Shown one piece after another: positions 1-64,000 of a DNA stretch of 64,000 bases. Positions within the stretch are counted from its first letter, which is position 1. The number at the start of each line of letters is the position of its first letter. The notes below the pieces were generated by a model, which ran no database searches, was not told where the DNA came from, and saw only the letters and a list, made by a program, of their open reading frames with translations. The translations under genes and the position numbers were made by a program. The DNA is from Candidatus Bathyarchaeota archaeon (GTDB lineage: Archaea > Thermoproteota > Bathyarchaeia > Bathyarchaeales > Bathycorpusculaceae): contig OY970340.1 of NCBI GenBank assembly GCA_963717465.1, forward strand, positions 896,001 through 960,000. The letters are read 5' to 3'.

Positions 1-418
1 TGCGCAAGTTGAACTTGTCGACCACAACGTGACGGGTTTAATTGCTAATTCACCAAGAACGTACGCGGAGGCCATTGTTCATCTGCTTGAAAACAAGAAA
101 GAAACTGCTAAGATGGGTCAAGCAGGTTACGAGAAAGTGAAAAAAGAATATGACGCCAAAAAGGTAACCAAGCTTCTTGAGAAAATCTACATCACTCAAC
201 TAAACAAAAAGACAGGAGGAGTAAGCAAAGAAATTACCGCAAAATATACAGATTTGGAGTATTCGCCTTCAGACAATGATATGCTCAATTTCCCTGAAGA
301 ATACAAAAAAAGGCTAGCAAATCAGTTTGACAAGTTAACTATTTTTGAAAAAGTGTCACTTGAAGTCAGACCAAAATTAAGAGTACTGAAGAAGACTTTA
401 CGCAATCTTCTTAGCTAA
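1..418 (+). CDS. Glycosyltransferase family 4, C-terminal part (5'-truncated)
   Basis: 'TGLIA...YAEAIVHLLEN...MGQAGYEKVKKEYD' is a typical GT-B C-terminal segment; lies in a glycan cluster. Confidence 0.7.
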   Translation, partial: AQVELVDHNVTGLIANSPRTYAEAIVHLLENKKETAKMGQAGYEKVKKEYDAKKVTKLLEKIYITQLNKKTGGVSKEITAKYTDLEYSPSDNDMLNFPEEYKKRLANQFDKLTIFEKVSLEVRPKLRVLKKTLRNLLS

Positions 419-1564
419 CTTTACAAGATCTTCAGCGATAACTTTTCTGTCTAAAACTTTTCTCCAGCACTGTGCAATTTCTTGAATGTTATATAAACCA
501 CTATCCCATTTCTGCGCATCCTCTAATAACGCATTCAAAATGGGCTTCATCTTAAAATTCGACGATATAGTTCCAGAGAAACCCTGTCGAGTTAGAAACT
601 GTAAACTTTCAATTGGTGTACCTACTACTGAACAACCCATGCAGAGTGCTTCTCCAGAAGAGATGGAGAAGCTTTCCCATCGAGAAGGAACAAAAAATAT
701 TTTCCCATTTGCAAGATAATCTATAATTTTTGGGCGCTCAACAAAATCGTAAATTGTAATTCTTTCAGTAATGTTCGTGGGCAAATTTCCAACCATTTTA
801 CGTATTATTTGAGCGCCTCTGCCAAAAATTATTGCTCTGTAATCCTTGCGGGCTTTCAAGAATTCAACAAGAGCCTTTACCATGATTCGGGTGTTTTTTT
901 GTTTGTAATCATTCCATCGACCATAAGAAACGACAATATTATCTTTCTTGCTTAGGGGAGCTTCAAGAAACTCAGGTGTTACGGGATTTGGCATGAAAAA
1001 AAGTTTTTTAGTCAAATCTGGTCTTTTCCAGAAAACTAAGAAACGCTTCAGATTGTCGAGTGCATTAGGGCTTTCAATCAAAACCGCGTCGCTTAATTCT
1101 ATATGCTTAATTCTTTGGGATGCTCGTTCTGAATGAAGTTTTTTGAAGGGTAAGTGCCAAAAAATGTAACGGATAACATTGCGTGCAGAGAAATCTTCAA
1201 GCAATGGAATTCTTAAAAGAACATTACCCAAGGGATATCCTATTCTGCCGTCACTATCTGCTTTAACGATGACTTTCTTGCCGGCAAATTTCATTTTTTC
1301 TAAAATGGGCGTGTATGATTCGGAAATCCATGAATAGAACAAGATGACATCAGAGTCCAATTTCGTCCAGAACTTTTCGTTTACGAAAGTTTCATAGGAG
1401 TACTGTTCGAAGGCAAAATTCGGTTTATAATCAGTTAGTTCCTCTCTTTTGCTACAAATTATATCTGCATTAACGTGTAAATCATTCAAACCCAAGACAA
1501 TTTGTACCGGATCTTTGGTTTCAAGCAATTTCTCATAAATGTCTATAAAAATCGATATTTTCAT
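398..1564 (-). CDS. Glycosyltransferase family 4 (GT-B)
   Basis: FFVPSRWESFSISSGEALCMGCSVV, the EX7E motif. Confidence 0.85.
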   Translation of the reverse strand: MKISIFIDIYEKLLETKDPVQIVLGLNDLHVNADIICSKREELTDYKPNFAFEQYSYETFVNEKFWTKLDSDVILFYSWISESYTPILEKMKFAGKKVIVKADSDGRIGYPLGNVLLRIPLLEDFSARNVIRYIFWHLPFKKLHSERASQRIKHIELSDAVLIESPNALDNLKRFLVFWKRPDLTKKLFFMPNPVTPEFLEAPLSKKDNIVVSYGRWNDYKQKNTRIMVKALVEFLKARKDYRAIIFGRGAQIIRKMVGNLPTNITERITIYDFVERPKIIDYLANGKIFFVPSRWESFSISSGEALCMGCSVVGTPIESLQFLTRQGFSGTISSNFKMKPILNALLEDAQKWDSGLYNIQEIAQCWRKVLDRKVIAEDLVKLAKKIA

Positions 1565-1739
1565 TTGTAGCTTATCACGAAATTACTTATCTATGCTTGC
1601 TGTATATAAGCGATAAACACAGTTTCTTAATTAATTCAACCGATTTTTTCCAATTGAAGGAAAAAAGAAGCATATTTACCAGCATAAGGATTTATAATTA
1701 GCTAAAATATTCACTACTTCAAGACGGCAACTGAAGCGC

Positions 1740-3243
1740 ATGATAAAAATAAGACTCGATGTCGATTATCCGTATCCTTCACGGCTTAAAAGTTTTGTTT
1801 ATGTAGGATTAAACAGGAAAAAACCAGGCAAAGATTACCTTAAAAATTCAAAGATAATCGCCATGATGATAAACGAGTCGAAAAAAGATGTGAAAGCTTA
1901 CTGGTTCTTCACACCTTACACTATTCCAGACAAGGAACTTCTCGAAATGCTCGCATCCGGACAAGCATGAAGTAGCCCTTCACGTTGCCAACGATCCCTA
2001 CGGAGAATTGTCCCAATTAGAAAAAGCAACAGGACGTAAAGTAACATACTATACAGTACATGGAACCGATCGCCTGTTTGCAAGGATAATGTGGCGCAGA
2101 AAACTCTCTGAAGCCAGAAAACCGATTCCAAACAATTTCCCATTAAAGTCGTTTTATGAATACCCAACATTTTCTCTGGACGTGTTATGCTACGACAAAC
2201 CATTTGAACAAGCCAAGGCTTTTGCGGAAGAAAAAATTTCGGAAGGATTAGTCGTACATGTTCACCCTGAATGGATTTTTCAAAGTGGAAAACGAATTAA
2301 TCATAGAGGACCATATTACAGCGTTTTTAAAGAAATTCTTGATGTTGATAACGAGCTGAACGATGTTGGCTTTCGTAAAAAAGTTTTCTTCAAAATTGCC
2401 AGCTACACAGATTTCAAAGAAGATGGTTTTGATTTAGCTTCATCTGAACAGTTCAAGAAGAAACTAGTCATTCGAGATATAGACCTATTTTCGTTTGCTG
2501 AACACAAAGAGTCAAGCGGCAACAGCCAAAATTACCCCAGTTACTGGACTAAAGAAGCAGATAATATCGCTCTTCTTCACATTTCTTCGTTCGACAAGTG
2601 GTGGAACAGCGTCGGAAAGAAAACGCGAAATATGGTTCGTAAAGCAGAGAAAAGCGACATTAAAACAATCGCGGTAGAACCAAACGATGATTTAGCTAAG
2701 GGCATATGCAACATTTATAACGAAACACCTATCCGTCAAGGAAGAGCTTTCCCGCATTTTGGTAGCACACTTAAAGACGCTGAAATATACGTCAACTCAA
2801 TATCCAATTCAACTTTTATCGGAGCTTTCTTTAAGGAAGAGCTTGCAGGCTTTATACAACTTGTTTATCATGATGACATGGCCGTTATTGCACAAATTCT
2901 TTCCCTGCAAAAATACTGGGATAAAGCAATTAACAATGCGCTTGTTGCAAAAGCCGTTGAAATTTGTGCAGAAAAAAAAGTTCAAAAGTTGATGTATGGC
3001 AGAATAGGAAATCATCCATCACTTGACAACTTTAAAGAAAACAACAAATTCGTTAAATATAAAATAACTCGATATTATGTACCTTTAACTTTAAGGGGCA
3101 AAGTAGCCATTAAATTAAACCTTCACAAAGAAGTCAAAGATACACTTCCTGGACCATTAAAGAAACCGCTATTTCCTTTCTTTAACTGGATTAGCCGAAC
3201 AAAAGTCAAGATACGACTAAAACTGCATCCTAAATCAATTTAA
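1740..3243 (+). CDS. Deacetylase-like N-terminal region fused to a GNAT/FemAB-like domain; frameshift near 1960
   Basis: ORF 1740-1970 (RLDVD, AYWFF) continues in another frame as HEVALHVAND...HG...HVHPEW into 2008-3243; C-terminal half has KKTRNMVRKAEK and NFKENNKF, as in GNAT_6/FemAB proteins. Confidence 0.55.
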
Positions 3244-3427
3244 CTGGGTAATTTGTCTTTCTAAATAATAATGCACAACTTCAAATTAACTTAATATTAC
3301 CTCTTTATCCAAAAGGCAGTCGAGCAATTAACGAAAAACTATTACGTTAAAAAGTATATGAATTGTCTAATGTTCATGCAAGAAACCTCAATATACTAAA
3401 AAAACAAGTTGACCTGAGATTAGGAAA

Positions 3428-4519
3428 ATGGAAAAAGAAAAGCCAAACGAAGAGCCGAATGGAAAAGAAAAATTGAAGATAAATTTTAGTTCTTTGAACA
3501 TGGGTCTTAGCGGTGGAACACGCGTCATTTTGGAACTAGCAATACGTCTGCAAGCCATGGGTCATACAGTGACTATAAACGCTATCGGAAGAAATGGAGA
3601 TACAGAATGGTTTGGAGATATCCCAAACATCAAAGTGAATTACAAGTTTCCTTCTAAAATTTCAAGATTATTGCATCAAAAAATACTAAAAGAATCATAC
3701 TTGGACGTTCAAGCCAAATTATTAAGCAAAATGATTGCCCAGTCTGAATGCGACATAAATGTAGCAACATACTGCTTAACTGCTTTGCCTACTTTTGAAA
3801 GCAAAAAAGGCAAGGGGTTTTATCTAGTACAAAACTATGAACCATTGTTCTTTAAAGACCCAATCCATAAGGCGATGGCTGAAAAATCGTATAAACTCCC
3901 CCTAACAAAACTTTGCGTGTCAAAATGGTTGCAACAAAAAGTTGGCGGAAACTGGATTGGAAACGGAGTTAATACTAACACGTTCCATAAACGGAATTCT
4001 TTCGAAGAAAAAGAACCAAAAAGCATATTGTACATCTACAGGGACATTCCTTGGAAAGGAGATACCTTAGCCTTAGAAACGCTCAAACAACTGCACGATT
4101 TATGCCCAGAAACTTCAATCCATATAGCTTCAAGAAAAAAAATCGAGATAAATCAAAAATTCCCATTCAAACTGCACACTAATTTAACGGATAACGAATT
4201 GGCGGAACTTTACTCAAAAGTCGCCGTTTTATTGTTCACAAGCGATTTTGAAGGATATGGGCTACCACCCTTGGAGGCGTTCGCATGTGGAACAAATGTG
4301 GTATCGACCAACTTTACAGGAAACGATTACTTAGTTGATTCTGAAAACTGTTTCTTAGCAAGCAACGCAAGAGACTTAGCTAATGCGGCTCTGAAACTCT
4401 TTAACGGCAAAGAATTAGCCAAAAAGCAATTAGAGCGAGCACAACTGACAGTAGACGAGCATGATTTTGATTTGGTAGCTGAAAGAATGCTTGCACTTTT
4501 TAAAGGAGGATTTGAATAA
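3428..4519 (+). CDS. Glycosyltransferase family 4 (WsaF/WbbK-like)
   Basis: SGGTRVILELA, YLVQNYEPLF, FEGYGLPPLEAFACG. Confidence 0.85.
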   Translation: MEKEKPNEEPNGKEKLKINFSSLNMGLSGGTRVILELAIRLQAMGHTVTINAIGRNGDTEWFGDIPNIKVNYKFPSKISRLLHQKILKESYLDVQAKLLSKMIAQSECDINVATYCLTALPTFESKKGKGFYLVQNYEPLFFKDPIHKAMAEKSYKLPLTKLCVSKWLQQKVGGNWIGNGVNTNTFHKRNSFEEKEPKSILYIYRDIPWKGDTLALETLKQLHDLCPETSIHIASRKKIEINQKFPFKLHTNLTDNELAELYSKVAVLLFTSDFEGYGLPPLEAFACGTNVVSTNFTGNDYLVDSENCFLASNARDLANAALKLFNGKELAKKQLERAQLTVDEHDFDLVAERMLALFKGGFE

Positions 4520-4604
4520 ATAACTAACTATGAAGTTACCTTTCAGATTAATGATTTTACTTCCGCTAAAAATGGACGATTTGCTTGGTTAAGATGGAAT
4601 TAAA

Positions 4605-5645
4605 ATGAGTAAAATGGTATCTAAAACAGGCAGGGCAGTAGGGCACCTCAGCAATGGCATATACTGCACAGTTTGCCTCAATCAAGGCAAAATATTGAAG
4701 CCAAAATATCTTTGGCTGGAAGTAACTGATAAATGCAATAGTAGATGCGAGTATTGTAACATATACAAGAAGAAGCCAACGGCTGATCCCCTCTCTCCAG
4801 AGGAAATCAAAAAGATTCTTTCAAGCTCCTTGTTTAGCCAAGTTAGTTACATAATCAATTCTGGTGGTGAACCGACAGTCAGATCAGATGTTCTTGATAT
4901 TTTTTTGGCTGAACATGAAGCACTTCCAAAAGCGACATTGCAATATTCCACCAACGGTCTACTTCCAGAAAGAATCCTATCAGTAGTCAAAGAGTTATGT
5001 CGAAGGAACATTAAGGTTGATGTCGGAATAAGCTTGGATGGTATAGGCGATGCACATGATAAAATCCGCGGCGTAAAAGGCAATTTTGAAAAAGTTGATT
5101 ATCTCGTCAAGAAACTCGTAGAAACTCAAGCTTCCGTCTCGCTAGGGTCAACCTTGACAGCTAAGAATCTTCAAGATAACATTCAAGCCAGAAAATACGC
5201 AAAGAACTTGAAAATCCCCTTTATGTATCATTGGTTTAATACTTCAGAATTCTATGATAACCAAGGATCAAATAACGACCTTTATTCAAAAAAGCAAGAA
5301 ATAATCCAAGAAATAAAACAAACAGTACCAAACGGAATATACAAGGAAATGTGGATTAAAGAGGTCGAAAGCAAACAGCAACCAAAATTCCAGTGTTTTG
5401 CTCTGAATACGTTTGCAGTGCTAAAATGCAATGGGGATATAGCGCCATGTCTCTCGTTATGGGACAAAAACATCGGCAATGTCAGAAACGAGGACCCTCA
5501 AAAAGTCTGGAATAGCGTCAAGGCACAACAAGTAAGAAGAGAAATAAGGTATTGCAAAGGATGCCTAAATAGTTGGGGTGTAAGCTGGAGCTTGGCGAGC
5601 AGCTACTACCAAAATCTATTCTATAAAATAAGAAATAAAAAATAA
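4605..5645 (+). CDS. Radical SAM/SPASM domain protein
   Basis: CNSRCEYC (CX3CX2C), SGGEP, SLDG, C-terminal C..NGDIAPC...CKGC. Confidence 0.9.
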   Translation: MSKMVSKTGRAVGHLSNGIYCTVCLNQGKILKPKYLWLEVTDKCNSRCEYCNIYKKKPTADPLSPEEIKKILSSSLFSQVSYIINSGGEPTVRSDVLDIFLAEHEALPKATLQYSTNGLLPERILSVVKELCRRNIKVDVGISLDGIGDAHDKIRGVKGNFEKVDYLVKKLVETQASVSLGSTLTAKNLQDNIQARKYAKNLKIPFMYHWFNTSEFYDNQGSNNDLYSKKQEIIQEIKQTVPNGIYKEMWIKEVESKQQPKFQCFALNTFAVLKCNGDIAPCLSLWDKNIGNVRNEDPQKVWNSVKAQQVRREIRYCKGCLNSWGVSWSLASSYYQNLFYKIRNKK

Positions 5646-5808
5646 TATATTTGGTCTGCTCGTTATCTTATTTTTTCTCATTTAGATTTAGATTTATGAA
5701 TTTGTTCACGAAAAAATCTTTACATTATTAGGGTCAAGCGTAAAAATTAACCGAGCCCCTAATCTGGACTGATTAAGCAGAATTAAAAAACAGCTTTCTA
5801 ATCTTTTA

Positions 5809-6039
5809 TTATTTGGATCTGGAAGTTTGCGTTCTTTTGCTACCTCTGCTTTCTCCTCCTTTTTTTCCAATTTCCTTGAAAAATTCTGATCCGCGTTCTT
5901 TAGCTACTTTTTCGCCTCCTTTTTTTCCAATTTCCTTGAAAAACTCAGAACCTCTTTCCTTAGCTACTTTTTCGCCTCCTTTTCTACCGGCTTCTGCGCG
6001 AGTCATTTTGCTTCTTTTTTCTTCACTTTTCATAGTCAA
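5809..6039 (-). CDS. KGG-repeat / Em-GsiB-type general stress protein
   Basis: EAGRKGG and repeated 20-aa unit KVAKERGSEFFKEIGKKGGE; GGAGGTGA SD upstream. Confidence 0.85.
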   Translation of the reverse strand: MTMKSEEKRSKMTRAEAGRKGGEKVAKERGSEFFKEIGKKGGEKVAKERGSEFFKEIGKKGGESRGSKRTQTSRSK

Positions 6040-6155
6040 GTTTTTCACCTCCAATTTTTTTAACAAGAAGAGAAAATCCATAACACTTTACAGAGAAAAC
6101 GAACTCAAATGAACATTATAAAATGCAGGTCAAATGCTAAAAAATAGTTCCACAT

Positions 6156-6440
6156 TTACTTTATTTTTCCAATCTCTTTTGTTACGTCTATCGGCGAGCT
6201 ATACGTCTTGTCAGGCAATTTGTTTATTAATTTCATAACGTCTTCAGAAGCGCCTTTTCCCTGTGCGTTGCTTGCCAACTTTTCTTTTCCAGCTGGGTAA
6301 TGGATGCCTCCGAGATATCTTTCAACTATTGCCGGACTAACATGACCTGAGCCTCCGCTTTTGTCGGTATATTGCCTTCTTAATCCTCTGCCTTGCCCGA
6401 TTCCTCTACGCCGAGTTACTTCACCCTCTTGCTTACTCGT
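6156..6440 (-). CDS. DUF2795-like small protein (absent from ORF track; apparent ACG start)
   Basis: Own translation ...VSPAIVERYLGGIHYPAGKEKLASNAQGKGASEDVMKLINKLPDKTYSSPIDVTKEIG; perfect GGAGGTGA SD just upstream of ACG. Confidence 0.8.
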   Translation of the reverse strand, partial: TSKQEGEVTRRRGIGQGRGLRRQYTDKSGGSGHVSPAIVERYLGGIHYPAGKEKLASNAQGKGASEDVMKLINKLPDKTYSSPIDVTKEIGKIK

Positions 6441-6500
6441 AGTTTTTCACCTCCAATTTACCCTGTAAACGCTGGCGCTGAAAAATCGATAATAAAAACA

Positions 6501-6674
6501 CTACTTTGTTTCTTCATAATCCTTTCCTTCCTGTATCAATTTCCTAACTTTCTGTCCGCCTTTGTGACCTATCTCACTATAAAATTCGTCGCCATGCGTT
6601 TCAGCGGTTTTTTGACCGCCCATTCGTCCAGCTTCCTCCACAGTCATCTTGCCCTTCCTTTTCTCATGAGACAA
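6501..6674 (-). CDS. KGG-repeat / Em-like stress protein
   Basis: MTVEEAGRMGGQKTAETHGDEFYSEIGHKGG; SD plus TTG start. Confidence 0.85.
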   Translation of the reverse strand: MSHEKRKGKMTVEEAGRMGGQKTAETHGDEFYSEIGHKGGQKVRKLIQEGKDYEETK

Positions 6675-6730
6675 ATGTGTTATCACCTCCTAAGCTAAAA
6701 TCCACAAAAAACATGAAACTTCTAAAGCCT

Positions 6731-6913
6731 CTATTTTTTTTCGCGGGCTTTCCCTTGTTCAATTAATTTTCGAACTCTTTGCCCGCCTTTATGACCAATT
6801 TCTTCGTAGAATTTTCGTCCATGTGTCTCAGCGGTTTTTCTTCCGCCCTTCTGACCGCCTTTTCGTCCAGCCTCTTCAACGCTCATTTGACCTTTTTCTC
6901 TCTCCTGCGCCAA
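6731..6913 (-). CDS. KGG-repeat / Em-like stress protein
   Basis: MSVEEAGRKGG...THGRKFYEEIGHKGG. Confidence 0.85.
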   Translation of the reverse strand: MAQEREKGQMSVEEAGRKGGQKGGRKTAETHGRKFYEEIGHKGGQRVRKLIEQGKAREKK

Positions 6914-6982
6914 TCAATTCACCTCCCATTTTTGGCAGAAACGGCGCAAAATGTGGATTGCATTAACATTCGAGAATAGGAC

Positions 6983-7243
6983 TTATTTTTTTTCATATGC
7001 TCTTCCCTGTTGGATGAGTTTTCGTACTCTTTGGCCGCCTCTGTGGCCTGCTTCTTCAAGACTTGTTTTGCCTCTGGCTTCGGGTGAACCTTCATGTTGC
7101 TTAGCCCTTTTCGATCCACCTTTACTGCCTATTACACTGTAAAACTCTTCACCATGAGTTTTAGCTGTTCTTTGACCACCTCGTCTTCCAGCTTCTGCTA
7201 CGGTCATTTTGCCTTTTCTCTTCTCGGTTTCACTTCGACTCAA
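6983..7243 (-). CDS. KGG-repeat / Em-like stress protein
   Basis: MTVAEAGRRGG...THGEEFYSVIGSKGG; near-duplicate of 8246-8563. Confidence 0.85.
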   Translation of the reverse strand: MSRSETEKRKGKMTVAEAGRRGGQRTAKTHGEEFYSVIGSKGGSKRAKQHEGSPEARGKTSLEEAGHRGGQRVRKLIQQGRAYEKK

Positions 7244-7425
7244 AAACGAATTCACCTCCATCAAAAAACAGGTTACTACTAACCTCAATTTTTCTAGCCA
7301 GAAACGCACCTTTTAACATATGTGGCTGGCATAATACAATAACAATTGCTTTACTAAGTTGACTTTTAAGCGCAAAGTCAAAAATAGAGAAATTCTAGCT
7401 TTTTATAAAACAAAGGATTTCATGT

Positions 7426-7923
7426 TTACGCTATGGTGAGCTTCTTTGTCTCAACCAGTTCCTTCTTTGGAAGAGTAATCTGCAGTATGCCATCATTCAA
7501 GTTTGCTTGAGCTTGATTGGAATTAATTTCCTGGGGGAACGTTATCTTTCTGAAATAGGATTCAGCGGCTCTTTCTTTGCGTACATAGCGCTTTTTCTTA
7601 TCTTCTTCCTCTTTCGACACGCCTTTTGCAGCTTGAATTGTCACGTAGTCATCAGTAACTTCAATGTTTAATTCCTCTTTCTTAAATCCCGGCATATCGA
7701 CAGTTACAAAAAAATCTTTTTCCCGATCTTCAATATCAACAAAAGGCATTTCTGACCGCCATGGTGCTATTTCTCCATGCCTCTTTGGCAAGTCAAAGAA
7801 ATCTTCAAAATCGCGAGTAATTCTATCTATTGCGCGATTAATATCCCTTTGGACATCACTTGACGCATAAAGCATTACGGGTTCCTTTTTTGACTCTTGA
7901 TTTTTCTTTTCTTTTTCTCCCAA
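7426..7923 (-). CDS. hsp20: Small heat-shock protein (Hsp20/alpha-crystallin)
   Basis: VDIED...DMPGFKKEELNI...ANLNDGILQITLPK. Confidence 0.95.
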   Translation of the reverse strand: MGEKEKKNQESKKEPVMLYASSDVQRDINRAIDRITRDFEDFFDLPKRHGEIAPWRSEMPFVDIEDREKDFFVTVDMPGFKKEELNIEVTDDYVTIQAAKGVSKEEEDKKKRYVRKERAAESYFRKITFPQEINSNQAQANLNDGILQITLPKKELVETKKLTIA

Positions 7924-7972
7924 AATATCCCTCCTTCAAACCGTTAAATTCCAAAATTGGAAAGACTTGTGA

Positions 7973-8170
7973 TTATTCTTCGCTTTCTTTTCCCTCTTTG
8001 ACTAGCTTGCGAACTCTTTGGCCGCCTTTGGGTCCACCTATTTTTCCACCTTTTCGGCCAATTTCACTGTAAAACTCTTCGCCATGAGTTGCAGAAGTCT
8101 TCAATCCCCCTTTTCGTCCTGCTTCTTCAACGGTCATTTTTCCTTTCTTTTGTTCATCAGACAAACGCAT
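7973..8170 (-). CDS. KGG-repeat / Em-like stress protein
   Basis: MTVEEAGRKGG...THGEEFYSEIGRKGG. Confidence 0.85.
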   Translation of the reverse strand: MRLSDEQKKGKMTVEEAGRKGGLKTSATHGEEFYSEIGRKGGKIGGPKGGQRVRKLVKEGKESEE

Positions 8171-8245
8171 CGTCACCTCCTTTTTATAAAAGCACTATTC
8201 TTAAAAGACAGAAAATTCGAAAAATAGGTTGAATTTGCTGTTATT

Positions 8246-8563
8246 TTATTCTTCGCTCTCCTTTCCTTGTTGAATGAGTTTTCGTACTCTTTGGCCGCCT
8301 CTGTGGCCTGCTTCTTCAAGACTTGTTTTGCCTCTGGCTTCGGGTGAACCTTCATGTTGCTTAGCTCTTTCAGAGCCACCTTTACTACCGATTTCACTGT
8401 AAAATTCAGGTCCTCGTTCCTCGGACACTTTCTCGCCGCCTTTCCGGCCAATTTCCTCGTAAAACTCTTTGCCGTGAGTTTCAGATGTTTTTTGTCCGCC
8501 TCGTCTTCCAGCTTCTGCTACGGTCATTTTGCCTTTTCTCTTCTCGGTTTCACTTCGACTCAA
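8246..8563 (-). CDS. KGG-repeat / Em-like stress protein
   Basis: Multiple EFYxEIGxKGG units. Confidence 0.85.
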   Translation of the reverse strand: MSRSETEKRKGKMTVAEAGRRGGQKTSETHGKEFYEEIGRKGGEKVSEERGPEFYSEIGSKGGSERAKQHEGSPEARGKTSLEEAGHRGGQRVRKLIQQGKESEE

Positions 8564-8785
8564 AAACGAATTCACCTCCGTTAATACTTCCAAAAACAAG
8601 TTCCTAATTTATAGAAGCCGAAATACCGCTCATAAACCTATGTGGTTGTTGCATAACAATAACATGCCCTTGCATAACAAAACCAGAGAAAGCCAACAAA
8701 TTGTTAACATTTGTTGTTGTTTACGGTTGTCCTAAGCACTTGAAAATTCGTTTTTTTAGAAAATAATTCTTTAAGAAAGATGAAG

Positions 8786-8882
8786 CGGGCCCGCTGGGAT
8801 TTGAACCCAGGATTTTCGGCTTTCTTCCGCTTAAAGAAGCGTCCGGAGGCCGACGCCTTAATCCGTACTAGACTACGAGCCC
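8786..8882 (-). tRNA. tRNA-Arg(CCG) with 21-nt intron (8822-8842) at position 37/38
   Basis: Acceptor stem GGGCTCG/CGGGCCC, anticodon stem TCGGC/GCCGA, T-loop GGTTCAAATCC; intron ACGCTTCTTTAAGCGGAAGAA forms a bulge-helix-bulge with one mismatch. Confidence 0.92.
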
Positions 8883-8935
8883 AAGATATTGGAATATAGA
8901 CCAAAAGGTCTTTAGGATTTAAAGCTAGCCGCTTG

Positions 8936-9436
8936 TTATTCTTGGACTAATTCTTCGCTTATCCACCAGGCTTTTTTCTTTCCTGATTTTTCTCCTCCGT
9001 AAAAATCAATGATTGGTTTCCCCAGTTGTTTGCTTGAGTTGCGCTGAATTTTTCTTAGCCTGTTTAGAATAAGCCACCTGTTTGTTTTGACGTAGTCAGC
9101 AAGCTCCGGTGTTGTGGCGCCCTTGTAATGGAGCAGGTAATCCATTATTTTATGGTCTAATTCGTCAATGCAGAATGAATAGGGGTTTATTTTTCCATGC
9201 TGATACGTGAGAAGCTCCAAATCTGCCAGGTATTTTCTAACTTCTCCGAATTCTTGTTCGATTTTTTTCATTCGCTCTTCCAAAGCTAAAAGTTTGTCTG
9301 GTTTAGGTGTTTTTTGTAGTTTTTCACTTATCGCCTCTCGGATAAAGTTGCTCCTGTCTCCTTCTGGGATGCGCAAAATCATTTCTTCATAGACATCTTC
9401 AGGAAGTTTAACTGAGACTACTCTAACTTCGCTCAT
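8936..9436 (-). CDS. Ribbon-helix-helix (CopG-like) plus coiled-coil plus winged-helix regulator
   Basis: VVSVKLPEDVYEEM...RSNFIREAI; C-terminal ATTPELADYV HTH. Confidence 0.7.
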   Translation of the reverse strand: MSEVRVVSVKLPEDVYEEMILRIPEGDRSNFIREAISEKLQKTPKPDKLLALEERMKKIEQEFGEVRKYLADLELLTYQHGKINPYSFCIDELDHKIMDYLLHYKGATTPELADYVKTNRWLILNRLRKIQRNSSKQLGKPIIDFYGGEKSGKKKAWWISEELVQE

Positions 9437-9667
9437 GACTGTTTCTCCGGTATACGTGATTACGCTTTTTGTCTATTTCATTTTTTCTTTATTTAAAAGT
9501 ACTAAAACTGGTTTATAATTCCGTAAGCTGTCAAAATTGAGCGTTATTGGTCGATAAGATTTGATAAATGGTTTATTAATTATTTATATTGAATTAAAAT
9601 ATATAAGATTGAAAAGGAAAGTTTTAGTATGTAGAATTAGTTGAATTGTTACTTGAAATGGTGACTA

Positions 9668-10924
9668 TTGAGAATGAAGATTGCGGTTTTTGTCTATGAA
9701 TATCCGCCTAAAATTGTAGGCGGGCTAGGAACTTACGCAGCTGAGATTACTCGTAAATTTGTTTTGATGGATCATGATGTTACAGTTTTTACCATGAATG
9801 ATGATGGGGGAACGCTGCCGACAAGGGAGATTTGGCGTGGAATTGAAATCCATCGTCCATTGCACATTGATATTTCTGATTCTTTGCCAGATGTAATTTC
9901 GGAAGACATTAAGAAATGGGGCAGAGGAGCGAATTTTTTTGGCAAACTCATGGTTTACAATTACCTGTCTGCTTCCAAACTGATTAACGAATTGATTAAG
10001 AAAGAAGGGATGAAATATGACATCGTTGTCGCGCATGACTGGCTTTCCGTAATGGGCGGAGTTACTGTTAAACGTGAAACAGGTTTGCCTTTAGCTTTTC
10101 ATGTTCACTCAACTGAGAAGGGCAGAACCTTAGGAAACGGATCAGGCGTAGTCAGCAACATTGAATTGCGCGGTGGGAACATGGCGGATCTTATCGTGAC
10201 GGTTTCTTACGCGATGAAAGATGAGTTGATACAACTAGGGTATCCTAAGGACAAGATTCAGGTAAGTTACAATGGCGTTGACCAAGACAAGTATAATCCA
10301 GCCAACGTTTCAAAAGCAGACATTCAACGGGTTCGAGCCAAGTATGGCATTAAGGATGATGAGTTTATGCTTCTATTTTTAGGCAGACTTGTTGGAGTGA
10401 AAGGTGTTGACAAACTGATTATGGCAATGCCCCATATACTGCAAAAGATTCCTAAAGCTAGACTTGTAATTGTAGGAGTAGGCGACATGCAGGAGTACCT
10501 GGCAAATCTAACTAATACGGTTCGATTGAATGATTACGTTAAATTCTGCTTTGATTTCATAACTGAAGAGGAACGGATCGTGCATTATGCTGCTTGCGAC
10601 GTAGCCGTTTTCCCAAGTTACTATGAGCCTTTCGGCATTGTTGCTATTGAAGCAATGAGCATGGAAAAACCCGTTGTAGTCGGAGCTGCAGGCGTTAGCG
10701 GCATGCGTGAAATCGTGATTTGCTGCGGCGAAGATCAATGTGGTTACCATGTTGACCCGAACAACCCTACAGATATAGCTTGGGGAGTGATAAGCACCCT
10801 TGAAAACCCTGAAAAAATGAAGATGCTGGGAAAGAATGGACGCAAACGGGTGCTAGCTGAGTTCACTTGGACCAGAATAGCTGAAAAAACCATTGACTTG
10901 TACGAGAAAGTAGTTAAGCGTTAG
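9668..10924 (+). CDS. GT4 glycosyltransferase (glycogen synthase-like)
   Basis: EYPPKIVGGLGTY, AHDW, HSTE, PSYYEPFGIVAIEAM. Confidence 0.88.
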   Translation: MRMKIAVFVYEYPPKIVGGLGTYAAEITRKFVLMDHDVTVFTMNDDGGTLPTREIWRGIEIHRPLHIDISDSLPDVISEDIKKWGRGANFFGKLMVYNYLSASKLINELIKKEGMKYDIVVAHDWLSVMGGVTVKRETGLPLAFHVHSTEKGRTLGNGSGVVSNIELRGGNMADLIVTVSYAMKDELIQLGYPKDKIQVSYNGVDQDKYNPANVSKADIQRVRAKYGIKDDEFMLLFLGRLVGVKGVDKLIMAMPHILQKIPKARLVIVGVGDMQEYLANLTNTVRLNDYVKFCFDFITEEERIVHYAACDVAVFPSYYEPFGIVAIEAMSMEKPVVVGAAGVSGMREIVICCGEDQCGYHVDPNNPTDIAWGVISTLENPEKMKMLGKNGRKRVLAEFTWTRIAEKTIDLYEKVVKR

Positions 10925-10941
10925 TTCTTTGCGATTGGTGA

Positions 10942-11559
10942 ATGTTGATTGCTGACTCTGACTTAAGACTTCGTGTGGCTAGGGAAGCAGCCACCCTTCT
11001 ATATTTTGGAGCCCAGAAAGAATTCAAACAAGCTAAATTGAAGGCTGCAGAAACTTTTGGCGTTCACTTTTTGCCTTCAAACCTTGAAGTTGCCTTAGAA
11101 CTTGACAAAATTGCTCAAGAAAATGAGGGCGCCAAACGATCAGAACGCTTGATCCAAATGCGCAAAGAAGCTTTGAAAATAATGAAACTTTTAGAAGCAT
11201 TCCATCCCCTATTGATTGGAAGTGTTTGGCGAGGCACTATTCGTAATGGAAGCGACATTGACATCGCAGTTTACTCAGACTCCTCAGATAATGTTGCCAA
11301 GCTGCTTAAAGAAAAAGGTGTAAAAATCTCTAAAACCAATCTGACAACCGTTAACAAGCATGGAGTAACCTTGGAGTCATTTCACATTTACGCGGAAACA
11401 TCGGCTAAGTACTCGATTGAAATTGTTGTCAGAAGTTTGGAAGAAAAGGGCAAAAAGAGGAAATGCGAAGTTTTCGGTGATCAACTTAGAGGCTTAAGCA
11501 TTTCTGAACTCGAAAAATGCCTTGAAAAAAACCCGTTGCAACGATTTATTCCAGATTAA
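10942..11559 (+). CDS. Nucleotidyltransferase domain protein
   Basis: GSVWRG...SDIDI pol-beta-type motif. Confidence 0.8.
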   Translation: MLIADSDLRLRVAREAATLLYFGAQKEFKQAKLKAAETFGVHFLPSNLEVALELDKIAQENEGAKRSERLIQMRKEALKIMKLLEAFHPLLIGSVWRGTIRNGSDIDIAVYSDSSDNVAKLLKEKGVKISKTNLTTVNKHGVTLESFHIYAETSAKYSIEIVVRSLEEKGKKRKCEVFGDQLRGLSISELEKCLEKNPLQRFIPD

Positions 11560-11646
11560 CACTTCAAATTCCCGTGTGAAATTTCATTTTCTATGCAAAG
11601 AAAATAAATATCAAAATTATCATTAATTATTGTAAATTGATGTGTA

Positions 11647-12036
11647 ATGGCAATCGACAAAAAGACACTGAAGAAGTTGTTTCCAAACCTTTACAGGGAA
11701 ATCGAAGAGCTAGACGAATGCAAAGTGCCAATAAACTCGGTTCGCGCAGACCCTAAAGCAGCGGAAGAAGAAGTTGAGCAAGAGAAAGAAGAAATACCGT
11801 CGCCCACGTTGCCACCTGATAAGTTTCGCCATTTTAACCCTTCAGCCACCGATTTTATCCGACGCTGCGAAACAGAAGCCCAAGCTGAAGAAATAATAGA
11901 TTACCTTCAAAAAAGAGGCGAATTAACACCTCAAGACGCAAAGGAAATGAAGAATCAGCTTAAACGTGACGGCTTAAGAAGTTTCGGCCCCAAAAAAGAA
12001 GATTATTACTACTTCAAAGAAGCTGGAACATACTAA
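11647..12036 (+). CDS. DUF2095 family protein
   Basis: FPNLYREI, P..TDFIRRCETE..AEEII.YL.KRGE, LRSFG.KK...YY. Confidence 0.75.
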   Translation: MAIDKKTLKKLFPNLYREIEELDECKVPINSVRADPKAAEEEVEQEKEEIPSPTLPPDKFRHFNPSATDFIRRCETEAQAEEIIDYLQKRGELTPQDAKEMKNQLKRDGLRSFGPKKEDYYYFKEAGTY

Positions 12037-12072
12037 AATCAACCATCGATTTTGCCTAACTTGAGATGGTGA

Positions 12073-12592
12073 TTATAGATTTTTTCGGTCACTTGGCTTC
12101 CAAGTTATCTTGTGAAATAAGCATCCAACAGCTTTAGCTGAGGCAGCATCGTTTTCTGAGTCTCCAACGAAGAGGATATTTTGGGTTGGAACCTTGAGTT
12201 TTGCTATCGCCATCTTCAATTGTTCAAGTCTGCTAAGTGAAACTTCTCTGGTTATGATCGCAGCGAAGGAGAAATGGTATTTTTCAATTATGCATTTTAC
12301 GACTTTTTCGCCTTGAAGTGTGACTAGGATTTTGGGTTTGCTGGCGAAATCCTTGTAGAGGCCTGTTCCTTCTTCGTTAATTGTGATGTTTGGTATGGAG
12401 GTGACTTCTAGCTTTGTCCCATGCTTCGAAAACCTGTTTTTTGGTGGATTCATCAGCTTTAGAGACAGCTTCTGCTATTGGGTGAACTTTTTCGATATGC
12501 ATTATTGATTTCATTTGGCTCATTAATGAATCATAGTCGATTTGTAAATTCACGAGTGTTCCGTCAAGGTCAAAGATTAGAGCTTCAATCAT
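12073..12592 (-). CDS. HAD-family hydrolase (frameshift near 12400)
   Basis: IFDLDGTLV in 12377-12592 and FVGDSEND in 12073-12453. Confidence 0.8.
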
Positions 12593-13669
12593 TAAGCGTA
12601 CATTGCTCCGATGACCTTGTTGTCCTTCACTAACCGTGCGGGTGCATCCATGTGTCTTATCCAGTAAACATCAGAGGGTAAAACGTCGTACTTGTCAAGT
12701 TTTGGAATGCCTTCTTTGAATGCGAGTTTCGTGTACAAGTATGGAATGTTACTGCGGAAATCATTGAACAGTACTTTGCTTGCGTAAGAAAAGAAGAACG
12801 ATGTGGTAAACATTCTTCCAGGGTTGATCTCTGTCACGCATGGAACGCCTTTTGCGTTTTCTTTCAGGTCAACTGATGCTATTCCGTTAAATCCTGAATC
12901 AATCGCCAGGACCGCTTCGGTTGCAATTTTGTTCACGTTAGCATCGTGCACGGTTCTTTGGACTGCTGGTGTACCCGTGATTCCTGATGGCGCAAGATAG
13001 GAATAGATGTATTCAATTCGTTCCCTCGCGTTCGAAACTACCAGTTCCCCGTTCTTCCATAGGCTGTGAAAAGCGATGTTTCTTCCAGGCAAATGCTCCT
13101 GCGCGATAAACTCCCAATCAACATCACGCGAACGCCAATACTTAATCCATGACCAAGCCGTTTCAGGATTGTTTGCTGGTGTGCTTCCTTTTCCGCCTGC
13201 GCCATGTCTCGCCCTAATCCAAATTGGGCTTCCAAACTGCTCAAATGCTTTCGTAACATCCTGTTCTTTCTTAATCGCGATTATTCTTGCAACTGGAACA
13301 TTCTTTTTTTGCCAAATCACTGCTGACTCCAACTTGTCTTGGCAAGCCTTCACTGACTCTTTTAGAGGGAAGAAAAACAGTGGCCTCAAGTTTCTCCCGC
13401 TTTTCCGAAACAGCTTCCACTTCAATGTCAGGCTGTGCATGCAAAAACTCAATCCTTTGCTGACGGATAATCTCGTTCAACTTATCAATGTAACCTGCTT
13501 GGCTCGCCCGAGGCACTAAAAATTTCTCGTCAGTTGAAGCCAAATGAATAAAATGCTCGTTAGCTTCCGTGCCAACAAGAAGCATCTTTTCCGGCGCAAC
13601 ACGAAGAGACATAACAAAATTAATTCCAGCTGGACCACCAGCACCCGTACATAGAATTCTCTTCACCAA
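12592..13669 (-). CDS. ATP-grasp protein (frameshift near 13330)
   Basis: ILCTGAGGPAG N-terminus; QEHLPG, VDLK, TEINPGR ATP-grasp motifs in the second frame. Confidence 0.8.
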
Positions 13670-13813
13670 AACACCTCAAATCCAAACTTAAGCAAACGCA
13701 TTCAACCTCAACCAAACAATAGCTTTCCATAAAGGATAAACCGAGTTATATTTATTCTCAATCAGCAAACTTAAAAACCACAAAACCACTAATCAAAGAA
13801 GAAAACCAGCAAC

Positions 13814-13888
13814 GGGCCGGTCGTCTAGCTTGGTTAGGACGTTGGCTTTACGAGCCAAAGGTCGCCGGTTCAAGTCCGGCTCGGCCCA
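13814..13888 (+). tRNA. tRNA-Val(TAC), integration target
   Basis: GGGCCGG/TCGGCCC acceptor, TTGGC-TTTACGA-GCCAA anticodon arm, GGTTCAAGTCC T-arm. Confidence 0.95.
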
Positions 13889-13893
13889 CTTTT
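13839..13893 (+). repeat. attL (3' part of tRNA-Val plus CTTTT)
   Basis: ACGTTGGCTTTACGAGCC-AAAGGTCGCCGGTTCAAGTCCGGCTCGGCCCACTTTT. Confidence 0.92.
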
Positions 13894-14786
13894 ACACAGA
13901 CCCGAGACATTTCGGGAAATATTGTAAAAACAATCTGGGAACTAAAAAAACAAGGCTATGCCCATTACACGCTTAAAGCATATGATTCCAGACTTAGAGG
14001 ACTAGCTAAATTTGTTAATTTAAACAAACCAGAAGAAATTAGAGAATATGTAGCAAATAAAGAAAATTGGAGCAATGCATTCAAAGAAGGCGTCATAAAA
14101 GCTTACAACCATTATGTAAACATTAATGGTCTATCGTGGGATAGACCAAAGTACAAGTGCACAAAAAACCTTCCGCATATCGCTACTACTGAGCAACTAA
14201 ATAAAATTATAGCTAATTGCAAGAGAAAATACGCCCTTATTTTGAGTATCCTAAGAGATACTGGCCTAAGACCTGTTGAACTTTATAGACTTAGACTGAA
14301 CAATGTAGATTTGGAAAAAGGCCAAATAACAACTTTTTCGGCGAAAAACGGAAATCCATGGCTCTTAAAATTAAAAATGGAAACTCTGGCAATGTTTAAG
14401 GAATATGTTATCCGGAACGATTTTGGCATGAAAGATTGCATGTTTCCAGTGCCTGAGGCAATGAGAAAGGCTTATTGCAGAACAAGATTGCATTTATCTA
14501 AAAAACTGCATGAGCCAGATTTGATGAAAATCCTCCTTTATGATTTTAGACATTATTACGCAACTATGCTTTACCAGCGAACTAAAGATATTTTATATGT
14601 CAATAGCAGCTAGGCCATAAACGATTAGAAACAACTCTTACCTACACGCATTTAATTAATTTTTCCGAGGAGGAATTTATTGCTAGAGTTGCTAAAAATA
14701 TAGAGGAGTCTTGCCAGCTAATAGAAGCAGGATTTGACTACGTAACTGAAGTTGACGGCGTAAAGATATTTAGAAAAAGGAAATGA
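13840..14786 (+). CDS. int: Tyrosine integrase, int(C) fragment starting inside att; frameshift near 14603
   Basis: Open frame from RWLYEPKVAGSSPARPT (tRNA) through DTGLRPVE and YDFRHYYAT; second frame gives QLGHKRLETTLTYTHL...IFRKRK*. Confidence 0.9.
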
Positions 14787-14822
14787 GCAAACTATCCTGT
14801 CCTATTTTTAATTTTTTGCTAT

Positions 14823-15137
14823 TTAGAGCGAATCTATTTTCCTCTTGCATTCTTCTTCGCACTTTTCTTGTTTATCGCATGTTTTGCACTTGTCATAAAC
14901 GTTAAAATGTCCGAAACATTGTTCTTCAGCCATTAATTTTTCCTTCAAGAACCATAGTTCACCTTTGGTATAATGCGAAAGCTCGGATTGAACAAGTCCT
15001 AAAACGAATGCAGCGTCTGACACGTTAACTTTGCTTGCAAAAATTGTTTTCCATATTTGCTTTCTTAAATCGTCTGTTCTTTTATTTGAATCAATGACTA
15101 TTTGTTGAAAGATTTCGTCTGTTTTACGCGTTTTCAT
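14823..15137 (-). CDS. Hypothetical protein with C-terminal Cys4 motif
   Basis: CFGHF...CKTC...C...C; overlaps the upstream ORF by 4 nt. Confidence 0.55.
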   Translation of the reverse strand: MKTRKTDEIFQQIVIDSNKRTDDLRKQIWKTIFASKVNVSDAAFVLGLVQSELSHYTKGELWFLKEKLMAEEQCFGHFNVYDKCKTCDKQEKCEEECKRKIDSL

Positions 15138-15397
15138 CTTTTTTTTTTATCTCCCTCCTTTGTGTCTAATAATCCCTTAGGCGTTTGTCCTTTCATGGTT
15201 TTGCCGCACATTTTGCATATTTCGCTGCTGTTTTTTGATGACCAAATAACTCCACAATGTTCAAATTTGAAATAGAAATACTCCCTGTATTTTCCGCAAT
15301 CTTCGCAGGTTCCAATTTCATCATACCATTGACAATCGCTGTCTTTACAAATTCCTTTTGCTGTCATGTATTCTCTTGTGGGCTTCGGCTGTTTCAT
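15134..15397 (-). CDS. Small Cys-rich (zinc-binding) protein
   Basis: CKDSDC, CEDC, HC, CKMC. Confidence 0.55.
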   Translation of the reverse strand: MKQPKPTREYMTAKGICKDSDCQWYDEIGTCEDCGKYREYFYFKFEHCGVIWSSKNSSEICKMCGKTMKGQTPKGLLDTKEGDKKKR

Positions 15398-15649
15398 TAG
15401 TTTGCTGATATTTTTGGCTAAATTCTTTTTTTATCGAGCTTTCGACACTATTCCCATTTTGAATTTCGTTGAGATCTTTGTCGATTAGTTTTTCCATTGC
15501 CTCTCTGCTGCTATTATAGTAATGTTTAGTGGCATTAGTTAATTTTTTAGCCCGTTCTTCTGAAATAAGCCCTTTTGACTGTTTTTCTTCAATTTTTTAA
15601 TCTCTATGATTAACTATCGGAAAACCGTTTAGTACGAGAGATTATCCCT

Positions 15650-15878
15650 TATTATTATCTCTATTATATTATATTATATATGTATAATCGCGAAATTTTA
15701 TTACTTGTAGCATGTAGCCATGTAGCACATTGTGCTACAGAAACTTGTTTTAGAATTATTGTATGTAGCCTTGTAGCACACTGTAGCACAGAAACTTGTT
15801 TTTTTATTTTCTGTAGCACAGTAGCACAATTTCTTGGATACTAAACATATTTTTAAAAAATGTAGCGCAGTAGCACAA
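15650..15878. repeat. AT-rich tract followed by a GTAGC(AC) iteron-like array (putative origin)
   Basis: About 10 direct GTAGC cores plus palindrome TGTAGCACA-T-TGTGCTACA (15721-15739); CAGAAACTTGTTTT twice. Confidence 0.65.
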
Positions 15879-16064
15879 AAGAGCGAAGCTTGACGTAAAA
15901 AAGTTGAAGGATAAGAAAAGATGTCGCACGCGTGCTAGATAACAATTACTATACTCATCTACAGAGGAGCAGAAATATTTTGACCAGTTTTTTTATTAAC
16001 TTAGGGGCAACTTTAAAGTGTAAACCAAAAAACAGATATCTCGGAACATAAGACTAATTAATCA

Positions 16065-17111
16065 ATGTGCTCTCTCGCTGAGAACCCTAAATTTCCTTCG
16101 ACCCGTTTCCTTGGTAGCAAAGTAAAAATCATTGATTGGTTATGGGGCCACGTTTCAGACAGGAGATTTTCGACTGTGCTTGACGCCTTCGGGGGAACAG
16201 GTTGCTTCAGTTTTACGTCAAAGAAATACGGCAAGAGAACCTACTTTAACGACGCTTTATCTTTTAACCACGTCATAGGAACAGCCATAATTCAAAATTC
16301 AATTACAACAGTCTCTGAGAAAGAAACAGCAAAAGTGATGGTCGCCCACAAATCAGTTGAATACAAGAAATTTATAGAACAAACTTTTGCAGGAATATAT
16401 TTTACTGATGAAGAGAACAAGTGGCTTGATTTAGTTGTACAAAATATTAGCTTAGTTGAGAATAAGTACAAACAAGCTATTCTTTTTTCAGCTCTCGGTC
16501 AATCCTGCCTAATTAAAAGACCATACAATCTCTTTCACAGAAAAAATCTTTACATGCGCATGAAGAAAGTTGAGCGAACCTTCAACAATAAAAAATGCTG
16601 GGATACTCCCTTCCAGCAATATTTCTTTCGCTTTGTCAAGGAATACAACGAAGCAGTTTTTTGCAATGGCAATCAAAACCTATCCACTTGTTCGGATGTT
16701 TTTAGTTTAAATGACAATTTTGATCTTGTATACCTTGACCCTCCGTACATGTCAGGCAAAATTAGCGACGATTACCTCTCACTATATCATTTTCTCGACG
16801 GTATTACTGATTATAATTCATGGCATGAAAGGATCGATTACTCAACAAAAAACAGAAAATTAAAGTCAAACAATCAAGTTAAGCAATGGGGAAGAAAGAG
16901 TACTATAGATTCGTTGTTAGACAAGCTGATCGAGAAATTTTCCGCAAGCATAATTGTTATGTCATACCGCAATGACGGCTACCCAACTTCCGAGAGAATC
17001 ATTGAATTATTTAAGAAACATAAGGGAAAAGCTCCAGACATATATTCACTGCCTTATCAATATGCCCTAAGCAAAAAGCCTGTATCAGAACTTCTATTTA
17101 TCGCAGAGTAA
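16065..17111 (+). CDS. N6-adenine DNA methyltransferase (Dam/D12, FokI-like)
   Basis: RFLGSK, LDAFGGTG (motif I), LVYLDPPY (motif IV). Confidence 0.92.
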   Translation: MCSLAENPKFPSTRFLGSKVKIIDWLWGHVSDRRFSTVLDAFGGTGCFSFTSKKYGKRTYFNDALSFNHVIGTAIIQNSITTVSEKETAKVMVAHKSVEYKKFIEQTFAGIYFTDEENKWLDLVVQNISLVENKYKQAILFSALGQSCLIKRPYNLFHRKNLYMRMKKVERTFNNKKCWDTPFQQYFFRFVKEYNEAVFCNGNQNLSTCSDVFSLNDNFDLVYLDPPYMSGKISDDYLSLYHFLDGITDYNSWHERIDYSTKNRKLKSNNQVKQWGRKSTIDSLLDKLIEKFSASIIVMSYRNDGYPTSERIIELFKKHKGKAPDIYSLPYQYALSKKPVSELLFIAE

Positions 17112-17114
17112 ATT

Positions 17115-17885
17115 TTAGGTAATTGTTAGCACTTTTTTTACTTTATCTCTGTAGTAAGTAAGCATCCCCTTTTCAAGTACTTTAGATCTATGCCCCACAT
17201 GCATATTCTTTAACTCGGCTGGAAATGCCAATGCTAATAGTACATTAATGTAAGTCTGCGTTTGTTTATAAGAAGTAAGCCATTCATTGAATCTTCCAAT
17301 ATCATATCGAGGCGAAAACATAGTTGGCTTTGTCTGAAAGCGTCGAGGGCTTGTGTGAATAAAGCCAGAAAGAGCGCCATAAAAAGTTTTAAGGCATTGG
17401 CCATCATCGCCAAACAAAGCCTTCTTGTCAGGGCTGCATTCTTTCTCAAAAGCTTGAAAAATTCTAGCGAAATACTCGTACTTCCGACCGTAGACGTCAG
17501 TAAAACTGTACTGCGTATGCCAATTTATTTCTTTTTTCCACCATTCATATTCTACCGGATGATTAACAAAATAAACCAATCGCAAGGTCGTCTCAATACT
17601 TGACCGTAATGATGTGTTAGCATACTTGTAGAGTCCCATCATAGCAAAGCTAATTGAGACGTAGCCATCCATCCATATTTCTGGCAAAAGGTTTGTTGCT
17701 ACACTTGTTTGCCGCAGTTCATTGTTCCAAATTTCAAGACTGCCCAGCATTTCAAGCGATTCTTCAATCTCTGAATCATGCTCGCATAAAGTTTTTTTTA
17801 TATTCCTTCTTTTGAAAGCACTTAGGCTTTCATACATTCCGCGTGTTTCAGGTTTTAGTTTACTAAGAGCGAATCGTGCCATCAT
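17115..17885 (-). CDS. Hypothetical protein, HEPN-like helical domain
   Basis: ANTSLRSSIETTLRLVYF and YGALSGFIH patterns resemble HEPN-fold families. Confidence 0.5.
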   Translation of the reverse strand: MMARFALSKLKPETRGMYESLSAFKRRNIKKTLCEHDSEIEESLEMLGSLEIWNNELRQTSVATNLLPEIWMDGYVSISFAMMGLYKYANTSLRSSIETTLRLVYFVNHPVEYEWWKKEINWHTQYSFTDVYGRKYEYFARIFQAFEKECSPDKKALFGDDGQCLKTFYGALSGFIHTSPRRFQTKPTMFSPRYDIGRFNEWLTSYKQTQTYINVLLALAFPAELKNMHVGHRSKVLEKGMLTYYRDKVKKVLTIT

Positions 17886-18619
17886 ACCACCTTCATAATG
17901 CCACCGAGAGATAACATTAGATTGTCATCAATTGCTTGGTGCTGTATTTGTTGCGAGGTAAGAATATACCCATGTTTACGTGACACTTGTCTGATTATGT
18001 TTTCTATTAGAGCTATCTTTTCATCATTGGCAACTGATGTTTCTGGTAGCGAAGTTATATCTAACCCTGTCCATCCTTGCGACAATATACCATCTGAAGT
18101 TTGTTTGAAGTTGTTCCGTTCAATATCTTTTCCGTTAAGAAGTGTAGTATAAATTAAGCCAAAAGCTCGCTTATCAGTAGTGGAGTTCTTTTGCTTAACG
18201 AAACAATGCTCTATTGCAATCAGTTCTTTTTCCACCCGGCCACAATATGAGTCACAATCTTGAGATGTAAAATCAATGTTAATTAGGTCCAAGGGGAATA
18301 TTGCGTGAAGATTTCCATCGCTCTGAACTGAGTCCTCGTATCTTGTGCCACCGATTACTTGAAGCTTGTGAGGAAGTACCGTTTCGAGTCTTAATATCCG
18401 CGTAAATGAATTTGACCATGCAACTATTTTTTCATAAGTTGAGAGTTTAGAATTTACGAATCTTGATATCTCATTATAATTTAACGAGCTTGTAAGAGTT
18501 AGGATTTTCATTCCTTTATTTTTTCTCAGGCGTGGGTACAATAGTTCACCTGAGGCCGTTGCTATAGGCAACCACATATTTTCCAAGAAAGTGCTTTTTG
18601 TTTCTTGAACGGTAACCAT
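17882..18619 (-). CDS. Hypothetical protein, possible Rossmann methyltransferase-like fold
   Basis: KILTLTS..., KIVAW, FPLDLINIDF, FGLIYT strand pattern. Confidence 0.45.
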   Translation of the reverse strand: MVTVQETKSTFLENMWLPIATASGELLYPRLRKNKGMKILTLTSSLNYNEISRFVNSKLSTYEKIVAWSNSFTRILRLETVLPHKLQVIGGTRYEDSVQSDGNLHAIFPLDLINIDFTSQDCDSYCGRVEKELIAIEHCFVKQKNSTTDKRAFGLIYTTLLNGKDIERNNFKQTSDGILSQGWTGLDITSLPETSVANDEKIALIENIIRQVSRKHGYILTSQQIQHQAIDDNLMLSLGGIMKVV

Positions 18620-18630
18620 TCAGGTCATTC

Positions 18631-20316
18631 TCACTCAACGAAAACTTCGGTTAACAATTTCTCGAGTTTGCCGAGCAAAACGTTCCCGTTAGGTTCACTT
18701 TTCAGGACCAACGCAAGTCCAAGCGCAAGTTGCTTGACAGCCCTGTTGCTTAATGCACTCTTAAACAAAGGATGGTTCTGGTTGTATTGCACTATATGGC
18801 CGTCTTCTGATAATCTGCAAATACTGGGTGGTTTATTACAATTCCATTCAGAATATTCTACATTAAAAGTTTGACCAAGTACATTTATGGTTTCGAAAAA
18901 TGCAGGATGATCTTGATAAATTACAACATCCTTCTTATTATCAGCAACTTCTATTGGGGGTTTATCTTGAGCGACTGTACCGCTGACTATCCTCACATTC
19001 ATGCCTTTATCGCTTGAAAGTAAGTCCATAAGCCGCGAAGCCGGTGATTTTGGATTTACGCGTCGACGCTTGCTTTTTGAAATAGAGCTTTGGGAAATTC
19101 GCAGCCTCTCTTTTGGGAATTGAATTATGTCGGCGTTTTGAAGTTCTTGAACAACACGCTCGCTTCCCAAAGTCTCTGAGAGGCCTTCATATAAGTCCTT
19201 ATCTTGCGCAGACTTACTCTCAAGGAAATCATTCCATTTTATGAGTTGCCTCCTAAAGAAGGAATCAAAATTGGACACGTCGTTAGTATAGGAAAAACTA
19301 TCTCTGTCAATCATAAGGTAATTCGCAAGTCCTTCAACTATGTGAACTTCGCCGCAAAGGTAATTCAACTTTCCCGCAACTTTTCCTGTTAGCTCACCAA
19401 CATCAAAATCTTTTGGCATTCCTATGCCAACGTTTCGCAGTCTGATCTGCAAGCCCTTCATCTCAATTGGACGAACTGGAGAAAATGGCGTCATAATTAC
19501 ATATTTTACTTTAATATCTCCGAATCCAGTCTCTCCTTTGTCCAAGATCCTTGCGCCAGAGGGAACATTTCGGAATAGCTCTTCCCCATCCAACCAAACT
19601 CTTAAGGGCACCCTACCTGAAACTGCAAAGAAATCACTCAACTCATGTTGATCTTGAGGATATTCGAGAGGACAATACTGTTGCAATGTCCATTTGAATT
19701 TTTCAAAACCGCTAAGCTTTTCTATTGAAACCGAAAGGCTCCGTTCTTCTTTGCGTAGGTCATTAATAACGTGAGGTTTTAATTGGTCAAGTATAATTAT
19801 CGTTTCGCCCTGTTCATAGGGAAGGTCACTTATCGTTGTAGTGTAAGGAAATTTTGCCTCTTCCATTTCCTTTTCCAAGATAAAAGTTTCCCCTTTAAAA
19901 AATCGACCTGCGTGGATATTTAACTCAACTGTTCTATCACTCTTCCGTTTCTTGGTTATAACAGTTAACTTTTCACAGTACGGAAAAACCGAGATTGATC
20001 CAATTCCAAAAGTGCCGACTCTTTTACGACCTAACTCATCAATATTTTCATCAAGTGGTGTAGGAAAACCAACTGCCATAAACTTTTCTTGAAGTTCCTC
20101 TATACCCATGCCTATTCCGTTATCTCTAACAATAAGTCGATTGTTTAGCAGGTCAAGCCTCATTTTCACTTCAGTGGCTTTGGCGTCATAGGCGTTAGAA
20201 ACAAGTTCTTTTACTGCCCGTCCAAAATTTCGGTATAATCCAGCGCTAAAATAACTAATAATCTCTCTATGGACACGCATCGTTATTGTCCCATGACCGA
20301 CAATGTTCTTGGACAT
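18631..20316 (-). CDS. GHKL (MORC/HATPase_c_3-type) ATPase
   Basis: KELVSNAYDA, DNGIGM, GTFGIG, GETII Bergerat motifs; GEVHI and IDRDSF in the following domain. Confidence 0.88.
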   Translation of the reverse strand: MSKNIVGHGTITMRVHREIISYFSAGLYRNFGRAVKELVSNAYDAKATEVKMRLDLLNNRLIVRDNGIGMGIEELQEKFMAVGFPTPLDENIDELGRKRVGTFGIGSISVFPYCEKLTVITKKRKSDRTVELNIHAGRFFKGETFILEKEMEEAKFPYTTTISDLPYEQGETIIILDQLKPHVINDLRKEERSLSVSIEKLSGFEKFKWTLQQYCPLEYPQDQHELSDFFAVSGRVPLRVWLDGEELFRNVPSGARILDKGETGFGDIKVKYVIMTPFSPVRPIEMKGLQIRLRNVGIGMPKDFDVGELTGKVAGKLNYLCGEVHIVEGLANYLMIDRDSFSYTNDVSNFDSFFRRQLIKWNDFLESKSAQDKDLYEGLSETLGSERVVQELQNADIIQFPKERLRISQSSISKSKRRRVNPKSPASRLMDLLSSDKGMNVRIVSGTVAQDKPPIEVADNKKDVVIYQDHPAFFETINVLGQTFNVEYSEWNCNKPPSICRLSEDGHIVQYNQNHPLFKSALSNRAVKQLALGLALVLKSEPNGNVLLGKLEKLLTEVFVE

Positions 20317-20500
20317 CCAATCGCTCTCTTTTTTTGATTTAATTCACAATAGTTTTTCATAGTTATAAAACCTGTTATAAAACAAGCGGCAACACTTCAA
20401 ATTGGGAATTCGATTAATACTTATGAAACAATTAAGTTATCAAGCTATAAGAAATCAGGTTTCGAGTTTATTCTGACGCACATTAGAGTGTGCGATCTTT

Positions 20501-20830
20501 TTATTTCCGTTTGCAGGGACCGGGAGGCAGGTTGATATAAAATGGAAAATCAAAAAAATAAATCAAAACGTTGGCTTTACGAGCCTGAGCGAAGCGAAGT
20601 CCTGAAGCGTAGCGGAAGGACAAAGGTCGCCGGTTCAAGTCCGGCTCGGCCCACTTTTCATTATTTTTGATTTCCAATTTACCGATATTTTGCGGAGACA
20701 TCAGTGAATTACCATTCAATAAGTGTTTTAAGTGGTTTTCAAACGTTTTACTCAAATTAAATCCTAATTCTTTTGATTTTTCGACTAATTCTTTGTCTAA
20801 GTATAATACGACATTGCCCTTAGCTGGCAT
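20501..20830 (-). CDS. CcdA/VapB-like RHH antitoxin-type protein; tail runs through attR
   Basis: VVLYLDKELVEKSKELGFNLSKTFENHL. Confidence 0.6.
   Translation of the reverse strand: MPAKGNVVLYLDKELVEKSKELGFNLSKTFENHLKHLLNGNSLMSPQNIGKLEIKNNEKWAEPDLNRRPLSFRYASGLRFAQARKANVLIYFFDFPFYINLPPGPCKRK
20542..20670 (+). CDS. int(N) fragment: start of the integrase, reading into attR
   Basis: GGAGG/AGGT SD-like sequence upstream; MENQKNKSK-RWLYEP...KVAGSSPARPTF reads att in the same frame as int(C). Confidence 0.75.
   Translation: MENQKNKSKRWLYEPERSEVLKRSGRTKVAGSSPARPTFHYF
20568..20658 (+). repeat. attR with 36-nt hairpin insertion (20586-20621)
   Basis: Identical to attL apart from the insert. Confidence 0.9.
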
Positions 20831-21195
20831 TTGCATTCGCATCCGAGGGCATGCGAAGAGAAGTTGTATGTTATATGTTTGTTCATTACTTTAGAGATTG
20901 ATCAATAGAGATGAGGGCACCCTATACTAGAAATTTATTATTATCTATTGATTATTTGGCGAGTAAAGTCGTGTACGCTATAAAAACATGTTTCCTTGCA
21001 ACACAAGAGTTCCGTAATCTGCATAGTCCTTTCCCGCAATCAATCAATTTTATAACTCTAAAATCTACATGTCCATTAGTTTGTAGTAAAACTAAAAAGA
21101 GTTAAGAACAATAACAATCAATTATGCAAGCTCGTTGTGGAACCTTAAACGCGCTCGGTCATTAAGCAAAAATAATAATTAACGGTAAAAGAAAA

Positions 21196-21540
21196 ATGGG
21201 AGAAAAAGGAGAAAACCGCCTAAAAAAATTCAACCGACTGCTTATGTGGCCAACGTTGGTCCTTTTCATATTTTTGGTAATTTCTGGATATGGAATCTCT
21301 AATCCAACATTGGTCAATGAACTGACCGGAGGCTTGTTTACTCGCGCCTTTTCATTTCAGCTACACATGACTTTGGTTCTGCCTACTTTGACTTTGCTCA
21401 CAATTCACGTTCTGATTGCAATCAGGGCGTCCCTGATTCGTTGGGGCATAAGAGAAGGCAAACTTCTAGATGCTTTTCTGATTCTTCTAGGAGCCTTCGC
21501 TCTGACCCTGATCGCACTTATGCAGTACCTCATAATGTAG
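21196..21540 (+). CDS. Small 3-TM membrane protein (possible heme-b partner)
   Basis: Hydrophobic helices with two His (QLHM, TIHV); directly upstream of the Moco enzyme. Confidence 0.55.
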   Translation: MGEKGENRLKKFNRLLMWPTLVLFIFLVISGYGISNPTLVNELTGGLFTRAFSFQLHMTLVLPTLTLLTIHVLIAIRASLIRWGIREGKLLDAFLILLGAFALTLIALMQYLIM

Positions 21541-21552
21541 AGAGTTGAAAAG

Positions 21553-22836
21553 ATGCCCAAAACCCAAAGAATAGCTTCCCTGACCTTAGCGATAGTCATT
21601 GCTCTAGTCATCTGTCTGCCAACGCTGAAAACAACCGCTGCTCAAGAATCTGGCATGATAGAAATAACTGGGGATGTGAGCACGCCGTTAAACTTGACCT
21701 ATGCTGAACTGCTTTCTATGCCGATGGTTTCAGAGGTAGCTGAGCTGAAATGCGTCACAGGTTCTCCAGACGTTACTTACAACTGGACTGGAATACCACT
21801 CTTCTATCTTCTGACTTTAGCTCAAATCAAACCCGACGCCTACAAGATAGTAACAATATGTTCAGACGGCTACACTTCAGACCTGCTCGTAGGAGACGCT
21901 TTGCAGCCCACGACAATTCTGGCTCTAAAAGCAAACGGAGTAAGCCTACCGCAACTGACTTACGGTCCTGAAGGTCCTAATAGACTGGTTGTCCCGGGCA
22001 AGTATGGTTATAAATGGTCTAGTGGGATTGTAGAAATAGAAGTTGTCACGACTGATTACAAGGGAGAATATGAAAGTTCAGGTTACAGTGACGATGCCAA
22101 CGTGCCTAACTATGGACCAATGCCGACGCCAACTCCTCCTTTACAGACGCTGGATCTAACCTACGGAAACAGGACCTTCGAAGTTGGGGCGTTCACAAAC
22201 GTTTCGATAGCGGCCTCTTCATTTGATGGTTCCTTGAAAACATTGAATGTGAATGTTACTGTTCCGGAAGGAACGTCGGGTTTCACCGACTTGATAATGC
22301 AACAAGACTTTCTAAGTAGACCATACAGCGTCACCTTGGATGGAAAGGCAGTGAGCACGGTTGAAGCTGATACCAACTCAACCTCGTACATATACTTGGC
22401 TCTTACGGATGGCTTTCACACGGTGAACATAGTAGGCGCAGAGTTTGTTCAAATCCCAGAGGTTATCGTAAACTATCCTTCAACGGTCAATGTTGGACAA
22501 GACGTGACTTTTGACGCGAGCAAGTCAGCTGACGTTGGATTTATAGTTTCGTATGATTGGAGTTTTGGCGATGGAACAAATGGAAATGGACCAGTTGTAT
22601 CACATGTGTATGGCAAAGTAGGAACATACCAGGTGACGCTCAATGAGACTAACAATGTAGGTGCGAGTAGTTTGAAAACGTTCACGATAACAGTTGTAAA
22701 TTCGCTGGATATCCTTCTTGTCGTAAAGATGCTTTTAGTGGCGATGCTGGTCGGGCTTGTTTTGATTTTTGGATTTCTTTTAAGAAAGAGGAGAATAACG
22801 CATCCGCCAAGCAACGGAAATTCAGGTGCTGATTAG
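21553..22836 (+). CDS. Secreted molybdopterin-dependent oxidoreductase (sulfite oxidase/MsrP-like) with PKD domain and C-terminal membrane anchor
   Basis: Signal peptide; LKCV, WTGIPL, DGY, RLVVPGKYGYKW; PKD YDWSFGDG...HVY...GTYQVTL; TM helix plus RKRR. Confidence 0.85.
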   Translation: MPKTQRIASLTLAIVIALVICLPTLKTTAAQESGMIEITGDVSTPLNLTYAELLSMPMVSEVAELKCVTGSPDVTYNWTGIPLFYLLTLAQIKPDAYKIVTICSDGYTSDLLVGDALQPTTILALKANGVSLPQLTYGPEGPNRLVVPGKYGYKWSSGIVEIEVVTTDYKGEYESSGYSDDANVPNYGPMPTPTPPLQTLDLTYGNRTFEVGAFTNVSIAASSFDGSLKTLNVNVTVPEGTSGFTDLIMQQDFLSRPYSVTLDGKAVSTVEADTNSTSYIYLALTDGFHTVNIVGAEFVQIPEVIVNYPSTVNVGQDVTFDASKSADVGFIVSYDWSFGDGTNGNGPVVSHVYGKVGTYQVTLNETNNVGASSLKTFTITVVNSLDILLVVKMLLVAMLVGLVLIFGFLLRKRRITHPPSNGNSGAD

Positions 22837-23404
22837 CTTACTTATTAAACGTACGAGTGTAATTATTTTTTAATGCTCGCACTATTGTCTAACTGTATCA
22901 CCTGCTATTACAAGCAGTACCAGCGCAGTAATTTTTTAATATTAAAATTTAATGCTTAATCCTTTAAGAATAACTCAATGGGTAATGACTAACTAATAAA
23001 AGAGAACTTTTTAAGTTAATTTTACACTCATTTCCTAATTTATTAATTCACCATTTTTGTGATTTTACCTGAATTTTCTAAATTTCTAATTTCTAAATCG
23101 GTAAAGAAATAAAAAATTTAGAAGGCTCTTATCCCTTTGTGGGAAGGCAATTAATTTTCTAAAAAATATTTAATTTTATAAATTATAAATAGAAAAAAAA
23201 TGGCAATACGTAATGATTTACTGTACATTCATTTCTTAACTCTCCAAAAAGCAAAAAAACTGAAATAGCTTGAATTTACCAACTTTCAATATTGTTGCTT
23301 TCTGCCTACTTACCCTTTATTCTGTTGGTTCAGAAGGAAAAAGCAAAAAAAAGAGCTGATTTAACGAAAAAATAGGGGAGCGTTGTGGTTCCGGTCTGTT
23401 CATT

Positions 23405-24223
23405 CTACTCTGTTTGTATTTTTCGCATGTAGGCGGCTACAGTGAGAGGCATGAATATAGCCGCAACTACCGCTATCCCAATGAGTGATAGCCAGAAGTC
23501 ATTACCGAAGGTGCCATGATTGAAAAGTTGCCGAATAGCATCAACAAGATAGGTTACTGGATTCAAATTGACAAATGTTTGCAGCCAGTTGGGCAGTGTG
23601 TTGGTAGGTACAAAGGCATTGGATAGGAAAGTAAGCGGAAATAATATGGCCATGGAGATTCCCTGTACAGTGGTTGCTGAATTAGCGATGACTCCCATAA
23701 AAGCAAATATCCAGCTGATACACCATGCAGCCAGAATAACGAGAAGGCAGCCAGCAACAGCGCCTCCAACACTAGCGCATCGGAAACCAAGGATGCAACC
23801 CATGCCGAATGTCAGAGAGGTGGCGATGCTGTAGCGTAGCAAATCGGCTATCGCTGCCCCAGTTATGGGAGTTTCGTGTGAGATTGGAAGGGATTTGAAA
23901 CGATTGAACACGCCCTTAACCATGTCCTCGCTGAGTTGAACACCCATAGGCATGGTAGCAGTTAACGCAGTCTGAACCATAATACCTGGAATAATTATTG
24001 GTAGATAACCATTGATGTTGCCAGAGATCGCGCCTCCAAAGAGATAGGTAAACAAAAGCGTGAATAAAATAGGTTGTACGATAACGTCAAAAAGTTGTTC
24101 TGGGTTTCGGCGAATCAGAAGTAGATGACGATACGCCATGGTTAATGAGTTCCGGATAGTCATAGGAATGCTTGTGCGGTTCTTTAGTTTGCGTTCAACG
24201 CCTGGAACAATTTTTGTTGTCAT
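23405..24223 (-). CDS. ABC-2 exporter permease (DrrB-like)
   Basis: RRNPEQLFD, FLSNAFVP..TLP.WLQ.FV..NP.T. Confidence 0.9.
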   Translation of the reverse strand: MTTKIVPGVERKLKNRTSIPMTIRNSLTMAYRHLLLIRRNPEQLFDVIVQPILFTLLFTYLFGGAISGNINGYLPIIIPGIMVQTALTATMPMGVQLSEDMVKGVFNRFKSLPISHETPITGAAIADLLRYSIATSLTFGMGCILGFRCASVGGAVAGCLLVILAAWCISWIFAFMGVIANSATTVQGISMAILFPLTFLSNAFVPTNTLPNWLQTFVNLNPVTYLVDAIRQLFNHGTFGNDFWLSLIGIAVVAAIFMPLTVAAYMRKIQTE

Positions 24224-25257
24224 TGTTTGTTTGCTCCTTTTTGTGCTTGCTTGTTTTCACGTTCGTGTTTGCTTTCACCGGTGAGAGTCAGGAAAACTTC
24301 GTCTAGAGTTGGTTCTTGCACGTTCACTCTAGAAAGGCGAATACTTTCTTCGCGCAGAGCGAGGAGTAAATCGGTTACTCGTTCAGGATCTGCCATGGGA
24401 GCGGTAATGAGTGTGGGCTCGTTTGACGATGCTTTTGCGTTGAGTACTGTTTGAACGATGCTTATTGCCTTGGCGTTATCTTTCTCATTATCGAGTCGCA
24501 GATGCAACGTTGCACTTCCAATTTTCGCTTTTAACTCGTTAGGTGTACCTTCAGCCACAACATGTCCATGATCGATAACGACGATTCGGTCAGCAAGTTG
24601 GTCGGCTTCATCGAGATACTGAGTGGTCAAAAGAATCGTTGACCCTGACGAAACAAGTTGTCTAATAATCTTCCACATCTGATTTCTCGTTCGTGGATCA
24701 AGCCCGGTTGTAGGCTCATCCAGAAAAATGAGCGGTGATTGCACAATGATGCTTGCCGCGAAATCAAGCTTGTGCCTCATACCTCCTGAGAATTTCTCGA
24801 CTGGCCGGTTGGCAGCCTCGGTTAACCCGAATTCTTCCAGTAACTCTGCGGTTCTCTTGCGTGCTTCAGTTCTGCTTAATCCAAGTAACATTCCAAAAAT
24901 GTTCAAGTTCTCGGCTGCGGATAGTTTCTCATCAAGAGCGGCATCTTGATCAGTTACACTGATGAGCTGTCGGACGATTTGCGCTTCATGCTGTATGTCG
25001 TGGCCAAATATTTTAGCAGTACCTTCATTAGGCTTTAGTAGGGTCGCAAGCATATTGATGGTTGTTGTCTTACCGGCACCGTTTGGTCCAAGTAAACCAT
25101 ATATGCAGCCTGTCGGTATGGCTAAATCCACGCCATCAACTGCTCGATTATCGCCAAATATCTTTACGAGTCCTTTAGCTTCCACGGCTAGTGTGTCTTG
25201 ATCTGTTTTAGACGAATTCGTCGGGGTTTTAACCTGAATTTCTGATTGTTTAGACAT
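24220..25257 (-). CDS. ABC exporter ATPase (DrrA-like)
   Basis: GPNGAGKTT, FSGGM, FLDEPTTGLDP, TTQYLDEAD. Confidence 0.92.
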   Translation of the reverse strand: MSKQSEIQVKTPTNSSKTDQDTLAVEAKGLVKIFGDNRAVDGVDLAIPTGCIYGLLGPNGAGKTTTINMLATLLKPNEGTAKIFGHDIQHEAQIVRQLISVTDQDAALDEKLSAAENLNIFGMLLGLSRTEARKRTAELLEEFGLTEAANRPVEKFSGGMRHKLDFAASIIVQSPLIFLDEPTTGLDPRTRNQMWKIIRQLVSSGSTILLTTQYLDEADQLADRIVVIDHGHVVAEGTPNELKAKIGSATLHLRLDNEKDNAKAISIVQTVLNAKASSNEPTLITAPMADPERVTDLLLALREESIRLSRVNVQEPTLDEVFLTLTGESKHERENKQAQKGANKQ

Positions 25258-25279
25258 TTTTTAACTTCCTTTTTTTATC

Positions 25280-25867
25280 TTAGCCTTTAGAGTCTTGCAT
25301 TTTTTTGTTTATATTTTCAAGCTTTGTTATGGTCTCATTTAAAATCGTCAAGCTTTCGCTTTCTACTTGCTGAGAGTAATTTTGTCGTAGTTCCCCGATT
25401 AGCTGTACGGCTACATGCTGGAGCCTAATCATAGCGTGTACGAGTTCACTTCTCTCATGAGGTATTCCTCTCTGAAATTCTTCTAAGGGTGCCCTTTGAA
25501 AGAAACCCATGTGTTCCCTAACTCTGCCCATATGTTCCTTTACTTTCTGCTGATCTTTTTCAAGCAAAAGTCGTCCGTTTTCGGTTATTTGATAACGTTT
25601 TACGCCGTTTTCTTCAGGCAGTTCTTTGATGTATGTGCTGTCTTTTAGAAATGCGAGTAGCGGGTAGATTGAGCCGGGACTGGGTTTCCAAGCTCCACCT
25701 GTATGTTTTTGGATTTCATTCATGAGCTCCGAGCCTGACATTGGCTTTTCAGTTAAGGCTTCCAATACATGGTAACGTAGAAAACCCTTTGGCACCATGT
25801 CGATTCGATGAAGCCAATGGTGCAAATGCTTTGCATGATGATTGTGTTGAGTGTGTTCATCAAACAT
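25280..25867 (-). CDS. PadR-family transcriptional regulator
   Basis: VLEAL.EKPMSGSEL...WKPSPGSIYPLL...YQITENG. Confidence 0.9.
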   Translation of the reverse strand: MFDEHTQHNHHAKHLHHWLHRIDMVPKGFLRYHVLEALTEKPMSGSELMNEIQKHTGGAWKPSPGSIYPLLAFLKDSTYIKELPEENGVKRYQITENGRLLLEKDQQKVKEHMGRVREHMGFFQRAPLEEFQRGIPHERSELVHAMIRLQHVAVQLIGELRQNYSQQVESESLTILNETITKLENINKKMQDSKG

Positions 25868-25907
25868 ATCGATTCCGATATCGCATAAGATATCGCATGA
25901 GATATTT
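25867..25907. promoter_or_regulatory. Tandem 12-bp repeats (GATATCGCATRA), probable PadR operator
   Basis: GATATCGCATAA-GATATCGCATGA-GATAT between the TATA-like sequence and the padR start. Confidence 0.5.
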
Positions 25908-26310
25908 AAGTCTAGCTGTTGAGATAGTTTTCCGTAAAGCGCATATTTATCAACCTACTATTAGTTTAAGAAAAGTGCATCTGACACTGCATTCATTTCT
26001 TTATTTGTTCGTTTACTAAGAAATAAGCCAAAATTTCTTTTTTTCTAAATTCTAAATCGGGTAAGAAATAAAAATTAATTAAGCCATATTGTCACATTGT
26101 GATAATGGAAAATTAATTTCTATAAATTATAAATAGAAATCTCGAGCCGGCAATAAGCCAAAAGAATCATCGAGTTTGCGCCACTATAGTCATTTCTGTG
26201 CTTTTTTGTGATAAAATTCGGTTTATTGCTCTGCAACCAGGTTAACGCTAATCTGATTGAAAAAGCTTTTATCCACAGACGTACAAGGCAATTTATTGAG
26301 GAAAAATCAA

Positions 26311-26991
26311 ATGAGTAGCAATGTCGAATCAAGTAAGACCTTAGCTGGTGTCGGTTCAATATTACTGATACTCAGCATGGTTCCTTATGCAGGTGCAGTA
26401 TTAAGCATCATCGGTGCAATACTATTGCTCATAGGAATTAAGGGGCTCGCAAGTTACTATCAAGACAACGAAATCTACGAAAACACCTTGATGGGCATTA
26501 TATTTTTAATAATCGCTGTAATAGTTGAGGCAATTCTCGTTTTCGGAGCAGTAATTAGCTTTGCAAGTCTAGCCGGCATTGGATTAGGACTAATAGAAAT
26601 AGTATTAGGTTTAATTCTAGCGTTCATCTTTTACCTACTTTCAGCAATGCGTTTGAAAAAAACTTTTAATATGCTTTCGCAGAAATCAGGAGAAAATTCA
26701 TTTGCGACCGCCGGAACTTTAATTTGGTGGGGAGCTATACTGACAATAATTTTCGTAGGCTTTATTCTAATATTTATCGCTTGGATATTTGCAACAATAG
26801 CCTTCTTCTCTATGAAACTTCAACCACCTCAGCAACCATTCGCTTCACAACCACCTGGCTACACTCCGCCTTCTGTGCCACCAGTAACACAACAAACGCA
26901 AACCTCACGATATTGCCCAAACTGTGGTGCCCCCCTTGGACCTGATGCAACTTTTTGTACAAACTGTGGAAAACAATTGCCAACAAAATAA
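26311..26991 (+). CDS. DUF996 membrane protein with C-terminal double zinc ribbon
   Basis: SKTLAGVGSIL, FATAGTL..WGAILTIIFVG; CPNCG...CTNCG. Confidence 0.8.
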   Translation: MSSNVESSKTLAGVGSILLILSMVPYAGAVLSIIGAILLLIGIKGLASYYQDNEIYENTLMGIIFLIIAVIVEAILVFGAVISFASLAGIGLGLIEIVLGLILAFIFYLLSAMRLKKTFNMLSQKSGENSFATAGTLIWWGAILTIIFVGFILIFIAWIFATIAFFSMKLQPPQQPFASQPPGYTPPSVPPVTQQTQTSRYCPNCGAPLGPDATFCTNCGKQLPTK

Positions 26992-27132
26992 AATCCAATT
27001 TTTTTTTCTATGCGCGTTTAATCTTACATTCATTTCATAATCTGTTGATTTACCATTTTTCCAATTTTACATCGAATTTTCTAAACGTTTTTTCGTTTGC
27101 CTTAAATAGGAAGGAGACTTACACACAAGAAT

Positions 27133-27717
27133 ATGACAATTGAAGAAACGTTATCTGTATTACGTAGAGTTTTGTTGAATCAATTGTTTAGGTATTATGT
27201 GAATGAAAATGGGTTTCAAAAAGAACCAGCAGATGGCAAGCTATTTGTTTATGAGGAATTAGATCTAAATGCTGTTTACGATCTTAAAAAAGCGTTTACT
27301 GATGATGCTTTATTAAAAGTTGACCGATTTGAACAGCCTCCAACACTGATCGGCTATATTAAGAAGAATTCAGAATTTGCTGGCCTCATCGTTAACGTAG
27401 ATTATGGAGAATTGTTGCTTCAGACAATTAAAAGAACTAACAAATTAAAGTTACTTTCAAAGGCAAAATTTGCTTTCGCGATAACAACCGAAGAAGTGAC
27501 CACTAAATTGTTAAAGACGCTCAAGAAAAACCAGCAATTGTACGAAAACATCGTTATTGCTACTTACATTAAACCTAACCTGTTCTATGGTCTTGGATTA
27601 ACATACGGAGATTTAATAATCAACCCAATGTTCAAAAAAACTACTCCAAAATGTCTAACACCTTTAGTCCATGATACTAAAGAAAAAAGAAACAAATCCA
27701 AAACCAAAAAAAATTAA
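27133..27717 (+). CDS. Hypothetical protein
   Basis: 194-aa ORF with AGGAG upstream; no recognised motif. Confidence 0.5.
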   Translation: MTIEETLSVLRRVLLNQLFRYYVNENGFQKEPADGKLFVYEELDLNAVYDLKKAFTDDALLKVDRFEQPPTLIGYIKKNSEFAGLIVNVDYGELLLQTIKRTNKLKLLSKAKFAFAITTEEVTTKLLKTLKKNQQLYENIVIATYIKPNLFYGLGLTYGDLIINPMFKKTTPKCLTPLVHDTKEKRNKSKTKKN

Positions 27718-27819
27718 TCACCATTCAGACGGCACTTTCGTGCTTCTTTTTCGTGTACGCGCAAATACACTTTTTGGGTTTAAGTCCATTCGTTAATAGA
27801 AGAATTTGAACTCAAAGAG

Positions 27820-27893
27820 GCGGCCGAGCAGGATTTGAACCAGCGACCTTTCGACTATCAGTCGAACGCTCCAGCCGTATTGAGTACCGACTC
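27820..27893 (-). pseudogene. Degenerate tRNA-Ile(GAT)
   Basis: TTCGA-CTGATAG-TCGAA anticodon arm and GGTTCAAATCC T-loop are intact; acceptor and D arms are mismatched. Confidence 0.7.
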
Positions 27894-28251
27894 TCCATCT
27901 CTCTAACTCTAAATGGAACTCCATAATGGCTATATGTTTCAGCAAATTCTAACACCTAAGGCTGCCAAGTGTGCTGTGAGTTAAAGTCATTATGGGCTGA
28001 AGCCTTCAGAACACCCAAATTTAGCACATAAAACCTTAACTAATGCACTTAAAACCTTAACATTTTCCCTCCTGTTAATGCCGTCTCCTTCAAGCTTTAA
28101 CGAAAATAAGCGCAATTCAAGGGTATCTCTCTCCGCGGAAATCAACTTTTTTAAGATTTACTTAACTTTTTGCAAATTTTACTACTGGCGACTTAGATTA
28201 CACCATTCTTAAACTTAACAAAACCAATTTAGATATAATTTGGGGATGAGG

Positions 28252-28366
28252 GGCTTTCACTGGTGCCCGTCCACACCACCCGCTTAATTTCTGATTTGGC
28301 GCTCCCGACCTTGGGATACATAAAAGGGGATTTACGTGTGCATAGCAGGCATCCTAAGTGAAAGCC
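28252..28366. ncRNA. Candidate structured RNA or MITE-like inverted repeat
   Basis: Perfect 10-bp terminal stem GGCTTTCACT/AGTGAAAGCC plus further inner pairing; GC-rich in an AT-rich spacer. Confidence 0.4.
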
Positions 28367-28669
28367 TAAAAAATACTGCTCTCTTGCTACTAAAAAAGTA
28401 TTGTCCAAAGCCGCACAGACGCACAAATATACTTTGTTCGGCGCGTCTACATTTCCACACAATTTTTATTTTGAGCAATCCACCTTAAAGTATTCTTAAC
28501 CGTTTGAATTCAAAACCAAATATGTTCGGGTCACCTCCGCCAGTTTAGGCTTTGATACATCAGGAATACTTTTCGCAGGGGAACCAGGCTAATTCTGATA
28601 TACATCGCAATCTGATGTATTGCGCTTTTAGCAAGAAACTACTTAAATAAAAAAATAAAAGAAACTTTA

Positions 28670-29110
28670 ATGCAAATACTACGAAAAAAAGTAAAGGACT
28701 TTTCTAGTTCAAGTCCAACCACAGCGGCGCCATCAGCAGAAGAAACCCTGCAGCAACCTTCACAAGCACCAACCAGTGAGCCAGCATTAGAAACAACTGC
28801 ACTTCAGCAAGCCCTAAAAGACCAAATACTAACTCAATTAAATCAAATCTCAGAAACTTCAAGCAGAATCAAGGTCTTAGAGGCACAACTTGAATCAGAG
28901 AAAGAAAACTTATCCAAAGACCTAATCACCTTAAGACAAACATTTGCAGAACAACAAAAAGAAGTAAAAAGCTACTTCTGCAATGTAACTGCAGAAATTA
29001 AGAAACTAGACGCTGTCCTAACCGACAAAGAAATAATGAATAACAAAAATGAACAAAACCGTCCCAATAGGCGTTCACGTAACTCGCGCTCACGCAAAGG
29101 GAAGTCCTGA
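28670..29110 (+). CDS. Hypothetical coiled-coil protein
   Basis: 146-aa ORF, Q/E/L heptads. Confidence 0.5.
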   Translation: MQILRKKVKDFSSSSPTTAAPSAEETLQQPSQAPTSEPALETTALQQALKDQILTQLNQISETSSRIKVLEAQLESEKENLSKDLITLRQTFAEQQKEVKSYFCNVTAEIKKLDAVLTDKEIMNNKNEQNRPNRRSRNSRSRKGKS

Positions 29111-29284
29111 GTTATAATTTATAATTTTAGCTGCAGATTATCAGAAATAGCGCTCCCCTTCAACTATTCTTCAATCATAACGCATCTAAACAATGGCAGA
29201 TGCCTTTCGCCCAACCTGTTTCTGACGATCATGAGCAATGGGAACTTAAGATGCTTGCCCATTGAATAAACTATTTACACCAGT

Positions 29285-30148
29285 TTGTACAGATTCAATC
29301 GCAAAGCTTATTATAGATTGTTTGCGAAAACAAAAGAGTACAGGGATATTAAATTGTCGTTTGAATCTGGAAAAAAGCTCGGCCTAATAAGCAGTATTAT
29401 AAACGTTATAGCGCCTGTTATAAGTATTACACTTGGTATCCTCTGGGCTTTTATTCAAATCAGCAACATCTACCAAGATAGTTTAACCGTTACTCCTAAT
29501 CCAACTAGCCAAATATTCCTAAATGAAGGAGCCCTAACAGCACTAATAGTGCTAACAGTAGTTATTATGGCAATTTACATTATCAGTAACGCACTGTTCT
29601 TTTTGTCCTCAAACCATCTTGCAAAATATTATGGATATCCATCAATTGCCGGAAACGTCCGCAAAGGCTTCATCATCTACATAATAAGCTATGTAGTTAG
29701 CGCCTTGTCTTCTTTTGTAACGATTACCTTGCTATCGCAAGGGATAATCGATTCTGTATCATTTATTTTCACGATCGTAAACTGGGTGCTGTCTTCATTT
29801 GCAGCTTACTTTTACTGGCAAACATTCAACAACTTAAGTGGCTGTTCAAACGAAGGCAAATTCAAAACCGCCGGCTTATTATTGTTCATCGGGAGCTTAA
29901 CCACAATAATTGTCATCGGCGGCTTGATCGTCTGGATAGCATGGATCGTTGCAGCATCCGCCTTTAACGCATTGACTCCACGGCAAAAGCAACAAGAATT
30001 TAATCCGTATAGCCCACAAATACCCGGGGTGCCGCCAAATCTTTATGAAACTAACTATTGCACGAACTGCGGAGCGCCAGTTAACAAGTCAATGGCATTT
30101 TGCCCAAACTGCGGCAAAACAATACAAAGTCAACAAGATCAAAAATGA
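29285..30148 (+). CDS. DUF996 membrane protein with zinc ribbon (true start probably ~29353)
   Basis: FESGKKLG, FKTAGLLLFIG.LTTIIVIG; CTNCG...CPNCG. Confidence 0.78.
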   Translation: MYRFNRKAYYRLFAKTKEYRDIKLSFESGKKLGLISSIINVIAPVISITLGILWAFIQISNIYQDSLTVTPNPTSQIFLNEGALTALIVLTVVIMAIYIISNALFFLSSNHLAKYYGYPSIAGNVRKGFIIYIISYVVSALSSFVTITLLSQGIIDSVSFIFTIVNWVLSSFAAYFYWQTFNNLSGCSNEGKFKTAGLLLFIGSLTTIIVIGGLIVWIAWIVAASAFNALTPRQKQQEFNPYSPQIPGVPPNLYETNYCTNCGAPVNKSMAFCPNCGKTIQSQQDQK

Positions 30149-30354
30149 AAATGAAATTAGTGTTCTCAAGAAAAATGAGTGCCTAATTGGGTTCAGGCTA
30201 ACTTTACAGGAAGCAAGATAAACTTGAAACATTGCATATCCGTGATGTTTTCTTTCGGCTGTAATCCCTCTTGTTATCTCTATGTGTGATGCTTGCCTGT
30301 TAAATTATGAATCGACAAGAAAACATAAGCTGCGTCATTTGAGAAAATGTGTTT

Positions 30355-30509
30355 TTATCGTATGGCTTCGTCTAGTTTTGATTCGCGTTTTGTTTTGGTG
30401 ACTTCGTTGAATAGTTCGAGGCATTCTTTTTTTGTTGGTGCTTCTATACCTATGCTTCCGTAGGCGCCGATGTCTATTCTATATCTTTTCCTGTCCATTC
30501 TATCTTCAT
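30355..30509 (-). CDS. Small hypothetical protein (probable homopolymer frameshift)
   Basis: MKIEWTGK|RYRIDIGAYGSIGIEAPTKKECLELFNEV...DEAIR*. Confidence 0.35.
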
Positions 30510-30597
30510 TTTGAGTTATGATCCTTCTCCCCCTGATACGAAATAATATTAGATTTAGTACAACGTATGGTGTACATAATTATAAGGTTAATCCCTG

Positions 30598-31359
30598 TTA
30601 ACCGATAAAATCGAGAATTTTCTTTGGATTAAAAACAACAAACCGAGCGTACTTAAGGTATCTACCAATCCTCGGAATCAACCCCGCCGCGTCAGTCCCA
30701 AGTTTACAAGTCAAAACATGCTCAAACAACCCAAAAGAATCAACACCAATAACATCCCTAAACAGCCTTGCACGCTCAACAACCGCCTCCACTTCGTCAA
30801 GAGAAGAACCTAAAATAATCAACCTATCCAACAAAGCCTCCTCCCACAAACGAATTCTTTCAATCTGATCTGAAGAAAACTCTGCCTGCATAAAGCCTTG
30901 TTCGTCTTCTAACCCAATAATTCTCACGCTTATCGGTAATCCTTCACAAAAACCGTAAAGCTTAGCAATTTCACTTAAAGGAATTTTTCTTCCACGCATA
31001 AGTTGCTCTTGCAAATAAGCCAAAGACACTTTTGCCATGATACTTTTAGGTTCAAAAACCCCAATATCCACAAGCAAAGCATCACCGTTTTTTGCAGTCT
31101 TGATAATGTAGCCTTTGAAAGTCGACGAAACTGCGACTTCACCAATGCTTTTTGGGCAAATTCCAATTTCCCTTGAAACATAACTTGTGGCAATAGCTTC
31201 ATCTTCCCCGGAAAGCGAAACTTGCACCCAATTCCCAACAGCATTACCTTGAACTTTTACTTCCACAGCCAAATTTTCAAATTCAGCAGTTAACAGTTGC
31301 TCGATTTTTCTAAGTTGGTGCACACTAGAAGTCTTAACTAGTAAATTCACGTTTACCAT
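30598..31359 (-). CDS. DUF2110 family protein
   Basis: Archaeal conserved protein downstream of the tfe-HD pair; CKLGTDAAGLIPRIG. Confidence 0.75.
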   Translation of the reverse strand: MVNVNLLVKTSSVHQLRKIEQLLTAEFENLAVEVKVQGNAVGNWVQVSLSGEDEAIATSYVSREIGICPKSIGEVAVSSTFKGYIIKTAKNGDALLVDIGVFEPKSIMAKVSLAYLQEQLMRGRKIPLSEIAKLYGFCEGLPISVRIIGLEDEQGFMQAEFSSDQIERIRLWEEALLDRLIILGSSLDEVEAVVERARLFRDVIGVDSFGLFEHVLTCKLGTDAAGLIPRIGRYLKYARFVVFNPKKILDFIG

Positions 31360-31362
31360 AGC

Positions 31363-31887
31363 TTATTGCTCTAACAGTTTAGTTATTTCTTCATTGAGCC
31401 TTCTAACTCTTTCCGCAGCCTCATCTTTATGCTCAGCTCTCAACTGATTGACCGTTATGTCTATAGATACTCTTTTTGAATTATCAACCAGTTTATCAGC
31501 ATAAGAAACAATTTTCTCCTCCAAAGAAACGGGAAAATAATCCTCTTCTGGCCAACCAAATTTATTCGCTTCTTGAGCCGTAATGCCTCCACCGATATGC
31601 CTTTTGATAATCAAAATTACAGGCTCAGGTAAACCAAGAGACTTTGCAATTTTAGCTCCAACAACAACGTGGTCAACAGACTGCGTTTTTGAACGGCCAA
31701 TATCATGAAGCAAAGCTCCTACTTCAATCAAACTTAAATCCAGCTTGAACCCTTTTTCAGAAAGCTGCTCGCCAGTTTCCACAGCTAATTTCGCAACATC
31801 TAAACAATGCTCAATTACTTTTGGATGGCAGCTAGTTTTGTAAAGAAGCTGAATTGCTTGCTCCCTTGACGGAAGCTGCTTACTCAC
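31363..31887 (-). CDS. HD-domain protein (TIGR00295-like)
   Basis: EHC, LLHDIGRSKT, HIGGGI, YADKL. Confidence 0.85.
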   Translation of the reverse strand: MSKQLPSREQAIQLLYKTSCHPKVIEHCLDVAKLAVETGEQLSEKGFKLDLSLIEVGALLHDIGRSKTQSVDHVVVGAKIAKSLGLPEPVILIIKRHIGGGITAQEANKFGWPEEDYFPVSLEEKIVSYADKLVDNSKRVSIDITVNQLRAEHKDEAAERVRRLNEEITKLLEQ

Positions 31888-32392
31888 CCAGTTCCTTCCT
31901 TAATATTTCCACTTTTTCCGATAATTTGGCAACCATTTTTTCGTTTCCAAAATGCACCAGAGGTTTGCCGCAGGATGAACAGTGGAAAACTAATTCGACA
32001 GCTTCTTCAAAAGGAACCCTTTTGCATTCAGGCGTATCACAATAGTAGAAGTCATGGTTTCTCTCATACTCCAACCGAACGTTCAATTTTTCAAGAACAC
32101 GACGTTTCTGACTTAAAATAAACCCTTCAAGCTGATCAGGCTGAAGTCTCCAGTGAAAAATAAACCAGCCTGTTTTAGGGTCTCTTGTACGCCTTAAACT
32201 TACAAGCGAATGATCATAAAGCTTGTAGAGGATTTTGCGGACTGAATTTAGGCGAATACCCGTTTTATTTGCAATTTCATCATCTGTAATCTCCTCTAAG
32301 CTTTTCAGGTTCTCAATAAGTGTGATGGCTTCTTCCTCGCCAATAGCCGAAGCCACTTTCATTAAAGTTGCATCATCAATAGTGGACAGCAT
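31880..32392 (-). CDS. tfe: Transcription factor E alpha
   Basis: TDDEIA..TGIRLNSVRKILYKL, RDPKTGWFIFHW, zinc ribbon. Confidence 0.95.
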   Translation of the reverse strand: MLSTIDDATLMKVASAIGEEEAITLIENLKSLEEITDDEIANKTGIRLNSVRKILYKLYDHSLVSLRRTRDPKTGWFIFHWRLQPDQLEGFILSQKRRVLEKLNVRLEYERNHDFYYCDTPECKRVPFEEAVELVFHCSSCGKPLVHFGNEKMVAKLSEKVEILRKELGE

Positions 32393-32442
32393 AACTAATT
32401 TCCTAGCCTATAATTATTGTACATTGTTCAATAAAACTCTTC

Positions 32443-33059
32443 TTACTTTTCGCTCTTACTTTCCTTGTTATAATCATCTTGAACTGCTAATTTTTTGCCT
32501 CTTTCTTGAGGAATTACACCTATCTTTGCTTTTTCAAAAGTCTTAGTTAATTCCTTGCCCTCAAAAAACCTGTCAAGAAATATTGCAAGAGCTGCACACT
32601 CAGAATGCGGTTGATTCCCAATTGACACGTTGAAATCGGAAACCTCACTTGAATAGAACTCTCCTGGAACCTTTTGACTTCCAACAAGAATTAACAGATT
32701 CCGATTCTGCTTTCTTATCCTATCTAAAACATCACTTGACTTGAATGTTTTCACCATAAACAGTCAAGTGAACCACGATTCCCCCGTTCGCCTTCCAATT
32801 CTGGACTGCAGTCTTCCAAGGTGTCTCCCATTTCAAAATAGAATTCTCCACCCCAATTTCGGGTAATCTTCATCACTGTTTCTTCTATTTTTTGGTCAAT
32901 TACGTCTGACAGGATAAATCCTGAAGCGCAAAGTGCACGCGCCGTTAAAGCAACATGAGTAGTTAACCTAACGTCTCTTTGTGGTCGATGACCCCACCTT
33001 AGAACTACGCATTTAACTTCTTCTTTACTTTGAGGTGTGACTGGATTGGAATTTTCCAT
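32443..33059 (-). CDS. trm56: tRNA (cytidine-56-2'-O)-methyltransferase (frameshifted)
   Basis: GHRPQRDVRLTTHVALTARA; VGSQKVP, NVSIGNQPHSE.AALAIFLD. Confidence 0.88.
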
Positions 33060-34297
33060 TTAACTGTTCAACTTTCTTTTTAATTTGTTCTGTAAACTGC
33101 GGGGTTGCCTCGAAAACTACTTGCACGGAATCGTTATTGAAACTTTCACTTTTCACTTCAGCTACCTTGTGAACCCAGGAGATGAAAGGCATGGTTTGCG
33201 AAGTTAACGGGGCAGAAAATGAGGAGTGAATATAGTTTTCAAGTATCCTTAATATTTCTTGTCTAAGAGAGTTAAGGTTCGTTTGGCACTTTGCTGATAA
33301 CAGTATAGGATTCTTGATTTTGCTTTCGAGAGTTTTCAGTTTTTCTTCTTTTTCGGATTCGCTGATCAAGTCAATTTTGTTGAGTGCAGTTATCACTGGT
33401 ATGCCTGATGCTCCGAGTCGATTAATCGTTTCATTGCAAATGTTGTTTTTACTTTCAATTGTTTCAATGGGCTCACTTAAATCTAAAACCAGTATAATCA
33501 GGTCTGAATAAATTGTTTCTTCAAGAGTTGAATGGAAAGCTTCAATCAGCGATAAAGGTAAACGATCAATGAATCCAACAGTGTCAGTTAAAAGAAATTT
33601 CCGATTTGAAAATTCAACGACCCGCGTCGTCGTAGAAAGCGTGGTAAACAGGGACTTGTCAACCCGAACTGACTCTTCAGTTAAAGCATTAAACAAAGAG
33701 CTTTTTCCAGCATTCGTGTAACCAGCCAAAGAAATAGCTAAGAAACCAAGTTCAGTTCTTCTTTCACGATGAAGAACTCTTTTTTCACGGATTTTTACTA
33801 ATTTTTTTATGAATTGTTTGAACTTGACGTTTTATTGCTTCCCTGTAAACGTCAGCCTCATAAGCTCCAAGACCCATAAATCCCGGTTGTTCACGCATTT
33901 TGGCTAATCGCACTTTTTCTTTTGCGTGCTTAAGCTCGTTCTTCAATGTTGCGAGTTGAATCTGAAGTTGTGCTTCGGTGGTTGTGGCTCTTTTAGTGAA
34001 GATTTCAAGGATAAGTTGAAAGCGGTCGATAACTTCAACTTTGGTTGCTTTCGCTAAATTGTATGTTTGAACGGTTCTTAATTGATTGTCAAAAATTATT
34101 TTGTTTGCATCGTTTTCTTTAACTAAAGCCGCTAGCTCCTCAACTTTTCCAGCGCCTATTTGATAACGAGCATCAGGCGGTCTTGTCTGCTCCATGGTTG
34201 CGACAACTGTGTAACCAGCGGATTCAGCTAGCTGTCTTAACTCATCTAAACTTGATTTTTCACGATTTAAACGTCGCTGAACTATGATTGCTTTCGT
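33025..34297 (-). CDS. hflX: GTPase HflX (frameshift near 33790)
   Basis: IG.GKVEEL, DRFQLILEIF, GYTNAGKS, DTVGFI, NKID. Confidence 0.92.
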
Positions 34298-34829
34298 TCT
34301 TTAGGCTCCCCGCCTTCCTTGTTTAAATCAATAATGTCTCCCAGCGTCAATTCTCGGTTTGAAGATTTAGGAGTTTCCTGCTTGATTTTTTCTTCACTTA
34401 TCGGCACAAGTAACTTGATTTTCAACACATGCTCAAGTTTCGAGGTAAGCAAGTTGTTTGGAGCCATTTTTCCTGTTTCAATATGCCTTAGAACGGAGGC
34501 TTTTTCATTTATTTTTGAGCCCAGTTCTTCATGGGATAAACCGAGTTTTTCCCTTGCCGACTCTTATGGCTGAATCGTAATCTTCAACTAATTCCTGAGT
34601 AAATTCAACTTTAGCAACTGGAGGCTTTTTTTTCTGCACCATCGCAACAGGCGCTCTTTGCCTTATTGAGTATTTGTGCCATTTGTGCTTTCTTTTCACG
34701 GTTTTCTTCTTCACGCAGAATTATTCTTCCATGCTTTGAACACTCAACGCAAACTGTTAATTTTGCGCCTTCAATTAATGCCCGAATTGGGTCACCGTGA
34801 ATTTTGCGTCCACAGACTTCGCATCTCAA
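34282..34829 (-). CDS. mbf1: Multiprotein bridging factor aMBF1 (two frameshifts)
   Basis: CEVCG...EGAKLTVCVEC; ELVEDYDSAI; KLEHVLKIKL; LTLGDI. Confidence 0.85.
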
Positions 34830-34899
34830 GATAAATTGTCCCCTTTCATTGTCTTTATTATATTGTAATGTTTATACTTGTCGAATAAAAAAACAAATA

Positions 34900-35376
34900 A
34901 TGGTGAAATGCATGGAGGATTCACTGGGCAGAGTAAGAAGCGTTGCGGATTATCAATTCGGCAAAGGTGTAGGCGATAAACTCTTTCCTGAAAACGTTGA
35001 AATCCTGTATTCTCCAAGAACCGGAAGAATACGATACGTTAATTTGAACGGTGAAAGGCTAGCAACGATGCGCCCAACAGACGGTTTGCTTTCATTAAGT
35101 ATTAAGGCTGCTTGCTTCATGGCTGAAAACCTAAGTTTTGCCCAATGTTTTGTTACTGTTCAAAATGATGTTTCAAAGTATATTGCTGCAGGCGGAGATG
35201 TTTTTGCCGTGCACGTCGTAAACACGTCTGAAGTTCGTGCTAAAGATGAAGTTATTGTTGTTGATGAAGAAAAACATGTTTTAGCTGTTGGACGGGCAAT
35301 GCTTTCAAGTTCTGAGATGAAAGCTTTCAAAACTGGAGTTGCAGTTAAGGTAAGACATGGTTCAAAGGAAAGTTAA
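34900..35376 (+). CDS. PUA-domain protein (archaeosine TGT C-terminal-like)
   Basis: ADYQFGKG, SPRTGRIR, DEVIVVD, GVAVKVRHG. Confidence 0.85.
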   Translation: MVKCMEDSLGRVRSVADYQFGKGVGDKLFPENVEILYSPRTGRIRYVNLNGERLATMRPTDGLLSLSIKAACFMAENLSFAQCFVTVQNDVSKYIAAGGDVFAVHVVNTSEVRAKDEVIVVDEEKHVLAVGRAMLSSSEMKAFKTGVAVKVRHGSKES

Positions 35377-35421
35377 GTATATAGAGACCTAATGTAGAAT
35401 ACTAGGATAGAGTGGATCTTA

Positions 35422-35799
35422 ATGCACAGACGCATGAATCCCCGTGAACAAAAACGATATGATGCAACGAATGGGCATGAACATGGATTCTGTGCCGACG
35501 TTAAACAAGTCATAATCAAAACCAGCAGCAAAGACATAATCATTAATGAGCCTGAAGTTGCAATTTTACAGGTTCAAGGTCAAAAAATGTACCAGATTAT
35601 CGGCGGTCAAGTTTCAGAACAAACTGCTTCTCAACGCCAAGCTGCTGCACAGCTGCTCAATCTGCTCAGCCTGTAATTTCTGAGGAAGATGTGAGGCTTA
35701 GTTGCAGATCAAACGGGTAAAAGTTTGGCTGATGCTAAAAAAGCCCTAGAAGAATGTCAAGGAGATTTGGCTAAAGCTATACTGTTGCTTCAGTCTTAG
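35422..35799 (+). CDS. nac: Nascent polypeptide-associated complex protein (frameshifted)
   Basis: MNPRE, VIIKT..KDIII.EPEV, YQIIG; C-terminal ALEECQGDLAKAILLL. Confidence 0.85.
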
Positions 35800-35857
35800 C
35801 GTTTATTGAATGGTTATTTATATGTTGTTTGCACATTAATCATTCGAGGCTTGAGTA

Positions 35858-36782
35858 GTGATTCAAAACGCCGACGTAACAGTAGTCGGTCACTTCTCAA
35901 TGGATACCATTTTACTGCCAAGCCGAATCTTCGCCATTCCATGTCTTAGGCGGTAGTGCAGCCTACACTTCCTTTATTGCCAGAAAATTATGCGCTTCCA
36001 CCAGCGTTATCTCAAAAGTCGGCGGGGATTTCCCGAAAGCGTACTTGTGGTGGCTAAGTCAAGAAGGCATCGACGTATCGAATGTTACTAGAATTGCTGA
36101 TGAGCATTCCACGAGTTTTGTGCTTGAATACAGCAAAGACTTGTCTGAAAGAACTTTAAGGTTAACAAGTAAAGGTTCCTCCGATTGACCTGTCAGATAT
36201 ACCTTCAAGATGCGTTCCAGTGGGATTCATGTTGCGCCAATCGCAAATGAAGTATCGCTTGAAGTTGTTGAAAAACTGAAGAGTTGCTGTGAACGTATTA
36301 TCTATTGATCCTCAGGGTTTACTTAGAAGTTTCGATGAAAATGGAATCGTAAACAACAGCACTCAGATAGATAAACGCCTGCTTAGTTTTGTTACATTTA
36401 CAAGTCTTCTTTAGATGAAATTTCTTCGTTAACAGGAATTTCAGAGATTGAAACCTGCAGTTAAGGCTATTCATGATTTTGGCGTAGAAACAGTGATAGC
36501 AACCATGGGTGCTAAAGGTGCTTTGCTTTCAGTTGAGGGCACTCAATACAAATTCCTGTTTGCCCCTCCAAAGTTTTGGTTGATCCGACGGGTGCAGGCG
36601 ACGTTTTCATAGGCGCCTTCTTAAACGAGTACCTTAAAGATAAAGAATCTTTTTGGTGTGCTTGCGTTGGTTCAGCTGCGGCATCTTTGGTTATTGAGGG
36701 GATTGGACCAACTTATTTTGGGGAAAAAGAAGAGATTTATCAAAGAGCAACTTCTTTGTATGAAAAAGAAATTAAGCAATAG
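35858..36782 (+). CDS. PfkB-family carbohydrate kinase (several frameshifts)
   Basis: GHFSMD, GGSAAY, SKVGGDF, DPQG, VDPTGAGDVF. Confidence 0.85.
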
Positions 36783-36826
36783 TGCACATGTACTTATTAA
36801 AATCGTGTCAATTAAGGCTGTAATGC

Positions 36827-37037
36827 ATGGGACGCGTAGATAAAGGAGTTAAATGTGACGTGTTCAGGTTGCAGCACTGAAGCTGCTCGATCATTATCCG
36901 TTGACAAAGTTAAAGCTGCAGGGTTAAAGGTTAGCACTAGTGAGAAGCGAGCTTACCTTTGCAAAGAACATTATAAAGAATTCAAGAAGAAGAATAAGAA
37001 AGATAAAACGCTTGAAAAATGGCGTTATGGCGCTTAA
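36827..37037 (+). CDS. Small archaeal zinc-finger protein (frameshift near 36865)
   Basis: MGRVDKGVKC...GC...AYLCKEHYKEFKK. Confidence 0.7.
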
Positions 37038-37055
37038 TTGACGAGAGAATGAATC

Positions 37056-38943
37056 ATGAGGATCCTGCAGTTACACTCTGACTATATCGTTTTCAAGCCT
37101 ATTGAGAAAGAAATCGCTATAGCTGAGGAAGCTGAGAAAAAAGAAAATCGTTTAGAAGAAATTGTAGTTTTATTCACCGCTGTTGAAGAAGGCGATAACG
37201 CTGCATTGGCACAAAAAGCCGTTGATGACGTTAGAGCTTTTCTTGGAAAACTCAAGGTTAACCGCATTCTAATTTATCCTTTCGCGCATCTAAGCAGTAA
37301 CCTGTCAAAGCCATCTGAAGCATTAAAAATCATTAAAGACATGGAAGCATACGCAAAAGAAAAAGGAATAGAAACATATCGAGCACCCTTTGGCTGGAAC
37401 AAGCAATTCACGATCTCGATTAAGGGGCATCCATTGGCTGAGCAAGCACGCTCTTACGCTCCAGCGGCAACGACCAAAACGGTCGAAGTGAAAACCTGAA
37501 GAGGAAAAAGTTTCAGCAGCCTTGAAAGCTGAGGATAAAATGGAGTCATTCTGGCATATACTAACTCCAGAAGGTCAACTCGTGCCCATTGAACAATTCA
37601 AGTTTAAAGGTCATGTTAACCTCGAAAAATTCTCAAGATACGAAATCAAAAAGGCCCGGGCGGTAACACAGATGCCTCCCCATGTAACCTTGATGAAGCG
37701 GCTGGAAATTGCAGATTATGAGATGGGCAGTGACCCTGGAAACATACGTTGGTATCCTAAAGGGCGCATGATTAAATCACTGCTTGAACAGTACGTTAAT
37801 AATCGAGTGGCAGCATACGGCGGCATGGAAGTTGAAACTCCGCTCATGTACGACTTCAATCACCCAAGCTTATCAAGCTACCTCAACCGGTTCCCAGCAC
37901 GTCAATACGTCCTTAAATCTGAAGATAAAGAACTTTTCCTGCGTTTTGCTGCATGCTTTGGTCAATTCCTAATGGCCCACGACGCCCAGTTTAGCTATAA
38001 GCAGATGCCATTGAAACTTTACGAACTTACCCGATACAGCTTCAGACGAGAAAAAAGCGGCGAAGTCGTCGGCTTAAAACGCTTGCGTGCATTTACTATG
38101 CCTGATTGCCATGCCTTCTGCACTGACATTGAACAAGCCAAAAAAGAATTCATGATACGCTTCAACCTATGCATCGATGTTCTAGCTCATATCGGCTTAG
38201 TGCCTGATGATTACGAAATTGCCATGCGCTTTACCAAAAACTTTTACGCTGAACACAAAGACTTCATAAATGAACTGGTAAAAGCGTTCGGTAAACCCAT
38301 CCTCGCTGAAGTCTGGAATGAACGATTCTTCTATTTCGCGCTTAAATGGGACCTTAACTTTATTGACAACCAAGATAAAGCCGCAGCTCTTAGCACCGAC
38401 CAAATTGATGTCGAAAACGCTAAACGGTACGAAATAACCTACGTTGATGAGAAAGGCGAGAAACAGTATCCGCTTATCCTGCATTGTTCACCAAGTGGAG
38501 CAATTGAAAGAGACATCTACGCTTTATTAGAGAAGGCCTACAAGGAGCAGATGGCTGGGCAAGCGCCTATGCTTCCATTGTGGCTTTCTCCGACTCAAGT
38601 GCGTTTGATTCCGATTTCTGACAAATTCCAGGGCAAAGTTGAAGAAATCGCCCAACAAGTTTCTTCACGTTGCATACGTGTGGACATTGATGATACGGCA
38701 TCCACTTTGCAAAAGAAGATAAGGGAAGCTGAGCAAGAATGGGTCCCGTACATTATTGTGATCGGCGAAAAAGAGGTTGAGTCTGGAATGCTTTCAGTTA
38801 GAGAACGGGGAAGTAAAGGTGCGCAGAAGAATATAACTGTTGACGAGTTAATTGCTAAGATTACTGACAGAATTGCTGGTATGCCTTTTAAACCGGTTCC
38901 TTTGTCTATTTATCTTTCAAAAAGACCGCAATTTCACGGTTGA
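37056..38943 (+). CDS. thrS: Threonine--tRNA ligase, archaeal type (frameshift near 37490)
   Basis: MRILQLHSD editing domain, YPFAHLS; LRFAACFGQF, FRREKSGE, PDCH, HCSPSGAIER. Confidence 0.95.
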
Positions 38944-39024
38944 TAAACGAATCGTATAGATTATTGTCATAAACTATATCAAAACGCGAAGACATGTAAA
39001 AAAAGGATTCGTGAGGGAAAAAAA

Positions 39025-39909
39025 GTGGATAAAGAATTAGTGGTTTACATCGATGGGGAATATTACCCCAAATCACAAGCCAAAATATCAGTTTTTGACC
39101 ATGGCTTACTTTATGGCGATGGCGTATTCGAAGGAATTCGCGAATACAACGGCATCGTATTCAAACTCAAAGAGCATATTGATCGATTATACCGTTCAGC
39201 ACATGCAATAACATTAAAGATTCCATTAACTAAGCAAGAAATGACAAATACCGTCCTGCAGACTTTGCGAAAAAACAATTTGAAAGATTCATACATACGG
39301 TTGGTTGTTACCAGAGGAGCTGGCGACCTCGGCTTAGATCCCAGAAAATGCCCCAAAGCCTCCGTTATAGTTATCACTGACGCTATTGTCCTGCATTCGG
39401 CGGGAGCAAAAGAAAACGGTATAACTACTATGTTCTCATGGGTCAGAAGAAACCCAGTTGATGCTGCGTCGCACGAGATAAAATCGCTCAATTACCTCAA
39501 CAGTATACTTGCAAAGATCGAGGCAAACGCGAATGGAGTTGACGAAGCAATCTGTCTAGAAAGTAACGGGTACATAGCTGAAGGTGTGGGTGAAAACATT
39601 TTCATCGTTAAAGACGGCAGGATTCTAACTCCGCCGACGTCCACTGGAGCCTTAGCGGGTATTACTGCGGAAATCACTGTTAAACTTGCCAAAGACTTAG
39701 GCTACGATGTTACTGTAACTAATCTTACTCCATTCATGATGTTTACTGCTGACGAAGCATTCTTAACGGGAACAGCCATGGAGATGGTTCCAATAAGAGA
39801 AGTAAACAAAAGACAAATTGGTACAGGGAAGCCTGGACCAGTTACCAAGAAGTTGATGGGTGCATTTCAAAAGGTAATTGCTGACTCCTCGTCAGGTATA
39901 CCTATCTAA
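39025..39909 (+). CDS. ilvE: Branched-chain amino acid aminotransferase
   Basis: DHGLLYGDGVFEGIR, KSLNYLNSI, EGVGENIF, GIT, TGTA. Confidence 0.95.
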   Translation: MDKELVVYIDGEYYPKSQAKISVFDHGLLYGDGVFEGIREYNGIVFKLKEHIDRLYRSAHAITLKIPLTKQEMTNTVLQTLRKNNLKDSYIRLVVTRGAGDLGLDPRKCPKASVIVITDAIVLHSAGAKENGITTMFSWVRRNPVDAASHEIKSLNYLNSILAKIEANANGVDEAICLESNGYIAEGVGENIFIVKDGRILTPPTSTGALAGITAEITVKLAKDLGYDVTVTNLTPFMMFTADEAFLTGTAMEMVPIREVNKRQIGTGKPGPVTKKLMGAFQKVIADSSSGIPI

Positions 39910-41113
39910 CTTTCTTATTTTTCATGAAATCTTCAATCTTGTTAAAGGCTTCCTCGAGTGTCTTTATCGGCGGCAAGAAGACTACTCTTGCATGTCCTGC
40001 ACCGTAAACGGCATCAAAACCTGAACCGTTCACTGTTAAAACACCTGTTTCTCTTAGTAGGTCAACGACAAATTCCATGTCGTTTTTCCATCTTGAGCCC
40101 ACGCCATGAATTTTTGGGAAAATGTAGAAGGCGCCATCAGGCTTAGTGGTGCTTATTCCTTCAATCTCATTTAGCCTTTTCCAAGAGAAGTCTCTTCGTT
40201 GTTTAAGTCGGTCAACGATGTCCTTTACCATATCTTGCGGCCCATTTAGTGCTGCTGTAGCTGCTATCTGCACTGGCGTGTTTGCGCATATTCGTATTCT
40301 GCATTCCTTCTCAACTGAATTCTTAAGTTCTTCAAGCTTTTTTCCTTCACCCTTGAAGTACATGTAGCCAAGCCGTAAACCCGTCATCTGGTAAACTTTT
40401 GAGAATCCATTTAATCCAACGACTTGCACATCCTTAGCGAGGTGAGCAGCACTCACAAATTCAGTATCATACACTATCTGATCATAGATTTCATCAGACA
40501 CGACTAAAAGGTTGTATTCTGCAGCAATATCCAGCATCTCTTTAACGGTCTTTCTTCCGTAAACTGCTCCTGTAGGGTTGTTTGGGTTGATAATTACTAT
40601 TGCGCGGGTTTTATCTGAAATTTTGCTTCTTAAATCATCCATGTTAGGCTGCCAATTTTGTTCTTCGATTGTTTCGTAGGCAACAGGTGTGCCGTCAAAG
40701 AATCTGGTATAAGAAATGTAAGGTGGATAAGTAGGTCCTGGAAAGAGGATTTCATCCCCTTTTTCTACGAGGGCAGCAAGTATCATCTGTATTCCTTCTG
40801 AAATGCCCTCGGTTACTAACACGTTTTCAGCTGTAATGTCAACATTGTTTATTCTTTTTTCTTTTTTAACGATTGCCTCACGAAGGTCAGCTCTTCCTTC
40901 TGAGGGCGAGTAATAATTATCATCCTGTTCAACTGCCTTGCATAAGGCATCTTTGACGTTTTGAGGAGTCTTGAAGTCAAATGCGGCAGGGTCGCCGATG
41001 TTAAGATAATAGATTTTTTTACCCTTTTTTATAAGCTCATCAGTGTAAGATATGACATCGCGTATTGCATATTCGATGTTTTTTGCTCTATTAGTTACTT
41101 TTATGTCCGCCAA
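39902..41113 (-). CDS. PLP-dependent class I/II aminotransferase (alanine aminotransferase-like)
   Basis: YAIRD, LNIGDP, NPNNPTG, SDEIY, GFSK. Confidence 0.9.
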   Translation of the reverse strand: MADIKVTNRAKNIEYAIRDVISYTDELIKKGKKIYYLNIGDPAAFDFKTPQNVKDALCKAVEQDDNYYSPSEGRADLREAIVKKEKRINNVDITAENVLVTEGISEGIQMILAALVEKGDEILFPGPTYPPYISYTRFFDGTPVAYETIEEQNWQPNMDDLRSKISDKTRAIVIINPNNPTGAVYGRKTVKEMLDIAAEYNLLVVSDEIYDQIVYDTEFVSAAHLAKDVQVVGLNGFSKVYQMTGLRLGYMYFKGEGKKLEELKNSVEKECRIRICANTPVQIAATAALNGPQDMVKDIVDRLKQRRDFSWKRLNEIEGISTTKPDGAFYIFPKIHGVGSRWKNDMEFVVDLLRETGVLTVNGSGFDAVYGAGHARVVFLPPIKTLEEAFNKIEDFMKNKKVR

Positions 41114-41287
41114 AGTTAGTTACCTGTACCCCAACCGTGTGTTAACAAAAAAATAAAGCTTCCTAACAACTATTTTCCGTAACTTTCTTCAAATGTGGTT
41201 TTGTTCAACATTTCATAAAGCGGAATCATTTCTAAACATATTTTTATTCACGTTTCCACCTGTTCTTTAATGCTTTGGTGACATCCA

Positions 41288-43122
41288 TTGAATGGTTGGA
41301 ACGGCGTTTTTCTTAACGTAAACCTGAGTAAACAGAAGGCAGAAGCAGAGAGGTATACAGTTGACTTAGCGCAAAACTTCATGGGTGGAAGAGGCTTTGC
41401 CGTCAAAATTCTATGGGATAGACTTTCACCTGGAATCGACCCCTTGTCACCTGAAAATAAACTAATCTTTGCTACTGGTCCATTGACAGGAATCGGCCTG
41501 CCCAACAGTGGCAAGCTTGTTGTCGCATCCAAAAGTCCATTAACAGGAGGTTATGGTGATGGGAACATTGGAACAATGGCGGCTGTTCAAATGCGAAAGG
41601 CAGGCTACGACGCAATTATCATTGAAGGAAAAGCAAAAACGCCTGTTGTTCTGCACATTAAAGATAAAACCATCGAGTTTGTAGATGCCAAGGAATATTG
41701 GGGATTAACCGCGCCTAAAGCCGAAACTAAACTTCGAAAAATGTACACACGATCAACTGGAATCCTATCCATTGGTCCAGCCGGAGAAAACTTGGTCAAG
41801 TTTGCAGCTGTGGTTTCCCAAGAAGGTCGTGCAGGCGGAAGGCCTGGAATGGGTGCAGTTATGGGGTCTAAGAATTTGAAGGCTGTCGCGGTTGAAGGTA
41901 GCTACGAAATACCTCTTGGCCGACCAGAAAGAAATGAAACGATTAGCTGGCGATGGCTACCGTGAAGTCTTGACTAAACCAGTTTATCCGCTTTGGAAAA
42001 GGCAGGGGACAATGGGCACGGTGGAGTGGAGTCAAGCAAATTGCGTTCTGCCTACGTACAACTATAAGCAGGGAACATTTGACAAGGCCGACGAAGTGGG
42101 CGGTTACGCCATGGAAAAAATCAAGGTTAACAATCGCGGATGTCCACAATGTAACATGACCTGCGGAAACGTGGTTATCGACTCTGAGAAAAAAGAATCA
42201 GAGCTTGACTATGAAAATGTCGTAATGTTGGGTCCAAATATTGGTTTGGGAAATCTTGAAGAAATTGCTACTTTAAATCGAATGGCGGATGAGCTTGGGT
42301 TTGACTCGATTTCTCTTGGTAACGTGCTTGGTTTCGCAATGGAGGCTTCTGAAAAAGGATTAATCACTGAGGATGTTCCATGGGGAAGATTCCAAGAAAC
42401 GAAGAGTTTGATCGAGGATATAGCTTACAGGCGAGGTTTAGGCGCGACCTTAGCTGACGGGGTCAGGGCTGCATCAGCTGTTTTTGGAGAGGAATCTCGT
42501 GATTGGGCAATGCACATAAAGGGATTGGAAATAACAGCTTATGATTGCCACGCAGCGCCCGGGATGGCTTTGGCTTACGGCACAAGCTCCATAGGTGCAC
42601 ATCATAAAGACGCGTGGATAATTACTTGGGAAATCAAAATTGGCAGAGATAACTACGATGAATCCAAGATTGACAAGATTATTGATGCTCAGCGGATTCG
42701 CGGCGGAGTTTTCGAGGCGCTTACGGTTTGTAAATTTCCCAGTAACTCGCTTGGTCTTGAACTTGAATGGTACCATAAATACTTACGTGCTGCTACTGGA
42801 CAGGATTATTCTTTCAAGATGTTAAATCAAATTGCGGACCGAATACTGAACTTGATGAGGGCTTTCTGGGTACGAGAATCCGACGGAAAATGGAATCGGG
42901 AAATGGATTATCCTCCAGCAGAGATGGTTCAAGGAACCCTTGCCTGAGGGTCAATTGAAAGGCTCAAAGCTTGACAAGGGCAAGTACGATGAAATGCTTA
43001 GCATTTACTACCGAAAGAAAGGTTGGGATTCACGTGGAATACCAACAAAATCTACCTTGAAAAACCTTGGCTTGAATGATGAAGCAAAGCAGCTTGGTCA
43101 GTTTGTGAAATTGCAAGATTGA
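41288..43122 (+). CDS. aor: Aldehyde:ferredoxin oxidoreductase (tungsten AOR family), two frameshifts
   Basis: KSPLTG, AGGRPGMGAVMGSKNLKAV, CPQCNMTC, EYE-like ELDYE, YYRKKGWD. Confidence 0.9.
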
Positions 43123-43132
43123 ACGTTTGCGG

Positions 43133-44576
43133 TTAATATGACCGCGCAAAATACACTATTTCTTTAGCCTTTTGTCCGCAGTAAATGCAATTTGCTGTTA
43201 TTTCTTCTTTTTGGAATGGTCGAACTCGAATTGTTGAGCCTGTTTCATCCTTTATTTTTGCTTCACAGTCAGCGCTTCCACACCATGCTGCCTTGATGAA
43301 TCCGCCTTTATCTTCCAAGATTTTCTTAAATTCTTCGTATGTCTGTGCAGATGAGATTTTTTCTTTCAGTAGCGCTTGTGCTTTTGAAAACATGGATTTC
43401 TGTATTTCATCTAAAAGTTTAGGCACAGTTTCCAGAACTTCTTGTTCTTTAACTGGATTCTTTTGACCTGTATCTCTTCTTACCATTACCACTTGCTGTT
43501 GTTTTAGGTCTCTAGGTCCAATTTCTATTCTGATGGGTACTCCTTTTAGTTCCCAATGGTTAAATTTCCAGCCTGGAGTATACTCTTGCCTATCATCTAA
43601 GACAGCGGTTATTCCTTTCGCAGTTAGCATTTCATAGATTTCTTTTGCTTTGGCGGCTATTGCAGCGGGTTCAGCGCCCTTGTAGGGTATTGGCACAACG
43701 ACTACTTGCGTGGGAGCAACTTTGGGAGGCATAACTAAGCCTTTGTCGTCTCCATGAACCATAATCATCGCGCCGATTAGGCGAGTCGATATGCCCCAGC
43801 TAGTTTGCCAAACGTAATGCTCTACTTTATCTTCACCGATGAATTTAATATCAAAAACTTTAGCAAAGTGCTGACCAAGATTGTGGCTTGTTCCCATTTG
43901 AAGAGCTTTTCCATCAGGCATAATTGCCTCCAGCGAGGTCGTATATTGGGCTCCAGCAAACTTTTCGCTGTCACTTTTCACACCGACTAAGACAGGAATA
44001 GCCAAGTAATTCTCAACTAAATCCTTGTACTCATTTAAAGCATAGGTCACTTCAGCTTCAGCTTCCTCGCTTGACGCATGTGCAGTGTGACCTTCTTGCC
44101 ATAGGAACTCACGGGTTCGCAGGAAAAGTTTGGTAGCTTTTGTTTCCCACCTTACTATGTTACACCACTGGTTAATTTTTAAGGGTAAATCACGCCAACT
44201 GCGAATCCACTTGTTGAATGTGTCATACATTATGGTTTCGCTTGTCGGTCTAAGGGCTAATTTTTCATCTAAAGGTGTATCTCCGCCCTGAGTGATCCAT
44301 GCTACTTCAGGTGTAAATCCCTCAAAATGCTCTGCTTCCTTTTTCAGAAAAGCTTCAGGAATAAACATTGGGAAATACACGTTCCGGTGTCCCGTAGCCT
44401 TGATTTTCTTGTTAAAGATTTCTTGAATTTTTTCCCAAACAGCGTAGGCATCTTCGCGGATAATCATGCAGCCTTTCACAGGGGCATAATCTGCAAGTTC
44501 AGCTTTCAAGACTACTTCAACGTACCATTCTGAAAAATCTTGGCTTTTCTTTAACGGTTACTCCAGTATCTGACAT
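43133..44576 (-). CDS. proS: Proline--tRNA ligase (frameshift near 44550)
   Basis: FSEWY, RPTSET, RTREFLWQEGHT, SWGISTR, C-terminal FARSY. Confidence 0.95.
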
Positions 44577-44780
44577 GAGTATACTCTTCGGTGTCAGTTC
44601 TATGCGTAAAAAGCATATAACCATAACGGGACACTAACAATAAACGCAAGGTTCAAAAGATTTTTCTTCTCCAAAAATTCATCGCGATTTCTCTCATTGA
44701 AACCGTTTTAATTCCAGGCAATCTAAAGCATAAAGGTTAATACTTGAAGACCACCAAATCCATCCCAGAGATGAAATTAA

Positions 44781-45543
44781 GTGCCTGTTGCATTTATTAT
44801 TGGAACAGCTGGATCAGGAAAATCCCTTTTTACCGCTGCATTTAGTGAATGGTTAAAAATGTCAAAACAAGATGTTGCAGTCGTTAACTTGGACCCTGGA
44901 GTACTAAAACTTCCATATTCACCCGATGTCGACGTCCGCAATTACGTTGATGTTGGCAATTTAATGGAGCAATACGGTTTAGGGCCAAATGGTGCTTTAA
45001 TTATGGCTGCTGATTTAATAGCGGATGAAATTGAAAATTTAACAAGAGACATCGACGACAGCGAACGCCGACATAGTACTGGTCGATACTCCTGGGCAAA
45101 TGGAACTTTTCGCTTTCCGCGCAAGTGGCCCATACATCGTTAATGAGTTAACCAAAGAAAACAAGGCTCTGATTTACCTGTTTGACGCGGTTTTTTCCAT
45201 CAACCCGTTAAACTATGTTTCAAACATGTTTCTTTCCGCTGCAGTTTACAACAGGTTCCTAACCCCTCAAATTCACCTGCTTTCAAAATGCGATTTAATC
45301 CCTGAAAAAGACGTGAAAGCAATCACAACTTGGTCTGCAAACCCCAAAGCGCTTGAGGATGCAATAGAACAGAAACTTGAAGGCACAAAACGTTTATTCA
45401 GCCGCAACATGATGCAAGCAATCGACAAGCTTGGTTTAAAATTCCTTCTAAGTCCAGTCTCAGCGAAAACAAATCAGGGAATGGTGAACGTTAACACTAT
45501 ACTTGAACGACTCTTAACTGGTGGAGAAAAATATACCTTTTAG
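44781..45543 (+). CDS. GPN-loop GTPase (frameshift near 45060)
   Basis: GTAGSGKS, NLDPG, LGPNG, DTPGQMELF. Confidence 0.9.
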
Positions 45544-46178
45544 CCCTCAGAATTAATCAATGACCAACTTGCCGCGAAAGCTCCACTCTTAGCCTTTAGC
45601 AAGGAATCACCTTCAGCAATAACTATCGCATCGTTATCTTTGGGCGAAAAATTCTTCAAAATAAAACTAACCGCCTTCGGGTAATCCTTTTTTAGGTTTC
45701 CACTAACAGACTCAATAGTTAAACAACCATTCTTAACAACAATCGCCGAAGCTTTACGTGCACCAGCAATTACAGCGGCATCACGCTGCTCAATTCCCGA
45801 TTGAACCCTATTCCCCACATTCTGAACTAAAAAAGCAAAATTATGCTCCCCAAGAGTTAACTCAGTTTTGGGAAATTCGCTTCTCTTAGGAAATATCTTT
45901 TCAAACCTACACCAGAGCTCATAACCTTTTATCGTTAAGCTGCAGCCTGCTTTGGATGTAACGATTAAACCTGCACTTTTAAGCCGATTAATAATTGTCC
46001 GTATCGCGCCGTCACCAACTTCAAGTATCTCAGCAAGCTTGTTTCTTCCTACTGGTTTTTGAGACATTAGTTCGAGTGCATAAAAGAAATGAAAAACCGT
46101 AAAGGTCGTCGAAGGTCCCGGAGCTTTAACCCCAGCGATCTCTTGCATAACCTGTTTGAGTGAAGGAGATGAAGACAT
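45540..46178 (-). CDS. Winged-helix DUF4443-like protein
   Basis: GRNKLAEILEVGDGAIRT, GIEQRDAAV. Confidence 0.7.
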   Translation of the reverse strand: MSSSPSLKQVMQEIAGVKAPGPSTTFTVFHFFYALELMSQKPVGRNKLAEILEVGDGAIRTIINRLKSAGLIVTSKAGCSLTIKGYELWCRFEKIFPKRSEFPKTELTLGEHNFAFLVQNVGNRVQSGIEQRDAAVIAGARKASAIVVKNGCLTIESVSGNLKKDYPKAVSFILKNFSPKDNDAIVIAEGDSLLKAKSGAFAASWSLINSEG

Positions 46179-46401
46179 TTTTCTGCACTGTCTCTATTTA
46201 ACCACTGTTTGTTTTTATAGTTTAGTGCTGCTTACCGTTTAATCTTTATGCAACGAGGTTTCAGCATGAGCTATCGGGATTAAGGTTTAGCCGCAATTAT
46301 TACCCGTCTGAAACATGATTCAAAATTAAATGTTGATTATTTTAAGGAAAATAAATAAATTGTCGCCGATAATCGTAGAGGCAGGGATTTACTTGGATTA
46401 C

Positions 46402-46650
46402 ATGGTGACAATAGTTGGTTTAATCGCTGCTGCGGGAACCACTGGATCGCTTCTCCCACAGCTTGTAAAACTATTGAAGACAAAATCAACCAAAGACATT
46501 TCTTTAGTTATGTATTCTGTTTTTTCTGTGGGTGTTTTTCTATGGGTGATTTATGGCGTTTTGTTGAATGATTTTCCTATAATTATTGCAAATGCGCTAG
46601 CGTTTCTTCAAGGGTTAATCATTGTAGCTGTTAAATTGAAGTACAAGTAG
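46402..46650 (+). CDS. SemiSWEET/PQ-loop transporter
   Basis: TT.SLLPQLVK..KTKSTKDIS, LW.IYG, PIIIAN. Confidence 0.9.
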   Translation: MVTIVGLIAAAGTTGSLLPQLVKLLKTKSTKDISLVMYSVFSVGVFLWVIYGVLLNDFPIIIANALAFLQGLIIVAVKLKYK

Positions 46651-46662
46651 TTCTCCTTTTTT

Positions 46663-46920
46663 TCAAACTTGCTCTATTGAATGGACAACATTAATGGTTG
46701 AATCAATCCAGCGTAGATATGAATTTAAGGCTGCGCGTAAAGCAATCACATCTTCTGCTTCAAAATTCAAAATAACAGACAAGTTTTGCCTGGTTAAGCT
46801 AACTTTGGAACGTTTTGTTAATGGATCATTCGCTTCAGGTTTCAAAGCATTGAAAATCGCGTTTAATTGTTTTTCTGATGAAAATTCTAAGCGCACGTTT
46901 GCGTTGGCTCTCGTTTTCAT
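46663..46920 (-). CDS. pcc1: KEOPS subunit Pcc1
   Basis: ALKPE, RS, A.D..ALRAALNSYLRWI. Confidence 0.9.
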   Translation of the reverse strand: MKTRANANVRLEFSSEKQLNAIFNALKPEANDPLTKRSKVSLTRQNLSVILNFEAEDVIALRAALNSYLRWIDSTINVVHSIEQV

Positions 46921-46999
46921 TTTCCTCTTTATAGGGACACTAAAAAGGGATAATTATGCTTATTTGAAATAAAAAGGTAAAAACGAAAAGAAAAGTAGG

Positions 47000-47323
47000 C
47001 TAATCAGTTTCTTCTTCAGTTACTGGGGTAGCAGACTTTTTTGCTTCTTCCACTGAGGTTCCTTTTGCTGCCCGCTTAGCTATAACGCCTAGCTTGGTTG
47101 TTGGAGTGTATGCTCCTCCAGCGAAGGTGAAATTGCATTTGCCGCATTTCCAGACGCCTACACTTTCTCGATGGACTTTCATGAAGCCGCATTGTGGGCA
47201 TCTGTGAGGCTTTTTGAGTTCAGTAACTACTTTGACGTATCTTTTTCTAACGGTGGAACCATAACGTACTCCTAAGCCTCGTGTTGGACCTACTTTCTTT
47301 GTTTTTGGCAACTTTTTCACCAA
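47000..47323 (-). CDS. rpl37ae: 50S ribosomal protein L37Ae (eL43)
   Basis: GVRYGSTVRK, CPQC, GVWKCGKC, FAGGAY. Confidence 0.95.
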   Translation of the reverse strand: MVKKLPKTKKVGPTRGLGVRYGSTVRKRYVKVVTELKKPHRCPQCGFMKVHRESVGVWKCGKCNFTFAGGAYTPTTKLGVIAKRAAKGTSVEEAKKSATPVTEEETD

Positions 47324-48108
47324 CCAAGTTTCTTTCGCATTTCAACTACTTTTTCCTGAGCAATCTTGGAAGCATCTAAAATCTGTTGCGGTGTGAAATA
47401 GCCTGATCCGCCTTTCTGTATGGCACAAATGTTGCCTTCGTCGTTCACAGCCATTGAAAGCCTGCATTCAATTACTTGTTCCTCTTCAAGAATAGGATCA
47501 ACAAGCAAGGTGTTGTTTATCTTTACAATTGTAACTGTTATCGGATGACTTCTCATAGGTAATGGAGTGTAGCCCTGCTTAATCTTCAACTCCCCGTCCT
47601 TAATTTCGTAATTCGGCATCTTTGTATTGAGCAATGCAGCCATGGCAGCCATCGCAGAAGCATCAATCAAGTTACCATCATGATTCAAGACATAGACGTC
47701 TACGAAGACAACGAACACTTTCTTGCCTGCTTCGATGCAGAGCTTTTCAGTATCAATTGCCTTTGATTCTCTGATTCCTCTGTCCACAATTCTTGCCAGC
47801 TCGATTGAGTTTTCGTCGGGTGGTCCAGGCTCAAAACTAGCCGAAGCTATTGGTGTAAGCTCAGCATTAACCGTTTGAACGCCCTCATTCGGCGTATCTG
47901 GGAATGGAGTGCCTGTTTCAACTTTGACTCCGACAAGCACATCAGTCTTCCCGAGCAAAACTCTAGCTGAACCTTCGGCTTTTTCGATTAAGCCTTGTTC
48001 AACTTTAATTTCACGGTAATCAAGTAAGCCTCTTTCATCTGAGCGTTTTCCTTTCTCAACAAGTTGACTTATTTGCTTTAGTCTAACACGCGTAATAATT
48101 GACGACAT
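47317..48108 (-). CDS. rrp42: Exosome subunit Rrp42
   Basis: AEGSA.V.LG.T, PFPDTP, FEPGPPDE, DGNLIDA. Confidence 0.95.
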   Translation of the reverse strand: MSSIITRVRLKQISQLVEKGKRSDERGLLDYREIKVEQGLIEKAEGSARVLLGKTDVLVGVKVETGTPFPDTPNEGVQTVNAELTPIASASFEPGPPDENSIELARIVDRGIRESKAIDTEKLCIEAGKKVFVVFVDVYVLNHDGNLIDASAMAAMAALLNTKMPNYEIKDGELKIKQGYTPLPMRSHPITVTIVKINNTLLVDPILEEEQVIECRLSMAVNDEGNICAIQKGGSGYFTPQQILDASKIAQEKVVEMRKKLGW

Positions 48109-48842
48109 TACTCTTCAGCCTCTTTAACAACCATATATTTTGTTTTTAACGCTTCTTTTTGCATTTCATAAATTTTCTTGCAGCCATCTATCGCCATGTT
48201 CATAGCTTTCTCGAATTCTTCTGATGTTAGTTTCCCATCCATTTGCAGCAATGTTACACCATTTAAGTTTGGCATATACGCAACTGGAAGGTCTGCAGCA
48301 CCAAGTTTATCCTCTACGTCAAACAAGTCAAGAACCACCGTGTCTTCGACTTTGCCGGCTGCACATGCAACTACTAAATCACGCATTGGAACCCCCGCGT
48401 CAGCAATCGCTAAAGCAGCAGCTGTAATGCTTGCACATCTTGTTCCACCATCAGCCTGCAGTACTTCAACGAAAACGTCTACGCCTGTTCTCGGATAGAG
48501 ATCCAGGAACAATACTGGTTCAAGGGATTCCCTGATGACCTTTGAGAGTTCCACTTCTCTTCTCGAAGGCGCAGGCGACTTGCGTTCCTGCACAGAGAAA
48601 GGTGCCATATGATAACGGCAACGTAGAACCATGCGATCTTGAAGCGCTAAATGCTTTGGGTGCATTTCTCTTGGCCCAAAAGCAGCCGCTAAAATCTTGT
48701 TTTTTCCATGCTCAACATAAGCTGAACCGTCCGCATTCGGCAAAACACCCACTTCAAGTTTTACTGGCCTTAGTTCGTCAGGTTTTCGGCCATCTAATCT
48801 TATACCTTTTTTATCAATTAGTTTTTCAACTTTTTCATTCAA
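48108..48842 (-). CDS. rrp41: Exosome subunit Rrp41
   Basis: [23 protein letters not shown]. Confidence 0.95.
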
Positions 48843-49548
48843 TCTTCTTTTCCTCCTCTGGTTTACCTTTACTTTCTTTAAGCAATTGTGTGATGCGATC
48901 TGTTAGACCGCTCGTATGAGATTCTTGCTCAATTTTTCGAATCGCGTTTATGGCGAGTTCCTCATCCTCAGGAGTTTTACCAGTGACCAATATTACCCCG
49001 TTGAGTCCAAGGATTATTTGGCAGTTCGTTTCCTGTTTTATCATTGAAATCATGGATCCTTTTCTGCCTATCACTCGTGGAATCTTTGTTGGAGTAACTC
49101 GCAGTATTTGCCCACGTGTTATTTTCCCTAATCCTGGTTCTCCAACTGTAAGTTGAGGATCATGAGCTCTGTCGTATGACGCTATTTTAGCTACAATCAA
49201 GTCTCCAGCGTTAAGAACTGCAGATAACTCGTCGCTTTGTGGTTTGAATTGCCTGCTCAAAACATCTGATGCACGTAAAATCGCTTGGTAGGGCGACCTG
49301 ATATCTATGGTCCAGCCGTTGAATCCGACTTCTAAGACTGTGCCAATAACTATGTCGCCTGCTTTTGGCAGGTAAAAAGCTCTTAACGCTACGACATTTA
49401 CCTTTTTGTTGTCAATATCCACAAGCCCAATTCTTTGGGTATAAATTTTGTTTTCTTCCATGTATGTATTTTCGCCCGGTAAATAGTCGCCTTCGGCGAG
49501 TAATTCTCCAGGCGTTACAAGTTGTTTTTTTTCAAAGAAAGTTGGCAT
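48835..49548 (-). CDS. rrp4: Exosome subunit Rrp4
   Basis: VTPGE, S1 domain, [14 protein letters not shown] domain, SGLTDRI. Confidence 0.95.
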
Positions 49549-49570
49549 ATTTTTTCACCTTAACCATAAT

Positions 49571-50263
49571 TTATTTTGAGATAATTTTTGCTTCTCCATT
49601 ACCTTTAGTTACATTTCCAAGTTTATTTAACAGCGAAGAGTATGATCCCGCGGCTAGTTCCATTTCACCATACCATGAACCGTTAGAGCGCCATTCTTCC
49701 CTTTTTATCGTTCCCAAGGTCTTTATTGCGCCATAACCTCTGGCTGCAAACTCTGCTGGTATCGTAACAGCGACTATTATTTGTTCAATCTTTAAGGGTA
49801 AAATTGGTCTTAACAGTTTAACTATTTCCTTAGCTTGTTCTTCTACAGGTTTATACGGGTCGATTGGGTAGCGAATCTGCTCCATGGCGTTTTCAATGCG
49901 CATTGGAGGATGAGGCAAGTTAGTTTTCGGGTCAATCGCCTGCCTAGATATAAAATCAATTATTTGTTTTCTTTTTTCTTCAACCATTTTCCGTCTTTGG
50001 TCAGTTGTAAGCTGCAGTGTTCCTTTCTTAAGGATGATGTCAGCGATTTTAAGCGGGTCGATTGTTCCAAAAGCCTTTTGCATGTGTTCTTCAGATACTT
50101 TTGTACCCTTGTTTGCGTCAGAAAAAATTAATTCAGCCGCTAAAACATCCGTTATCCCAGAGATTTTCCCGTTTCGGTAATCTAGAGCCTTTTGCGGTTT
50201 AATGAGGATTTCAAAATGTTCGTTATCTTTTGTTAAACGCGCAACTGTGAACTTTTCACTCAT
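49571..50263 (-). CDS. sdo1: Ribosome maturation protein SBDS/Sdo1
   Basis: [27 protein letters not shown]. Confidence 0.95.
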
Positions 50264-50270
50264 TAAGTTG

Positions 50271-50999
50271 TCACTTGCTTGAACCTATGTCTTTGATGTA
50301 TCCCTCTACTGCAGCGTCAGTCAGCATTTCCATCTTTTTCGTTTCAGTGGGGATTGTGGCAATTTTGATTCTTGGCGGTAATTGTCTTGCTTCTAAAGCT
50401 TTAACGAGACATTTAACAGCTAGTTTTATTGTTTTTTCAAGGCTCATGTCTTCTTTAAATTCATCTTTAAGGATTGCTAGTACAGTCTCTCTTCCAGCGC
50501 CTAAAGCTGTGGCTTTGTATCCTCTGTAGGTTCCGCTTGGGTGTGTTCCAAAAACTCTGGTTCCAGTTTTGTCGACTCCACCAAAGATTATTGAAACTCC
50601 AAATGGCCTGACTCCTGCGTGCTGAGTGTACATTTGCTGAATGTCGCAGATCCGTTTGGTTACGACTTCTACATCTATGGGTTCATCATAAGTTAATTTG
50701 TTACTTTGTGCGTAAATTCGTGCTTGATCAATAAGTATTCTGGCATCAGAGCTTAAACCAACAATTGCTGCGCCTATGTGGTCGTCAACTCTGAAGATTT
50801 TCCAGGAATAACCTGCTTCTTCAAGAACTTCAATGTTTTCTTCTGAGCCTAAGACTAATCCATCTTTAGATTGGATGCCTAAAATTGTGGCCCCACGATT
50901 AACTAACTCCATTGCGTATTCTACTTGGAAAAGTCGGCCATCTGGGGAGAAAACGGTTATTGCACGGTCATATGCTCCTGGTGCTGCAAATACGGACAT
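50271..50999 (-). CDS. psmA: Proteasome alpha subunit
   Basis: [26 protein letters not shown]. Confidence 0.95.
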
Positions 51000-51316
51000 A
51001 ATATTAACCTCACTTCACACTATACACTTTTGCAAAGTCTCATATAATAACTAAACTAAAAACCTTTCCTATTTAAATAAAGTATCTTCTGACTCATAAC
51101 ATTTTAGTTTTTAAGGTAATTTTGACGTGTGGCTCCTGTTTTCTGTGATTTTGATTTTATTTGCTCAAAAATATTGGTCTTCTTGTTTTAAGTGATTTTT
51201 GGCTCATTTCAAGTTAACTTAGTTCTAGCCATAATTTTTGAGGTTTTTAGGCAGATGTGGCGGGAAATACTTATTTAAGAGGGAGGTGGTTATTGCTGAA
51301 TACGGAAGGATTCAAG

Positions 51317-51691
51317 TTGAGTGATGAAGTTTCAAGGTTACCACCTGCAGTTCAAGAAAGGCTTCTAAGACTGCAACAACTGCAGCAAACTTTACAATCA
51401 GTTTTACAGCAGAAACAGCAAGTTGAAATGGAGAAAAGTGAAGTAGATCAGACAGTATATGAACTGGAAAAAATGGCAGCCGACGTTGTTATTTACAAGG
51501 CGATTGGGTCACTTTTAGTGAAAGGTGACAAAACGGCAATAGCTGCTGAACTGAATGAACGTAAGGAGCTCTTGACTGCACGAAGCACGGGTGTTGCAAA
51601 ACAAGAAGAGAGATTGCGCAGTCAGATAAAAGAAGCTCAAGCAAAGCTTCAGGAAGAGCTCAATCCGGTTTCGCAATCTCCACCGCCTTAA
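51317..51691 (+). CDS. pfdB: Prefoldin beta subunit
   Basis: LPPAVQ..L..LQQLQQ, IYKAIGSLLV. Confidence 0.92.
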   Translation: MSDEVSRLPPAVQERLLRLQQLQQTLQSVLQQKQQVEMEKSEVDQTVYELEKMAADVVIYKAIGSLLVKGDKTAIAAELNERKELLTARSTGVAKQEERLRSQIKEAQAKLQEELNPVSQSPPP

Positions 51692-51708
51692 AGGTGAAGT
51701 GAGAAATC

Positions 51709-51996
51709 GTGGTAGATCTGGGATTACCAGAGCTATCCACAGAGAAAATAGAAACTTTGTGTGAAACTGCGGAAAATGCAGCACGCAAACATATTCTTTC
51801 TAAGGTTTCCTCAAAAATGGTCGAAAAACTGGACATTAGCGTTGAGGCTGAAGGAACAAAACCCTTAGTTTTAACGGTTGAGATAGACCTTGTTTTATCG
51901 CAAAAAGCTGCAGACTTTGACGTTGACTCGCTCGTTAAAGAAGCAGTAAATAAAGCTCATGAAGACAGCGAAAAGTACCTGAGAAAAACAAAATGA
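51709..51996 (+). CDS. DUF3194-like protein
   Basis: Usual position after pfdB; ELS.E.IE.LCE.AE. Confidence 0.65.
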   Translation: MVDLGLPELSTEKIETLCETAENAARKHILSKVSSKMVEKLDISVEAEGTKPLVLTVEIDLVLSQKAADFDVDSLVKEAVNKAHEDSEKYLRKTK

Positions 51997-52991
51997 TTTT
52001 CCAAGAAATAATCAAAGTTTTAAACGATCAGCAAGCAAAATACGTCTTGCTATTGTGCCATCGCAGTGCAGATGCAGATGCCATATGTTCCGCTTACGCA
52101 CTTCAAGGTCTATTGAAAAGGCTTGCCCCAGATGTTTTAGTGGAAATTGGGACTCCCTTAGGGGTTAGTAAGCCTGCCAAGCAGCTTCTTTCTAATTTGC
52201 CAATAACCGTGCATGCTAAGCCTAATGTTGAATCAGCCGACGTTGTAGTCTTAGTTGATTTGAATACGCTAGAGCAGCTTGACCAAGTGGGTGATACTTT
52301 AAGGAAATCGACAGCGTCAATAATTATCGTTGACCATCATGCAGCTAACGCAGAGACAATGAAGATATGTAAATTATGCATAATAGACGACCAAGCCGCA
52401 GCAACATGCGAGATAGTCTACAGGCTATTTGAGGAAGCAAATATTAAACCTTCTTTGGATGAGGCAAAAGCACTATTCTTAGGCATAGCGTTTGATACAA
52501 GGCATTTTGCATTGGCTAATTCACCCACCTTTAAGGCTTTATGCGGATTAGTTGATGCAGGTGTGGATGCCCAAGAAACATTGACGCTTTCTAATTTACC
52601 CTTAGACGTATCCGAAAGGTTAGCGAGATTAAAAGCCTGCAAAAGAGCAAAAATAATACGAGTAAACGATTGGGTACTGGTTTTTTCGCATGTTAGCGCT
52701 TTTCAAGCTTCAGCTGCAAAATCAATAGTCGATATGGGTGCACACGTTGCAGCCGTTGCAGGATTAAAAAATGGAATAATAGAAATTAGCCTGCGCAGCA
52801 ACCGCCAATTCAAGGAGCAAACAGGTGTACACTTAGGAAAAGATGTAGCCGCTCCTTTAGGCGAACTTCTCAAAGGAGTCGGTGGAGGACATGCTATGGC
52901 CGCCGGAGTCAGAGGAGCTGGTGATAATGTGGAAGTTGTCTTAAAGCAGTGTCTGCGATTTTTGAGACTGAAAATTATCAAAACTGAGTAG
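51993..52991 (+). CDS. DHH/DHHA1 phosphoesterase
   Basis: H..AD.DA, DHH, GGGH..AAG. Confidence 0.9.
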   Translation: MIFQEIIKVLNDQQAKYVLLLCHRSADADAICSAYALQGLLKRLAPDVLVEIGTPLGVSKPAKQLLSNLPITVHAKPNVESADVVVLVDLNTLEQLDQVGDTLRKSTASIIIVDHHAANAETMKICKLCIIDDQAAATCEIVYRLFEEANIKPSLDEAKALFLGIAFDTRHFALANSPTFKALCGLVDAGVDAQETLTLSNLPLDVSERLARLKACKRAKIIRVNDWVLVFSHVSAFQASAAKSIVDMGAHVAAVAGLKNGIIEISLRSNRQFKEQTGVHLGKDVAAPLGELLKGVGGGHAMAAGVRGAGDNVEVVLKQCLRFLRLKIIKTE

Positions 52992-53041
52992 CTACGCTTA
53001 AAAGAAAGACAGGTCACGCTTAAGACTGCAGGCACAAATTA

Positions 53042-54717
53042 ATGTCCATCTTGGAAACTAAAGATCTTGTCTATACGTATCCTGGTGGTCAAAAGCCATC
53101 AATCGACGGAGTCTCCATAAAAGTGAAGAAAGGAGAATTCGTTTTGATTACTGGTCCAAGTGGCTGCGGGAAAACGACTTTGTGCCGATGTTTTAACGGT
53201 TTAATTCCTCATTTTTACCAAGGCGAATTACACGGCGAAATCCAAGTAACAGGATTAAACATTACTGAACACCCTACTCAAGAATTAGCACGGCATGTTG
53301 GCTTGGTTTTTCAAAATCCAGAAAATCAACTATTCGCTTTATCCGTCGAAAAAGACGTCGCGTTTGGCATGGAAAATCTCGGCGTACCCCGAAACGAAAT
53401 GCGCGAAAGAGTTGATTGGGCATTAAACATGACTGGAATCGCTAATTTACGCGAAAGATCGCCGCATGAGGTTTCTGGGGGTCAACAGCAACGTGTTGCA
53501 ATAGCATCGGTTCTTGCCATGAAACCGGAAATAATCGTTTTAGATGAACCCACATCTTTTCTTGACCCATTAAGCGCTGAAAAAATCTTTGAAGTTATCG
53601 CTGAACTTAACAAAAAGCAAGGCATAACAGTCATTCTAGTTGAGCATAGACTAGATTTAACGGCAAAGTACACTGACCATCTGATAGTGATGAATGAGGG
53701 AAAGGTTTGCTCTAGATGGAAATCCCCGAGAAATCCTTAATTCAGAGGAAACACGCCTAATCGGCGTCGGAATACCTAAAGCAACTCTCCTCTATCAAAT
53801 GCTAAAGAAAGACGGGTTAGAACTAGGAAAAACAATCCCGTTATCTTCTGAAGAATTGGCCGACCAACTGAGGGAGGCTTTGAGAGCATTGATTGAGGTT
53901 GAAGACATCCATTTTTCTTACCCTAGTCAAGTCGAGGCGCTAAAAGGCGTTTCATTGACTATAAATGATGGTGAATTTGTTGCCATCATGGGACAAAACG
54001 GTGCTGGAAAAACAACACTCGTTAAACACTTTAATGGTTTACTCAAGCCTTCACAAGGAAGCATCCGCGTTGACGGCGTTGAAACAAAAAAATCAAGCTG
54101 TTGCAGCGTTGTCTAGAAATATCGGTTTTGTTTTTCAGAATCCAGATCATCAGTTGTTCAGCGAAACCGTCGAAGAAGAAATAGGGTTCGCACTCAAGAA
54201 TTTTGGTTTTGAGCCAGAAACCATTGAAAAACAGATAACTTGGGCTCTAAACCTATTATCGTTAACGCAGTACAGGAAGACTTCACCGTTTATGCTCAGC
54301 GGGGGCGAACGCAAACGCGTTGCACTAGCCTCAGTGTTAGCTTGGGATCCTAAAACGTTGATTTTGGATGAGCCAACCATAGGCCAGGATCATGAACAAA
54401 AAGAAAAATTAAGGCAATTTATCATTCAAATGCAAACTCAGAAAAAAACAGTTGTTATAGTTACTCATGATGTGGAATTTGTTGCCGAATGCAACCCCCG
54501 TGTAATTTTCATGAAAGAAGGAAAAATCATCGGAGACGGCATTGGAAAAGAAATGCTTACAAATCAAGAACTACTTTCGCAATCATACATTGTTTTACCG
54601 CAAATAGCCCAAGTATTCAAAGATTTATCATCTTTAGGACTTCCAAGTGATATTATCGATATTTACGAAGCCAAAGATGTAATTTTGAAGGCTCAGGAGA
54701 GAAGAAGACAAAAATGA
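53042..54717 (+). CDS. ecfA: ECF transporter ATPase(s) EcfA/A' (apparently tandem, two frameshifts)
   Basis: Two Walker A motifs (GPSGCGKT, GQNGAGKT), FQNP, SGG, LDEPT. Confidence 0.85.
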
Positions 54718-55511
54718 GCATTTTTGACGGTTTAAAATTCCGCAAAGTCTCCTCGCCTATTCATAATTTAGATCCTCGAATAAAATTCATTTATGTTATC
54801 GTAGTTTTTGTTGCTGCAATACTTTTTCCCGAGTTACTCCCGTTACTTGTTCTCTTTATAATTCAAATTCCGTTTGTTTTTATTGCTCATGTTCAAAAAC
54901 AGTGGGTTCGTTCGTTACGCGGGGCGGCGTTCTTAGCTGCTTTCATTTTCACAATCAATGTCGCTACAAGCTACTTCATAAATCCAAGTAATTTCATAGT
55001 GAATTACGCCTTATCCATCGAGAATGCAGCTGCAATGACTATGCGTTTTGTCGTGCTCGTTGAGTCTTTCTCAGTTTTCTTCTTGACAACATCCCCAGAT
55101 CATTTAGGCTTAGCATTGGAAAATTCACGCATGCCTTACGAATTCGCCTTTGCCTTTACAACAGCAGTTCGCTTCGTTCCAGTTCTCGCTGAGGAAGCCC
55201 AAACAATAATGGATGCCCAAAAAGCAAGAGGGTTAGAAATGGAGAAAGGCAATCTAATGAAAAGAATCAGAAATTACATTCCAGTGCTCATACCCTTAAT
55301 AGTCAGCGCCATTCGCAGAAGTTTAGAGCTGGCTGAAGCAATGGAGTCACGTGCCTGGGGCGCAACTAAAAAACGCACAAACTTATACATGCTTAAGCTT
55401 CACAAGGGAGATTACGCGTTAATCGCCATCACAATTGGAATTTTGGCCTCTGCTATTTACGTCTACTTATACGTGCATATCCCACTTATCAGCCACCTGC
55501 TTGGTTACTAA
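54714..55511 (+). CDS. ecfT: ECF transporter T component
   Basis: LDPRIK, RFVP, AQKARG, AMESRA. Confidence 0.92.
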   Translation: MSIFDGLKFRKVSSPIHNLDPRIKFIYVIVVFVAAILFPELLPLLVLFIIQIPFVFIAHVQKQWVRSLRGAAFLAAFIFTINVATSYFINPSNFIVNYALSIENAAAMTMRFVVLVESFSVFFLTTSPDHLGLALENSRMPYEFAFAFTTAVRFVPVLAEEAQTIMDAQKARGLEMEKGNLMKRIRNYIPVLIPLIVSAIRRSLELAEAMESRAWGATKKRTNLYMLKLHKGDYALIAITIGILASAIYVYLYVHIPLISHLLGY

Positions 55512-55662
55512 CTCACAGTTTAAATGCTGCTCGATTCTCAACAAAATTGGACTAATATTAAATATCCCTGAAGAATTTATGATAATCAGAACTAATTGAA
55601 ATAATAGCCCAAAGACCTTTAAAAAGAACAAATGAAGGCTTTCAAGAGAGGTGAATCCTAAA

Positions 55663-56682
55663 ATGAACTATAGACTTACAAAAGCTGTACCGGTACATGG
55701 ATGAAGCTGCAAGCTCCCACAGTACCAGCTGGATAAACTTCTCGTCAAAGCCGGCGTGTCAATAAAACTTGGCGGCGAGTTGTTAGCTGGACCTTGGGAG
55801 AACTCAAGCGTCATGAAAATTGCAGAAGACCTTGCTTTACTGAACACTCTGGATTTTTTCACTCCGATAGTCGACGAACCCGAGGTACAGGGCAGAATCG
55901 CAGCAAACAATGTTACCAGCGACATTTACGCGATGGGCGTATCGAAAATAGTAAACGTTTTGTCAATTATGGGCTTTCCAGAGGAAATGCCAAACAAGTT
56001 AGCTGTAGGAATGCTGAAAGGATTCGCCGATTTTTGCCGAGAAATTGGTGCGCCTCTTGTTGGTGGGCACACAATTCGAAATCCATGGCCTATTTTGGGC
56101 GGTGCGGCGACCGGTGTTGCCAGCCCAAATAAAATTGTTTATACACGAGGTGCAAAACCTGACGATTTGTTGGTTTTAACTAAACCTTTGGGAATTCAGC
56201 CTGCTATGGCGGCTTATCGAATGTGGAAAGAGAAAACAGGCAGGGAATTGCTAAGTGATATCCCGAAAAAAGTGGTTAAAGATGCAATCTCTGGGGCGAT
56301 TGAAGTAATGACATCTTCGAATAAACCTGTAGCGGAGGCAATGCAGCAGGTTCCAGTCCATGCTGCTACTGACATTACGGGTTTTGGTTTGAAGGGTCAC
56401 GCTGAAAACATGGCAAAACTTGGTCAAGTAAATATTGTATTCGATGAATTAGCAGTTATCCGTGGTACGCCTGCTTTGGCTGAGGTGCAGGGTTATCCTT
56501 TGCTTAAGGGTGATGCAAGCGAGACTGCAGGAGGCATGCTTATAGCTGTAGGCAAAGGGGATTTAGATGATTTGCTTAAAGAGTTAGAAAAACGTAAGGT
56601 TAGACACTTTGAAGTTGGCCGTGTAATGAAGGGTCAAGGTACAGTGAAAATAGGTAAGCAAGTGAAAATTTTAGAAGTTTAA
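55663..56682 (+). CDS. selD: Selenophosphate synthetase, selenoprotein (UGA-Sec at codon 14, 55702-55704)
   Basis: SD GAGGTGA plus ATG at 55663, in frame: MNYRLTKAVPVHG[TGA]SCKLP; DFFTPIVD, SDIYAMG, GGHT, TKPLG, TDITGFGL.GH. Confidence 0.93.
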
Positions 56683-56741
56683 TTTTTCGCGTTAGCATTT
56701 ATTAACATCTTAGCATAGTCAAAGAAGAGAGGAAGAAAAAA

Positions 56742-58940
56742 GTGCCAGTTTCTCGCTGCCCATATCTACTTATAATGTGCGGGTTGCCTGCTTCAGGCAA
56801 AACAACCATATGCAGAAAGGTGGCTGCGATTCTCGAGGACAAACATGGCTTACCAACTATGATAATCAGCTCTGACGATTTCAGGCGTATGGTTACGTAT
56901 TCTAGTTCGGGATTTCAGCCTGAAAAAGAGGCGGCTATTAAGCTTCTTTTTGAAAGAGCAATAAGTACTGCCTTGGAAAATTCTTTTTTAGTAATTTGCG
57001 ATGACATGAACTATTATAAGTCGATGAGGGCAGACTTAGGCAAAATCGCTAAAAACTCAAATTCAGATTACGACATTGTCTTTGTCAATACTCCTGTTGA
57101 CTTAGCGTTAAAATGGAATCAGGAGCGGGGCTTTACAGTCCCTAATTCGCTTATTGAGGAAATTAACCAAAAACTAGACGCGCCCAAAGGCGATTATAAA
57201 TGGGATACTGCAATGGCCACCGTTGATCCGAGCAAACAGAGTTTAGATGAAATGGCAAACGTAATCGTCGGCGGCATTATTAAAAGATTGGAGAATCCAG
57301 TCAGAAGTAAACCCAAAAAGATTGTCGAGGACGAAAAATCATTAAGAGCACGGGGTATCGAGAGAGAAACTCGGAAATCAATGATGGAAGTTATGACGCG
57401 GTTCAAAAATCCAGATTTGGCTATTTCCCTCTCAAAGATCCGCAAGGAAGTAGTTAAGAAAGCCTTGCTGGAAGGGGTTCAACCCACAGTTGCTGTGGAA
57501 ATGTTCCTAAGAGGTGCTGATGAAGTCACCAAAGGTTTCGCCATGCCCGAGACGAAAGGGTTGATTTCAGTCCATGTAGGCTTATTTGGTCACGTGGATC
57601 ACGGCAAAACCATGCTTGCTAGACGATTAACAGAGAAGCCTTCAACTGCAGCGTTGGATAAAGCTCCTGATTCAGCGCGGCGTGGTATGACCTTGGATAT
57701 GGGTTTCTCAGCTTTCTGGCTTGACAATTACATGGTGACACTTGTTGACCTGCCGGGGCATTTTAGCTTAATTAGGCATGCAGCTGCGGGAGCCAACATT
57801 ATCGATTCTGCAATACTTGTTGTCGCGGCGGATCTTGGCTTGCAGATTCAAAGTGTCGAGCATTTTTCAATAATTAAAAACTTGGGCATAAAGGATCTTG
57901 TCGTGGCTTTAAACAAGATTGATGCGGCTTCTCCTGACAGAATCGAGGAAGTAAAAAAGAAAATCGCGCTTATGCTGAAAGGAACACGATACGAGAACGC
58001 CAAGATAGTTGGAGTTTCAGGCTTAACAGGCGCTGGCATGGAGGAATTAAAGAATGAAATCAAGATGTCACTTAAGCCTCCCGTTAGGCAATGGGTTGGG
58101 CCTTTTAAGATGCCCATTGATCACGCATTCATAATCGCTGGAGTCGGCACCGTTTTAACTGGAACAATTCATCGTGGAAAAGTAAAACTGAAGGATACTG
58201 TTGAGATCAAGCCGATCGATAAGACTGGGCAAGTCAGGTCTTTGAGGTCTTTTGGTGAAGAAAAGGAAGAAGCAATCGCTGGTGACCGCGTTGGAATGGC
58301 TGTTAAGGATATTAAACCTGATGATGCTCACAGAGGTTTCATCGCTTGCACCCCAGGGTCAATTAAGTCTACCCAGCGTATGCTTGTAGAATTTGAAATG
58401 GACAAGTATTACAAGCGTTCGATGGAGCCCAAAAGTGGAGTAACAGCATTCGTTGGGTCCTATGAAGTGTTAGCAACTGCTACACCTGGAACACTTGAAA
58501 ACTCAAAATTCGTTGTTAAACCTTCAATCAGAGACGGAGAAAAATGCACAATTTATCTGGAACTTAAGGAGCCAGTGGTAGCGGAAAGCGGTGACCGTGT
58601 TCTACTGTTAAATACCGGGCTTCAAGCACGTGAATTCCGAATAATCGGCGGAGGAAGAATCATCGAAACAGAGAAAATACCTGAATTCTTCTCAAGAAAA
58701 GTCAAATCAGGAACCGTGAAGGAAAAGCAAACAGACAACAACTACATCATAAGCGGTTTAGCCAATGCTGAAGGCGCAGCTGTAAAGTATACGAAGAAGC
58801 AGATCACGACTGCAGCTGGCGTAAAAGGGGAAATTATCTCTCCTTCAAAATCAAGTGGAGATGTCGTTGCCACGTTTATCCAGCCGGTTCAGGTAGGCGA
58901 AAAAGTGTTTCTCGTTAAATATAAGAAACTGCAGGTTTGA
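56742..58940 (+). CDS. pstK-selB: Fused O-phosphoseryl-tRNA(Sec) kinase (PSTK) and Sec-specific elongation factor SelB
   Basis: N-terminal GLPASGKT, DDMNYYKSMR, YKWD, ERETRK; from ~aa 268 GHVDHGKT, RGMTLDMGFSAF, DLPGH, NKID, IDHAF, AGDRVG. Confidence 0.88.
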   Translation: MPVSRCPYLLIMCGLPASGKTTICRKVAAILEDKHGLPTMIISSDDFRRMVTYSSSGFQPEKEAAIKLLFERAISTALENSFLVICDDMNYYKSMRADLGKIAKNSNSDYDIVFVNTPVDLALKWNQERGFTVPNSLIEEINQKLDAPKGDYKWDTAMATVDPSKQSLDEMANVIVGGIIKRLENPVRSKPKKIVEDEKSLRARGIERETRKSMMEVMTRFKNPDLAISLSKIRKEVVKKALLEGVQPTVAVEMFLRGADEVTKGFAMPETKGLISVHVGLFGHVDHGKTMLARRLTEKPSTAALDKAPDSARRGMTLDMGFSAFWLDNYMVTLVDLPGHFSLIRHAAAGANIIDSAILVVAADLGLQIQSVEHFSIIKNLGIKDLVVALNKIDAASPDRIEEVKKKIALMLKGTRYENAKIVGVSGLTGAGMEELKNEIKMSLKPPVRQWVGPFKMPIDHAFIIAGVGTVLTGTIHRGKVKLKDTVEIKPIDKTGQVRSLRSFGEEKEEAIAGDRVGMAVKDIKPDDAHRGFIACTPGSIKSTQRMLVEFEMDKYYKRSMEPKSGVTAFVGSYEVLATATPGTLENSKFVVKPSIRDGEKCTIYLELKEPVVAESGDRVLLLNTGLQAREFRIIGGGRIIETEKIPEFFSRKVKSGTVKEKQTDNNYIISGLANAEGAAVKYTKKQITTAAGVKGEIISPSKSSGDVVATFIQPVQVGEKVFLVKYKKLQV

Positions 58941-59818
58941 GCGTTAAAGACTTGACTGAACGTACACGTTTTGGTCCAGCCGGTGTTCCTCCACCTTTTC
59001 GGATTCTTAGAGCCAAGTTATCGGATGTTCCTGGGCTTCTGCGGGAAGAGGGTCTTGATGCGTTTGAGTATCAAGCTTCACGTTGGGGTGCGACACCGCA
59101 AATCAAACAAGAGGATGCTGAGAAATTGGGCCTTGAAGCAAAGAAAAACGATGTCAAGCTCAGCGTTCATGGGTCCTACTTCATTAACCTATCTGGAAAA
59201 GATGATATCGTTGAAGCAAGCAAGCAACGTTTGATTGCTGGTGCAACCGCGGCGCAGTGGATGGGAGCATACGTCGTTGTTTTTCACTTGGGTTTTTATG
59301 GCCGATTTGAAAAGAGTTTTGCCTTCAAAAACTGCGTAACCGCTTTGAAAGACGTAAGTCAAACCTTAAAGAGTCTAGGAATCAAGGTGAAGCTCGGTCC
59401 AGAGACGATGGGCAGAAAATTTCAAGTCGGATCACTTGACGAAATATTAACGATTTGCCAAGAAGTTGAAGGCACACAGTTGGTTATTGATTGGGGCCAT
59501 CTCCATGCGAGAAATCAGGGCGCATTCAAAAAAATTGAGGATTTCCGATCAGCCGTTGAAAAAGTTGAGTACCAACTCGGAACAGAAGCGATAAAGAATA
59601 TGCACTGTCACTTCTCTAAAATCGAGTTCTCCAGCCAAGGAGAAAAGAGGCATCGAACATTGGAGGAAAAAAGGTATGGCCCAGACTTTGCGTTGCTTGC
59701 TCAAGTGATTGCGGATTTTAATTTGTATCCGACTTTGATTTGTGAAACGCCTCTTTTGGATATTGACGCAGTTAAAATGCGAGAAATTTATGATGGCGTA
59801 CTGAAAGGAAAAATGTAA
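58937..59818 (+). CDS. nfo: Endonuclease IV-family AP endonuclease
   Basis: RFGPAG, HGSYFINL, ETMGR..QVG, DWGHLHAR, HCHFS, ICETP. Confidence 0.9.
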   Translation: MSVKDLTERTRFGPAGVPPPFRILRAKLSDVPGLLREEGLDAFEYQASRWGATPQIKQEDAEKLGLEAKKNDVKLSVHGSYFINLSGKDDIVEASKQRLIAGATAAQWMGAYVVVFHLGFYGRFEKSFAFKNCVTALKDVSQTLKSLGIKVKLGPETMGRKFQVGSLDEILTICQEVEGTQLVIDWGHLHARNQGAFKKIEDFRSAVEKVEYQLGTEAIKNMHCHFSKIEFSSQGEKRHRTLEEKRYGPDFALLAQVIADFNLYPTLICETPLLDIDAVKMREIYDGVLKGKM

Positions 59819-60082
59819 AAATAATCGTTGTCCTTTAGTTTAATGGTCTCAGCAGCAAGCTTGAAAATAAGCAATCCCTACAAAATCAATATCTTATTTT
59901 TGGCTCGACTGGAACTATCGCCTTACTGGCAAAAGCCTGACGACTTCATAGGCTTGTGCAGTTGAGGGATACTGAGAAGCGCTTTAATTTCGGCGCACCT
60001 TTAAAATATTAATTTAAAACAAGCAGCTAAGTAATTGCTCGTTCATAACTTTAATAGCTTTAGTTTCTTGGATTAAGTTAGG

Positions 60083-61012
60083 TTAATTCAAGAGTGTTTT
60101 CAATATTTTTGATTTTATTTCTCTGTTCGTGCGCAACTGCCAGATGGAAAGTATCTCAATTATCGATAGGGCAACAACCACATAAACGGAAATCCAATCA
60201 TATCCATACATCTGAGAAACAATATTGCCATTTGTTTCTTTTTGTAGAAAGGTGAATCCGATGTTATAATAGAAGAAAAATGGCAAATTTGTTATCGTAA
60301 TAAAAGCAATCGAACCGGCGATGAATTGCCATAAGCCCTTCCTATTATACCATAAAAGTAGGGGTAACGCAATAAGCGAACCACGAGGGTCAAATGCACT
60401 TAAGGCAAAGAAAATTGCTGAGGACCAAGGCTTTTTAGCAAAACCAAAGTAGAATGCGCCCACTATGAAAGCCGCTTGAATTACGTGTGCATTTCCCAAA
60501 GCATACCCGTCGTAGTAAAGTGGGCACAGTGAATGAAAAAATATGGAGAGAGAATTATATTCGTTAGGGGTTATAGGAAAGCCTGGCACTGGTGCAACTA
60601 TGACTAGAAAGGTTGCAACTGCACCTAGAATGAGGCTCTTATCTTTTACAAGCTTGTAAACAAAGAAAGCTAAAACAAAAATAGAGGCAGCCTGCAACAG
60701 ATCAAAAGCTGTAAAAGCATTCTGATAGCTAAATGCTAAAAAAGGTGAAAACCACAAGAAAAATGACGGTGCGTACTTGAAGACTTGAGGCGTTGGAGTT
60801 ATCGGATAGTCACCAGGATAAAACCCGGCATCATAGATAGCCGTTGGGTTATGAAACAGCCTCCATGCACCAATGTAATATGCTGAAAAATCTCGCGCTA
60901 GCTCCGTTGACATGGGACTAAAAGTTACAGGGTAAGCAATAATGAACGATAATATGTTTATCGTTAAAGCTATGATAATTACTGAAATTATCAGCAACTT
61001 TTTAGGAAGCAT
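60083..61012 (-). CDS. Membrane GT-C glycosyltransferase (GT87/DUF2029-like)
   Basis: RDFSAYY, FKYAP, GN motif, many TM helices. Confidence 0.7.
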   Translation of the reverse strand: MLPKKLLIISVIIIALTINILSFIIAYPVTFSPMSTELARDFSAYYIGAWRLFHNPTAIYDAGFYPGDYPITPTPQVFKYAPSFFLWFSPFLAFSYQNAFTAFDLLQAASIFVLAFFVYKLVKDKSLILGAVATFLVIVAPVPGFPITPNEYNSLSIFFHSLCPLYYDGYALGNAHVIQAAFIVGAFYFGFAKKPWSSAIFFALSAFDPRGSLIALPLLLWYNRKGLWQFIAGSIAFITITNLPFFFYYNIGFTFLQKETNGNIVSQMYGYDWISVYVVVALSIIEILSIWQLRTNREIKSKILKTLLN

Positions 61013-61249
61013 TTGCCCTCTCCCTTTCTGATCAACATGATTTTTGGTAGCTATCAAGCTAAATTTTGGCTGTTGCCGGAAACGCTATTTCCGGTAACAT
61101 ATGCTTTAATGGAACATAACAAAAATATAATTTAAACCCTTTTCATGCCGACCCGTCTGCTCGGCGACCTCGCAGACTGCCGCAACGAGGGATACTTTGA
61201 AGCGCTTTTAAATCCTACACATTTCAAAATAATTGACGAGTAAGTAATA

Positions 61250-63157
61250 TCATTTTCCGATTGTTGGTTTGCCTATCGCAGTTACAATAATTTCGGTTCC
61301 TTCTCCCATGGTTTTCACCTGCGTTTTTATTTGCGGGTCCTGTATTCCAGCTATTACTGTCCTCTCCCTCAATAGTCTAGTCGCCTCTGTTAAGGCATAA
61401 TTTCTTGCTGTGTCAGCAACTGTATAGACAGGTTTTTCGAGACCAAATATGCGTACTTGGTCTTCTACTGCAGGGTTAGGTATTATTTGCACTGTTACTG
61501 TTTCCACGACAACGCCGCTGATAGCTCCCACGGCGTTTCCGACTGCGTAATACGGTGGTAGGACAAGTTTGGTGTTGAGTCGTTCGCAAACTGGGGGCAT
61601 CATTAATCCAACTGGACCTCCAATAGCCACTATAGGCAAATTCGCCGTTATTTTTATTCCACAACGAGTTCCTTCACCTGATGAAGCTTTGTCTAATATA
61701 TATTCGCAAGTGTCACACACAGATTTTTCTCCAATTTCATCGAACAATAATTTTTTGGTGACCTCTTTGCATAATCTGTTATAAATAAGGTTCAGAGCTC
61801 CAATGACTAGTTCGCTTGGGCTTGCTCCCAAGTTTGATGCAAAGACACTAACTCCCTTCTTAGAAATCTCAACATCCCATTCTGTATAGGTGCCTTGGAA
61901 ATGAAATAGATCAGTAGGTGTTAAGCCAACTCCCTCAATTATGTACTGCGCTTTAAGGTCTTTAATAATCGTTTGTATGAGTGCTGCAGGCTTAGCTATT
62001 TCTTGAAGCAACTCGTTAAGTGTGACTGGCTGCAATCTTTCGATGGCACTAAAAACTTGTTGTTCAATCTTTTCAAGATTGGCATTTCTTGCACTATGCG
62101 CTATCAAGAAGTCAGTGCGCTTACTGGATTCAATTTTTTCTCGCAATTTTGGATATTTCTTAGCAGCAAGGCACAATGGGATTACCCTTTCAGGGCCAGC
62201 CCGCACGTAACCGTTGTTTATCCAGATTCGGCTGTCCCCTGCTAATCCAACAGTTCTCATGGATAAAGCTCTCACTCGAGTCCTCCAATCGCCTACGGAG
62301 GCTCCTTCAGAGTCAATTTGGCAGTTACCATCAATAACTATGCCTATGTCAGTGGATGTTCCTCCAATGTCAACAACTATAAAATCCTTAAGTTTAGATA
62401 GAACCACCGCCCCGACAGCGCTTGCAGCTGTTCCGGATAACATTGTTTCTACTGGTCTTTCGCGTGCAACTGCTTCGCTTGTTAGTGAACCGTCGCTTTT
62501 AACAACCATGAGAGGCGCATTGATACTTCTTTCAACAAGGCTCATCTTTATTTTGTCTAAAAATTCTTTGATTATGGGGAGCAATCGTGCATTAAGGTAT
62601 GCCGTAGTGGTTCTTGCATCCATGCCCAGTCTAGGCGACATCTCATGACCACAGATGACGGGTAAACCTGTTAATTCTTTAATTATTTCTCTTGTCCTTA
62701 TTTCATGCTCTGGGTTTCTGCAGCCGAAATAGGCTGAAACTGCAAATGCCTTAACTTTATTTGCCATAGATTCTACGGCTGATCTGACCGCCAATTCGTC
62801 TAAGGGCTCTATTTCCTCACCCATAAGGTCATGACCGCCCTTAACAAAAGCTTGATTGTTTCTTAGTTCTTTTATGTCGCCTGGCTGAATTAGTAGTGTT
62901 CCTACATTCCAGCCTTTGTTTTGAAGTATGGAGTTTGTGGCAAGTGTTGTGGAGACTGAAACAAGCTTAATCTCCTCGCCTTTGACGCGTCCTTGCCCGA
63001 ACGCATTATTGATAGAATTGATTATGCCAACAGAAAAATCGTAGGGAGTTGTTTTAGCTATGCCTATTTCAATAATTTCTCTTTTTTCAAGGTCAATGAT
63101 TACGCTTTGAGTGTTTGAACCTCCAGTGTCTGTGCCCATTCCTAAAACTTGTGGCAT
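61250..63157 (-). CDS. Hydantoinase/oxoprolinase-family (actin-like ATPase) protein
   Basis: DTGGSNT, STTLATN, RTTTAYLNARL, SDG, DIGGTSTD, GLAGDS, GNAVGA. Confidence 0.88.
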   Translation of the reverse strand: MPQVLGMGTDTGGSNTQSVIIDLEKREIIEIGIAKTTPYDFSVGIINSINNAFGQGRVKGEEIKLVSVSTTLATNSILQNKGWNVGTLLIQPGDIKELRNNQAFVKGGHDLMGEEIEPLDELAVRSAVESMANKVKAFAVSAYFGCRNPEHEIRTREIIKELTGLPVICGHEMSPRLGMDARTTTAYLNARLLPIIKEFLDKIKMSLVERSINAPLMVVKSDGSLTSEAVARERPVETMLSGTAASAVGAVVLSKLKDFIVVDIGGTSTDIGIVIDGNCQIDSEGASVGDWRTRVRALSMRTVGLAGDSRIWINNGYVRAGPERVIPLCLAAKKYPKLREKIESSKRTDFLIAHSARNANLEKIEQQVFSAIERLQPVTLNELLQEIAKPAALIQTIIKDLKAQYIIEGVGLTPTDLFHFQGTYTEWDVEISKKGVSVFASNLGASPSELVIGALNLIYNRLCKEVTKKLLFDEIGEKSVCDTCEYILDKASSGEGTRCGIKITANLPIVAIGGPVGLMMPPVCERLNTKLVLPPYYAVGNAVGAISGVVVETVTVQIIPNPAVEDQVRIFGLEKPVYTVADTARNYALTEATRLLRERTVIAGIQDPQIKTQVKTMGEGTEIIVTAIGKPTIGK

Positions 63158-63197
63158 TTCGGAATCCTCATTTTTAAGCCTTCAACTGGACGAGCGA

Positions 63198-64000
63198 CTA
63201 TTTTCGCAGGGTTGGTTTGCCAATAGCAGTCACGATAATTTCAGTTCCACATGAAATCGTAGTTTGTTTGGCATTTGCGATGTCTTCTTGGGAAATATGT
63301 TGCCCTAATTCGAAATACAGCATCGCCGCTTTCTCCCCTGTGGGTCTCACGGTCGTCTTTATACGCGGGTCCTCTATTCCAACCCTTAGAGCTCTCTCTC
63401 TTGCTAATCTGATTGCTTCTTCTAGTGCATAATTTCCTGCTCTGTCAGCAGGCATGTAAATTGGCTCTTCTAAACCAAATATGGCAGCTTCGCCTTCAAC
63501 TGAAGGATTGGGCATTATTTGTAATATTACTGTTTCCACGACGACGCCGCTGATGGCTCCCACGGCGTTTCCGACAGGGTAATATGACGGTAGAACAAGT
63601 TTAGTATTTAATCGTTCGCAAACTGGGGGCATGAGTAATCCAACAGGGCCTCCGATTGCCACAATAGGATAGTTCGCTGTCACTTTTATTCCGAAACGAC
63701 CTTGCCTGCCTGTTGCAGCTTTGTCTAATAGGTATTGGCAAGTGTCGCATGTGGATTCCTCTTCCATTTCATCAAACAATAATTTTTTGGCAATTTCTTT
63801 GTACACATTGTTATAAACAAAGTTTAAGGCTGCAGTTACTAGTTCTTCTGGGGTTATTTTCAAATTTTGGGCAAAGACGATAACTCCTTTTTTGGAAGTT
63901 TCAGCATCCCATTCCAAGAAAGTACCTTGATAATGAAACAGGTCTGTAGGTGTTAAGCCAACCCCTTCAATTATGTACTGCGCTTTAAAGGTTTTAATGG
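63198..64000 (-). CDS. Hydantoinase/oxoprolinase-family paralog, C-terminal part (runs off the window)
   Basis: Close match to the C-terminal third of 61250-63157 (GLTPTDLFH, IGGPVGL, GNAVGAISG). Confidence 0.85.
   Translation of the reverse strand, partial: IKTFKAQYIIEGVGLTPTDLFHYQGTFLEWDAETSKKGVIVFAQNLKITPEELVTAALNFVYNNVYKEIAKKLLFDEMEEESTCDTCQYLLDKAATGRQGRFGIKVTANYPIVAIGGPVGLLMPPVCERLNTKLVLPSYYPVGNAVGAISGVVVETVILQIMPNPSVEGEAAIFGLEEPIYMPADRAGNYALEEAIRLARERALRVGIEDPRIKTTVRPTGEKAAMLYFELGQHISQEDIANAKQTTISCGTEIIVTAIGKPTLRK

Follow-up and report, generated by a model that had tools for sequence, protein, structure and literature searches.

The window (the whole 64,000-nucleotide stretch of DNA analysed in the current work) contains an integrated element with a four-gene cassette which, judged from its sequence, looks like an unnamed immune system of the restriction-modification (R-M) type without a recognisable DNA-cutting enzyme (Table 1). 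A defence role of some kind is likely for this cassette, and the specific reading favoured here, to which we give a probability of about one half on the basis of sequence, predicted structures and analogy, is that of a modification-gated defence system whose HEPN-like effector would be released on unmarked DNA.

Table 1 Features of the integrated element and its four-gene cassette (positions refer to the window)
Feature	Position	Strand	Length or profile match
tRNA-Val(TAC), integration target	13814..13889	+	
attL	about 13839-13893		
Tyrosine integrase, 3' piece, split by the att site	13867..14613	+	PF00589 E 8.6e-9
Gene 4, predicted D12-class N6-adenine DNA methyltransferase (motifs FGGTG, DPPY)	16065..17111	+	348 aa
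Gene 3, probably HEPN-like, all-helical (related to DUF5677/DUF6988)	17115..17885	minus	256 aa
Gene 2, predicted class I (Rossmann) methyltransferase-fold protein without glycine loop	17882..18619	minus	245 aa
Gene 1, predicted GHKL (paraMORC-like) ATPase	18631..20316	minus	561 aa
Small ORF, CcdA-like (ribbon-helix-helix type), upstream of gene 1, spans attR	20501..20842	minus	PF07362 E 1.1e-4
attR, repeats the 3' part of the tRNA and includes a 36-nt insert	20568..20658	+	

An initial annotation of this locus had described three minus-strand genes, coupled by an 11-nt gap and then an ATGA overlap, as cargo of a tRNA-integrated element. The ORF coordinates and a recheck of the spacing agree with this arrangement, the protein motifs that it quoted are found in the sequences, and the element is delimited by a 38-nt exact repeat at both ends (13856-13893, in the 3' part of tRNA-Val, and 20621-20658) and contains a tyrosine integrase fragment. 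The open frame of this 3' integrase piece starts inside the tRNA, covers PF00589 profile positions 29-147 of 172 and stops short of the profile end, while the 5' piece of the gene lies in an ORF from 20542 that overlaps attR. The three genes are real, but as a unit they were incomplete, the adjoining methylase gene (gene 4), which is convergent with gene 3 and ends 3 nt from it, having been omitted. A scan of the locus for promoters and terminators gave results at chance level only.

Co-occurrence of the genes elsewhere, proposed earlier as a check, is found for all four genes in each of the 16 evaluable genome loci (i.e. those not cut by a contig end), and in a set of 23 metagenome loci gene 1 was present in 17/17, gene 3 in 21/21 and gene 4 in 12/12 of those with enough flanking DNA. 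The cassette is found in archaea and in bacteria (as judged from record titles), did not turn up in any of 400 further genomes from the host phylum, and is a fixed, mobile and sporadically distributed four-gene unit. No conserved fifth gene was found among 174 flanking ORFs from 24 loci, the largest shared flanking cluster (6 loci) being composed of unrelated methylases, and 14 of 19 hand-picked flanking ORFs matched R-M or Tiamat models. Searches of plasmids and phages returned no match to gene 3 or to two PP_RS20740-like queries, and viral contigs contained no relative of gene 2, one 26-residue match to gene 3 and distant ATPase matches only (42 loci).

Gene 4 carries the sequence hallmarks expected of a D12 N6-adenine DNA methyltransferase, namely a match to PF02086 (E 2.2e-12, 47.7 bits versus a cut-off of 22), motif I and a DPPY motif, the last being present in the window protein and in 22 of 25 aligned rows, and it also matches the PADLOC model MTase_II (E 8.5e-55). 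The DPPS sequence which replaces DPPY in the methylases of loci L043 and L046 counts against the favoured reading, and the position of plasmid relatives of gene 4 next to type II restriction enzymes (4 of 7 regions) counts for it. Single-strand methylation by gene 4, whose best PADLOC match covers the latter half of a model of 643 positions, is an unnecessary assumption because solo relatives adjoin DpnII-family enzymes.

The annotation of gene 1 as a GHKL ATPase is confirmed by HATPase_c_3 (PF13589, E 3.8e-16, above cut-off), and in its predicted architecture an intact GHKL domain is followed by an S5-type middle domain and then by a C-terminal region. The Bergerat motifs of the GHKL superfamily (ExxxN, DxGxG, GxxGxG and T) can be recognised in the sequence, with E37, N41, D65-G67-G69, G101-G104-G106, K316 and R338-D339 being invariant in all 25 aligned rows and T172 occurring in 24 of them. 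The C-terminal motifs previously described as a duplication are present, but the duplication itself is suggestive rather than certain (19 columns; E 9e-4 in a profile self-comparison versus 5e-3 for the best of seven control segments). Family and profile searches recognised no nuclease domain or motif in gene 1, C-terminal region included. The best NCBIfam match, to the BbrUII/HgiDII restriction enzymes (NF050001), reaches 76.8 bits against a cut-off of 550 over residues 12-182 only, and matches to Mza, Tiamat and Shedu I-D are confined to residues about 20-135 and are not full length, so that gene 1 was assigned to none of these.

The HEPN-like fold suggested earlier for gene 3 is probable, but RNase activity is not assured because the HEPN catalytic arginine is absent. 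When the predicted structure (pLDDT 89.6) was compared with known structures, HEPN-titled entries made up four of the top six VIA rows (Z 7.8-8.6), the best being 2hsb (Z 8.6, rmsd 3.5, 123 aligned), a modest score which according to the comparison tool lies in the range that helical bundles reach by common arrangement, unrelated bundles here reaching 7.0. Further HEPN scores were 8.2 (3o10), 8.0 (1wol), 7.8 (4nqf), 6.8 (LsoA) and 6.4 (RnlA). Foldseek against the PDB did not recover the HEPN fold (zero matches at E <= 0.001), a sequence search of solved structures gave no match, and DUF5677 was matched in 6 of 22 family members (best E 2e-4). Invariant residues are K87, R94, E98, H109, E112, S173 and H177, the last in 25/25 aligned rows, in which positions 170-172 hold no conserved arginine corresponding to that of the Rx4-6H motif; some HEPN families use alternative basic residues (PMC3710099, in the part covered). 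A fused longer form of gene 3 was not found among 8000 candidates, which is weak evidence.

Structural comparison bears out the methyltransferase-like Rossmann pattern without a clear glycine loop that had been noted for gene 2. The predicted structure (pLDDT 95.9) displays the seven-strand Rossmann fold of class I SAM-dependent methyltransferases, aligns with Trm1 (3axt; Z 14.3, rmsd 3.4, 190 aligned), retrieves 418 chains at Z >= 8 and is matched to this fold by Foldseek (E 5e-6), at an identity of 4-16% to solved methyltransferases. The gene 2 family does not possess the glycine-rich motif I or the acidic residue of motif II: the motif I region reads L/F-T-L-T-N/S/D, W68 stands at the end of strand 2 in 60 of 66 sequences, and the position at which the acidic SAM-binding residue would be expected is taken by W68 and T/N69 in the four-gene family. 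Column counts indicate that K8, W16, W68, N114, D116 and Q120 are kept in the family, and gene 2 is probably non-methylating. An obvious target-recognition domain was not seen in gene 2, which counts against the favoured reading. By sequence, gene 2 is a short and distant relative of the PP_RS20740 family below the family cut-off: alignment against PP_RS20740-like proteins gives an hhalign value of 99.2%, the first Atlas match is 0.97 with PF28273 on 18% of members, and in a search with NF047698 (cut-off 200) the window protein is without match and two of its relatives score 24-25 bits (E about 1e-5).

Considering that D12-class adenine methylases methylate adenine in DNA, gene 4 would methylate adenine in a short motif and in this way mark the host chromosome as self, genes 1-3 standing in for the restriction enzyme. 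Proteins of the GHKL family behave as ATP-driven dimeric clamps, and the gene 1 clamp with its gene 2 partner may detect DNA without the mark, which would switch on gene 3. The latter would most likely cut host RNA so that the infected cell is stopped, with precedent in PrrC and in the HEPN fusions of paraMORC-Ymh type, which are located near R-M genes (PMC3710099, in the part covered). Of the sensor/adaptor/effector trio originally proposed, the statement that genes 2 and 3 match no named system holds (no PADLOC model matches either at E <= 1), but its free-standing character does not: because it is tied to a DNA methylase, the module is R-M-like.

A wider set of 26 loci was obtained in which a GHKL ATPase is paired with a PP_RS20740-like gene. 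A DNA-modifying gene (cytosine methylase, N4/N6 methylase or DndC) lies within 3 kb in 23 of them, whereas this is so for 1 of 25 GHKL loci outside the set and for 7 of 339 host windows, five matches in this count being self-hits because the queries came from the same loci. The C5 methylases of this set are accompanied by Vsr or HhH-GPD repair genes, and the sole PP_RS20740 member found above the cut-off has a GHKL ATPase on one side and a C5 methylase on the other; a search of 301 genomes from one further phylum gave no match to NF047698. Neither a HEPN-like gene nor a nuclease gene is conserved at the 26 loci, and therefore the ATPase and methyltransferase-fold pair apparently can work without one. 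The four-gene model leaves this unexplained, which counts against it, as does a fast tree in which the four-gene ATPases do not group with those of the wider set. We tentatively entertain, with clearly less confidence than the favoured reading, that the pair may be a general nuclease-free reader replacing the restriction enzyme and associated with four or more DNA marks (m6A, 5mC, N4/N6 methylation, and phosphorothioate or DndC-like modification), that unmarked DNA may be answered by an undescribed methyltransferase-fold chemistry, and that the four-gene branch may have recruited an arginine-less HEPN-like effector.

Genes 1-3 could alternatively form an ATP-dependent enzyme which cuts or blocks unmethylated DNA by means of a non-canonical active site, located in gene 3 or else in gene 2, with survival of the cell. 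This is unlikely: although R.HgiDII, from the family that gene 1 matches best, is a GHKL restriction enzyme with a C-terminal domain assigned to no fold (PMC2441816, in the part covered), the repair genes of the wider set recall ordinary R-M loci and gene 3 is without the RNase arginine, no cognate restriction endonuclease could be recognised, none of the three proteins matching a nuclease family or fold (though an unrecognised active site may exist), and HEPN domains characterised to date act on RNA (PMC3710099, in the part covered).

Somewhat less probable still is a mechanism in which the methyl mark serves to signal danger: a virus degrades the host chromosome and the resulting m6-dAMP binds a remodelled gene 2 pocket, turning the effector on. 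The retained gene 2 residues, the PUA-Cal-HAD precedent (bioRxiv 10.64898/2026.01.15.699771, in part) and the operons of two Rhizobium plasmids, in which a gene 4-like methylase accompanies a kinase-like gene and a non-canonical NTP pyrophosphatase, are in line with it, but homologous methyltransferase-fold partners go with chemically different marks (C5, N4/N6, phosphorothioate), and a GHKL and S5 clamp points to a substrate that is a polymer or a protein. We consider it improbable that gene 2 encodes a catalytically active SAM-dependent enzyme, serving as effector in the wider three-gene form and modifying gene 3 or DNA, and so restraining the toxin, in the four-gene form; N-x-D after strand 4 and the K and W of the first helix are invariant across both sets, many wider-set homologues keep the acidic residue after strand 2, and that set offers no other candidate effector, but the missing glycine-rich loop, the W68 and T/N69 replacement and the low identity to solved enzymes argue otherwise. 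A role in addiction or maintenance alone, serving mobile elements rather than antiviral defence and with a toxin unleashed by methylase loss, is equally doubtful, since despite the integrated element here and the integrases found by translation near the cassette in L015, L033 and L034, defence-island neighbours are frequent and gene 3 had no match in 72,556 plasmid records. Addiction and defence roles are not mutually exclusive.

To our knowledge, few prokaryotic MORC-like ATPases have been tested experimentally. With its fixed gene set, intact motifs and lack of a recognisable helicase or nuclease, the compact cassette makes the MORC role in R-M, predicted since 2008 (PMC2292703, in the part covered), directly testable, and genomic context is supplied for the PP_RS20740 family. 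The cassette may also explain some seemingly orphan methylases and dnd clusters with no adjoining nuclease. A general reader module, if real, would amount to a new class of immunity that depends on DNA modification, and it would offer a simple model, in prokaryotes, of the way in which MORC ATPases read DNA marks.

No description of the cassette was found in the literature searched, which consisted chiefly of open-access papers, and the main text of a Dnd survey (PMC10853773) and a BREX survey (PMC12839542) contains neither 'GHKL' nor 'MORC'. The name GrwAB was rejected since it denotes a DUF262/HNH system (PMC12137116, in part). Mza, Tiamat and VcSduA resemble gene 1 in the N-terminal GHKL domain only, with no likeness beyond about residue 135, and Tiamat and VcSduA have PD-(D/E)xK nucleases whereas gene 1 has no recognisable one. 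DS-15 protein 3 (DUF6988) and Aditi DitA (DUF5677) belong to families that gene 3 weakly resembles, but these systems have other partners (a MinD-type ATPase in DS-15) and no GHKL protein or methylase in the portions of the DefensePredictor study covered (PMC13092281). The PP_RS20740 family (NF047698/PF28273), uncharacterised in function according to the part of PMC9630843 covered, is about 100-150 aa longer than gene 2, which is followed by a HEPN-like gene. In the BbrUII/HgiDII family (NF050001; PMC2441816, in part) a GHKL ATPase likewise takes the R position of type II R-M pairs, but these enzymes are single proteins of about 660 aa.

Prokaryotic MORC/paraMORC GHKL ATPases were placed in predicted R-M operons by Iyer, Abhiman and Aravind in 2008 (PMC2292703), and a GHKL and S5 ATPase, sporadic lateral spread and linkage to a DNA methylase and Vsr are common to those operons and the cassette. 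In the portions of that paper covered, the operons mostly contain SF2 helicases and nucleases, whereas neither is recognisable in the cassette, and its methyltransferase-fold partner and separate HEPN-like gene are not mentioned. Anantharaman et al. 2013 (PMC3710099, in the part covered) described an NTPase with HEPN beside R-M genes as a proposed back-up RNase, so that the association of GHKL ATPases and HEPN domains with R-M genes is a known theme in the literature. Unlike PrrC/RloC and the paraMORC-Ymh fusions, the cassette has no recognisable restriction nuclease to back up, and its HEPN-like protein is encoded by its own gene, is DUF5677-like rather than Ymh and is without Rx4-6H; like all of these, the cassette combines an NTPase with a probably HEPN-like protein in an R-M neighbourhood.

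The three coupled minus-strand ORFs reported in the initial annotation, encoding a GHKL+S5 ATPase (gene 1), a methyltransferase-fold protein (gene 2) and a probably HEPN-like protein (gene 3), were recovered as described, including the 11-nt gap and the ATGA overlap, but the unit is complete only with an omitted plus-strand methylase ORF (gene 4). The resulting four-gene cassette is a real, intact and unnamed candidate form of R-M-linked GHKL defence.

Positions of the cassette genes, element borders and an additional tRNA-like gene in the window
Feature	Position (nt)	Strand	Remarks
tRNA-like gene	8785-8882		Four-base anticodon call, without assignment
tRNA-Val	13814-13889		One border of the 6.8-kb element holding the cassette
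Gene 4, D12-class adenine methylase	16065-17111	+	348 aa; FGGTG and DPPY motifs intact; end 3 nt from gene 3
Gene 3, probably HEPN-like protein	17115-17885	-	256 aa
Gene 2, methyltransferase-fold protein	17882-18619	-	245 aa
Gene 1, GHKL+S5 ATPase	18631-20316	-	561 aa
Exact 38-nt repeat of the tRNA-Val 3' part	20621-20658		Other border of the 6.8-kb element

Co-occurrence of the three originally described genes was borne out in both metagenome and genome loci. A metagenome scan with gene 2 returned 23 loci, including near duplicates (L004/L023 and L021/L022), and among those with sufficient flanking DNA, the remainder stopping at contig edges, gene 1 was located upstream of gene 2 in 17/17, gene 3 downstream of gene 2 in 21/21 and a methylase downstream of gene 3 in 12/12. 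A genome scan with gene 1 yielded 72 loci, 19 of which exceeded 500 bits against the family profile; all four genes were present in each of the 16 not cut by a contig end (three further loci were cut), with the methylase co-directional in 14 and on the opposite strand in two. According to record titles, these loci belong to archaea (Aenigm-, Micr-, Woese- and Thorarchaeota) and bacteria (Dehalococcoidia, Planctomycetota, Omnitrophica, Gemmatimonadota and Desulfobacteraceae), which intermingle in a quick tree of gene 1. Gene 2 forms approximately 78 clusters at 50% identity (E ≤ 1e-10) and was not found when 400 further genomes from the phylum of the host were searched. No conserved fifth gene was found among 174 flanking ORFs (24 loci); 14 of 19 hand-picked flanking ORFs matched R-M or Tiamat models. 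One Thorarchaeota assembly carries two divergent cassette copies (L044 and L046).

In the proposed mechanism, the gene 4 methylase would mark self DNA, and unmarked DNA would be detected by the gene 1 ATPase clamp together with the methyltransferase-fold gene 2 product, which would then release the gene 3 product as an RNA-cutting effector that halts growth; detection by genes 1 and 2 with such a release is given a probability of about 0.5. Genes 1-3 occupy the position that a type II restriction enzyme takes beside plasmid relatives of the gene 4 methylase (4 of 7 regions).

The assignment of gene 1 as a GHKL ATPase was upheld, every Bergerat-fold motif being invariant in 25 alignment rows, while the duplicated C-terminal motif ('strand-N/H-P-F') also described for it is a suggestive repeat only. 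Library matches are confined to the first 180 residues, with 77 bits against the BbrUII/HgiDII model (cut-off 550) and weaker scores for MzaB, TmtA and MutL. No nuclease motif was detected in the C-terminal 190 residues. Direct restriction by genes 1-3 through an unrecognised active site is considered unlikely.

The HEPN resemblance noted for gene 3 held in so far as HEPN entries top a wide structure search in which LsoA, RnlA and AbiA rank lower, but the best Z of 8.6 stands against values of up to 7.0 for unrelated bundles. The predicted structure is all-helical (pLDDT 89.6) and gave no match in a Foldseek search; weak DUF5677 matches were obtained for 6 of 22 members, and the Atlas clusters given are DUF6988 and DUF5677, families present in DS-15 and Aditi DitA according to the available part of PMC13092281. 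H177 is invariant without the Rx4-6H arginine, and the likewise invariant K87, R94, E98, H109 and E112 could, judging from conservation, provide an alternative site; HEPN variants with alternative site residues are discussed in the accessible sections of PMC3710099. The fold is probably HEPN-like, and the balance tips slightly towards RNase activity.

Pairwise identities of gene 4 show rank correlations of 0.51-0.60 with those of genes 1-3, as compared to 0.75-0.85 among genes 1-3 themselves, and this lower value suggests methylase exchange. The opposite-strand methylases (that of the window, L043 11216-12325 and L046 665-1774) all lack a 7-residue insertion found in co-directional ones, and those of L043 and L046 carry DPPS. 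Another variant, L045 (624-4551), has neither gene 2 nor gene 3; here a D12 methylase is combined with a sister GHKL ATPase and an ABC ATPase of the AriA/AbiL-like type. A Rhizobium plasmid operon (L099 4905-10135; L101 4917-9314) has the look of a different, nucleotide-linked candidate for defence; it comprises a gene 4-like adenine methylase, a hypothetical gene, a beta-RFAP synthase family gene and a non-canonical purine NTP pyrophosphatase. It is distinctly unlikely that the cassette itself senses m6-dAMP released by chromosome degradation.

The methyltransferase fold proposed for gene 2 was confirmed as class I in a confident model (pLDDT 95.9; Z 14.3 to Trm1; Foldseek E 5e-6), as was the absence of the glycine loop, with W68 at the end of strand 2. 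K8, W16, E50, R77, N114, D116, Q120, E132 and T158 are kept in 55-66 of 66 rows, and therefore the pocket is under selection; enzymatic activity of gene 2 is given little credence. The Atlas pointer was PP_RS20740, with homology confirmed by profile comparison (99.2%, E 2e-19), a family whose function is not known according to the portion of PMC9630843 available.

A PP_RS20740-like gene lies directly downstream of the GHKL gene in 26 of 51 more distant loci having an ORF. Within 3 kb of this pair, a C5 methylase, N4/N6 methylase or DndC gene is found in 23/26, a count favoured by queries and profile having been drawn from the same loci and confirmed for a subset by Pfam and NCBIfam; two of the other three are cut by contig ends and the third (L088) has dndDE. 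DNA-modifying genes occur near 1/25 other GHKL loci and in 7/339 host windows. Across 401 genomes a single PP_RS20740 member exceeded the cut-off, and by translation it, too, is flanked by a GHKL gene and a C5 methylase. In a fast tree, subclades track the kind of mark; this is no proof of co-evolution because kin share labels, and the four-gene clade is not joined to this wider set. In L079, L080, L082 and L084 a solitary DndC-like gene overlaps with that for the GHKL protein, and no dndD/dndE was seen in ~3.5 kb of upstream and 5 kb of downstream sequence; in L070 and L088 the pair is embedded beside a dnd cluster. No conserved HEPN-like or nuclease gene was found in the wider set, which apparently works without gene 3, and this is the main fact that release of a gene 3 effector leaves unexplained. 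That the cassette serves addiction only is very improbable.

The tRNA-integrated nature of the element was corroborated by the exact repeat of the tRNA-Val 3' part, and a piece of tyrosine integrase follows this tRNA. A DUF2095 match identifies the host as an archaeon. Among the DNA matches listed from 30 related genomes, none covers the cassette; they span the flank, the tRNA or att (the integration repeat) and short integrase pieces. The attR (20568-20658) duplicates a 55-nt stretch (13839-13893) from the tRNA-Val gene; in this copy an in-frame insert of 36 nt follows the anticodon arm and may be a tRNA intron retained from a previous host. A plus-strand ORF from 20542 crosses attR and shares its reading frame with the integrase piece that starts at 13867, as in an att-split, SSV-type integrase. 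The integrase frame ends early (14611-14613), and nearby HAD-like and ATP-grasp genes each seem split in two ORFs (12073-12592; 12592-13669); these may be assembly indels, not true decay. A cluster of direct repeats, short and imperfect (TGTAGCAC-like, units of 29-47 nt), separates the small ORFs from the methylase at 15700-15880 and possibly represents the element's replication origin or a protein-binding array. AT-rich repeats scattered upstream of several genes (23016-23239, 25988-26139, 27018-27079 and 29020-29041) are possibly a common regulatory element.

In line with the initial supposition, no PADLOC model of a named system fits gene 2 or gene 3; by score the cassette falls outside BbrUII/HgiDII, Mza, Tiamat and PP_RS20740, and no description of it was found in the literature searched. 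In its proposed mode of action, it resembles the R-M operons with paraMORC ATPases and the HEPN back-ups of the PrrC type, as predicted in the parts available of PMC2292703 and PMC3710099.

What the first reader, a model, noticed from the sequence alone, without database searches (positions are those of the whole stretch)
55663..56682. selD with an in-frame UGA at the catalytic site: selenocysteine recoding in a probable Bathyarchaeia genome
Seen: the ORF track starts selD at 55756, but a TATA-like TTTAAAAA (~55618), an SD GAGGTGA and an ATG at 55663 give MNYRLTKAVPVHG-TGA-SCKLP in the same frame. Established: SelD needs Cys or Sec in a C/U-x-x-K motif near the N-terminus, and Methanococcales SelD reads HGUACKLP. 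The TGA falls exactly on that residue, and the next gene encodes Sec-decoding machinery. Archaeal Sec use is best known in Methanococcales, Methanopyrus and Asgard lineages. I am not aware of it being established in Bathyarchaeia, so this may be a new Sec-using lineage (inference; taxonomy unverified).
Basis: partly seen in the sequence, partly recalled or inferred. Interest (0 to 1): 0.9.

Follow-up and report, generated by a model that had tools for sequence, protein, structure and literature searches.

The report
Selenocysteine codon in archaeal selD gene
The gene for the enzyme that activates selenium really does contain a UGA read as selenocysteine at its active site, but this recoding system was already published for this archaeal group, so the newer lead is an RNA hairpin inside the gene just after the UGA.

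Summary
ATG 55663 opens a 339-codon selD with an in-frame TGA at 55702-55704 (HG-U-SCKLP). In 19 related genomes that column is TGA in 6 and Cys in 13. The next gene is a PSTK-aSelB fusion. The single-contig genome also holds two tRNA-Sec(UCA) genes, SepSecS, a second fusion, and other UGA-containing genes (HdrA-MvhD, a molybdoenzyme family).

The "new Sec-using lineage" reading does not hold. Mukai et al. (Front Genet 2022, PMC8762117) already describe this fused Sec system in "diverse Bathyarchaeota", including a tRNA-Sec U6:U67 mismatch that I also see here. Selenoprotein reviews still omit the group. I could not verify the class assignment.

New here: selD has no structured 3' region. The 111 nt from the UGA fold into one long hairpin (-40.8 kcal/mol, 0 of 1000 synonymous recodings as stable). 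Its arms are frozen at synonymous sites in the Sec forms. Early-branching Cys forms keep some of this structure, so a Sec-specific role is not proven.

Within the genus, most species have Cys-SelD and have lost the decoding machinery.

Earlier notes of this scan reported the same Sec system and in-gene hairpins in other windows of this same genome, not on other DNA.

The parts
55618..55625 (+). TATA-like TTTAAAAA box upstream of selD
   Evidence: Sequence read. Function is inferred from its position about 38 nt before the start codon; not tested.
55648..55654 (+). Shine-Dalgarno-like GAGGTGA, 8 nt before the ATG
   Evidence: Sequence read; inferred.
55663..56682 (+). selD (selenide, water dikinase), 339 codons plus stop, read through one UGA
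   Evidence: translation. NF010705 353.8 bits and TIGR00476 246.9 bits, both above cut-off. AIRS and AIRS_C domains. Best solved relatives are selenophosphate synthetases. The start position is shared with orthologues.
55702..55704 (+). UGA codon 14, read as selenocysteine
   Evidence: Aligns with TGA in 5 other genomes and with Cys in 13. Lies in the G-[U/C/T]-x-C-K loop aligned to solved SEPHS1.
55702..55744 (+). 43-nt block identical to the selD of genome G217, starting exactly at the UGA
   Evidence: the longest identical run is 43 nt and the next longest is 17 nt, with 70.4% overall nucleotide identity. Codon identity at identical residues in the three Sec forms is 32/36 in the 12 codons after U, against 10/32 before it.
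55714..55800 (+). Long irregular hairpin inside the coding sequence, the candidate recoding signal. Outer helix 55714-55719 / 55795-55800; inner helix 55725-55731 / 55784-55790; apical loop near 55758-55766.
   Evidence: -40.8 kcal/mol, z -3.12, 0 of 200 shuffles as stable; z -4.47, 0 of 1000 synonymous recodings as stable; 10 control windows in the same gene have z +0.31 to -0.76; both lower helices are fully paired in the 3 Sec forms; consensus fold of 4 Sec forms.
56683..56741 (+). 59-nt AT-rich spacer between selD and the next gene, with no sign of a 3'-UTR SECIS
   Evidence: 56680-56745 folds at -4.5 kcal/mol, z +1.07; no Rfam SECIS family at E<=10 in 55400-60300.
56742..58940 (+). PSTK-aSelB fusion gene (732 aa): Ser-tRNA[Sec] kinase joined to the archaeal Sec-specific elongation factor
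   Evidence: KTI12/PSTK at residues 9-241 (TIGR03574 148 bits, below its cut-off of 290.5). selB TIGR00475 270.9 bits, above cut-off, at residues 278-647. Residues 276-727 align with residues 19-478 of the 482-residue solved archaeal SelB 4ac9.

Best explanation
selD at 55663-56682 is an intact selenoprotein gene. Codon 14 (UGA, 55702-55704) is read as selenocysteine, the selenium-binding residue of the N-terminal G-U-x-C-K loop of selenophosphate synthetase. Decoding uses the genome's own archaeal/eukaryal-type pathway. tRNA-Sec(UCA) is charged with serine. The PSTK half of the neighbouring fusion protein phosphorylates it. SepSecS converts it to Sec-tRNA using the selenophosphate that SelD itself makes. 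The aSelB half of the fusion delivers it to the ribosome. These components are shown to be present; their activities are inferred from family membership. Second tier, inferred at about 50%: the signal that marks this UGA is not a 3'-UTR element as in methanogens and Asgard archaea. It is a long hairpin inside the coding sequence (55714-55800) that begins 9 nt after the UGA. Because the aSelB half has no bacterial-type RNA-binding extension, the hairpin would have to be read by aSelB domain IV or by an unidentified factor.
For: Gene and site: SelD equivalog models above cut-off. U14 aligns with Cys in 13 genomes and with TGA in 5 others, with conserved flanks. It also aligns with the active-site loop of solved SEPHS1.

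Machinery: two tRNA-Sec(UCA) genes. SepSecS at 400.2 bits lies next to tRNA-Sec #1. The PSTK-aSelB fusion lies 60 nt downstream of selD.

Sec use elsewhere in the genome: Pfam domains span the UGA in HdrA-MvhD (FlpD 457-580 over U465, E 7.5e-47) and in 3 of 3 tested molybdoenzyme paralogues. These UGAs are followed 6-7 nt later by hairpins of -18 to -22 kcal/mol, against a background mean of -6.0.

Hairpin at selD: -40.8 kcal/mol, z -3.12, 0/200 shuffles. With the protein held fixed, z is -4.47 with 0/1000 for G000, -5.53 with 0/1000 for G217, and -3.55 with 1/1000 for G229. Ten control windows in the same gene have z +0.31 to -0.76. Synonymous sites are frozen after the UGA only in Sec forms: 32/36 against 268/565 in Cys forms. 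The two lower helices pair 6/6 and 7/7 in all 3 Sec forms, against 3-6 and 4-7 in 11 Cys forms. The 59-nt downstream spacer is unstructured, and no Rfam SECIS family matched.
Against: There is no protein or selenium-labelling evidence. The TGA could not be checked in raw reads, because the only run found covers 55712-56051 and misses it.

For the hairpin tier:
- Only one of 27 consensus pairs shows a compensatory change, so support comes from conservation and thermodynamics, not covariation.
- The Sec forms compared are few and related: 3 genomes plus 1 metagenomic locus.
- The three earliest-branching Cys forms also keep excess structure (z -2.88, -3.80, -2.56), and two of them (G283, G038) have no SepSecS, tRNA-Sec or fusion. 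The hairpin is therefore either a decaying relic or serves something other than Sec insertion.
- applied G000's codon usage to all genomes, which is an approximation.
- Within 48 nt of the UGA, selD has only a weak 5-bp stem (-6.3 kcal/mol, z +0.56), unlike the compact hairpins of the other genes.
- Distant Sec-form selD genes (G103, G110, G037) and the metagenomic locus L133 have different hairpins.
- The aSelB half aligns end to end with the solved archaeal SelB and has no extra RNA-binding domain.
Confidence: 0.9

Rival explanations
1. The UGA is recoded as Sec, but the long in-gene hairpin is not the recoding signal. It would instead regulate selD translation or mRNA stability, or be a historical relic. 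The true SECIS would lie elsewhere, for example at the 3' end of the selD/PSTK-aSelB transcript or in another form.
For: Cys-form selD genes of G283 and G038 keep excess structure (z -3.80 and -2.56), although those genomes lack the fusion, SepSecS and tRNA-Sec. There is almost no covariation. The fusion's SelB half has no bacterial-type RNA-binding extension. Published archaeal SECIS elements are in UTRs (PMC11227280, passages read).
Against: The 59-nt spacer after selD is unstructured. No known SECIS family matched anywhere in 55400-60300, though as far as I recall Rfam has no archaeal SECIS model, so this is weak. Every other confirmed UGA gene I examined in this genome has its own hairpin 6-7 nt after the UGA. 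The structure signal fades in later-branching Cys forms (z -0.83, -0.07, +1.32), as expected of a relic of a Sec signal.
Confidence: 0.3
2. The TGA is a true stop. The real gene starts at GTG 55756 and the upstream 13 codons are chance.
For: A standard ORF call gives 55756-56682.
Against: That product would lack the whole N-terminal catalytic loop. The 13 upstream codons and the start position are conserved in all 19 related genomes, and in 13 of them the frame is open with Cys at this column. The SelD model aligns from residue 3 of the read-through protein.
Confidence: 0.02
3. The TGA is an assembly or sequencing error, or selD is a fresh pseudogene.
For: Raw reads over the site could not be examined. 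In this genus G000 is the only Sec form among 12 selD-bearing genomes. The relative G232 does have a broken selD and a broken fusion.
Against: The same TGA at the same column is found in five other genomes and one metagenomic contig. The rest of the frame is intact. The full decoding machinery is present. Synonymous sites next to the TGA are under constraint.
Confidence: 0.03

Closest known systems
Sec-encoding system of Bathyarchaeota with a PSTK-aSelB fusion (Mukai et al., Front Genet 2022, PMC8762117; section 3.4.1 and other passages read, figures not visible)
   Same: PSTK and aSelB are fused in one ORF. The tRNA-Sec has a U.U mismatch at the eighth acceptor pair; that this pair is 6:67 in Sec numbering is my recall. 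SepSecS is present.
   Different: The paper ties the fusion to genomes that have SepRS-SepCysS but lack SepCysE. G000 has neither SepRS (best 50.2 bits, cut-off 380.65) nor SepCysS (best 44.1 bits, cut-off 365.25). The paper's main text never mentions SECIS. G000 has two fusion genes and two tRNA-Sec genes.
Sec-containing SelD/SPS of Methanococcales, Methanopyrus and Asgard archaea
   Same: Sec sits in the N-terminal loop of an archaeal/eukaryal-type selenophosphate synthetase. SelD is described as present in nearly all Sec-using archaea (PMC13188914). This protein is closer to human SEPHS1 (178.6 bits) than to E. coli SelD (102.5 bits).
   Different: In those lineages the SECIS is placed in the 3'-UTR (PMC11227280). 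Here the downstream spacer is unstructured, and the candidate element lies inside the gene.
Bacterial SECIS (hairpin in the coding sequence just after the UGA, bound by SelB)
   Same: The position is the same: a stem-loop inside the ORF starting a few nucleotides after the UGA.
   Different: The selD element spans 87 nt, far longer than the compact hairpins of the other genes here. The factor is an archaeal aSelB that aligns end to end with 4ac9 and has no extra C-terminal domains. Sec synthesis uses PSTK and SepSecS, not SelA.

Membership tests
SelD / selenophosphate synthetase | Whole-protein score above the curated equivalog cut-off | tested here: met
   NF010705 353.8 bits (cut-off 291); TIGR00476 246.9 bits (cut-off 125).
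SelD / selenophosphate synthetase | AIR-synthase-like N- and C-terminal domains | tested here: met
   PF00586 at residues 46-153 and PF02769 at residues 165-326.
SelD / selenophosphate synthetase | N-terminal loop with Sec or Cys followed by x-x-Lys | tested here: met
   G13-U14-S-C16-K17. It aligns with G-T-G-C-K of solved SEPHS1 and with G-C-S-C-K in 13 orthologues. That this is the catalytic residue is established knowledge, stated in PMC13188914.
SelD / selenophosphate synthetase | ATP-dependent selenophosphate synthesis | not testable with these tools
   Needs an enzyme assay.
Selenoprotein gene (genuine Sec-UGA) | In-frame UGA aligned with Cys or Sec in orthologues, with conservation on both sides | tested here: met
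   6 TGA and 13 Cys in 19 genomes; 1 TGA and 13 Cys in 14 metagenomic loci.
Selenoprotein gene (genuine Sec-UGA) | Genome encodes tRNA-Sec, PSTK, SepSecS, SelB and SelD | tested here: met
Selenoprotein gene (genuine Sec-UGA) | A SECIS element | tested here: inconclusive
   There is a strong in-gene hairpin candidate, but almost no covariation, and it is partly retained in Cys forms.
Selenoprotein gene (genuine Sec-UGA) | Selenium in the protein | not testable with these tools
   Needs 75Se labelling or mass spectrometry.
Archaeal 3'-UTR SECIS (methanogen or Asgard type) | Structured element in the untranslated region after the gene | tested here: not met
   56680-56745 folds at -4.5 kcal/mol, z +1.07. 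Nothing from Rfam in 55400-60300. The 3' end of the whole operon transcript was not mapped.
Bacterial SECIS | Hairpin in the ORF immediately after the UGA | tested here: met
   The outer helix starts 9 nt after the UGA. Other genes in this genome have hairpins 6-7 nt after theirs.
Bacterial SECIS | Read by C-terminal winged-helix domains of bacterial SelB | tested here: not met
   The SelB half aligns with residues 19-478 of the 482-residue archaeal SelB 4ac9 and ends there.
Bathyarchaeota Sec system (Mukai et al. 2022) | PSTK and aSelB in one ORF | tested here: met
Bathyarchaeota Sec system (Mukai et al. 2022) | tRNA-Sec with a U6:U67 mismatch (wetland-sediment lineage) | tested here: met
   Both tRNA-Sec genes show a non-canonical U.U at the eighth acceptor pair. 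Equating that pair with 6:67 rests on my recalled numbering.
Bathyarchaeota Sec system (Mukai et al. 2022) | Coexists with SepRS-SepCysS and lacks SepCysE | tested here: not met
   No SepRS or SepCysS above cut-off in G000.
Bathyarchaeota Sec system (Mukai et al. 2022) | The organism belongs to Bathyarchaeia | tested here: inconclusive
   Bathy-442F and Bathy-644R match the 16S gene with 1 mismatch each, but the 644R site occurs in 188 of 401 genomes across the phylum. MCG528F (recalled) matches with 1 mismatch; MCG732R (recalled) has no match. The one named relative is titled 'Candidatus Nanoarchaeia archaeon'.

The most novel reading that the evidence does not exclude
This archaeal lineage marks its Sec-UGA codons with RNA hairpins inside the coding sequence, the bacterial position, while using a purely archaeal/eukaryal synthesis and delivery pathway: PSTK, SepSecS, and an aSelB with no bacterial RNA-binding domains, fused to PSTK. 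selD carries an unusually long 87-nt version of such a hairpin. Its gradual decay in Cys-form relatives records how a lineage gives up selenocysteine step by step: Sec changes to Cys in SelD, the decoding genes are lost, and then the hairpin erodes. This would be a third way of pairing a SECIS with its machinery. I found it in none of the papers I searched (passages).
Probability: 0.45. Interest if true: 0.75.

Novelty: new member of a known kind. Interest (0 to 1): 0.42.

Why it matters
As written, the finding (Sec in SelD, a possible new Sec lineage) repeats something already in print, so on its own it matters little. It does show that gene callers truncate selD here, and that selenoprotein reviews have not absorbed the Bathyarchaeota report.

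Three things add value. First, the published rationale for the PSTK-aSelB fusion is protection of Sep-tRNA[Sec] from SepCysS. That cannot apply in a genome with no SepCysS, so the fusion needs another explanation. Second, selD joins the other UGA genes of this genome in having its structured element inside the gene, not in a UTR. If that element is functional, it changes the textbook split between bacterial and archaeal/eukaryal SECIS placement, and it can be tested with existing archaeal reporter systems. Third, the genus offers a natural series for studying loss of the 21st amino acid:
- Sec-SelD with the machinery (G000)
- Cys-SelD with the machinery (G187)
- Cys-SelD without the machinery (at least four genomes)
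- broken genes (G232, in the sister genus g6)

Tried and rejected
- **Raw-read confirmation of the TGA.** The look-up of sequencing runs listed one run (X1, share 0.05; no RNA holder listed). Its contigs cover only 55712-56051 and miss the codon. Not informative.
- **48-nt folding window after the UGA.** It gave only a weak 5-bp stem (-6.3 kcal/mol, z +0.56), which first suggested selD had no local element. The window was too short.
- **5' leader as a SECIS site.** 55600-55665 folds at -7.8 kcal/mol, z -0.86, with 36 of 200 shuffles as stable. Rejected.
- **Taxonomy.**
  - The one scan of named genomes returned a single relative, titled 'Candidatus Nanoarchaeia archaeon'. I doubt that label because class members here are mostly 1.2-3.1 Mb.
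  - treekit holds only title-derived ranks.
  - Two papers cite the MCG primers without printing them.
  - Recalled MCG primers gave one hit and one miss.
  - Printed Bathy primers matched, but the control showed the site is not class-specific.
- **Mukai et al. supplement.** It holds methods text and figure captions only, with no named sequences.
- **SelU as the user of selenophosphate in Sec-less relatives.** Not found in 21 genus genomes.
- **Pfam on 80 read-through candidates in one call.** I then sent 14 that I picked by eye from the printed translations. L109-L122 were never printed or scanned, so the selenoprotein list is incomplete.
- **Candidates whose domain does not span the TGA.** FTR, PPK2, CCG-domain protein, radical-SAM/B12 protein, MttB-like protein. 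Not counted as selenoproteins.

Full report
**1. The observation**

The sequence is as described. TTTAAAAA lies at 55618-55625, GAGGTGA at 55648-55654, ATG at 55663, TGA at 55702-55704, and the stop at 56680-56682. A plain ORF list starts this frame only at GTG 55756. Read with TGA=U, the frame gives 339 residues beginning MNYRLTKAVPVHG-U-SCKLP.

The read-through protein passes two SelD equivalog models: NF010705 at 353.8 bits (cut-off 291) and TIGR00476 at 246.9 bits (cut-off 125). It has the AIRS and AIRS_C domains. Its best solved relatives are selenophosphate synthetases. The stretch hGCsCKlPq aligns with kGTgCKvPq of human SEPHS1. The protein is closer to that eukaryotic enzyme (178.6 bits) than to E. 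coli SelD (102.5 bits).

**2. Is the UGA a Sec codon?**

I searched SelD in 301 genomes sampled from the same class. Nineteen have it, counting G000. I aligned the N-termini.
- The column is TGA in 6 genomes: G000; G217 and G229 of sister genus g6; and G103, G110 and G037 of other families.
- It is TGC or TGT in 13, with the flanks YRLTK..VHG and SCKLP conserved.

A metagenome scan gave 17 loci. Of the 14 that include the N-terminus, 13 have Cys and 1 (L133) has TGA. This is the classical Sec/Cys signature. It rules out a chance ORF extension and makes a sequencing error very unlikely.

**3. The machinery**

The genome is a single 3,053,889-bp contig (CheckM 88.2% complete, 1.0% contaminated). 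It contains:
- **tRNA-Sec #1:** anticodon UCA, at C1:845693-845779, 71.8 bits.
- **tRNA-Sec #2:** anticodon UCA, at C1:2829638-2829725, 61.8 bits.
- **SepSecS:** 400.2 bits, at C1:845799-846923, 20 nt from tRNA-Sec #1.
- **PSTK-aSelB fusion:** the gene after selD (window 56742-58940), with KTI12/PSTK at residues 9-241 and selB at residues 278-647. Its SelB half aligns end to end with the solved archaeal SelB 4ac9, at residues 19-478 of 482.
- **A second fusion gene:** 54% identical, beside tRNA-Sec #2. It is a long-branched sister of all family copies.

**4. Other selenoprotein genes**

My own scan of read-through ORFs gave 1841 raw candidates. Of these, 232 passed a coding-score filter and 88 passed an overlap filter.
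- Domains span the UGA in HdrA-MvhD (FlpD 457-580 over U465; a second UGA at codon 212 of the same gene).
- Domains also span the UGA in 3 of 3 molybdopterin-enzyme paralogues. Nine such paralogues passed my final filter.
- In these genes a hairpin of -18 to -22 kcal/mol starts 6-7 nt after the UGA. The background mean for 48-nt windows is -6.0.
- A DegT aminotransferase and a truncated PEPCK also have a domain crossing a TGA. I did not resolve what these are.

Earlier notes of this scan on other windows of this genome make the same claims about these genes. I treated them as leads and checked them as described.

**5. Where is selD's recoding signal?**
- The 59-nt spacer after selD is AT-rich and unstructured (z +1.07).
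- No Rfam SECIS family matches 55400-60300 even at E<=10.
- Within 48 nt of the UGA there is only a weak stem.

Conservation pointed further out. G000 and G217 share a 43-nt identical run that starts exactly at the TGA. The next longest run is 17 nt, and overall identity is 70.4%. In the three family-type Sec forms, codon identity at identical residues is 32/36 in the 12 codons after U, against 10/32 before it and 44.5% overall. The 11 Cys forms of the genus show 268/565 in the same window (14 sequences used, with the broken G232 gene and four distant ones left out).

A second conserved block at codons 41-46 is complementary to the first. The 111 nt from the UGA fold into one long irregular hairpin at 55714-55800, at -40.8 kcal/mol, z -3.12, with 0 of 200 shuffles as stable.

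With the protein sequence held fixed and synonymous codons resampled, the results are:

| Genome | z | Recodings at least as stable |
|---|---|---|
| G000 | -4.47 | 0/1000 |
| G217 | -5.53 | 0/1000 |
| G229 | -3.55 | 1/1000 |

Ten control windows elsewhere in G000 selD give z +0.31 to -0.76. The two lower helices are fully paired (6/6 and 7/7) in the three Sec forms, and 3-6 and 4-7 in the Cys forms.

**6. Limits of the hairpin reading**
- The consensus fold of four Sec forms has 27 pairs. Only one shows a compensatory change; there are four wobble-compatible single changes and a few breaks.
- The sequences are few and related.
- The three earliest-branching Cys forms still show excess structure: G187 z -2.88, G283 z -3.80, G038 z -2.56. 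Later-branching ones do not: -0.83, -0.07 and +1.32 (6 of the 11 Cys forms tested, G000 codon usage used throughout).
- G283 and G038 have no decoding machinery. The structure is therefore either a relic that decays after the Sec-to-Cys change, or it has a function unrelated to Sec.
- Distant Sec-form selD genes and L133 have different hairpins after their UGA.

I put the in-gene hairpin being the recoding signal at about 50%.

**7. Evolution within the group**

With the Sec/Cys column dropped, G000's SelD groups with the g6 Sec forms (support 83/82). The 11 Cys forms of its own genus form a clade (91/87) (18 rows, G232 left out).

Full-length fusion genes occur in 9 of the 301 genomes: G000, G187, G217, G229, G103, G110, G037, G220, and, split by a stop, G232.

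Ten genomes of the genus have Cys-SelD but no fusion. I tested four of them (90-100% complete), and none has SepSecS or a tRNA-Sec above cut-off. The positive control G187 has tRNA-Sec, SepSecS and the fusion within 5 kb. SelU was not found in 21 genus genomes, so what those species do with selenophosphate is open.

**8. Comparison with the literature**

Mukai et al. (PMC8762117; passages and section 3.4.1 read, figures not visible) report that diverse Bathyarchaeota have a PSTK-aSelB fusion. They also report a wetland-sediment lineage with a U6:U67 mismatch in tRNA-Sec. They propose that the fusion shields Sep-tRNA[Sec] from SepCysS where SepCysE is missing. A 2022 review repeats this (PMC9499178).

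Both G000 tRNA-Sec genes have a U.U mismatch at the eighth acceptor pair. That this pair is 6:67 in Sec numbering is my recall.

G000 has neither SepRS nor SepCysS, so the shielding rationale cannot apply to it.

- The Mukai main text does not mention SECIS.
- The 2026 selenoproteome review limits archaeal Sec use to Methanococcales, Methanopyrales and Asgard, and never mentions Bathyarchaeota (PMC13188914, passages).
- The 2024 Asgard paper places archaeal SECIS elements in 3'-UTRs (PMC11227280, passages).
- My searches for Sec or SECIS with Bathyarchaeota or Bathyarchaeia (listings) found no description of in-gene SECIS elements in this group.
- Figure 9B of Mukai et al., which I could not see, may show selD and could bear on this.

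**9. Taxonomy**

Not settled. The system's architecture matches what Mukai et al. assign to Bathyarchaeota. Printed Bathyarchaeota primers (PMC10077295, Supplementary Table S3) match the 16S gene with one mismatch each, in the right orientation and 220 bp apart. My control found the reverse-primer site in 188 of 401 genomes across the phylum, so it does not identify the class. The only named relative carries an NCBI title of 'Candidatus Nanoarchaeia archaeon'. That fits poorly with class genome sizes, which are mostly 1.2-3.1 Mb.

**10. Verdict**

The lineage-novelty claim fails against the literature. What remains of interest is the in-gene hairpin, the fusion in a genome without SepCysS, and the stepwise loss series among relatives.

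Noticed in passing
G000:C1:2827369-2829725 (outside the window): A second PSTK-aSelB fusion gene (54% identical, 740-aa open frame) lies about 90 nt from a second tRNA-Sec. That tRNA differs from the first by a compensatory G-C to U-A change at acceptor pair 4. No relative searched has two fusions.
   Followed up: partly
Genomes G038, G283, G151, G157 (same genus): These genomes have 'orphan' Cys-SelD. They keep an intact selD but have no SepSecS, no tRNA-Sec above cut-off, no fusion and no SelU. What uses their selenophosphate is unknown.
   Followed up: partly
G232:C14:57121-62255 (loci L024, L029, L034): In this sister-genus genome both selD (split, with a TAA) and the adjacent fusion gene (split into 555 and 205 aa by a TAA) look broken. 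This may be a Sec system caught while decaying.
   Followed up: no
G000:C1:477144-478286 (-), locus L073: A DegT/DnrJ/EryC1 aminotransferase domain (E 2.2e-123, residues 21-375) runs straight across an in-frame TGA at codon 279. It could be a selenoprotein, a read-through gene or a fresh pseudogene.
   Followed up: no
G000:C1:2734515-2735630 (+), locus L060; and C1:1121393-1122982 (+), locus L052: A PEPCK gene has a TGA inside its N-terminal domain and a truncated C-terminal domain, so it is probably a pseudogene. An MttB-like gene has an in-frame TGA at codon 339, outside the matched part of the family model.
   Followed up: no
window 8786-8882 (-): A 97-nt tRNA gene has a 25-nt insertion in the anticodon loop region, presumably an intron. 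ARAGORN could not name its anticodon.
   Followed up: no
window 53042-54717 (+): Two ECF-transporter ATPase ORFs are bridged by an overlapping 140-aa ORF. The first matches only positions 2-217 of a 269-position model, and the second starts at position 69 of its model. This suggests a frameshift or an unusual split.
   Followed up: no
Loci L031 (G187, genus g1) and L032 (G217, genus g6): The fusion proteins of these two genomes from different genera are nearly identical in the tree (branches 0.037 and 0.068). Their SelD proteins differ (Cys against Sec) and fall in different clades. This hints at transfer of the decoding cluster between genera.
   Followed up: no
Locus L009 (DATJPJ010000252.1): A contig whose fusion protein is 70% identical to the window's is titled 'Candidatus Nanoarchaeia archaeon'. 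That label looks inconsistent with the genome sizes of this group.
   Followed up: no
window 55712-56051: A soil-metagenome run holds contigs about 96-97% identical to selD. Two of the differences (C to T at 55746 and 55809) fall opposite a G in the predicted hairpin and would keep the pairs as G.U.
   Followed up: no

Follow-up and report, generated by a model that had tools for sequence, protein, structure and literature searches.

PSTK-SelB fusion of the Bathyarchaeota type in a genome without SepRS and SepCysS, accompanied by a divergent second copy

The joining of PSTK and archaeal SelB (aSelB) in one open reading frame (ORF) is known from diverse Bathyarchaeota and one Archaeoglobus, as reported by Mukai et al. 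(Front Genet 2022, PMC8762117), and is reviewed by Meng et al. (2022, PMC9499178). The review's citation for it, Mukai et al. 2017 (mBio, PMC5424206), names neither PSTK nor SelB in its main text. In PMC8762117, the Bathyarchaeota-type fusion carries an N-terminal PSTK and a C-terminal aSelB in one ORF, which is also the arrangement found here. Sifarchaeia, as described there, have PSTK directly before aSelB in the same order, but as separate ORFs split by a stop codon.

Here, one such fused gene was analysed within a window of 64,000 nucleotides from a Candidatus Bathyarchaeota archaeon genome (Table 1). It is a confirmed example of the known Bathyarchaeota-type fusion rather than a discovery, because a 2022 paper already reported the fusion from this group of archaea. 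The sequence-only reading of this DNA had stated that it knew of no described example; this does not hold, as the fusion is in print in both 2022 papers. Its central claim, a single uninterrupted PSTK-SelB frame, is confirmed by the ORF listing, which has no in-frame stop across the 732 aa, and by the DNA, Pfam, NCBIfam and structure alignments. Every motif it quoted is found in the translation, and its domain boundaries are correct. Pfam places KTI12/PSTK at residues 9-219 (E 1.1e-34), GTP_EFTU at 277-441 (E 2.3e-31), GTP_EFTU_D2 at 469-536 and aSelB_III at 546-642, and these domain matches are far beyond chance. Judged by sequence, each module is present in full, with its catalytic motifs preserved.

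Table 1. Coordinates of the fused gene, its modules, the upstream selD and the second fused copy; positions are those of the window unless a contig is given.
Feature	Position	Strand	Details
Fused pstK-selB	56742..58940	+	732 codons + stop, GTG start; ORF list and DNA
PSTK module, residues 1-263	56742..57530	+	KTI12 9-219, TIGR03574 9-241, 3adb alignment
Junction, residues 264-274	57531..57563	+	short non-regular linker of near-constant length; contains Met268
Archaeal SelB module, residues 275-732	57564..58937	+	GTP_EFTU, D2, aSelB_III, TIGR00475, 4ac9
selD (selenophosphate synthetase)	55663..56682	+	directly upstream of the fused gene, 59-nt gap; itself a selenoprotein gene
TGA codon within the selD frame, taken as selenocysteine	55702..55704	+	TGA=U reading and profile score
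Second PSTK-SelB copy, P0078	G000:C1:2827369-2829549	-	730 aa; far outside the window, at 2.83 Mb

In the N-terminal module, residues 8-241 align to residues 12-237 of the 259 of Methanocaldococcus jannaschii (Mj) PSTK (3adb, E 1e-27), so that both the kinase and the C-terminal domain are alignable. The motifs GLPASGKT (14-21), DDMNYYKSMR (87-96), YKWD (152-155) and ERETRK (207-212) are all present. In an AF2 model of the fused protein (mean pLDDT 86.9, pTM 0.66), the C-terminal domain of the module consists of three helices (198-221, 224-244 and 248-263); in PSTK, this helical domain binds the D-arm of the tRNA. Definitions of the P-loop, Walker B and RNxxR motifs were taken from PMC2275090 and mapped onto the fused protein via the 3adb alignment. 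The P-loop pattern GxP(G/A)xGK(S/T) is matched by G14-L-P-A-S-G-K-T21, which aligns to the 3adb P-loop. The essential Mj residues given there (G14, K17, S18, D41 and R120; PMC2275090) correspond to A17, K20, T21, D45 and R129, while G14 of the fused protein aligns with Mj G11, where the P-loop motif begins. A 64-row alignment shows no variation at G19, K20 and R129, and conservation of Asp45, the Walker B counterpart of Mj D41, is at least 90% among the fused proteins.

With M. jannaschii PSTK (3adb/3a4l), the fused protein shares the P-loop, the Walker B Asp and the distal RNxxR Arg. However, the proximal Arg (Mj R116) is replaced by Trp, as the motif position reads W125-N-Q-E-R129, and W125 is invariant throughout the fused family. 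The R116A exchange impaired the M. jannaschii enzyme only partially (PMC2275090). The two proteins also differ in context: the M. jannaschii enzyme is a separate protein of about 250 aa, whereas in the fused protein the last PSTK helix is followed, after 11 residues, by SelB. With Pfam KTI12 (PF08433) the score is 120.7 bits (cut-off 22), while NCBIfam selen_PSTK (TIGR03574) gives 148.2 bits and so falls short of its equivalog cut-off, 290.5. That model is evidently built on stand-alone enzymes, and the second fused copy likewise falls below its cut-off.

The C-terminal module belongs to archaeal SelB (TIGR00475, PF21440) and scores 270.9 bits with the NCBIfam selB model (TIGR00475), above the cut-off of 242.25. 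Its motifs comprise GHVDHGKT (283-290), RGMTLDMGFSAF (314-325), IDHAF (459-463) and AGDRVG (513-518). Within the G domain, G1 (GHVDHGKT, 283-290), switch I (RGMTLD, 314-319), G3 (DLPGH, 336-340) and G4 (NKID, 391-394) are intact and are invariant or nearly so in the fused family. The closest structural counterpart is the archaeal SelB of PDB 4ac9/4aca/4acb, which we take to be that of Methanococcus maripaludis. Residues 276-727 align to residues 19-478 of the 482 in 4ac9 (E 2.4e-79), and all four domains are matched, with domain II at 469-536, III at 546-642 and IV at about 649-732. As the alignment runs to near the C-terminus, the fused protein ends in the archaeal domain IV and lacks the bacterial winged-helix extension, in agreement with the sequence-only reading. 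In contrast to the stand-alone archaeal SelB, it adds a kinase module of 263 residues at the N-terminus.

The two modules are joined by a short stretch that has no regular secondary structure in the AF2 model, with a block pLDDT of 70-77. Its length is near-constant: of 122 full-length relatives, 111 have 36 aa in the segment aligned to residues 242-277, with a range of 34-37, and sequence comparison shows that the fused family has conserved both its architecture and the length of its junction. When the PSTK and SelB modules were folded as separate chains, a contact score of 0.50 was obtained, compared with 0.00 for the best of three controls; contact agreement between runs was at least 94% and partner pLDDT at least 81. 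Of 157 solved complexes, 116 reach the score mark for contact, as do 2 of 215 mismatched pairs, and scores at the mark but no higher than 0.60 were seen in 18 of the 157 complexes and in both passing mismatches, counts that hold only roughly here as a different, self-built alignment was used as input. The models thus hint that the two modules may contact each other.

This junction also bears on whether the frame yields two proteins, with SelB made additionally, or exclusively, on its own through the ATG at 57543 (Met268) or by cleavage of the linker. The ATG lies seven codons ahead of the first SelB strand, and the lower model confidence at the linker would fit such an arrangement. However, Met occupies column 268 in just 31 of 122 aligned relatives, which speaks against the separate start at 57543 raised earlier, and only 56 of the 122 have any Met at all within the 20 residues that precede the G domain. 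Constant linker length is not expected of a mere spacer between cistrons, and the junction frame is unbroken in all 18 genomes examined, the stops of the two broken copies (G097 and G348) lying inside the SelB part. We therefore regard separate production of SelB as very unlikely.

The fusion is retained well beyond this genome. Both domains are found in 118 of the 120 database relatives, counted among the best matches listed, in many independent assemblies and down to 37-40% identity. The closest named relatives among these matches (P0034, P0038 and P0043) share 69-70% identity and are listed by NCBI under Bathyarchaeota or Bathyarchaeia. Among the best 150 representatives of clusters at 50% identity, 7 are full-length fusions, and in a quick tree the protein falls within a clade (SH-aLRT 100%) formed by 18 fused proteins. 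Surveys were made on samples of each group: 10 of 120 genomes of the genus and 12 of 401 of the class carry the fusion, every SelB found among the 401 is of the fused form, and the frame is uninterrupted in eight other genomes of the genus. Unlike the split ORFs of Sifarchaeia, the fused frame is continuous here and in the relatives examined.

These counts also decide whether a sequencing or assembly indel merged two neighbouring genes. One ECF-transporter ATPase gene of this window has its parts in different frames, with the break close to an A7 run (54083-54091), probably through a homopolymer frameshift; indel errors or real frameshifts thus exist in the window, and single-base errors do occur in the genome. 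However, since the architecture is common to 118 of the 120 listed relatives, the fusion is no assembly artefact, and the caveat entered against it earlier falls away; an artefactual merger is hardly conceivable. Neither a stop before 57543 nor separate genes in all close relatives were found. Contigs of two other public runs, which are fragments from relatives with none spanning the whole gene, carry no insertion or deletion relative to it, and two of them, from run X2, cross 57497-57629 without a gap. Small shares of the gene's sampled words, 0.11 and 0.06, occur in just two DNA runs, each with the label peat metagenome, and no RNA run appears for these words among the public runs listed. 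Contigs from peat metagenome runs, at 85% likeness, are short and leave parts of the gene uncovered.

The rest of the predicted Sec pathway is present in the genome, namely SepSecS (488.9 bits, above cut-off), two tRNASec genes that pass the Rfam cut-off and each have the anticodon UCA, and a Sec-containing SelD. The PSTK family is represented by the two fused genes only, plus one P-loop match of 35 bits, and a whole-genome search with the fused protein returned no other SelB-specific match. The mismatch in the genome's tRNASec is, in our position numbering, presumably of the U6:U67 type. It resembles that of the wetland-lineage tRNASec described in PMC8762117. Within the window, Rfam at gathering score reports two tRNAs and nothing else.

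The selD gene next to the fused gene begins, with TGA read as U, as MNYRLTKAVPVHGUSCK. Its 339-aa read-through product matches NF010705 over positions 6-345 of 345 with 353.8 bits, compared with 324.7 bits when only the sequence following the TGA is scored. No SECIS was identified for selD in its 5' leader, where 151 nt fold no better than shuffles (z 0.03), or in the 67 nt from the UGA, which form a weaker fold than shuffled sequences do (MFE -9.6 kcal/mol, z +1.44). Across the genus, selD lies more than 1.5 kb from the fused gene in all eight intact loci, and in G039 it is adjacent but divergent, so the selD-pstK/selB tandem is not conserved. A crude scan of the window for long frames containing one or two TGA codons gave 10 candidates, two of which were checked with Pfam: one has all its domains after the TGA, which therefore lies upstream of the gene, and the other matches no Pfam family.

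For the fusion as such, PMC8762117 and, in repetition, PMC9499178 propose a function in an Archaeoglobus species, which has the fusion and SepRS-SepCysS but no SepCysE: the fusion would replace SepCysE and shield Sep-tRNASec from SepCysS, so that no Cys is made on tRNASec. As set out in PMC8762117, this function presupposes SepRS-SepCysS, which the genome here lacks. In its single contig of 3.05 Mb, SepRS reaches at most 50.2 bits (cut-off 380.65) and SepCysS at most 44.1 bits (cut-off 365.25), while CysRS is present with 505.8 bits. The two systems do occur together in one genome of the genus, G122, and SepRS was found in 41 of the 401 class genomes, so an ancestor could have had both the fusion and SepRS. 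However, overlap between them is scarce. In the genus sample, the fusion occurs in 10 and SepRS with SepCysS in 8 of 120 genomes, with one in common; in the class sample, the fusion (12 of 401) and SepRS (41 of 401) never coincide, counts that come from related rather than independent genomes and that at class level cover SepRS. Among 18 fusion-bearing genomes examined, with completeness of 84-98%, a single one has SepRS. Because SepCysS is not there, the benefit of the fusion here is not SepCysS protection, and shielding is a very unlikely account of this gene.

A further difference from the published fusion is the second, divergent copy, P0078, of which no mention was found in the accessible portion of Mukai et al. 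2022 (PMC8762117). P0078 has the same architecture as the window protein, with 54% identity and the PSTK motifs kept, but its GTPase centre is rewritten: GHCKHGKT stands for GHVDHGKT and EMPGN for DLPGH, and the switch I Thr is missing. At 113 columns the other 121 fusions show conservation of at least 97%; P0078 departs from the consensus at 22 of these, compared with 7 in the next worst sequence, and its selB score of 199.4 bits lies below the cut-off. The gene is located directly downstream of its own, second tRNASec gene. No ortholog is present among the 120 matches listed. A fragment in the genus sample (G075:C92), identified there by 54% identity to the window protein, was rejected as one, as it shares 53% identity with the window type and 41% with P0078.

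Taken together, the window gene probably encodes a genuine single-chain PSTK-aSelB that serves as the working copy beside a divergent paralog and tethers Sec synthesis to delivery. SerRS would put serine on tRNASec, and the N-terminal kinase would convert Ser-tRNASec to Sep-tRNASec. SepSecS, with selenophosphate from SelD, would then yield Sec-tRNASec, which the SelB module of the same chain would bind with GTP and deliver to UGA codons. The fixed-length tether of about 11 residues would impose a 1:1 dosage of kinase and SelB and may hold scarce tRNASec in one particle from the first committed step through delivery. Such retention would reduce the escape of Ser- and Sep-charged intermediates. 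Channelling by the fused protein is what we infer from its architecture. The sequence-only reading had likewise suggested channelling of tRNASec or protection against misuse of its intermediates, an idea that resembles the published proposal.

A more far-reaching reading is that the Bathyarchaeia fusion is the obligatory form of a distinct mode of Sec decoding rather than a shield against SepCysS, with the RNA-binding domain of the kinase taking on a second job at the ribosome or mRNA. The PSTK helical domain and SelB would then move as one compact particle, and the helical domain could, for example, help SelB, whose archaeal module has no SECIS-binding domain, to use in-gene hairpins after UGA codons. 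Room for this is left by the all-fused SelBs of the class, the retention of the fusion without SepRS-SepCysS, the fixed junction length and the weakly supported module contact. However, no convincing hairpin follows the UGA of the window's selD, and we consider a distinct decoding mode a long shot.

The genome is a useful example of the fusion, as gene absences are believable in a single contig. The GTPase-altered P0078 with its own tRNASec provides a natural contrast for probing what the SelB half contributes. That the fusion is kept here without SepRS-SepCysS makes the sole function so far published for it less convincing and suggests a benefit inherent in Sec synthesis and delivery, which may lie in dosage, tRNASec retention and fidelity.

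PSTK and SelB are encoded together in one uninterrupted frame, which begins with GTG at window 56742..58940 (+) and runs for 732 codons according to the ORF listing and the DNA itself. Pfam places KTI12/PSTK at residues 9-219 (E 1.1e-34), followed by GTP_EFTU (277-441), EF-Tu domain 2 (469-536) and archaeal SelB domain III (546-642). In structure alignments, residues 8-241 match positions 12-237 of the 259 in M. jannaschii PSTK (3adb, E 1e-27), and residues 276-727 match a whole archaeal SelB (4ac9, 19-478 of 482, E 2.4e-79). Among NCBIfam models, selB scores the C-terminal part above its curated cut-off (270.9 vs 242.25 bits), and selen_PSTK scores the N-terminal part below its equivalog cut-off (148.2 vs 290.5 bits). 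These results confirm the single-polypeptide architecture proposed in an earlier sequence-only reading, including a short archaeal C-terminal domain instead of bacterial winged helices, and all eight motifs quoted there occur in the translated frame. A xylose-isomerase-like TIM-barrel (AP_endonuc_2) gene at 58937-59818 (+) has a TTG start that shares bases with the fused gene's stop codon, which suggests that the two are co-transcribed.

The fusion is real. Among the best 120 matches listed from a search of 5.8 billion protein clusters, 118 carry KTI12 and GTP_EFTU together; those relatives that have names at NCBI are Bathyarchaeota or Bathyarchaeia MAGs. These 118 share 40-90% identity and span 683-741 aa, two fragments aside; the two without both domains (413 and 419 aa) come from contigs of 1.5-1.75 kb. 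Full-length fusions make up seven of the 150 best 50%-identity cluster representatives, after which come stand-alone archaeal SelB proteins of ~460-480 aa. Within the genus, the gene occurs in 10 of 120 genomes, as an uninterrupted frame in eight besides the window's own, and in an evenly drawn sample of the class it occurs in 12 of 401. In the other 25 matching genomes of the class sample, the match is to EF-1-alpha-like genes alone, except for G261 with a 400-aa match at 33%, and no stand-alone SelB was seen in these 401 genomes. Judged by the fused gene, the Sec trait is patchy in both genus and class, which implies repeated loss or transfer.

Two relatives have interrupted copies, with one TGA and one TAA inside the SelB part in the genus (G097:C6:3-2149) and one TAA there in the class sample (G348:C14:57121-59303), reflecting either gene decay or faults of assembly. 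Another genome of the same order carries a PSTK-like ORF on its own (G036:C39; locus L021:1370-2140), with 256 aa and 38% identity to residues 9-247; the gene after it on this 2.6-kb contig is unrelated. This genome is 86% complete, and SelB gave no match in it at E<=1e-40.

A separate SelB start at the ATG at window 57543 had also been considered. This codon is Met268 of the fused protein, and its column holds Met in only 31 of 122 aligned full-length fusions (the window copy and 121 of 125 retrieved proteins, four fragments <680 aa being left out), which argues against such a start. In 111 of the 122, the stretch across the junction that corresponds to residues 242-277 has exactly 36 aa, and lengths overall run from 34 to 37. 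Contigs from two other public runs, which are fragments from relatives with none spanning the gene, show zero inserted or deleted letters, and two run gap-free over window 57497-57629. The accompanying worry about indels applies elsewhere in the window, but the fused gene is unaffected: an ECF-type ABC ATPase gene (53694-54717, +) has its second ATP-binding domain split over two overlapping frames, with the frame change near an A7 run (54083-54091), the cause being a sequencing error in the homopolymer or else a genuine frameshift.

The fusion is also already known, because Mukai et al. (PMC8762117, abstract and sections 3.4.1, 3.4.2 and 4) describe PSTK and aSelB in a single ORF from diverse Bathyarchaeota and one Archaeoglobus. 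Meng et al. (PMC9499178, section 23) restate this account; the main text of the 2017 mBio paper they cite for it mentions neither PSTK nor SelB. The sequence-only reading, which knew of no described example, thus stands in part: the fusion is real and its idea of tRNA channelling is plausible, but the fusion is not novel.

The window copy is a canonical, motif-intact PSTK-aSelB of a Bathyarchaeon. According to Sherrer et al. (PMC2275090), the PSTK active site comprises the P-loop GxP(G/A)xGK(S/T), Walker B Asp41 and the motif 116-RNxxR; in M. jannaschii, G14, K17, S18, D41 and R120 are essential in vivo and R116 partly so. In the 3adb alignment, the P-loop of the window copy is G14-T21, with A17, K20 and T21 at the positions of G14, K17 and S18, and D45 at that of D41. 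The RNxxR counterpart is W125-N-Q-E-R129, which retains the distal Arg and replaces the proximal one with a Trp that is invariant across the fused family. The SelB motifs GHVDHGKT, RGMTLD, DLPGH and NKID are unbroken and (nearly) invariant in the family.

An AlphaFold2 model built from 64 aligned sequences has a mean pLDDT of 86.9 and a pTM of 0.66, with low confidence at switch I (302-318). The kinase module closes with three helices (198-221, 224-244 and 248-263), residues 264-274 are irregular and the first SelB strand begins at 275, so the predicted linker is only ~11 residues. Folded as two chains, the modules reached a contact score of 0.50 (best of three controls, 0.00); the runs have 94% or more of their contacts in common, with a partner pLDDT of 81 or higher. 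Of 157 solved complexes, 116 attain the contact mark, as do 2 of 215 mismatches, and passing scores of 0.60 or less come from only 18 of the 157 and both passing mismatches; these counts hold only roughly here because the alignment was author-built. Together, these values point weakly to a possible contact between the modules.

Coordinates of Sec pathway features in the window and its genome
Feature	Position	Strand	Remarks
selD	window 55663-56682	+	directly upstream of fused gene; selenoprotein gene
In-frame TGA of selD (VHGUSCK)	window 55702-55704	+	read as Sec
SepSecS	845802-847067 of genome contig		488.9 bits
tRNASec(UCA)	845693-845779 of genome contig		adjoins SepSecS
P0078, second fused PSTK-SelB gene	2827369-2829549 of G000:C1 (own genome)	minus	730 aa, 54% identity to window copy
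Second tRNASec(UCA)	2829638-2829725 of G000:C1		P0078 directly downstream
P0078 locus	2827369-2829725 of G000:C1 (locus L032:10363-12725)		neighbours include HdrB/C-like, corrinoid-protein, RACo and GcvH genes

The second copy, P0078, lies outside the window, which covers bases 896001-960000 of one 3,053,889-base contig. It retains the kinase motifs, whereas its GTPase centre is rewritten, with GHCKHGKT, a switch I that lacks the Thr, EMPGN replacing DLPGH and SKID replacing NKID. Of 113 columns in which the other 121 fusions are at least 97% conserved, it deviates at 22 (13 of them within residues 286-353), and the next worst fusion at seven. Its NCBIfam selB score is under the cut-off. In a quick tree, both copies fall in the same 18-row clade (100% SH-aLRT), with an end branch of 0.70 for P0078 vs a path of ~0.38 for the window copy. 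No P0078 ortholog was seen among the best 120 listed matches.

Other Sec pathway genes are present. With its TGA read as Sec, selD gives 339 aa from the ATG, covering positions 6-345 of 345 in NF010705 (353.8 bits). In folding stability, its 5' leader and the 67 nt starting at the UGA show no advantage over shuffled sequence, and no hairpin is evident six bases past this codon. The PSTK family model finds only the two fused genes and one 35-bit P-loop match in the genome. The window also holds a tRNA-Trp(CCA) at 8785-8882 (-) whose anticodon loop carries a 21-nt intron, reported as 'tRNA-???' in a first ARAGORN pass. The eighth acceptor pair of tRNASec is a U:U mismatch, which we take to be U6:U67 in the usual tRNASec numbering. 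Mukai et al. (PMC8762117) report a mismatch of this type in a wetland lineage of Bathyarchaeota.

The same authors propose that the fusion may guard Sep-tRNASec against SepCysS where SepCysE is absent (PMC8762117), a suggestion that Meng et al. (PMC9499178) also carry. This published role does not fit the present genome, in which the best matches to SepRS and SepCysS reach 50.2 and 44.1 bits (cut-offs 380.65 and 365.25) and CysRS scores 505.8 bits. Besides this intact cysS, another CysRS-like stretch scores 311 bits and contains one TAA (G000:C1:3049309-3050547, +). In the genus, SepRS with SepCysS occurs in 8 of 120 genomes and overlaps with the fusion in one alone (G122); in the class sample, SepRS occurs in 41 of 401 genomes, with no overlap. 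Across both, one of 18 fusion-bearing genomes (84-98% complete) has SepRS; these are descriptive counts from genomes that are related to one another and are samples of their groups. The fusion is thus retained without the enzyme that it was proposed to guard against. Its benefit may instead lie inside the Sec pathway, where the best reading is that it would fix the dosage of PSTK and SelB at 1:1 and could retain scarce tRNASec from phosphorylation through delivery.
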